Assembly: GCA_903907555.1 (NCBI GenBank)
Contig: CAIVOO010000090.1
Span: 1 to 24,000, forward strand
DNA: 24,000 bases
Source: an uncultured archaeon
Lineage (GTDB): Archaea > Nanobdellota > Nanobdellia > Woesearchaeales > CAIVOO01
Reading direction: 5' to 3'
The notes below the pieces were generated by a model. The model had not been told where the DNA came from and did no database searches. It saw only the letters and a program-made list of their open reading frames with translations. Every line of letters starts with the position of its first letter. Position 1 is the stretch's first letter. Positions 1-24,000 of the stretch are shown piece after piece. Position numbers and translations under genes: made by a program.

Positions 1-763
1 CAGGAGCCTTGTTTTTCAATTCAATATTTGCGCTTTTCCACTTTGTCACATCCATGCCTGTTAAATTTTTTCCTACATTTGTGATTTTTATTATCGCATT
101 TCCTATTTTCACAACATCCCCTACTCTGTAATCAGGAGCTTTGTAAAGTGCATTTACGCGGTAGAGTGTCTTGCTTGTGAATTTATCATTTCCAAACAAT
201 CTTTGGTCGCTCTTTGATTCCCCGCCGAATTTGTTTATGAGCCTTTTCAGAATTGTTGGAATGAACTTGTTCTCGCTCACATAAAGGTCATAGCCATCCT
301 TTATCTCCAGCTGCTTTGTTATGAAAACACCCTTATGCTTCTCTTTTTCGAATTCGCTGTGTATGAAATCCATAATATTGGTGTCAACATTTCTTACTTG
401 GATTATGCCTTCGAAATATCTTGTGTGAAGCAGCGAGCATTTCGGGCAGACTGTAAACAAAATTGTTGCAGGAATCTCATATTCATCATCTATTATTACA
501 GGAATTTCTATCTTCTTTCCTGTGATTTCGCTAGGCAGTGTGAATTCTATCTTCAGCTTTTTTCTTGAAACAATGCTGTCAGAAACAACTCTTATCAAGG
601 CATTTTTCAGCGAATCCCTTGTCCATTTCCCTCTATGAGTGTAGCTATTGCATCTAAGGCAGTAAGTCAAAGTCACTTCCTTGAATCCAAGCAAACTTTC
701 AGAGCAGTCTTTACAGAACTCTCCCTTGCTTATTCCCTTTCCGCATTTCGGACAGAATCGCAT
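1..763 (-). CDS. NMD3-family protein (archaeal homolog of the 60S export adaptor), C-terminus off window
   Basis: My own minus-strand translation from ATG at 763-761 gives MRFCPKCGKGISKGEFCKDCSE...YCLRCNSY...CPKCSLLHTRYFEGIIQVRN. It has paired CxxC zinc knuckles and the YFEaiiQvR box typical of NMD3. The frame stays open to position 1. TATA (cttatatacc on minus) lies about 25 nt upstream. Confidence 0.75.
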   Translation of the reverse strand, partial: MRFCPKCGKGISKGEFCKDCSESLLGFKEVTLTYCLRCNSYTHRGKWTRDSLKNALIRVVSDSIVSRKKLKIEFTLPSEITGKKIEIPVIIDDEYEIPATILFTVCPKCSLLHTRYFEGIIQVRNVDTNIMDFIHSEFEKEKHKGVFITKQLEIKDGYDLYVSENKFIPTILKRLINKFGGESKSDQRLFGNDKFTSKTLYRVNALYKAPDYRVGDVVKIGNAIIKITNVGKNLTGMDVTKWKSANIELKNKAP

Positions 764-842
764 AATCCAAAATAATAGATAATGGTATATAAGAATAGCG
801 GAAAAATATTCCTAGTGTGGGCGGCTGTCAAAGTAATGCTAG

Positions 843-1517
843 ATGTTTATCCTAAGCCCCCACGTCCCCCATAATGATTTTAGCGATAGCTTTAAAAGAT
901 ATGACAATTCCTTATTTTCTATGGACTGGCAAAAGGTCAAAAGGTTTCTGAAGAAAACTTGGTATTTCATTTGGGAAGATAATTCGCTTGCCAGCTGGAT
1001 TGTAAATGTAATACTCGCTTTTATCCTGATAAAATTCATTGTTTATCCTGGAATAGGCTGGGCTCTTGGAACAACGCATCCGATTGTTGCTGTCGTTTCC
1101 TCAAGCATGGAGCATGACGGAAACTTTGAGCAGTGGTGGGCTGAGCAGGGAGCTTATTATGAGAATCTTGGCATCACAAAAGAGCAGTTTCAGGAATTCA
1201 GTTTTAGCAACGGCTTCAACAAGGGAGACATAATGATTCTTTTCGGTGAGAGTCCTGAAAAGCTTAAGGTTGGGGATGTTGCTGTTTACTGGTCTGCTGC
1301 GAATGATCCGATAATTCATCGCGTCATAAAAAAATATGACGGCAGATTCGAAACAAAAGGTGATCACAACTCAGGGCAGATAATCAGCCCAATGCTTGAC
1401 GAGACAAACATATCGCAGAACAGGTTTATCGGAAAAGCAGTATTCAGGATACCATTCTTAGGATGGGTTAAGATAGAATTTGTCAGTTTATTGCAGTTAG
1501 TTGGAATAATAAAGTAG
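843..1517 (+). CDS. Archaeal-type signal peptidase I (S26/Sec11-like)
   Basis: One N-terminal TM (WIVNVILAFILIKFIVYPGIGW), then VSSSMEH (Ser box), IIHRV (His box) and TKGDHN (GDN box). An internal ATG at 921 (MDWQKVKRF...) is an equally plausible start. Confidence 0.8.
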   Translation: MFILSPHVPHNDFSDSFKRYDNSLFSMDWQKVKRFLKKTWYFIWEDNSLASWIVNVILAFILIKFIVYPGIGWALGTTHPIVAVVSSSMEHDGNFEQWWAEQGAYYENLGITKEQFQEFSFSNGFNKGDIMILFGESPEKLKVGDVAVYWSAANDPIIHRVIKKYDGRFETKGDHNSGQIISPMLDETNISQNRFIGKAVFRIPFLGWVKIEFVSLLQLVGIIK

Positions 1518-1530
1518 ATTGGGGTGGAAA

Positions 1531-2034
1531 ATGGCAAGCGAGAGAAGTTTGTGCTTACTGATTGACAAGAATGATGTTTTTTTAGCTCCGAAAAAGAGAG
1601 AAGGCTTTGGCACAAATAAGCTCAATGGATACGGCGGTAATAAGGAAGATAATGAGTCTATAGAAGAGTGCGCCTGCAGGGAAACGCGCGAGGAATCCGG
1701 CGGGGTAATAGTCAATGTATGCGACTTATACAAGCAAGCCGAAATAAACTTCTATTTTGATAACAAGCCTGAATGGAACCAGACAGTGCACGTGTTTGTT
1801 GTTGAAAAATATTCTGGTATCCCACAAGAAAGCGAAGAGATGATGGCGCCAGAACGCATAGCCAAATCAAAATTGCTGAACCAGGATGACTCAGTTTATG
1901 AAAGAATGTGGGTGGCGGACAAGCTATGGATTCCATTAGTTCTTAGCGGAAGAAAAGTCAAGGCAGAAGTAACCTACGCAAACGGCGGTGAATACGTCAA
2001 GGAGCATAAGATAACAATTGTCGAGAAATTCTAA
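1531..2034 (+). CDS. NUDIX hydrolase (MutT/MTH1-like)
   Basis: Nudix box GGNKEDNESIEECACRETREESG fits GX5EX7REUXEEXGU. The ORF track begins at TTG 1519; the first ATG is 1531. Confidence 0.75.
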   Translation: MASERSLCLLIDKNDVFLAPKKREGFGTNKLNGYGGNKEDNESIEECACRETREESGGVIVNVCDLYKQAEINFYFDNKPEWNQTVHVFVVEKYSGIPQESEEMMAPERIAKSKLLNQDDSVYERMWVADKLWIPLVLSGRKVKAEVTYANGGEYVKEHKITIVEKF

Positions 2035-2035
2035 A

Positions 2036-2143
2036 TAGCGGGGAGTGGATTTGAACCACTGACCTGAAGGTTATGAGCCTCCCGGGCACTCCTGACTGCC
2101 CTATTGCGGTTTATTAAGCTTTGGACTTGAATAAATCCCCGCT
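2036..2143 (-). tRNA. tRNA-Met(CAT), initiator-like (A1:U72), interrupted by a 33-nt insert between positions 7 and 8
   Basis: Minus strand: AGCGGGG-[33 nt]-TA-GGGC-AGTCAGGAGT-GCCC-G-GGAGG-CTCATAA-CCTTC-AGGTC-AGTGG-TTCAAAT-CCACT-CCCCGCT-A. All four arms fold once the insert is removed, giving a 75-nt mature form. No encoded CCA. Confidence 0.8.
2104..2136 (-). other. Candidate non-canonical tRNA intron (position 7/8) with a BHB-like fold
   Basis: Exon G2-G5 (GCGG) pairs with intron CCGC as a 4-bp central helix. It is flanked by 3-nt bulges GGA and AAT on opposite strands, with an inner helix TTTATT/AATAAA. Cutting after the second bulge nucleotide on each side yields exactly AGCGGGG+TAGGGC (U8, A9). 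Confidence 0.55.
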
Positions 2144-2177
2144 AAAAACCCCGCTTACCTGACGTAAAAAGATAGTT

Positions 2178-2187
2178 CTTTATAAAG
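2178..2187. promoter_or_regulatory. Perfectly palindromic TATA element (ctttataaag) between divergent tRNA-Met and the LAGLIDADG gene
   Basis: The 10-nt palindrome is centred about 27 nt from 2155, the start of a duplicated AGCGGGG heptamer upstream of the tRNA. It is bracketed by a 9-bp inverted repeat: tacctgacg 2156-2164 and cgtcaggta 2216-2224. Confidence 0.4.
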
Positions 2188-2252
2188 CTTTCACTTTCCA
2201 CTGGACAAGTGTCTGCGTCAGGTATAAGAAGCAGAATGTCTGTTTTTGTTAT

Positions 2253-2975
2253 ATGTATCAACGCATATTTCTAGAGGATCTGAACAGCACATTTCAAATT
2301 AGAAAAATCAGAGAGCTGTATGAATTAAAAACTAATAATAGAGACAAACCAATCAATATTAAATTACCATTCAGCTTAAATGAAGATGTAGCAACCTTTG
2401 CAGGGATGTTCCCTGATGGAAGCATCATTAAAGATCTTAAAAGAATATATTTCACACAGAAGAAAGATGACCGCCAAATAAGATTGTTTGGAAGATTGTT
2501 GAAAAAATTATTCAGACCAAAGAGCAAGATATTCTTTAGAGAAGGCCATAATGCCAAAGAAGTATTCATAAATTCGCAGACGCTTGCAATCTTTTGTTAT
2601 AAAATTTTGGGCATGAACAAGTCGGATGAAGAAATGCGAGTTCCGAGATGGGTTTACAACTCAAAAAAGTCTGTTATTAGAAGTTATCTTAAACAAGCAT
2701 TCAATGCTGAAGCATATGTGGCTAAAAATCTGCGAGAAATAAGGTTCATAACTAAAGACCATAATTACGCTCAAGATCTTCAAAAACTGCTTTTGTTGAT
2801 AGACATAAATTCAAAAATTCAGCCAAGAATTGGTGGGGGCGGCATCAGACCACAATTGCAATATAGGCTTTCTATCTACGGAAAAGAGAACTTTAGAAAA
2901 TTCAAAGATGTCGGATTCTCAATACCGTTGCATAAGAAAAGATTGGAAAAAATGACAAAATTCATACTGCATTAA
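2253..2975 (+). CDS. Free-standing double-motif LAGLIDADG homing-endonuclease-like protein
   Basis: Two degenerate dodecapeptide motifs about 100 aa apart: VATFAGMFPDGSI and IRSYLKQAFNAEAYV, each keeping the acidic D/E. Basic C-terminal half. Size (240 aa) fits a monomeric two-domain enzyme. Confidence 0.6.
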   Translation: MYQRIFLEDLNSTFQIRKIRELYELKTNNRDKPINIKLPFSLNEDVATFAGMFPDGSIIKDLKRIYFTQKKDDRQIRLFGRLLKKLFRPKSKIFFREGHNAKEVFINSQTLAIFCYKILGMNKSDEEMRVPRWVYNSKKSVIRSYLKQAFNAEAYVAKNLREIRFITKDHNYAQDLQKLLLLIDINSKIQPRIGGGGIRPQLQYRLSIYGKENFRKFKDVGFSIPLHKKRLEKMTKFILH

Positions 2976-3051
2976 GCTATATATGTCATGACCCAGCACA
3001 TATCAAAAAAATACAGATATCTTTAAAAATGCAGATAAGTTCGGGTGTATA

Positions 3052-3942
3052 ATGTTCAATCCAATTTTATTGGCAATCCTCTCTCCGTTCTTTTTTGCTT
3101 TGACTAATGTTTGGGATAAATATATTGTTGTGCACAGGGTTAAGAATGCTTTAAGCTATGCAGTAATTGATGGCTTGACAATCTTTGTGTACAGCATCAT
3201 ACTAAGTGTATTCGTCAGCTGGGCGGGTGTTTCTCTGAATGCCTTGCTTATCCCGGCAGTCATAGGAGTGCTGTATGGAGCGTCTACATTGGCATATTAT
3301 TATGTCATACAAAAGGAGGATGTCACACACTTCATCGGGCTTCTCTATGTCTATCCGATATTGGTTGCTTTCATGTCTTTCTTATTCCTGAACGAAGTGA
3401 TACCTCTTGTTGGCTACATCGGAATGATTTTAACAGTCTCTGGAGCTGTCCTGATGACTACGCGAATCAAGAAGTTCAACTCGAAGGTATTTTTGTATCT
3501 TGCTGTGATGGTTGTTCTTTCAGCGGTTGGGGAATTCTTGGTCAAGGTTTCAACATCACACGTACCAGAACTTAATGCTATAGCAATAAGCGATTTATTC
3601 CTTGGATTAACCCTGTTCTGCGTTGCTTTTTTTATTCCGAAAATCAGGTCTGGGATAAAATACGAATTTACGCACAACCTGCATCTTTCTGTCATAAGCC
3701 AGATTGTGTGGGTGTTCGCAATAATTACATTATTTTATGCAATGGCAGGGCTGCCAGCAACAATAGTCGCTTCGCTTGGGGTTCTTCAGCCGTTATTTGT
3801 TCTTGTTATGGAAAGGATTGCTGATTCATACATAGGTAAAATATCAAGGGATACGCTCCTGCTTCCAAAATTAGGAGCTATACTGCTTATAATAATTGGA
3901 ATAGCCCTGCTGACAATGTCAGGAGCCCTGTTTCTAAAATAA
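3052..3942 (+). CDS. EamA/DMT-superfamily transporter
   Basis: 296 aa with about 10 hydrophobic segments arranged as two similar halves, typical of the drug/metabolite transporter (EamA) fold. Confidence 0.7.
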   Translation: MFNPILLAILSPFFFALTNVWDKYIVVHRVKNALSYAVIDGLTIFVYSIILSVFVSWAGVSLNALLIPAVIGVLYGASTLAYYYVIQKEDVTHFIGLLYVYPILVAFMSFLFLNEVIPLVGYIGMILTVSGAVLMTTRIKKFNSKVFLYLAVMVVLSAVGEFLVKVSTSHVPELNAIAISDLFLGLTLFCVAFFIPKIRSGIKYEFTHNLHLSVISQIVWVFAIITLFYAMAGLPATIVASLGVLQPLFVLVMERIADSYIGKISRDTLLLPKLGAILLIIIGIALLTMSGALFLK

Positions 3943-3981
3943 TACGCAACATTTTTATAGAGCAGAAGCCAGATATAACCC

Positions 3982-4281
3982 ATGGACATGGATGACCAGC
4001 TTCCGGATGATGAATTGCAGAAGAAGTCTTACTCAGAGTACACCATGGACCCTATTGACAGGGAGAGCATAAAAGAAATCAAGAATATGCTGAAGAGTGG
4101 TGTAGAACTTGAAACAGAATTTCTTACAGACTCTGTCAATTTCGTAAGCAACCTGATAAACAAGTATGAGAAAATAAGAGAGAACGAAAGCACTTACGAA
4201 AAGATTAATGCAAATATGAATCTTTACATTAAGGATTTACAGATGCTTCTTGAACAGCTGGAAGAAAGATTGATGGGATAA
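3982..4281 (+). CDS. Hypothetical acidic coiled-coil protein
   Basis: 99-aa ORF, D/E-rich N-terminus, heptad-like C-terminus (LYIKDLQMLLEQLEERL). No recognisable family. Confidence 0.45.
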   Translation: MDMDDQLPDDELQKKSYSEYTMDPIDRESIKEIKNMLKSGVELETEFLTDSVNFVSNLINKYEKIRENESTYEKINANMNLYIKDLQMLLEQLEERLMG

Positions 4282-4282
4282 G

Positions 4283-4525
4283 TCAGTGAAGCTTTAATTC
4301 GATTCCTAATCTCGAAAGATATTCTGAACCAGGGATTTCTTCTCCAGTGTTCAACGCGACGTAAGCCCTCCTATCTTTAATAAATCCGCGAGTGATGTCA
4401 GGACATTCCCTCCTCATGCCCCTTATAGTTTCGAAAACCTGCATTTCTGTAGCATAATCTGGCCTAGAAGGAAGAACATAACCTCTTGCTTTCGAAACAA
4501 TGACTTCAATCTTGTCTCTTAACAT
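4283..4525 (-). CDS. Hypothetical protein (80 aa)
   Basis: ORF with a minus-strand TATA (tttttatata) about 25-30 nt upstream of ATG 4525. No recognisable motif. Confidence 0.45.
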   Translation of the reverse strand: MLRDKIEVIVSKARGYVLPSRPDYATEMQVFETIRGMRRECPDITRGFIKDRRAYVALNTGEEIPGSEYLSRLGIELKLH

Positions 4526-4568
4526 GCAATAACGTAATAATTTCGAAGTATATAAAAATTTTGCAAAA

Positions 4569-4592
4569 AGCGGGGACTGGCTATAACCAATT
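4569..4592 (-). repeat. tRNA-Met 3'-end-like fragment
   Basis: agcggggactggctataaccaatt versus agcggggagtggatttgaaccact at the tRNA-Met 3' end (2037-2060). 11 of the first 12 nt match, and a T-arm-like ttgg/ccag stem is retained. Confidence 0.3.
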
Positions 4593-4603
4593 CATACGAT
4601 AAA
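4585..4603 (+). repeat. 19-nt repeat copy 1 (aaccaAttcatacgataaa)
   Basis: 18/19 identical to 6366-6384, same orientation. Confidence 0.6.
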
Positions 4604-4616
4604 CACTGAAGTAAGT

Positions 4617-5048
4617 TTATTTAATTTTTAAAAGATCACCATTTATAACTTTTGGTTGCATAGCTTTAATCTCATCATTATATATCATTTCAGGAATTTC
4701 ATTGAGTAAAAATATCTTTTTGTTGAGAATGTGTGCAAATCCCATTTCAAGGAAAGAATTGCCACCTATGTAATTTTCAATATTATTTTTATCAAAATTT
4801 GCAACCAAAATTGCATCAGCTTCTTTTATGATTTTCCAATATTCCCTAATTGAATCAAACTTTATGGCTCTTTTAGAGAATTCTCCATTCTCTTTTTCTT
4901 TCTTAATCTCATCTAATGAAAATTCTCCCCTAAGTATCTTTTCAGAGCTGATAGGTATAGAAACCTCAAAACCCAAATTTTTCAATTTATCTGCAATAAT
5001 CTTTATTTCGTGAGTAAAATTTAGACTCCCGCAAATTGCAATTTTCAT
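4617..5048 (-). CDS. Nucleoside 2-deoxyribosyltransferase-like (NDT/Rcl-fold) protein
   Basis: MKIAICGSLNF... N-terminus and ADAILVANFDKNN..NYIGGNSFLEMGFAHILNKKIFLL resemble the NDT-family pattern (D..G...E.G.A...KP). Minus-strand TATA about 26 nt upstream of the ATG. Confidence 0.5.
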   Translation of the reverse strand: MKIAICGSLNFTHEIKIIADKLKNLGFEVSIPISSEKILRGEFSLDEIKKEKENGEFSKRAIKFDSIREYWKIIKEADAILVANFDKNNIENYIGGNSFLEMGFAHILNKKIFLLNEIPEMIYNDEIKAMQPKVINGDLLKIK

Positions 5049-5129
5049 GATATCAACAAATTACCTAAGATATATAAAAATATCTAAAAACTAAACATCA
5101 GAAGTGCAGCAATCTAATTAAGCTATTTC

Positions 5130-5158
5130 TAGACCGCCGAGACTGCACTTCAGAACTC
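5130..5158 (-). repeat. tRNA-Ser 3'-end remnant (att-like direct repeat)
   Basis: tagaccgccgagactg (5130-5145) matches taaaccgccgagactg (6929-6944) at 15/16, including an exact 13-mer. Weaker T-arm similarity (GAGTTCTGA vs GGGTTCGA on minus) continues to about 5158. Same orientation as tRNA-Ser and on its 3' side. Confidence 0.65.
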
Positions 5159-5238
5159 GGAAATAAAGCCTACGCTGCTTCTTAATATCCTAAAGAAAAT
5201 ATGCCGTCGGGATTTATATATTTTTCTATGATTATTTC

Positions 5239-5712
5239 CTAGCTTTTTTCTTTTAATTTTTTCTCAATCTCTTTTTTTAACGCATTAGTATGCAGTTCAA
5301 ATTTCAGCTTAAGCATTTTCCAGTCATCATATTTTAGCAGCTGTCCTCTGTAGTTTATTGCGTTTCTTTTTAATCTGATAGTCTCTAAGAAGCCCCAGTC
5401 AAGTTCCAGTTCAGGATGTTTGAAGCATATGTAAGCATTTTTGCATTGATGATTATCAGCTTCAATGCCATCAAATAGCAGGTAAGCTTCAATTAGCCCC
5501 CTAAGTGATTCATAATGGTCTCGAAAGACAAAAGTCCAGTCTGTGCTTTCTTTAGGAATATCTTTAGTTTTGCTGTTGATGAATTCTAGGCCTTTTTCTG
5601 CAACAATTGTTAGTGATTTGATAAGTTCTATATCTACAGACTTTTCTCTTATGCTTCCAGTGCTTGTGCAGAGTTTGTAAGTCTTATTAAGATCATCTAT
5701 GGTAATTTTCAT
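5239..5712 (-). CDS. HEPN-like protein, putative partner of the upstream nucleotidyltransferase
   Basis: All-helical 157 aa with a C-terminal LKRNAINYRG (R-N-x3-Y, PF05168-type HEPN ending). Its start abuts the stop of the MNT gene (0-nt spacer). Confidence 0.5.
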   Translation of the reverse strand: MKITIDDLNKTYKLCTSTGSIREKSVDIELIKSLTIVAEKGLEFINSKTKDIPKESTDWTFVFRDHYESLRGLIEAYLLFDGIEADNHQCKNAYICFKHPELELDWGFLETIRLKRNAINYRGQLLKYDDWKMLKLKFELHTNALKKEIEKKLKEKS

Positions 5713-6264
5713 TTATGCAACCTCAGCTATGTCCTGTATTTGGCCTTTCAGCACATATCCGTTAATTATATTTTTTATAAGCCCTGTCCTGACTTCTTCT
5801 ATCTCTTCCTTATTTCGGAATACATGTAATTCTATATTCTTTTTGAGTTTAAGTTCATAAATGTTTTTATCAAAATCCGAAACTTCTCCAAAAACAAAGA
5901 TATCAATATCTGAATCTTTATACCAGTCTCCCTTAACTATGCTTCCGAACAGTATGATGGTTTTTGCTTTTGTTAGTGATAAGAGCTTTGTGATAAGCCC
6001 GCATTTATGAAGCTGCTCCAAAGCATAAACTCTTTTCAGAGAATAATATGCAGGATTATTATTTCCAACACTGTAACTTGGAAATCTTCCCCTAACTTTT
6101 ATACGCTTAAGCAGCCCTTCAGATACATATTTCTTCAGCCATTTATTAGCCACCAATTTTGTGACCTTTGCTTCCCTAACCACTTCCTCAAAATGCCATT
6201 CTTTCAGAGGACTATTTTCTAAAATCAGTTTCAGTACATTATCTTCCTTGCTTGGACTAGCCAT
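5713..6264 (-). CDS. wHTH-fused minimal nucleotidyltransferase (MNT)
   Basis: ILFGSIVKGDWYKDSDIDIFVF is the classic GS-x9-11-DxD pol-beta NTase motif. The N-terminal ~70 aa look like a winged helix (WHFEEVVREAKVTKLVANKWLKKYVSEGLLKR). Confidence 0.75.
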   Translation of the reverse strand: MASPSKEDNVLKLILENSPLKEWHFEEVVREAKVTKLVANKWLKKYVSEGLLKRIKVRGRFPSYSVGNNNPAYYSLKRVYALEQLHKCGLITKLLSLTKAKTIILFGSIVKGDWYKDSDIDIFVFGEVSDFDKNIYELKLKKNIELHVFRNKEEIEEVRTGLIKNIINGYVLKGQIQDIAEVA

Positions 6265-6267
6265 AAA

Positions 6268-6290
6268 ATAGTATAACTGAGATATACTAT
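6268..6290. promoter_or_regulatory. Palindrome in the MNT promoter (candidate operator)
   Basis: atagtata-N7-tatactat, perfect 8-bp arms, lying between the minus-strand TATA (about 6288-6296) and ATG 6264. Confidence 0.4.
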
Positions 6291-6365
6291 TTAAAGGTTT
6301 CTATAGAATGGGGTAAAAGTTCAAAGTAAACTTAAAGATATTAAATAAACCTTGCGAGATTACAA

Positions 6366-6384
6366 AACCAGTTCATACGATAAA
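6366..6384 (+). repeat. 19-nt repeat copy 2 (aaccaGttcatacgataaa)
   Basis: 18/19 identical to 4585-4603. Sits just upstream of TATA cctttatatt, which precedes ATG 6424. Confidence 0.6.
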
Positions 6385-6423
6385 TCTCGAAACCTTTATA
6401 TTCAAAAGCGATATTAAGATTGT

Positions 6424-6915
6424 ATGAATCCAGTATATAAAAAACTGCTGATTTTTGTTCCATTATATTTGATTCTGATAGTTCTGTATTTTGTTGAAAC
6501 AGAAAATATTTATAAGATATGGATAGGCATGGCTTTGATATGTGCATTTTTAATTCATTCATTTCTATCAGTTGAGAAGAAAATTTACAAATTTATCATT
6601 TTAGGTTTCAGTTTATTGGGCATCATAATTATAACATTGTTATTAATACAAACATTTAATACAATTTTAATCAAAAATGCTATAAGAGATAATAATCTTG
6701 AATTTTGTTTGGCTCATCATTGTATAGACAGCATCGCGATTAATAGTCTTAATGCATCAGTATGCGAAGAGAACCTAAAAGATCCAAGCAAAGGACAACA
6801 GGGAGTATATGACTGTTATCAGACAGTAGCTTACAAAGCTAAGAATTCTTCTATCTGCAATCTGATAACAGATATAAATAAAAGTAATCATTGTATAGAA
6901 ATGTTCAAACATTAA
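6424..6915 (+). CDS. Membrane protein with a Cys-rich repeat ectodomain
   Basis: Three to four N-terminal TM segments, then a repeated pattern C-x3-4-[IV]A-x5-7-C (CIDSIAINSLNASVCEE; DCYQTVAYKAKNSSICNL; NHCIEMF). TATA about 25 nt upstream. Confidence 0.55.
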   Translation: MNPVYKKLLIFVPLYLILIVLYFVETENIYKIWIGMALICAFLIHSFLSVEKKIYKFIILGFSLLGIIIITLLLIQTFNTILIKNAIRDNNLEFCLAHHCIDSIAINSLNASVCEENLKDPSKGQQGVYDCYQTVAYKAKNSSICNLITDINKSNHCIEMFKH

Positions 6916-6933
6916 CTTAAAAAAAGATTAAAC

Positions 6934-7017
6934 CGCCGAGACTGGGAATCGAACCCAGACATCCCTTTCGGGAAAACAGCTTAGCAGGCTGCCGCCTTAC
7001 CGTTGGGCCATCCCGGC
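6934..7017 (-). tRNA. tRNA-Ser(GCT), class II with long variable arm
   Basis: Minus strand: GCCGGGA-TG-GCC-CAACGGTAA-GGC-G-GCAGC-CTGCTAA-GCTGT-TTTCCCGAAAGGGATG-TCTGGG.TTCGATT.CCCAG-TCTCGGC-G. Complete cloverleaf. TATA tttataat lies about 30 nt upstream. Confidence 0.9.
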
Positions 7018-7073
7018 ACATTCCTCAGAAGGAATCAATAAGTATTATAAATCTTGCCCTTTTAAATTGGTGC

Positions 7074-9023
7074 ATGAAATTAAGACTTGTGCTTATTTTG
7101 CTGCTGCTGCTTCCCATTACTTTGGCTGCAGATGACTGGGTGTATTCTGATTCTGCAACAATATTTGTGAGCCTGTCAGGCTCTTACACCGTTGTTCCGA
7201 AAAGCAGCGATTACAGCTTAAGCTATATTTACATCAACCAGACTTTCTTTCCAAAAAATAATTCAAATCAGAAAGTCCTTGAGTTTCTCACGATTCCTGA
7301 TGCATATCTCTATCCTGATGAGCTTCATTATGCCATCAAAGAAAACTTCAGCGGGGCTTATTCAGTTAATTCGAAAGTTGAAACCAACACTAATCCTGCA
7401 AGGGTAAAAGGCAAAGTCAATTTCCCTCTAACTACAGTTCCTGATGATGCAAAAGAATATCTCAATCCGACAGAGCTTATTGATTCCAGCAATCCGATTA
7501 TTGTTGACTTGGCTTCTACGATAGCAGAAGGCAAGAGCGATGAATTCATAATAGCCAATGACTTGGCAGTTTGGGTTAATAAAAATATAAATTACAATCT
7601 TGGAAGCATGGGGCAGTCTGCTACAAAGAAATCAAGCGATGTCTTAAGAGAAAAGGAAGGAGTCTGCACAGAGCTGACAACATTGTTTATATCATTGGCG
7701 CGTTCGATAGGAATTCCTGCAAGGTTTGTCTCAGGAGTTTCTTATACAAATTCAGAATTATTCAGCGAAAGGTGGGGCGGGCACGCATGGGCAGAGGTTT
7801 ATTTCCCTGATTACGGCTGGGTGGCTTTCGACCCTACTTACGGCGAATACGGATATGTTGATTCAAGCCATGTGGTCTCATTATATTCAACAGATGCAAA
7901 GGATTTGTCGACAGAATTCCAATACAGCGGGAAGAATGTTGAAGTGCAGTTCGGCAAGCTTAAAGTTAATGCAAGGCTTGTCGACAGCGGAGAAATCCCT
8001 CAAGAAATTGAGATTAAGCCGTTCGTTCTTTACAGCAATGTTGGGATAGGCTCATATAATATAGTCGGGGCTGAAATAACAAATTTAGGGGATTATTATG
8101 TTTCAGTACCGCTTCAGATTTCAAAAGTAAAAGAGGCAGAGCTTGTAAGCGATTCAGAAAAAAATATTGTGCTCTCCCCGAAATCAACAGCAAAGGTTTC
8201 CTGGGTAGTCAAGGAAAGCAACTCCTTGGACACAGGATACATCTACACATTCCCTTACACAATAACTACAAAAAATCAGAATGTAGGCACGCAGTTCTCG
8301 TCATCATTCAAAGACAGGGTTTACAGGCTGGATGAGCTGCCATACATAGACACAATATTAGCTCAGGAATCAAACAATCAGATAACTATCAACTGCAGCC
8401 TGGAAAAGCCTCTTGTTTATGATTATGAAATAGCGGATATTTTATGCAACTTGAAAAATTCAGGCAATACAATCCTAAGAAAAGTGTCAGTATGCATGCT
8501 TGAAGAATGCAAATATGTTGATACTATGGGCATCGGACAGGAAAATGATGTAAAATTCAGGCAGAAACTGCAGGCAGGGCTCAATCCTGTAAACGTGAAA
8601 ATAAAAAGCGATAAATATGAAAGCAGCGCACGTGTAGAATTCAATATTCTTGAGACACCGAAATTGCTTATTCAGGATTTATCTTATCCGTCTAATGTGT
8701 CATATAACGAAAAATATAATATCTCAATCGAAATAAAAAAATCATCAAAAAGCACTCCAGAAAACACCAGTGCAACAATATACATAGGCAATACAAGCAA
8801 AAACTGGAATTTCGACACTGTGGAATCTGACAAGCAGCTGTTTGTGATGATGGAAGCGAATGACCTGAAATATGGAAAAAATGATTTCTCAGTAAAGATA
8901 GATTACAGCGATATGAATGGAAAGCAGTACGAGGAAAATGAGCAGTTCTCGATAAATTTCAACAGGCCTGGAGCATGGCAGAGGCTATTGCTGTTTTTTA
9001 GACAGCTTTTTCAAAAGCTTTAA
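7074..9023 (+). CDS. Secreted transglutaminase-like (Cys-His-Asp) protein with C-terminal beta-rich domains
   Basis: Signal peptide MKLRLVLILLLLLPITLAADD. Transglutaminase core EKEGVCTELTTLFISLARSIGIPARFVSG...GGHAWAEVYFPDYGWVAFDPT. About 350 aa of S/T/N-rich probable Ig/CARDB-like repeats, then a short hydrophobic C-terminus. Confidence 0.8.
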   Translation: MKLRLVLILLLLLPITLAADDWVYSDSATIFVSLSGSYTVVPKSSDYSLSYIYINQTFFPKNNSNQKVLEFLTIPDAYLYPDELHYAIKENFSGAYSVNSKVETNTNPARVKGKVNFPLTTVPDDAKEYLNPTELIDSSNPIIVDLASTIAEGKSDEFIIANDLAVWVNKNINYNLGSMGQSATKKSSDVLREKEGVCTELTTLFISLARSIGIPARFVSGVSYTNSELFSERWGGHAWAEVYFPDYGWVAFDPTYGEYGYVDSSHVVSLYSTDAKDLSTEFQYSGKNVEVQFGKLKVNARLVDSGEIPQEIEIKPFVLYSNVGIGSYNIVGAEITNLGDYYVSVPLQISKVKEAELVSDSEKNIVLSPKSTAKVSWVVKESNSLDTGYIYTFPYTITTKNQNVGTQFSSSFKDRVYRLDELPYIDTILAQESNNQITINCSLEKPLVYDYEIADILCNLKNSGNTILRKVSVCMLEECKYVDTMGIGQENDVKFRQKLQAGLNPVNVKIKSDKYESSARVEFNILETPKLLIQDLSYPSNVSYNEKYNISIEIKKSSKSTPENTSATIYIGNTSKNWNFDTVESDKQLFVMMEANDLKYGKNDFSVKIDYSDMNGKQYEENEQFSINFNRPGAWQRLLLFFRQLFQKL

Positions 9024-9048
9024 ATATACTGATTTATAAATAAACTTT

Positions 9049-9717
9049 ATGGTTGCAAGTAAAAAGAGGGTTAGCCTTCAGGCTATGGATTCAAAGCTTG
9101 ATAAAATTCTGAAAAAACAGACTTTAATGCTCAAAGAGGAAGATGAAGTCCTGGAAGAAGACAAAGAGCTCGAAAAAGAAGAGGAGTTAGTAGAAAAGCA
9201 GGAAAAAAAGATAGAGCAGCTCGAAAAGAAAAGCATTCATGAAGAAGGCAAGATGGAGAACGAGCTCGCATCTCTTGAGCATCTTGAAAAGGAAATTGAG
9301 AAAGAAGTTGAGCCTCATCCGCTAAGAAAGATAACCTATAAAGATATGATTAAGGGAAGCATAGGAGCATTTTTCGGAGTGGCCACGCATTATTCATTCT
9401 TATACGGAATTGAGGTTGCCAATGAGCTTGACATGGTCAGGGCAACAATACTTTACCCGCTTTCATTTATCATTGGAGGAATATTCCTTTATGCAACAGG
9501 ATTCAGGAAAATAAAGGACAGGAGAATACTCGCGTTCCTGCCAGTAAGATTGATTGTATTATATCTTGTGGCAATAGCAACATCAATTGCAGTTCTGTTC
9601 TTGTTCTATCCGAACATCATGGAAGAGTCAATTCTTATGGCGTACAAGCAGGTTGCAGCAGTGACTGTGACAGCCATCGTCGGAGCCTGCACAGCAGACA
9701 TGATAGGAAGGGAGTAA
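9049..9717 (+). CDS. Membrane protein with a charged coiled-coil N-terminus
   Basis: About 90 aa of E/K-rich heptads, then four hydrophobic segments (GSIGAFFGVATHY..., ILYPLSFIIGGIFLYATG, ...). Confidence 0.55.
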   Translation: MVASKKRVSLQAMDSKLDKILKKQTLMLKEEDEVLEEDKELEKEEELVEKQEKKIEQLEKKSIHEEGKMENELASLEHLEKEIEKEVEPHPLRKITYKDMIKGSIGAFFGVATHYSFLYGIEVANELDMVRATILYPLSFIIGGIFLYATGFRKIKDRRILAFLPVRLIVLYLVAIATSIAVLFLFYPNIMEESILMAYKQVAAVTVTAIVGACTADMIGRE

Positions 9718-9718
9718 G

Positions 9719-10120
9719 ATGGAAAGATTAATTATTTTTGAGAAACAAAAAATACACCTTTTCGATACATATAGCAATCCAGACCAGAAAATATGGTTTG
9801 CGCTTGTAAACAATGACGAAAATGAGATGGAAAGGCAGCTACCTCTGATAGTCAGGTTTGCAAAGGCTATGATAGCAATCATATCAGTGCAAAAAAAAGA
9901 GACAAGAAGCATGAAAGACATTAAAAAAAGAGTTAGCCTGTATGAGTACTTGGGAAAACAGGAAGGCATTTTCAATCTCATAGTAGAGTATGCCGAAGCA
10001 AAGAATGACATAAAAGAAAAGGTAGAAAAGATAAGTGAGCTGTTCACAAAACTGGGAACATTGCTGAAGAACAATCTAATTCTTGAATATGAACATTCAA
10101 TAATAGAAGAGGCAGCATAA
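9719..10120 (+). CDS. Hypothetical protein (133 aa)
   Basis: Starts 1 nt after the previous stop, so probably co-transcribed. No recognisable motif. Confidence 0.5.
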   Translation: MERLIIFEKQKIHLFDTYSNPDQKIWFALVNNDENEMERQLPLIVRFAKAMIAIISVQKKETRSMKDIKKRVSLYEYLGKQEGIFNLIVEYAEAKNDIKEKVEKISELFTKLGTLLKNNLILEYEHSIIEEAA

Positions 10121-10165
10121 GCTTTATAAAGCGGAAAGCTTGCGTCATTCTCAGAGGTGAAGTAG

Positions 10166-11446
10166 ATGCTTGACATCAAGTTTGTCAGGGAAAATATTGG
10201 CGTTGTAAAGAAGAATCTTGAGAAAAGAAGAGATCCTGCCATAATAAAACTTCTTGAAGATGTTCTTAAGAAAGACGAGCATTGGAGAAAGCTCAAAATA
10301 AAGGTCGATTCACTTAAGCAGAAGAGAAATGAAATATCATTAGAGATTTCTAAATTAAAGAAAGAAAAGAAGGATGCTTCTGCGAAAATAAAGGAAGCTG
10401 CTGATATTCCTAAAGAAATTGCACAAATAGAATTTGAGATGGGCGAGCTGGAGAAGCAGATAAGGGACGGGCTTATGAGAACCCCTAATATGCTTCACGA
10501 TTCAGTTCCTTACGGAAAGGATGACACTGAAAATGTTGAGATTACAACTTTCGGAAAGAAGCCAAAGTTTGATTTTGAGCCAAAATCGCACGTTGACCTT
10601 GTAGAACTGCATGACTGGGTTGATTTGACAAGAGCAGCCAAGATATCTGGAGCAAGATGGTACTTCCTGAAAGGAGAGCTTGCCTTGCTTGAGATGGCGA
10701 TAGTCAAATACGCTGTTGATTTCATGTCTAAGAGAGGCTACACTCTTGTAGTGCCTCCTTTCATGATGAACAGGAAAGCGTATGAAGGCGTAACTTCAAT
10801 GGCAGATTTTGAAGATGTTCTTTACAAGATAGAAGGCGAAGACTTGTATGCAATAGCAACATCAGAGCATCCTAATACTGCAATGTACATGGATGAAGTC
10901 TTCGACGAGAAACAGCTCCCAATAAAAATGATTGGCTACAGCACTAATTTCAGGAAAGAGGCAGGAGCTCACGGGAAGGACATGAAAGGCATATTCAGGG
11001 TGCATCAGTTCAACAAGGTTGAGCAGCTGATAATCTGCAAGCCTGAAGATTCATGGAAGTTCCATGAAGAATTATTGCAGAACGGCAAAGATTTTTTTGA
11101 GTCGCTCGGGATATCGTGCCATGTCATCAATATCTGCACAGGCGACATAGGCATTGTTGCTGCAAAGAAATATGACATCGAAGCATGGATGCCTGTCCAG
11201 AACACTTACAGGGAAGTTGTCTCCTGCTCGAACTGCACATCATACCAGGCAGTCAGGCTTAACATGAGGTATCAGAAAGGAGAAAAGAGGGAGCATGTTC
11301 ATACATTAAACAGCACATGCGTAGCAACGTCAAGGGCGCTAGTTGCGATAATGGAGAATTTCCAGCAGAAAGATGGAAGCGTGAAAGTGCCTGATGTATT
11401 GGTTCCTTATATGAATGGAGTCAAAGTTATAAGAAAAAAGAGGTGA
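10166..11446 (+). CDS. serS: Seryl-tRNA synthetase
   Basis: N-terminal coiled-coil arm (MLDIKFVRENIGVVKKNLEKRR...). Class II core: FRKEAGAHGKDMKGIFRVHQFNKVE (motif 2) and TLNSTCVATSRALVAIMENFQ (motif 3 region). GAGGTG SD upstream. Confidence 0.95.
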   Translation: MLDIKFVRENIGVVKKNLEKRRDPAIIKLLEDVLKKDEHWRKLKIKVDSLKQKRNEISLEISKLKKEKKDASAKIKEAADIPKEIAQIEFEMGELEKQIRDGLMRTPNMLHDSVPYGKDDTENVEITTFGKKPKFDFEPKSHVDLVELHDWVDLTRAAKISGARWYFLKGELALLEMAIVKYAVDFMSKRGYTLVVPPFMMNRKAYEGVTSMADFEDVLYKIEGEDLYAIATSEHPNTAMYMDEVFDEKQLPIKMIGYSTNFRKEAGAHGKDMKGIFRVHQFNKVEQLIICKPEDSWKFHEELLQNGKDFFESLGISCHVINICTGDIGIVAAKKYDIEAWMPVQNTYREVVSCSNCTSYQAVRLNMRYQKGEKREHVHTLNSTCVATSRALVAIMENFQQKDGSVKVPDVLVPYMNGVKVIRKKR

Positions 11447-11449
11447 ATT

Positions 11450-11887
11450 ATGCCTAAGAAAAAAAGAGCGCCAGTAGAAACTGAAGAAACATCATCAGAA
11501 AAGGATGATTTCGAAGACGATCCTGAAGAGCATGCAGAGGACGAGGATGAATTTGTAACAAAGATGCGAACAGGAAAGAAGGAAGAGGACGTCTACACAG
11601 AAGAAGGCAGGGAAGAGCTTGTTGATGATGACGAGATTGAGCCCTGGGAAGAGGGATATGTTGAAGGCGTGAAGGGAAACGAGACATTATTATGCAGGCA
11701 ATGCAAGAAAGTGATACAGGATTACCCTATTGAAAGAAAACTCGGGCACAACATATGCTGGTTCTGCTCAGACGAATGCGCAGACAAGTATGAAAGGAAG
11801 AAAGCCAAGATGCAGAGCGAGATAAAAGAGAAGGCTGTAAAGCTCGCAGGCAAGGTTTCCCCAGCGAAGAAAAAAGCAAAGAAATAA
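11450..11887 (+). CDS. Acidic protein with a TRASH/L24e-like zinc finger
   Basis: CRQCKKVIQDYPIERKLGHNICWFCSDECADKY is CxxC-x17-CxxC-x3-C, resembling the TRASH / ribosomal L24e zinc ribbon. N-terminus is D/E-rich, C-terminus K-rich. Starts 3 nt after the serS stop. Confidence 0.6.
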   Translation: MPKKKRAPVETEETSSEKDDFEDDPEEHAEDEDEFVTKMRTGKKEEDVYTEEGREELVDDDEIEPWEEGYVEGVKGNETLLCRQCKKVIQDYPIERKLGHNICWFCSDECADKYERKKAKMQSEIKEKAVKLAGKVSPAKKKAKK

Positions 11888-11924
11888 ATATCCGTGAAGC
11901 ACTAATGATATAGAGGTGAATAAG

Positions 11925-12092
11925 ATGGCAATGTTTCAGTGCAGAAAATGCAAATATTCGTTTAACCCGCGAAGCGGCAACACAGTCTTGCCAAGGCGAT
12001 GCCCATACTGCTCAGCAGAAGGCGCAGTGATGAGGATGGCGAAGGCAGACGATCTTATAAGGAATGTTGATGATATGCTGGAATTAGGATAA
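11925..12092 (+). CDS. Small zinc-ribbon protein (55 aa, below the ORF-track cutoff)
   Basis: MAMFQCRKCKYSFNPRSGNTVLPRRCPYCSAEGAVMRMAKADDLIRNVDDMLELG has CxxC...CxxC. GAGGTGA SD 5 nt upstream of the ATG. Confidence 0.5.
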   Translation: MAMFQCRKCKYSFNPRSGNTVLPRRCPYCSAEGAVMRMAKADDLIRNVDDMLELG

Positions 12093-12127
12093 ATATTTTA
12101 TTATTATCTAGTGACGATAAAAGAAAG

Positions 12128-12136
12128 TTTTATATA
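12128..12136 (+). promoter_or_regulatory. TATA box (ttttatata) for a leaderless transcript starting at about 12158-12160
   Basis: Centre is about 27 nt upstream of ATG 12160. No other correctly spaced TATA precedes tRNA-His. Confidence 0.4.
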
Positions 12137-12159
12137 CAAGTTATAACATACTAATTCAA

Positions 12160-12216
12160 ATGAGAAACATAACCGAGGACAAAAGCATGGCAAGTGCTGG
12201 TTTAGTTCATTACTAG
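12160..12216 (+). CDS. Micro-ORF A, 18 aa (MRNITEDKSMASAGLVHY)
   Basis: Leaderless-type ATG. Paralogous to micro-ORF B, sharing the exact 14-mer gctggtttagttca (12196-12209 vs 12439-12452). Translation is unproven. Confidence 0.3.
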   Translation: MRNITEDKSMASAGLVHY

Positions 12217-12296
12217 TTCTGATTTAGGTAGTTATTACTTTCAAAAATTAAAAAGTGGTTGTATTCATCGCTAGAGATTTCTATATCAAATTTTAT

Positions 12297-12368
12297 GGCG
12301 GCAGTAGTGTAATGGCAGCATATAAGCCTGTGGAGCTTAAGGACCGAGTTCAATTCCCGGCTGCCGCC
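12297..12368 (+). tRNA. tRNA-His(GTG) with encoded G-1
   Basis: G(-1)-GCGGCAG-TA-GTGT-AATGGCA-GCAT-A-TAAGC-CTGTGGA-GCTTA-AGGA-CCGAG-TTCAATT-CCCGG-CTGCCGC-C. G-1:C73 and a 4-nt variable loop are tRNA-His hallmarks. One A:C mismatch in the T stem. Confidence 0.85.
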
Positions 12369-12402
12369 CTAAACTTTAGAAAAAAGACAGGAGGAACAAA
12401 AA

Positions 12403-12462
12403 ATGAAAAGCGAAATTGAGGATAAAGCGCAGAAAAGCGCTGGTTTAGTTCACAAACCTTGA
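12403..12462 (+). CDS. Micro-ORF B, 19 aa (MKSEIEDKAQKSAGLVHKP), or the N-terminus of the HisRS-like protein via a +1 shift
   Basis: AGGAGG lies 9 nt upstream of the ATG. The ORF stops at TGA 12460-12462, exactly where HisRS homology begins in the +1 frame. Confidence 0.35.
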   Translation: MKSEIEDKAQKSAGLVHKP

Positions 12463-12568
12463 ACCTTTCAAGGGGTTTGAAGACAAGACTGGCGACAATT
12501 TATGGATAAGAAAGTATGTAGAAAGAAAATGTGCAGAAATTCTGGAAAAAGAAGGCTATGCAGAATAT

Positions 12569-13558
12569 GTGCCGCCAACAATAGAGAGGGGTTCTACATA
12601 TGCGGATATTGTTGGGAATGACCCGACGCCTTGGACAGATGACATTGAGGCAAAAGAGACAAAATGGGAAAAGACTTATGAAAGAGAATTTTTTCCGATA
12701 AGCATAAAAGATTTTGTTAAAGAGACTGGAATAACTGAATGCAAAGGCCTCTTGCTTCCTGAAGGAACAGCTTCTTTCGCAAGGTACGCTGCAAAATGCA
12801 TAGCACAGCAGGCAGAAATTCCTGAAAAGATTTTCTATATTATGGACTGTTTCAGGAATGAGGATGTCACAAAACTGACTTCGGAAAAGAGGAGAGCTTT
12901 CGGGCAGATAGGCGTAGAATACCTTTCTGGGAAACAAGAATCGGATGCAGAAGTTGCTGCCATAGCCTGCAAGATTGTGAATGAACTTGGCGTGGATAAA
13001 AAGTTCATAACAGCCAGAGTGAGCAATGTAGAAATTTTCAGGGGGCTCTGCAAAGAAACAGGAATGGACAATGATGAAAAGGTCAGAATGAAAACTCTCA
13101 TTGATCGCTTCTCGAAGTTAAGGCTGCAGGACCCTTATGACAGCGAGCTTCAGGGAATCAGAGAAATGGTCTGGAAAATTTCTGGAAGATACAGAGCGAA
13201 CTGGAACAAGCTTCTTGAAAAAGATACGAAAGCCTCGGACTTTGCAGGGATGCAGCTTGAGCAAATGATTGAAAATATTGAAAGGACTGGTTTCAAAGCT
13301 GTTTTCGATGCTTCGATGATCAGGGGTTGGGAATATTACACAGGACCAATCTTCCAGATAGATGCTGGCGATTTTCTGGAAATAGCTGGCGGTGGAAGAT
13401 ATGACAGGATGGTAAACCAGTTCCTGAAAAAGTATGGCATAGAAAGGGAGCTTCCTGCCACAGGGTTCGCATTCGGAACTGAAAGGCTTGTCAATGTTGT
13501 AAAGAGATATGCAACAATTCCGAACGAATATACTGTAGCTTTCAGGAGGAAGAAATGA
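12569..13558 (+). CDS. HisRS-like class II catalytic core without an anticodon-binding domain (HisZ-like paralog); 5' end unresolved
   Basis: Motif 2: CFRNEDVTKLTSEKRRAFGQIGVEY. His boxes: RGWEYYTG and GGGRYD. GFAFGTERL near the C-terminus. The same frame is open from 12449 and encodes the expected N-terminal region (LEPFKGFEDKTGDNLWIRKYVERKCAEILEKEGYAEYVPPTIE), yet has no ATG/GTG/TTG before GTG 12569. Confidence 0.75.
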   Translation: MPPTIERGSTYADIVGNDPTPWTDDIEAKETKWEKTYEREFFPISIKDFVKETGITECKGLLLPEGTASFARYAAKCIAQQAEIPEKIFYIMDCFRNEDVTKLTSEKRRAFGQIGVEYLSGKQESDAEVAAIACKIVNELGVDKKFITARVSNVEIFRGLCKETGMDNDEKVRMKTLIDRFSKLRLQDPYDSELQGIREMVWKISGRYRANWNKLLEKDTKASDFAGMQLEQMIENIERTGFKAVFDASMIRGWEYYTGPIFQIDAGDFLEIAGGGRYDRMVNQFLKKYGIERELPATGFAFGTERLVNVVKRYATIPNEYTVAFRRKK

Positions 13559-14202
13559 AGGACGCCATTATTATCGGAATTGGGGCCGTAGAGCAGCACG
13601 GCCCTGCTTCTATTTTTACGGATTTTGTAATCGTTGACACAATAGCTAAAGCAATAAGCGAAAAAACAGGAGCAGTTTATATTCCGGCAATTCCTTATGG
13701 GTACTCTGAAATTTTTATGGACTACAAAGGAACATTCAGCTTGGAACCGGAAACAATAATAGCAGTTTTTACAGATTTGCTGCGTTCTGCAAAAAGACAG
13801 GGATTCAAGAAAGTGATAATATTGTCATCGCACGACCCAAATCTTCCAATACTGAAAACTGCATGCTACAGAGCAAGAAATTTAGGAATTCAGATACTGC
13901 TGTTTGACATTTGGGATTTTCCGGGGATAAAAAAAGTTGTTGAATCTGAATGCTGGCACGCTTGTGAAGATGAGATATCTGTAATGGAATATCTTGGATA
14001 TAAAAGCAGCAATAATGTAAAGGAATTCCCTGAGGAAATGAGAATGAACTACATAAAATTCCCTTTAGAAAAAAACAGAAGATCTGAGAGCGGGGTTTAT
14101 GGAGACTTGACAAAGGTTAGCGCAAAGAAAGGTGAGAAAATATTTGAAATAATAACAGAATCATTAATGAAAATAATTAAACAAGAGTGGTTTACTGTAT
14201 AA
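13555..14202 (+). CDS. Creatininase/MftE/ArfB-family amidohydrolase
   Basis: IGAVEQHGP..TDFVIVDTIA...IPAIPYGYSE...KGTFSLEPET...VIILSSHDPN follows the creatininase-family pattern (GS.EQHG, D, PyG.S, GT.sl, nGHGGN-like). ATGA overlap with the HisRS-like stop. Confidence 0.7.
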   Translation: MKDAIIIGIGAVEQHGPASIFTDFVIVDTIAKAISEKTGAVYIPAIPYGYSEIFMDYKGTFSLEPETIIAVFTDLLRSAKRQGFKKVIILSSHDPNLPILKTACYRARNLGIQILLFDIWDFPGIKKVVESECWHACEDEISVMEYLGYKSSNNVKEFPEEMRMNYIKFPLEKNRRSESGVYGDLTKVSAKKGEKIFEIITESLMKIIKQEWFTV

Positions 14203-14581
14203 CCATCGAGAATCTTTTAGAGGCGTTCAGCTTGTCCAGATAGCCCTCGGCCTGCCTGTACTGCCTCATTCCCTTTATCCTGTCGTTTGCCCTCTCAAGG
14301 AATGCCTTCATTCTCTTGACAAGCTCTTCTTCCTCCAAATCGAATTTCACGAACAGGAAATCCCCGTCCTCCTGGGCTTTTGAAGCATTTTCTTTCTTTA
14401 CACTGTCCCTTATTTCCAAAAGAAGGCTGTATGCTAGGTCTTCACAGTTATCCAGCTTCATGACTTTTGAGATGACTTTTTCGCTTCCGTCATTGTAATG
14501 GATGTTTATCATTCCCAGATATTTTTTCTGGTCAAAGTCTGTCATTTCCATCTTGGTAACTTTTATGTTAATGCTTATCAT
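14192..14581 (-). CDS. Hypothetical protein (129 aa)
   Basis: ATGA overlap with the upstream wHTH gene. No recognisable motif. Confidence 0.5.
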   Translation of the reverse strand: MISINIKVTKMEMTDFDQKKYLGMINIHYNDGSEKVISKVMKLDNCEDLAYSLLLEIRDSVKKENASKAQEDGDFLFVKFDLEEEELVKRMKAFLERANDRIKGMRQYRQAEGYLDKLNASKRFSMVIQ

Positions 14582-14982
14582 GTTAGCCTCTCGTCAATAT
14601 CTTTTGCTATTTCCCTTAAATCAGTACAGGCCTCTTTTATATCTCTTTCTATTTCGTCAATAAGTTCTGACAGGTTTGAAACCCTTAAAAGATAGCCTTT
14701 CTGAGTCGGGACAACGATTCCTGCTTCCATGAGCTTGTTCAGGTGATGCACTACAGTGCCTCTTGTAAGCCCCAGCTTATACGCCAGCCCGTCGCTGCTT
14801 ATGGGAGTTTTGTTCTTTGCCGCCTTCAGAAGCTCTATGAAAAGCCTGAACTGGGATTTGTCCTTGTCCCTGAGATTGAACAGCCCTAAAGCATTGCCGA
14901 ACCACTGCAGTTCAGAATTCATGTCTGGCTTTGCAGGCTTGCGTATCCTTACTATAGTTATTCGCTGTTCGCGTATAATCAT
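14578..14982 (-). CDS. ArsR-like winged-helix transcription regulator with a coiled-coil tail
   Basis: ISSDGLAYKLGLTRGTVVHHLNKLMEAGIV matches the ArsR/SmtB recognition helix (..stvShHLk.L..aGlv). TATA (tttatatata, 15001-15010) is about 25 nt upstream of the ATG. Confidence 0.65.
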   Translation of the reverse strand: MIIREQRITIVRIRKPAKPDMNSELQWFGNALGLFNLRDKDKSQFRLFIELLKAAKNKTPISSDGLAYKLGLTRGTVVHHLNKLMEAGIVVPTQKGYLLRVSNLSELIDEIERDIKEACTDLREIAKDIDERLT

Positions 14983-15106
14983 ATGGCTAATTATTGCTTA
15001 TTTATATATAAATATTAGCTTCTGTTGATGTAAAGCAATTAAACATCACTTAACAGTAACGAAAATACCGAAAGATTTATATATAAGTTACTACTACTAC
15101 ATAGTA

Positions 15107-15198
15107 AAACAGAGAGTGAGAATAACAATCATTCTCAGCTCATCTAAACACCTCTTTACCCGGCAAACGCCTGAATAAGGCGTTTGTAGGGTTTTATT
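15107..15198 (+). ncRNA. Candidate small RNA (about 90 nt)
   Basis: TATA tttatatata 15076-15085. Hairpin tgagaat/attctca (15117-15137). Single-stranded CACCUCU (15149-15155). Terminal hairpin caaacgcc-tgaataa-ggcgtttg (15164-15186) followed by gggTTTTatt. No ORF. Confidence 0.25.
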
Positions 15199-15210
15199 CT
15201 CATACACCCC

Positions 15211-15233
15211 CAAAAAAGAGGCAAAAATTGCCT
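15211..15233 (-). terminator. Hairpin plus T-run downstream of the 15262-16458 gene
   Basis: Minus strand reads AGGCAA-TTT-TTGCCT followed by CTTTTTTG. Confidence 0.45.
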
Positions 15234-15261
15234 GAAAAAGGCAATTTAGCCTTCTTTATTC

Positions 15262-16458
15262 TCACATCAAATATGTCGGTGTTAAAGCACTTTTAAAAAA
15301 TAATGCAATAAAAACAACTATCAAAAAAAGCCATCCGATAGTTAATGCGAAGTTCACTATCCCTGCCAAAGCTCCATGCCTCTTCCAGACATAGACTGTT
15401 GGCCCGACAAGGATTGTTATCAGCACCATCGCAGCAACTAACACATACATCAATGCCACAATTTCCTGCATCTGATAGCCAATACCTCTAATCAACGGCT
15501 CGAACAACTTAAACAATCCTGCAAACACCAATGAAAAAGCAAAGCTTGCCCCTAAGCTTATCGGAACAACGGATAGCTTTTTGCAGCTGAAACTGAATCT
15601 GCCCCAGAAAAAGTACAGTCCATAAATTATTGCTGCCAATATTCCTAATCCAATCAATACATAAGTTTTGTACAAGCTGAACCACCCCTTGGCGTATTTT
15701 CCGTTTACATGGAAGCTTTCCCATGGATCAAGCCCATAAGCCTGCTTCACATATCCTGATTGGTATGTTATCTCATTCGAGAACTGCTGCATAGCATCGC
15801 TCTGCACCATTTTTGATGCTGTTGCTTCCATAACCCCAAAATTTGGCTGGTAAGAAATGCTTGATTCTCCTCCTTTCAGGTAAAGATTCTCTTGCACATT
15901 CACAGCAACTCTTATAGTCTGTGTGTCGGCATTCCATTTTATTGTCTCGAAATTAAAATTGAAAACGCCCCAATCCTGTTTGACATATCCGTCTGCCTTG
16001 TAATAAAGTATTATCGCAGTGCTTCCCTGCGATGAAACCTCATTTTCAAGAACAAAAGTGTATTTCACAGAGTTTGATAGAACTTCGCCGTTTCTGTCGA
16101 GAGAAGAGTAGCTGTAAGGATATCCTTCGTATTCGCGCCAGCTTATGCATTTGCTGTTTTGATAATTGTTGCTTTCGTATTCAACACAGCTCTTCTGCTT
16201 TGATTGAATCTCCTGGACTGCGTTAATAAGCCTGACATTGTTTCCAGGAATTTCTATAGTGACTGCCCTGATTGGCTCCTTGCCTGTATTCTGTATGATG
16301 AGCTTAGCAGCCACAGCAGCCTGCCCTTCCTCGTCGAAAAAGACAGAATAGTACTGCGAAGTCTGCTGCGAATTTCCATAAAAAGTTGGCGCTGTTGCAA
16401 AAACTACAGAGAAAAGCAAAATAAACACTACAAATGTTGAAATTATTGTTTTGTTCAT
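15262..16458 (-). CDS. Secreted/polytopic membrane protein of unknown function
   Basis: Start taken at ATG 16458 (MNKTIISTFVVFILLFSVVFATAP signal), which has a TATA about 25 nt upstream. The track's TTG at 16494 lies beyond that TATA. About 270-aa ectodomain, then 4-5 C-terminal TM segments. Confidence 0.6.
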   Translation of the reverse strand: MNKTIISTFVVFILLFSVVFATAPTFYGNSQQTSQYYSVFFDEEGQAAVAAKLIIQNTGKEPIRAVTIEIPGNNVRLINAVQEIQSKQKSCVEYESNNYQNSKCISWREYEGYPYSYSSLDRNGEVLSNSVKYTFVLENEVSSQGSTAIILYYKADGYVKQDWGVFNFNFETIKWNADTQTIRVAVNVQENLYLKGGESSISYQPNFGVMEATASKMVQSDAMQQFSNEITYQSGYVKQAYGLDPWESFHVNGKYAKGWFSLYKTYVLIGLGILAAIIYGLYFFWGRFSFSCKKLSVVPISLGASFAFSLVFAGLFKLFEPLIRGIGYQMQEIVALMYVLVAAMVLITILVGPTVYVWKRHGALAGIVNFALTIGWLFLIVVFIALFFKSALTPTYLM

Positions 16459-16514
16459 AAAACATAGAAGTTCAAAGAAATATAAATAACACAAGAAATA
16501 CTAAGGTGAAAGGC

Positions 16515-16877
16515 TTAAAATAAGGATTTAAGCCAATCCGATATTTTCTGGACAAAACCTTTAGTTTCCCTGACATCCTTTCCTATAATAACAGCAGGTG
16601 TTGAATCAGATGCATTTTCTTGTTCATTTGGTCCAGTTGCTATTCCAGTCCCGGAATTATTAAACACTGAAACATTAGTATCTGTTGAAGATTTCATGCA
16701 CTGGTATCCGCCATTTGCAGGATTAGCGCCCTCTATATATCCTATTGGAAGACATTTGTATCCATCTGCACATTTACCGCAAGGACTATCTCGTTCAATT
16801 GGTCCAACTGCATTAACTAATGTGCTTACCAGTACAACAAATGCCAAAAACATAATCATTTTTTTCATATTTATCAC
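16515..16877 (-). CDS. Small secreted Cys-containing protein
   Basis: Signal peptide (KKMIMFLAFVVLVSTLVNA), then CGKCADGYKC...YQC and a G/N/T/S-rich linker. GTG 16877 sits about 26 nt from a TATA (tataaata 16901-16908). ATG 16868 is an alternative start. Confidence 0.55.
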   Translation of the reverse strand: MINMKKMIMFLAFVVLVSTLVNAVGPIERDSPCGKCADGYKCLPIGYIEGANPANGGYQCMKSSTDTNVSVFNNSGTGIATGPNEQENASDSTPAVIIGKDVRETKGFVQKISDWLKSLF

Positions 16878-16934
16878 AAATTAGTGAGAATAGACGCAGA
16901 TATAAATAGTGTGAGAAATGCTAAGGTTAACACC

Positions 16935-17483
16935 TCAGTGTTTTTTCCTGAACATCCTGCTTCTTTTCATGTAATAGCTCAATATTACTATCAAAATCAA
17001 AGAAATAAGTGCGAATGTCACAGTAAATACTGGAAAATTTGAAGTGACTTGTGAAGCTGGAGCAGCTGCAGCAAGTGCAGTATCTTCCAATTTAGCTGCC
17101 ATCTTCGGAGCCGCTTCTGTTGCAAAAGAGGCAGTCATCTGCCTTGTGAATTCGAACATGAAGCTGAGCAGTCCTGCTCCAACACTTACTCCAAGCGAGG
17201 CAAGCACAATCCATATCTTCTTCCTTTCAGGATCCAGCACGCATTTTCCTTTCTCTGTAATCTCGTAATACTTCCATTTGTAGCCCTCGTCAGCCATCTT
17301 AACCAATGAAGCTTTCTCCAATGCAACCAAATGCTCCTTGATAGTTGGTATGGCAAGCTCCAAATCGAAAGAAAGCTCTGACTGCGTGTGCCTTCTCTTC
17401 TCGAGAAGCTTCAATATCTTTATCCTGCTGTCTGCTGCCAAAGCCTTGAATGTTTCCCTATCCAGGACTATCTTGTCTTCCAT
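16935..17483 (-). CDS. Membrane-anchored ArsR-family wHTH regulator
   Basis: FKALAADSRIKILKLLEKRRHTQSELSFDLELAIPTIKEHLVALEKASLV is an ArsR-type HTH. It is followed by two TM segments (IWIVLASLGVSVGAGLLSF; FPVFTVTFALISLILIVILSYY). Confidence 0.7.
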   Translation of the reverse strand: MEDKIVLDRETFKALAADSRIKILKLLEKRRHTQSELSFDLELAIPTIKEHLVALEKASLVKMADEGYKWKYYEITEKGKCVLDPERKKIWIVLASLGVSVGAGLLSFMFEFTRQMTASFATEAAPKMAAKLEDTALAAAAPASQVTSNFPVFTVTFALISLILIVILSYYMKRSRMFRKKH

Positions 17484-17535
17484 TACTTGAAAGAAGCTGA
17501 TAAAATTTATATACCTAACTAAATTTTAAGGTATT

Positions 17536-17889
17536 ATGAGCAGAGATGAAGTATTATTCATAACATTGGTTGTTTCAGGTGTTCTGGTGCTGTTCTTGGG
17601 AGATCCGGTCATAACAGGGATGCCTGTGTTCGCAGTGGATGTTCAGCCTGCAACTGCAGTTCCATTGCTTGTCTTGACAATAATCCTGCTATTGCTATTC
17701 ATAATTATACTGCTTGTTGTAAAGAGAAATAAGCAGGCAGATTTGCAGCTTAAAAGCCTCGAAGCTTACATAATGGATAATTATGGAAAATATCCTGAAG
17801 AGGCGTTAAAGTTCAAAATCATGGAGCAGGGATGGTCTTCCAAGGTTGTTGACAAGCTGTTTGATAGGGTGAAGTCTTATAAAAAATAA
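17536..17889 (+). CDS. Hypothetical two-TM membrane protein
   Basis: Two hydrophobic segments and a soluble C-terminal ~50 aa. No recognisable family. Confidence 0.5.
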   Translation: MSRDEVLFITLVVSGVLVLFLGDPVITGMPVFAVDVQPATAVPLLVLTIILLLLFIIILLVVKRNKQADLQLKSLEAYIMDNYGKYPEEALKFKIMEQGWSSKVVDKLFDRVKSYKK

Positions 17890-17890
17890 A

Positions 17891-18655
17891 TTGCTGATAA
17901 AGAGAGACAAGACCTTCTTTGTTGAAGAACTTAACAGGAAATTCACAAAGGAGGGGGGAGAATATTTTGTTAGAGATGCTTCTAAAGATTATTCTACGCA
18001 GTTCGGGACAGTCAAATCGAAGGATTTGGCAAAAAAAGATGGCTCTGTAGTGAAAGCTACAACAGGAGATGAGTTTATAATTCTCAGTCCTGGATTTATC
18101 GACAAGTATAGGAGGATAAAGAGGACTGCGCAGATAATTCCGATGAAAGATATAGGCTCAATCATCACATTAACAGGCATTGACAAGAATTCTTTGGTTG
18201 TTGATTCTGGCTCAGGCTCTGGCGGATTATGCTGCTTCCTTGCTCACATAGCAAAAAAGGTTGTAACTTATGAAATCAAGGACGAGAATGTGGAATTAGT
18301 CAGGGAGAATGCGAAATTTTTGGAATTGGACAATATAACTGTAAAGAAAAAGAGTTTCTATGATGGAATTGACGAAAAAAATGTTGATTTAATCACTTTG
18401 GATTTGCCAGAGCCATGGGAAGCATTGAAAGTTGCTGAAAAAGCGTTAAAGATTGGCGGATTTTTAGTATCATATTCGCCAACCATACCTCAAGTTCAGG
18501 ATTTTGTGAATGCGATGAAGAAATTTGACAGCTTGATTCTTATGAAAACCATCGAAATCCTTGAGAGAGAATGGGAAATTGATGGAAGAAAGGTAAGGCC
18601 CAGGACTCAAGGAATAGGGCATTCTGGATTCCTGACGTTTGCAAGAAAAATATAA
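17891..18655 (+). CDS. trmI: tRNA (adenine-N1)-methyltransferase, TrmI/Gcd14 family
   Basis: SAM motif VVDSGSGSGGL plus DLITLDLPEPWEAL and GGFLVSYSPTIPQV, typical of GCD14/TrmI. TTG start directly after the previous stop. Confidence 0.8.
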   Translation: MLIKRDKTFFVEELNRKFTKEGGEYFVRDASKDYSTQFGTVKSKDLAKKDGSVVKATTGDEFIILSPGFIDKYRRIKRTAQIIPMKDIGSIITLTGIDKNSLVVDSGSGSGGLCCFLAHIAKKVVTYEIKDENVELVRENAKFLELDNITVKKKSFYDGIDEKNVDLITLDLPEPWEALKVAEKALKIGGFLVSYSPTIPQVQDFVNAMKKFDSLILMKTIEILEREWEIDGRKVRPRTQGIGHSGFLTFARKI

Positions 18656-18659
18656 AAAA

Positions 18660-20162
18660 TTACTTCAAAGCAACTTCTCTAGCGTATTTAATATTAATAT
18701 CTGCCCTTTCCAAAGCGCTTCCAATATACAATTCCAGCTGTCCATGCAGTATTTTCTGCTTGTTTTCTGAAAGTCTCTCGTAGACCGCCCTGAATTCTTC
18801 GTCTTCCATGGCAAAGTCAATAAGTTTTCCTCCATCTTTCTGGACCTTCTGCCCCATTTTCTTGACGAAATCGTGGCCGCCGCCATATTTTGAGTGAACC
18901 CAGCCCTTGCCTCTCAATATTGCAACCATAGCTTCACTTGGATTGTCCCTGATTTTTTGCAGATTAGCAGACATCTTGTCCTCATTTACTGAAAGGTTAA
19001 CAAGCGCTTTGTTTAACCTGTCAAATGACTCATAACAGCCAACCATCATCATTTGCGGCTGGTATCTTAACATTACAGAATTGCGCAGGTCTCTCTGGAA
19101 ATCAGATGCCACAGCACTGTAAAGTACCATCATTCCAGAAAGCACCACACTAACATTTCCTCCGATATTTTCGTACTGGATTGGATTATTTTTCATAGCA
19201 TCTGCGCTTGAGCCGCCAAGTCTCTCTTTGTTGTCTCTAGAAGTGACTTCACCAATTGCAGAGGAATATAGCATTCTAATATCATTAGAAAAGTCTCCCA
19301 ACACAAGCATCATGGTAATCAAGCTGTCTCCAAGATGCACAAGCTGCTCTTTCTGGACTATCTGCGTTGCTGTGTAGTCAGGCTCAAGCCCTAGTTTTGC
19401 AAGCACTGCCTTCTCAAATTCGAGCGATTTACCCTCGCCCACAACCATATCTATGCTTGCTCCTGTTCCATTTATGCCAGAAACTTTTCCTCTCAATGCT
19501 TCGAATGCTTTGTCGCAGTAATTAACTTCTTTAGCTAACCTTGCTGCGTAGCCAGCGAGTGTTGTTGTCAATGGCACAGGAGATGTGTTCTGCAAATGCG
19601 TCCTGCCTACCTGCAAGAATCCTGAAGAATTTTCAGCAAGCGAACAAAGTTTTTCTATCGAATTTACCACTGCGGGCCTGATTATCTCTTTCCATGCTTT
19701 CTTGAAAAGATAAGCTCTTGCTGTATCTACAACATCATATGAAGTAGTTCCAGGGTGAAGCAAAGCTTTTGTTTCTGCAGACATGTGCCTGCCAAGCTCT
19801 TCAAGAACTGCAAGCTGGTCGTGCATTAATCGCTTGTCATCTTCTAAAAGAGCTGCGTTTAGCGGATCAAATTTTTCTATTGCGACATCCAATTCGTCAA
19901 GATGCCTTTTCTCTGCCTTGCCAAAGTCGACTCTTGTCTCAAGAAGGATTCTTTGAACATAAGCAAATGCGCGCCATTCTGCCTCAGCACTTAGATAAGG
20001 AGATAATACTTTTGTTTTTTTCCAGTATTTCCCGTCTAGAGGGCAGAATGTTTTGAGGGAGAACCTCAATTCAGCCTCAGTTACTTCAGGCTTTTTTTCT
20101 GCATTTAATTCTTCTGCCCTTAATTTAGAAACCAAATCCCAATCATCGCCCATAAGTATCAC
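18660..20162 (-). CDS. purB: Adenylosuccinate lyase (E. coli-type PurB, fumarate-lyase superfamily)
   Basis: CPLDGKYWKKTKVLSPYLSAEAEW resembles the SPVDGRY N-terminus. Also TSYDVVDTA and the GSSADAMKNNP signature (GSxxMxxKxN). GTG 20162 or ATG 20153 as start. Confidence 0.85.
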   Translation of the reverse strand: MILMGDDWDLVSKLRAEELNAEKKPEVTEAELRFSLKTFCPLDGKYWKKTKVLSPYLSAEAEWRAFAYVQRILLETRVDFGKAEKRHLDELDVAIEKFDPLNAALLEDDKRLMHDQLAVLEELGRHMSAETKALLHPGTTSYDVVDTARAYLFKKAWKEIIRPAVVNSIEKLCSLAENSSGFLQVGRTHLQNTSPVPLTTTLAGYAARLAKEVNYCDKAFEALRGKVSGINGTGASIDMVVGEGKSLEFEKAVLAKLGLEPDYTATQIVQKEQLVHLGDSLITMMLVLGDFSNDIRMLYSSAIGEVTSRDNKERLGGSSADAMKNNPIQYENIGGNVSVVLSGMMVLYSAVASDFQRDLRNSVMLRYQPQMMMVGCYESFDRLNKALVNLSVNEDKMSANLQKIRDNPSEAMVAILRGKGWVHSKYGGGHDFVKKMGQKVQKDGGKLIDFAMEDEEFRAVYERLSENKQKILHGQLELYIGSALERADINIKYAREVALK

Positions 20163-20366
20163 CCGAAAAACTGCTGTTTTAGCTTATTTATATTATTTTT
20201 CTTGACACCAGACGATGACATATAATAGCGCACATAATTTCTGATGTAGTATTTAATGCGCTATCATATTCAGAACATCAAAAACTTTTTATCACTCACT
20301 TTGGTGTTCTGTCACAATAAGATTTATAAACCGCAGATTCATATCATATCTCGTGGGGTGATTTAA

Positions 20367-20594
20367 GTGGAAGCGTATATTTTGATATCTTTGAAAACAT
20401 CTGATGAAGAGGAAGTTCTCGACAGGCTTAAGGAAAACCCTAAAGTCAAGGAGGCTCACATCCTTTTCGGCGAGTGGGACATCATTGCAAAGCTTCATGT
20501 GCAGAACGAGCAGGAGCTCGGGACTTTTGTGATGGAGCACATCAGGTCTCTCGAATCAATAGACTTGACAAGCACACTGATTGTAGCAAAGTAA
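20367..20594 (+). CDS. Stand-alone Lrp/AsnC ligand-binding (RAM) domain protein
   Basis: 75 aa. AYILISLKTSDEEEVLDRLKENPKVKEAHILFGEWDIIAKLHV...LTSTLIV follows the beta-alpha-beta-beta-alpha-beta AsnC_trans_reg pattern. GTG start. Confidence 0.65.
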   Translation: MEAYILISLKTSDEEEVLDRLKENPKVKEAHILFGEWDIIAKLHVQNEQELGTFVMEHIRSLESIDLTSTLIVAK

Positions 20595-20607
20595 TTTTTT
20601 ATTAAAA

Positions 20608-21174
20608 ATGATAAAAAGAGAGATACGCGTTCTCGGAATAGATGACGCACCTTTCAAAAAAGAAGTAGATAAAAAAGTTCTTGTTGTCGGGATTGTTTAC
20701 AGGGGCGGAAATTATCTTGATGGGGTTATTTCTGATTATGTTACTGTTGACGGCGATGACGCAACTGACAAGCTGATTGCGTTGATAAAAAGGACAAAGC
20801 ACCGCGGGCAGCTGCAGATGATAATGCTTAAGGGACTGGCTGTTGGCGGATTCAATGTCATAGACATTCACAAATTGTGGCACAAGACTAAGCTTCCTGT
20901 GCTTGTAGTGATGAAAAGGCTTCCGAGATGGGGAGAATTTTTCAGCGCAATGATAAACGCGCCCAACTGCAGGGAGAAGGCAATTCTTGTCGAGAAAGCA
21001 GGCGATATCACAAGAGCAAATCATTTATATATCCAATCGGCGGGATTGACAAAAAAGCAGGCATTTGAAGTGCTTAAGATATGCTGCACTCATGGCAAAA
21101 TTCCAGAGCCGCTGAGAGTTGCGCATATAATTGCTTCAGGAATCGTTGAAGGAGAAAGCAGGGGCAGAGCATAA
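20608..21174 (+). CDS. DUF99/UPF0215 family protein (archaeal endonuclease-V-fold-like)
   Basis: IRVLGIDDAPF....VLVVGIVYRGGNYLDGV...VTVDGDDATDKL...LKGLAVGGFNVID is the characteristic DUF99 N-terminal pattern. Confidence 0.7.
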   Translation: MIKREIRVLGIDDAPFKKEVDKKVLVVGIVYRGGNYLDGVISDYVTVDGDDATDKLIALIKRTKHRGQLQMIMLKGLAVGGFNVIDIHKLWHKTKLPVLVVMKRLPRWGEFFSAMINAPNCREKAILVEKAGDITRANHLYIQSAGLTKKQAFEVLKICCTHGKIPEPLRVAHIIASGIVEGESRGRA

Positions 21175-22259
21175 TGTACGACAAATTCGGACCAGAAAAG
21201 ATAATTCAGGTTTATGACCCAAATACAGGTATAAGAGGATTCGCAGTTATAGATAATACTGCGTTAGGGCCTGGGAAGGGCGGGATGAGATTAGTCCCTG
21301 ATGTCACGATTGAAGAAGTTTTCAGATTAGCAAGGGCAATGACATGGAAGAATGCACTTGCAGAACTGCCATTCGGCGGAGCAAAGTCAGGAATTGCTGC
21401 AGATCCTAAGAAAGTTAACAAGCAGGAAGTCCTCAAATGGTTTGGCAAGGCATTGAAGAATGTCCTAATCAAGGAATACATAGCAGGTCCTGACATGAAC
21501 ACAACAGAAGCTGAGATGGCTGCATTCTGCGAGGGAGCAGGAGACTTGAAAGCTGCCACGGGAAAGCCAACAGCGCTGGGAGGGCTGCCTCACGAATTAG
21601 GCTCAACAGGATTCGGGGTTGCTGAAGCCACGGATGTTGCAGTAATTTTTGCAAGAAAGAATATGAAAGACATGAAAGTTGCTATCGAGGGTTTTGGAAA
21701 TGTCGGGACATTCACAGCAAGATTCTTGTCGCAGAAAGGCGCGAAAATTGTTGCAGTATCAGACTCGAAAGGAACAATTTACAACGAAAAAGGGCTTGAT
21801 GCAGAGGAGTTAATAACAGTAAAGTCAGAGAAAGGAACTGTGATAGAATATCCTGACGGAAAAAAGCTTTCTGCAGCTGAATTATTTTCATTGCCTGTCG
21901 ATATATTGATACCTGGAGCAAGGCCTGACGTGATAAATGACTCCAATAAAGATTCAATTAAAGCTAAGATAATAGTTGAAGCTGCAAACATCCCAATGAA
22001 AGAGGATGTTGAGGAAGAATTATACAAGAAAGGAATTCTTGTAATACCAGATTTTGTTGCAAACGCAGGTGGGGTAATATCTTCATATGTCGAGCATATA
22101 GGCGGAACACAGGAGAAAATGTTTGATGAAGTAAGGACTAGAATACTCAAGAACACAAGAGCAGTCCTTGAGTTATCTAAGAAAGAAAAGATAAGCCCGC
22201 GAAAGGCAGCGATGAAGATAGCGCAAGAACGCGTTAAGAAGGCAATGGAGAATAGATGA
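21174..22259 (+). CDS. Glu/Leu/Phe/Val dehydrogenase family protein
   Basis: GPGKGGMRL catalytic Lys box, PFGGAKSGI, GFGNVG Rossmann motif, ANAGGV. 1-nt overlap (TAATG) with the DUF99 gene. Confidence 0.85.
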   Translation: MYDKFGPEKIIQVYDPNTGIRGFAVIDNTALGPGKGGMRLVPDVTIEEVFRLARAMTWKNALAELPFGGAKSGIAADPKKVNKQEVLKWFGKALKNVLIKEYIAGPDMNTTEAEMAAFCEGAGDLKAATGKPTALGGLPHELGSTGFGVAEATDVAVIFARKNMKDMKVAIEGFGNVGTFTARFLSQKGAKIVAVSDSKGTIYNEKGLDAEELITVKSEKGTVIEYPDGKKLSAAELFSLPVDILIPGARPDVINDSNKDSIKAKIIVEAANIPMKEDVEEELYKKGILVIPDFVANAGGVISSYVEHIGGTQEKMFDEVRTRILKNTRAVLELSKKEKISPRKAAMKIAQERVKKAMENR

Positions 22260-22810
22260 AGACAGAGGTAACTCCTGAAAGGCTGAAAGAATTCGTTGAT
22301 GAGCTTGAGCACAAAAAAATAAAATATTTCATTATAGCAGGTTGGGGCCTTGACGGAAAAAGGGGCTACCAGACAAGGCCGCATCAGGATGCAGACATTC
22401 TAGTTTTGGAAAAAGACAAGTCTGAAGTTGAAAAAGTAATAGAAAAGCTGAATTATTCCAGAAAACAATTTGGAAATGTAAATAAATTGAAGAGGGAAGA
22501 CGGCAGCAAGATAGATTTGACATTCATGACAATTGAGGGGGATGAAGCTGTGACTTATGGAGGGATAGCTGAGACAAGATTCCCGAAGAAATTGATAGAT
22601 AAAACCCAGAAAGGCCATCTGCAAGGCATAGAATTTAATGTCGGGGCAAACGAGCTGCTAAAAACATGGGGACAGCATGCAGGCAATGAAGAAGACAGGA
22701 AATATGCGGCAACGCTTCCTGCAGATGAAGGATTAATGAAAAGGATTAAGAGAATCTTAAAGAGTCCAGAAGATATGCAGAAACACTTCCAGCAGACAAA
22801 GAATTTATGA
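22256..22810 (+). CDS. Nucleotidyltransferase, aminoglycoside-2''/lincosamide NTase-like fold
   Basis: KYFIIAGWGLDGKRGYQTRPHQDADILV resembles the GGW..D...G...R.H.D.D signature. ATGA overlap with the dehydrogenase gene. Confidence 0.6.
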   Translation: MKTEVTPERLKEFVDELEHKKIKYFIIAGWGLDGKRGYQTRPHQDADILVLEKDKSEVEKVIEKLNYSRKQFGNVNKLKREDGSKIDLTFMTIEGDEAVTYGGIAETRFPKKLIDKTQKGHLQGIEFNVGANELLKTWGQHAGNEEDRKYAATLPADEGLMKRIKRILKSPEDMQKHFQQTKNL

Positions 22811-22839
22811 AGAATATTGAGAGAATCCTTGATAATTTT

Positions 22840-23241
22840 TTACTCTCTTCTCCTCACAAAGTGTGTTGAGTGGCGGTATTTTTTTGCGTTTGCCCATACT
22901 ATTTCTGCCAAAGGATTTAAGGTTTCGACAACATCAGTCCCGTATCTCTTAAGCTGCTTGTCAATTTGGAACTTGCCGTATTCTGTAATGAAATAGGAAT
23001 CTGTTCTATGCGACCAGTCCTGAAGAAATTTTTCATTCTGCATATCAGCAATTATTCCTGCAAGACCATCCTGTGCAAATGTTTTCTTAAAATGAGGATA
23101 TACATCTGCAGCTTTCTGCAGTCCATAAGCTAATGCATTCCTGTCAAAGAAATACAGCTCTTTCTTTATCAGAATCAAAGCATAAACTATGTGCTTATAT
23201 TCCATGCGACTTAGCAATTCTGTTTCATTTGTCATGAGCAA
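22840..23241 (-). CDS. Hypothetical cytosolic protein (133 aa)
   Basis: ORF only. No recognisable motif. Confidence 0.45.
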   Translation of the reverse strand: MLMTNETELLSRMEYKHIVYALILIKKELYFFDRNALAYGLQKAADVYPHFKKTFAQDGLAGIIADMQNEKFLQDWSHRTDSYFITEYGKFQIDKQLKRYGTDVVETLNPLAEIVWANAKKYRHSTHFVRRRE

Positions 23242-23281
23242 CCAGATTCAATATGAGCAGTTTATATAGATTTCGGATTCC

Positions 23282-23770
23282 TCATCTTTGTGATACGTAA
23301 GATTTTCGATTTCTTATGATAATCATTGCAAGGATAAGTGATAATGCCATGATTATTACATACTGAAGATAATCTGTTTCTGTACTTTTATTCATTTGTT
23401 CACCATCAACTTCAGAAATATTTTCTTTATCTGCTCCTATAATCTTCAATCCTACAGCAGGAAATACCCCGAATCCATTATTTTCATAAGTCGCTTTTAC
23501 GACTAGAATTTCATCATCTACCCGGTCAGTAAGCCTTGCAGTTATCTTCTCTGAGTTTTTCGGCAAGATGCTTCCCTTGTTTTTTGATAATGTAATTCCG
23601 TCTGGCGCCAGAAGCTCATAATCTATTTCAAAATCATTCGGATTCATAATTATGAATTCCTGTACATTGCTGGCTGTGAAATCCAGCTTGTCAGGAGAGA
23701 CTGCAATGCCTGCAGCCGACACAGTTTTTAGCATAAATAAAAAAAATAAAAAACAATATAAAAATTTCAT
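23282..23770 (-). CDS. Secreted beta-rich protein with a C-terminal TM anchor
   Basis: Signal peptide MKFLYCFLFFLFMLKTVSAAG. About 110 aa Ig/PapD-like-looking beta region (ISPDKLDF...EFIIMNPNDFEIDYEL). C-terminal TM plus basic tail. 1-nt overlap with the upstream gene. Confidence 0.55.
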   Translation of the reverse strand: MKFLYCFLFFLFMLKTVSAAGIAVSPDKLDFTASNVQEFIIMNPNDFEIDYELLAPDGITLSKNKGSILPKNSEKITARLTDRVDDEILVVKATYENNGFGVFPAVGLKIIGADKENISEVDGEQMNKSTETDYLQYVIIMALSLILAMIIIRNRKSYVSQR

Positions 23771-24000
23771 CAGCTCACCGCTACAATGGTAACTTCCCCG
23801 ACATAATCACCAACAGTTATGCCTTCAGGTATGAACAATTTGAATGCAAGAGGCATTAATGATTCATCAGCCGGAGGAAGCTCTGCTGGCACTACTTGCA
23901 TGTTTGCCTGCATAACCCCTGAAAGCGAGCTTTCGAAGTCATTGTCAAGGCTGAACTGCAAATTTGATGCAGGTATTGTGCTTTTGCTGTTCGACAGGTT
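23770..24000 (-). CDS. C-terminal part of a larger protein (frame open to window edge)
   Basis: The minus frame has no stop between 23772 and 24000. It ends ...GDYVGEVTIVAVS. The track's 63-aa version starts at an internal TTG. Confidence 0.45.
   Translation of the reverse strand, partial: NLSNSKSTIPASNLQFSLDNDFESSLSGVMQANMQVVPAELPPADESLMPLAFKLFIPEGITVGDYVGEVTIVAVS

Follow-up and report, generated by a model that had tools for sequence, protein, structure and literature searches.

Results

Layout of the tRNA-His locus

The window, a 24,000-nt stretch of archaeal DNA, holds two micro-ORFs (ORF1 and ORF2) on either side of a tRNA-His gene, followed by a HisRS-like reading frame and a creatininase-family gene (Table 1). 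An earlier note on this DNA had reported ORF1, tRNA-His, ORF2 and a HisRS-like frame without a start codon, together with a TATA-like box before ATG 12160, and a check of the sequence located all of them. The TATA-like box is probably a promoter, which would give a leaderless or short-leader transcript; the related locus L090 has a homologous box at an equal distance before its ORF1 homologue, which has the same length as ORF1 (MKTSLEDKSTISAGCIHY, then stop). The tRNA-His(GTG) gene was bounded at 12298-12369 by ARAGORN and at 12298-12368 by Rfam (59.2 bits), and its G-1 is encoded at 12297, facing C73. When 12050-12650 was scanned against Rfam, at the gathering threshold or at E <= 5, the tRNA was the sole match, with no T-box, leader or frameshift element. 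The Shine-Dalgarno (SD) sequence AGGAGG precedes ATG 12403 as previously described, though at a spacing of 8 nt rather than 9, and from the sequence it is assigned to leader ORF2, not to the HisRS-like frame.

There are exactly two copies of the 14-mer GCTGGTTTAGTTCA (12196 and 12439), so the earlier observation of copies 243 nt apart is correct, and both lie in the same frame. With up to three mismatches allowed, the match count is at chance level, and one exact pair of this length is by itself not an improbable find in 24 kb of AT-rich DNA. What exceeds chance is the arrangement, a leader, a His codon and a +1 ORF meeting at a junction, not the repeat.

Table 1. Features of the tRNA-His/HisRS-like locus, in window coordinates
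Feature	Position	Strand	Basis or remark
TATA-like box TTTATATA	12129-12136	+	Read directly; 23 nt upstream of ORF1 ATG 12160
ORF1, leader cassette 1 (MRNITEDKSMASAGLVHY, then stop)	12160-12216	+	Sequence and L090 homologue
Cassette-1 junction GTT-CAT-T (Val, His)	12205-12211	+	Anchored alignment, 26 sites
+1-frame ORF behind cassette 1 (FITSSDLGSYYFQKLKSGCIHR, then stop)	12206-12274	+	Similarity to L090, L009, L008
Third, internal copy of junction motif, GGT TGT ATT-CAT-C	12263-12269	+	End of remnant ORF; alignment
tRNA-His, anticodon GTG, 7-nt anticodon loop CTGTGGA	12297-12369	+	ARAGORN, Rfam; G-1 included
SD AGGAGG	12389-12394	+	8 nt before ATG 12403
ORF2, leader cassette 2 (MKSEIEDKAQKSAGLVHKP, then stop), 19 codons	12403-12462	+	0-frame product if no shift
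TAG in +1 (HisRS-like) frame, directly before entry codon TTC	12446-12448	+	Sequence
Candidate +1 heptanucleotide GTT-CAC-A (Val, His)	12448-12454	+	Alignment of cassette copies; putative shift
HisRS-like gene, frame opens FTNLEPFKGFED...	12449-13558	+	369 codons open
Local 7-bp hairpin CCTTGAA-CCT-TTCAAGG	12457-12473	+	Starts 3 nt after His codon; -9.4 kcal/mol, z = -1.3
Creatininase-family gene	13555-14202	+	Pfam Creatininase, 3.4e-42; ATG overlaps HisRS-like stop (ATGA)

The HisRS-like gene and its operon

The first ATG, GTG or TTG in the HisRS-like frame is GTG 12569 (codon 41), and, as the earlier note had also seen, a start there would delete a conserved segment. That segment holds G9, F10 and D12, all invariant in the family, and the helix preceding the motif-1 proline; initiation at GTG 12569 was ruled out because it would remove these residues and everything up to that proline. 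A start farther upstream is excluded because the TAG directly before the entry codon closes the frame. TAG also stands at the corresponding position in L009 (at two sites), L094, L002, L008 and L010. Its use as a sense codon, or its read-through, was ruled out: in the window TAG is an ordinary stop that ends real genes and never interrupts a long one. In the public annotation the gene is cut short, to a call of 329 aa (P0001).

The protein putatively encoded by this frame consists of a class II catalytic domain only. Its catalytic core is that of HisRS, with HisRS chains as the best PDB matches (4e-35), and PDB chains of HisZ score below HisRS. The HisRS profile TIGR00442 scored 138.9 bits, below its cut-off of 286.75, and was covered from position 2 to 320 of 406; the HisZ profile TIGR00443 scored 130 bits (cut-off 271.65), and the anticodon-binding domain HGTP_anticodon (PF03129) is absent. 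LPEGT (RPEGT-like), FRNE, QxGxE, RGxxYYTG and GGGRYD are invariant in the HisRS-like family, and we take these to be the His- and ATP-binding motifs of HisRS. The creatininase-family gene, which scored 65 bits against the MftE profile (cut-off 172), is probably coupled translationally to the HisRS-like gene and would hence also depend on any shift that the latter requires.

The order HisRS-like gene, creatininase-family gene is shared by L002, L168 and L173; across relatives the partner gene differs, being a creatininase, an Asp/Glu racemase or an M42 peptidase. A tRNA-His gene occupies the equivalent operon position in L008, L011, L012/L089, L168 and L173, and a canonical HisRS with PF03129 lies downstream in the operon as a separate gene in L169, L172 and L173.

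A recurrent leader cassette in archaeal relatives

The junction of leader, His codon and +1 ORF was found at 14 distinct loci of the archaeal subfamily, 12 of them from a scripted scan and two (L176 and L177, which the script missed) by eye. It is missing from all of the bacterial or other homologue loci compared (about 50). The relatives comprise Woesearchaeota and uncultured archaeal MAGs, every locus being a metagenome assembly. Leader lengths and sequences vary widely among the 14 loci, and the gene is invariably in the +1 frame. Six of these loci have no canonical start for the gene frame (the window, L091, L106/L178, L175, L176 and L177), two carry TAG immediately before TTC (L009 and L094), and the other six have a GTG, TTG or ATG (L008, L011, L012, L090, L169 and L172). 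L168 departs from this pattern in its frame relation, and its gene has a GTG start. As a prediction made beforehand, the cassette and the missing start were expected in homologues picked solely for their N-truncated public calls, and both were found in all four (P0014, P0017, P0018 and P0023).

The cassette begins with an SD, or a leaderless start, and an ATG, from which a leader of 5-22 codons runs, often through an SD-like GGUGR, to a 3-4 nt spacer, NUU (Leu, Val or Ile) and CAY (His); the +1 gene frame opens at UUC. Leaders before HisRS-like genes in relatives all have GGAGG or GAGGT(GA) 6-10 nt before the ATG. Those homologous to ORF2 read ..EAKAQQSAGCIH.. in L090, ..VKAQQGAGLVH.. in L094, ..EAKARRAGRLH.. 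in L176 and ..EAKALSAGCLH.. in L177, and the conserved N-terminus F-T-x-L-x-P-x-x-G-F-x-D runs on from NTT-CAY in the +1 frame.

Conservation and reading frame at the junction

Alignment of 26 NTT-CAY copies gave CA in all 26 and TT in 24-25, with only C or T at the third position of the His codon. A change at that third base is synonymous (His) in the leader frame only, and gives Thr or Ile in the +1 frame. Leaders upstream of HisRS-like genes contain one His each, always at the junction. Upstream of the site, substitutions preserve the leader-frame amino acid (AAA/AAG, GCG/GCA, GGT/GGA); for the type-A leaders these changes were scored by eye, a naive codon-position count being uninformative given a one-codon indel. 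Downstream of the site, L094 and L169 differ synonymously in the +1 frame (AAA/AAG, GGG/GGA), and the 0-frame tails past the His codon are conserved neither in length nor in sequence. Each locus allows a shift only after its last +1-frame stop and before its first 0-frame stop; the sole stretch that these intervals have in common is NTT-CAY plus two codons.

In the P site, NUU followed by C, which may permit re-pairing, occurs in 24 of the 26 copies: CUU re-pairs well, the window's GUU would form two of three pairs on UUC, and L106 (CGU-CAU-C) is not slippery, with zero re-pairing. Most aligned copies have an SD-like GGTGR at -12 to -8, a position that matches the prfB geometry (AGGGGG-UAU-CUU-UGA); in the window copies this element is weak (GCUGGU; GCTGG/GGT). 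Folding of 20 junctions yielded no conserved downstream RNA structure (z -1.9 to +1.6). The local hairpin behind the window's His codon is probably outside the shift signal, because other junctions have no comparable conserved structure.

Cassette 1 and an AbrB/MazE-like gene

ORF1 and ORF2 are, as judged from their sequences, two copies of a single regulatory cassette. In relatives the cassette also precedes a MazE/AbrB-domain gene unrelated to the HisRS-like gene; this AbrB/MazE-like gene is without a start codon in L002, L008 and L009, the last two of which carry two tandem sites. The +1-frame ORF behind cassette 1 resembles FIINSDLFSYLSVKDFKASRDDCIHHHC (then stop) in L090 and the N-termini of intact AbrB-like ORFs in L009 (FTSDSPSFISKIDSKGRISIP) and L008, whose Pfam MazE_antitoxin matches are above the cut-off. 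It looks like a decayed N-terminus of an AbrB/MazE-like gene, of which only this remnant would be left. The third, internal copy of the junction motif has a counterpart in L090, GAT TGT ATT CAT C. The earlier suggestion that the ORF1/ORF2 similarity reflects a duplication of about 55 bp, created by tRNA insertion, gives way to cassette copies, the first of which would gate an AbrB/MazE-like gene in relatives.

Discussion

A putative +1 frameshift at a hungry His codon

Our data suggest, with a probability that we put at roughly 60%, that the operon is expressed through a programmed +1 frameshift at a hungry His codon and is thereby coupled to charged tRNA-His. Ribosomes would initiate at ATG 12403, behind the strong SD, and translate MKSEIEDKAQKSAGLV, which would place peptidyl-tRNA-Val on GUU (12448-50) in the P site, with CAC (12451-53, His) next in the A site. 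Where His-tRNA-His arrives fast, no slip would occur, and translation would end at TGA 12460 with release of a 19-aa peptide and no HisRS-like protein. Where it is scarce, the A site would stay empty and the P-site tRNA could move +1, from GUU to UUC, its G34 trading a G-U wobble for a G-C pair; the GGUGR element may stimulate this step. ACA (Thr) would be decoded next, the HisRS-like gene would then be translated throughout, and the ATGA overlap at 13555 would pass translation to the creatininase-family gene. The predicted trans-frame product is MKSEIEDKAQKSAGLV-TNLEPFKGFED... (about 384 aa), with SAGLVTNLEPFK as the expected tryptic junction peptide. After comparison with relatives, a +1 recoding event, one of the readings proposed in the earlier note, is the best explanation, and among the alternatives listed there the comparative data favor a His-codon leader that senses His-tRNA.

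Negative feedback on charged tRNA-His is proposed from the gene content: tRNA-His and the HisRS-like paralogue share the operon, joined in relatives by a canonical HisRS. Such a circuit would combine the logic of prfB (RF2) with a site of the Ty1 type (CUU-AGG-C). That the loop runs through the HisRS-like paralogue is conjecture. Against it, a single cognate codon is a weaker sensor than the codon runs of classical leader peptides. Cassette 1 would be the same device, gating an AbrB/MazE-like regulator in relatives. A broader reading, to which we would give slightly less than even odds, is that single-hungry-His-codon +1 cassettes serve DPANN-type archaea as portable sensors of charged tRNA-His, switched on when charging falls, for an operon of tRNA-His, HisRS paralogue and HisRS and for an AbrB-like regulator.

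Other explanations of the junction

Alternatively, no frameshift may occur: the micro-ORFs would be overlapping regulatory uORFs, and the genes would start for themselves at a -3 GTG or CTG, at another non-canonical codon or by TAG read-through. An NTG does stand three codons before TTC in the +1 frame at 19 of the 26 sites (GTG 13, CTG 5, ATG 1), including the window's CTG at 12440, and gene callers chose the -3 GTG for P0004, P0008, P0009 and P0010. We nevertheless consider such starts unlikely. A TAG (an ordinary stop codon in the window) lies between the -3 codon and TTC in 8 of the 26 sites, the window among them, while L091, L106, L175 and the AbrB gene of L008 have no -3 NTG at all (GGG, CTT, GCG). 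Moreover, the SD spacing suits the leader ATG, a -3 GTG is an automatic by-product of GGT-GRN, and self-starting leaves unexplained both the invariant His codon and third-base variation that is synonymous only in the leader frame. Even so, frameshifting may not be universal where a -3 GTG could serve as start (6 of the 14 HisRS-like junctions and three AbrB-like junctions). A shift at the leader's own stop, CCU-UGA-A (12457-12463), of the prfB or antizyme type, was the site favored in the earlier note; it would join ...LVHKP to EPFKGFED, with the junction peptide SAGLVHKPEPFK. The sequence is present, 9 nt downstream of the start of GTT-CAC-A, a stop is a classical slow A-site codon, and the product would retain the G-F-x-D motif. 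The earlier note asked whether the +1 offset is conserved in related genomes, and it is, but the leader-stop context is conserved in no relative: the codons before the stop there are AAG, AGA, ATA, GAT, TGT, ATT, GCC, GAC and TTA. Furthermore, such a shift cannot be the family mechanism because in L009 and L011 the stop falls within or beyond G-F/Y-x-D, so that shifting there would delete the motif. It would also skip T-N-L, part of a conserved T-x-L-x-P N-terminus that is kept in homologues without the overlap (MTNLSLEP in P0002, LLTKLSP in L010), and CCU re-pairs poorly on CUU, all of which makes this site very improbable.

The micro-ORFs might instead encode functional peptides with a ...G-L-V-H core, for example RiPP-like substrates of the HisRS-like ligase and an MftE-like creatininase, the overlap being no more than tight packing. 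A G-x-hydrophobic-hydrophobic-H motif and a KA..AG block are conserved, GLVH is also found upstream of P0002, and the C-termini of ORF1 (..VHY, then stop) and its L090 homologue (..IHY, then stop) are reminiscent of the mycofactocin precursor MftA, which ends ..GVY and is cut by a creatininase-family peptidase. However, the partner enzyme varies, MftB/MftC-type genes are not consistently present, and of a mycofactocin-like system (MftA precursor, MftB, MftC and MftE) only a creatininase-family gene was found. Residues after the His are not conserved, and a peptide function would neither supply start codons to nine start-less genes nor explain the constant +1 phase. A RiPP-like precursor was set aside given this phase, the missing starts and the variable partners, and we regard the peptide reading as distinctly unlikely. 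A genome defect, whether a 1-nt indel, an assembly error or a pseudogene beside an old duplication, had also been raised in advance. A one-base change would restore a single ORF, and the public annotation merely truncates the gene. Against this, L001, a second assembly, matches the window with 100% identity across 4452 nt, junction included, although it may stem from the same strain and is therefore weak independent evidence against an indel. The HisRS-like frame runs intact through 369 codons, with all residues invariant in the family, and the reading frame breaks at the same codon in diverged species from unrelated Illumina assemblies, so that a defect is hardly credible. We attach similarly little weight to a T-box-like role for UUCACA at the RNA level, in which it would bind the anticodon loop of tRNA-His (UGUGGA) as a specifier and need no translation of the leader. 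UUCACA does show complementarity to nucleotides 33-38 of the neighbouring tRNA-His, and the window's His codon is followed by A, as a purine follows the specifier codon of T-boxes. Yet that A is present in only 14 of the 26 sites, every His codon shares the frame of an SD-ATG, no conserved structure was found, and neither a T-box nor any other RNA family was matched even at permissive thresholds.

Comparison with known recoding and leader systems

The proposed shift at the His codon resembles that of prfB. As there, the frame would change +1 soon after a normal start, and the short 0-frame ORF (19 codons in the window leader) ends a few codons past the site; the P-site codon is of the NUU type and may re-pair in the +1 frame; the A-site codon would be slow to decode, its decoding factor being tied to the expressed gene; and the functional protein would be shift-dependent. 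In many cassette copies, for example L169 (AGGUGAU-UAC-CUU-CAC) and L091 (AGGGGAU-UUA-CUU-CAU), an SD-like element also lies 3-4 nt upstream. The conserved A-site codon is CAY (His) rather than UGA, however; the window's leader stop lies three codons past the His codon and is not conserved. The cassette further differs in its archaeal host, in the genes it would control (the HisRS paralogue operon and an AbrB-like regulator) and in occurring in 2-3 copies per locus, at times in tandem. Like the Ty1 site (CUU-AGG-C), CUU-CAC-A is a heptanucleotide with a slip-capable P-site tRNA, while L106 (CGU-CAU-C) recalls Ty3 (GCG-AGU-U), likewise without a slip. In Ty1 and Ty3, how often the frame shifts depends on how much tRNA is available for a sense codon in the A site, as we propose for the cassette. 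In the Ty elements, though, a constitutively rare isoacceptor is limiting and fixes the Gag:Pol ratio, whereas the cassette's codon is cognate to tRNA and synthetase genes of the same operon, which implies feedback.

With the leader peptides of amino-acid operons (hisL, pheL, trpL) and the T-boxes of aaRS genes the cassette shares a short leader that has a cognate codon and precedes genes of one amino acid or tRNA system, and charged tRNA would be the regulatory quantity. It has one His codon, not a run, with no terminator/antiterminator pair found and no T-box structure, and it would act by switching the reading frame rather than by transcription attenuation. In Archaea, the only demonstrated cellular programmed frameshift is that of Saccharolobus solfataricus fucA1, according to a 2021 review (PMC8211752) that records no cellular +1 case. 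Like the HisRS-like gene, fucA1 is split over two frames, and rare CAC codons adjoin its slippery site (PMC8211752); it differs in its -1 shift (A-AAA-AAU with a downstream stem-loop), in having no known regulatory role and in its restriction to a single lineage. The accessible part of a 2016 frameshifting review mentions neither "histidyl", "tRNA synthetase" nor "His codon", and no description of a His-codon +1 cassette was found in the literature searched.

If the His-codon shift is real, programmed +1 frameshifting in an archaeal cellular gene would be described for the first time, as would autoregulation of an aminoacyl-tRNA-synthetase operon via recoding at its own cognate codon. A third mechanism linking the expression of a synthetase to the charging of tRNA would then join T-boxes and leader-peptide attenuation, and the cassette would be a natural, compact sensor for one aminoacyl-tRNA. 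Gene callers truncate or mis-start P0001, P0014, P0017, P0018 and P0023; as a result, public databases annotate the family wrongly, and such "frameshifts" are counted as assembly errors.

Leader cassettes in the window

Two short leaders (ORF1 and ORF2), a tRNA-His gene between them and a HisRS-like gene in the +1 frame behind ORF2 were all found in the window as the earlier note had described, as was the 14-mer GCTGGTTTAGTTCA, which occurs exactly twice at a spacing of 243 nt. The Shine-Dalgarno (SD) motif and ATG of ORF2 were also borne out, although the spacer differs from the 9 nt stated there (see table), and the frame open from 12449 is indeed startless up to GTG 12569. A start at this GTG, considered as a candidate, would remove the first 40 residues, three invariant positions among them, and the public gene call that uses it (P0001, 329 aa) is thus truncated.

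Features of the window, in window coordinates
Feature	Position	Details
tRNA-Met	2036-2105	minus strand (ARAGORN); Rfam tRNA model matched only weakly (33.9 bits, positions 8-63 of the model), in contrast to the other two window tRNAs
SerRS gene	10166-11446	ahead of the 145-aa and 58-aa protein genes
145-aa protein gene	11450-11887	just upstream of the cassettes; very acidic N-terminal half, Cys-rich C-terminal half; no Pfam match
58-aa protein gene	11916-12092	zinc-ribbon-like; weak Pfam matches only
TATA-like box	12129-12136	
ORF1	12160-12216	MRNITEDKSMASAGLVHY, stop
Second TATA-like element	12279-12287	TTCTATATC; ~10-18 nt before tRNA-His 5' end
tRNA-His(GTG)	12298-12369	G-1 encoded at 12297
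SD AGGAGG	12389-12394	8 nt to ORF2 start
ORF2	12403-12462	MKSEIEDKAQKSAGLVHKP, stop
HisRS-like frame	open from 12449	FTNLEPFKGFED...; first ATG/GTG/TTG is GTG 12569
P0001 (public gene call)	12569-13558	
ATGA overlap	13555	ATG of creatininase-family gene overlaps stop of HisRS-like gene

The HisRS-like protein consists of the class II HisRS catalytic domain, with the anticodon-binding domain absent, and belongs to a family of proteins of 360-390 aa. It falls below the NCBIfam cut-offs for hisS (139 vs 287 bits) and hisZ (130 vs 272 bits), and its best structural matches are solved HisRS structures. Alignment of the 16 closest members showed G9, F10, D12, the motif-1 proline, LPEGT, FRNE, QxGxE, RGxxYYTG and GGGRYD to be invariant.

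Recurrence of the cassette

Homologue loci (L numbers) were fetched and the DNA upstream of each gene was read in three frames, revealing that 14 distinct archaeal-subfamily loci, from uncultured archaea and Woesearchaeota MAGs, share the same anatomy. Each leader has 12-33 codons, and its ATG follows a strong SD, GGAGG or GAGGTGA, at a distance of 6-10 nt. It contains exactly one His codon, at which the HisRS-like N-terminus (F-T-x-L-x-P-x-x-G-F-x-D) carries on in the +1 frame. The gene frame is without any canonical start in the window, L091, L106/L178, L175, L176 and L177; it has a TAG directly before the entry codon and only an internal TTG in L009 and L094; and a GTG, TTG or ATG is available in L008, L011, L012, L090, L169 and L172. 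As a test of prediction, four public gene calls (P0014, P0017, P0018 and P0023) were picked solely because they looked N-terminally truncated, and in 4/4 the cassette was present and the start absent. A scripted scan recovered the junction in 12 archaeal loci and in 0 of ~50 bacterial or other homologue loci; the junctions of L176 and L177, both missed by the script, were seen by eye. Public calls lacking 30-60 N-terminal residues (P0001, P0014/L175, P0017/L176, P0018/L177 and P0023/L178) are short because the gene frame offered the gene callers no start codon.

Position of the frame change

For each locus, the shift is confined to the interval that opens with the last +1-frame stop and closes with the first leader-frame stop; NTT-CAY plus two codons is the stretch that every one of these intervals shares. 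When 26 cassette copies were aligned with the His codon as anchor, its C and A were invariant (26/26), the two bases before it were T in 24-25 of the 26, and the base before TT was C, G or A, so that the codon specifies Leu, Val or Ile. Of the 26 His codons, 18 end in C and 8 in T, a variation that is synonymous in the leader frame only (Thr/Ile in the +1 frame), so selection acts on the His codon rather than on the downstream protein. The comparison points to the His-codon leader, which the earlier note had listed as an alternative. Its proposed +1 site, CCT-TGA-A at 12457-12463, was not supported: only the window has it, the leader stops of relatives lie in unrelated contexts, and those of L009 and L011 are located within the invariant G-F/Y-x-D or beyond it. 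Furthermore, T-N-L, which a shift at the leader stop would skip, fits the T-x-L-x-P N-terminus that is also present in the non-overlapping homologues P0002 and L010.

Proposed mechanism

When peptidyl-tRNA is on NUU and the A site, at the His codon, is unoccupied, the P-site tRNA may slip to UUC, after which the codon read would be ACN or AUY. Archaeal tRNAs for NNY codons carry G34, so the slip would exchange a G-U wobble for a G-C pair. A GGTGR element, which fits the SD consensus of the leaders themselves, lies at -12 to -8 in most of the 26 copies and leaves 3-4 nt before NUU. The prfB site (AGGGGG-UAU-CUU-UGA) has the same geometry; cassettes that illustrate it are those of L169 (AGGTGAT-TAC-CTT-CAC) and L091 (AGGGGAT-TTA-CTT-CAT). 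The window copies, with only GCTGGT as SD-like element and GTT as P-site codon, are weaker by these criteria, and no conserved downstream RNA structure was found at the junctions compared. A slow His codon would divert ribosomes into the operon genes, so that a shortage of charged tRNA-His would increase their expression; the logic would be that of prfB, with a sense codon as the slow codon and a site of Ty1 type. Alternative routes predict different junction peptides in the window: SAGLVTNLEPFK for a shift at GUU-CAC, SAGLFTNLEPFK for a slip one codon before GUU, SAGLVHNLEPFK for quadruplet decoding by tRNA-His and SAGLVHKPEPFK for a shift at the CCT-TGA-A site.

Some loci could use ordinary initiation at a GTG or CTG three codons before TTC, as 19 of the 26 sites have NTG at this position; however, a TAG intervenes at 8 of the 26, including the window, and excludes such initiation there because TAG is a normal stop in the window. 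An indel or pseudogene, another option in the earlier note, is contradicted by conservation of the frame break across species, and a second assembly (L001), which may be of the same strain, is identical to the window over 4452 nt, junction included. Functional RiPP-like peptides encoded by the micro-ORFs were rejected because they would leave the missing starts, the constant phase and the variable partner enzymes unexplained, while a T-box-like RNA at the leader found no support from Rfam.

The proposed +1 recoding at the His-codon cassette is well supported by comparative sequence evidence. A 2021 review (PMC8211752) lists a single demonstrated cellular frameshift in Archaea, the -1 event of fucA1, and no cellular +1 case, and no description of the cassette was found in the literature searched. 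The terms histidyl, "tRNA synthetase" and "His codon" are absent from the accessible portion of a 2016 frameshifting review. HisRS likewise goes unmentioned in a 2026 preprint covering 208 complete Nanobdellota genomes, where events of this kind are scored as assembly frameshifts.

A second gene behind the cassette

The arrangement of leader, His codon and +1 frame also precedes a gene for a small SpoVT/AbrB (MazE_antitoxin) protein in L002, L008, L009, L094, L169 and L173, with a Pfam match above cut-off in L008 and L169 and no start codon in L002, L008 and L009. L008 and L009 carry tandem sites (ATG AGA GGG GAA AAT CTT CAC A..., then GTT CAC C 22 nt further), and the substitutions that distinguish the two loci leave the amino acids unchanged in the frame that successive +1 shifts would give. 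The startless AbrB/MazE-like genes there (L008 3688-3890; L009 3790-3990) would need two such shifts.

By sequence comparison, ORF1 of the window is this first, AbrB-type cassette. ORF1 of L090 (MKTSLEDKSTISAGCIHY, stop) equals it in length, and the +1 frames behind ORF1 in the window and L090 (FITSSDLGSYYFQKLKSGCIHR and FIINSDLFSYLSVKDFKASRDDCIHHHC, each ending in a stop) look like a decayed AbrB-like N-terminus. Given the AbrB-type cassette in relatives and the ORF1 homologue in L090, the micro-ORF pair represents two copies of one putative regulatory device and not, as previously suggested, debris of tRNA insertion. Insertion apparently placed the tRNA-His gene between an older promoter and its leader: the element at 12279-12287 is too close to serve the tRNA, and in L090, which has no tRNA here, its homologue lies ~50 nt before the ATG of the second leader.

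Within a genome, the cassette copies agree in their E/P-site codon pair and have a 13-19-nt core in common without differences (window 12196-12209, 12257-12268 and 12439-12452; L011, L090, L169). The core varies between genomes (TTA-GTT, TGC-CTT, TGT-ATT, TAC-CTT), and this pattern could stem from gene conversion or from co-adaptation of the copies to the translation apparatus of the host.

Operon content

In the window, L008, L011, L012/L089, L168 and L173, the cassette is immediately preceded by a tRNA-His gene. Behind the HisRS-like gene comes a hydrolase-type gene whose identity varies (creatininase, Asp/Glu racemase or M42 peptidase), followed in L169, L172 and L173 by canonical HisRS with its anticodon-binding domain; at this position L002 has a further tRNA-synt_His gene, cut by the contig end. 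In the window, canonical HisRS is absent downstream, where the minus strand encodes the genes that come next. The order of this conserved "histidine translation" operon (window 12297-14202; L169, L172, L173, L002) is tRNA-His, catalytic-domain-only HisRS paralogue, variable hydrolase-type gene and, where present, canonical HisRS.

In the L091/L172/L175 subgroup, a gene for a ~305-aa protein ends just ahead of the leader; the L175 copy (417-1334) has a weak, below-cut-off Pfam Radical_SAM match (27.8 bits), and the L172 copy has no Pfam match on record. A putative tRNA-His-like gene seen by eye directly upstream of the L177 cassette (~1135-1375; anticodon loop CTGTGGA, ~170-nt intron at 37/38) was called by neither ARAGORN nor Rfam. 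In L176, a tRNA-Arg(TCT) gene (356-431) occupies the operon slot held elsewhere by tRNA-His.
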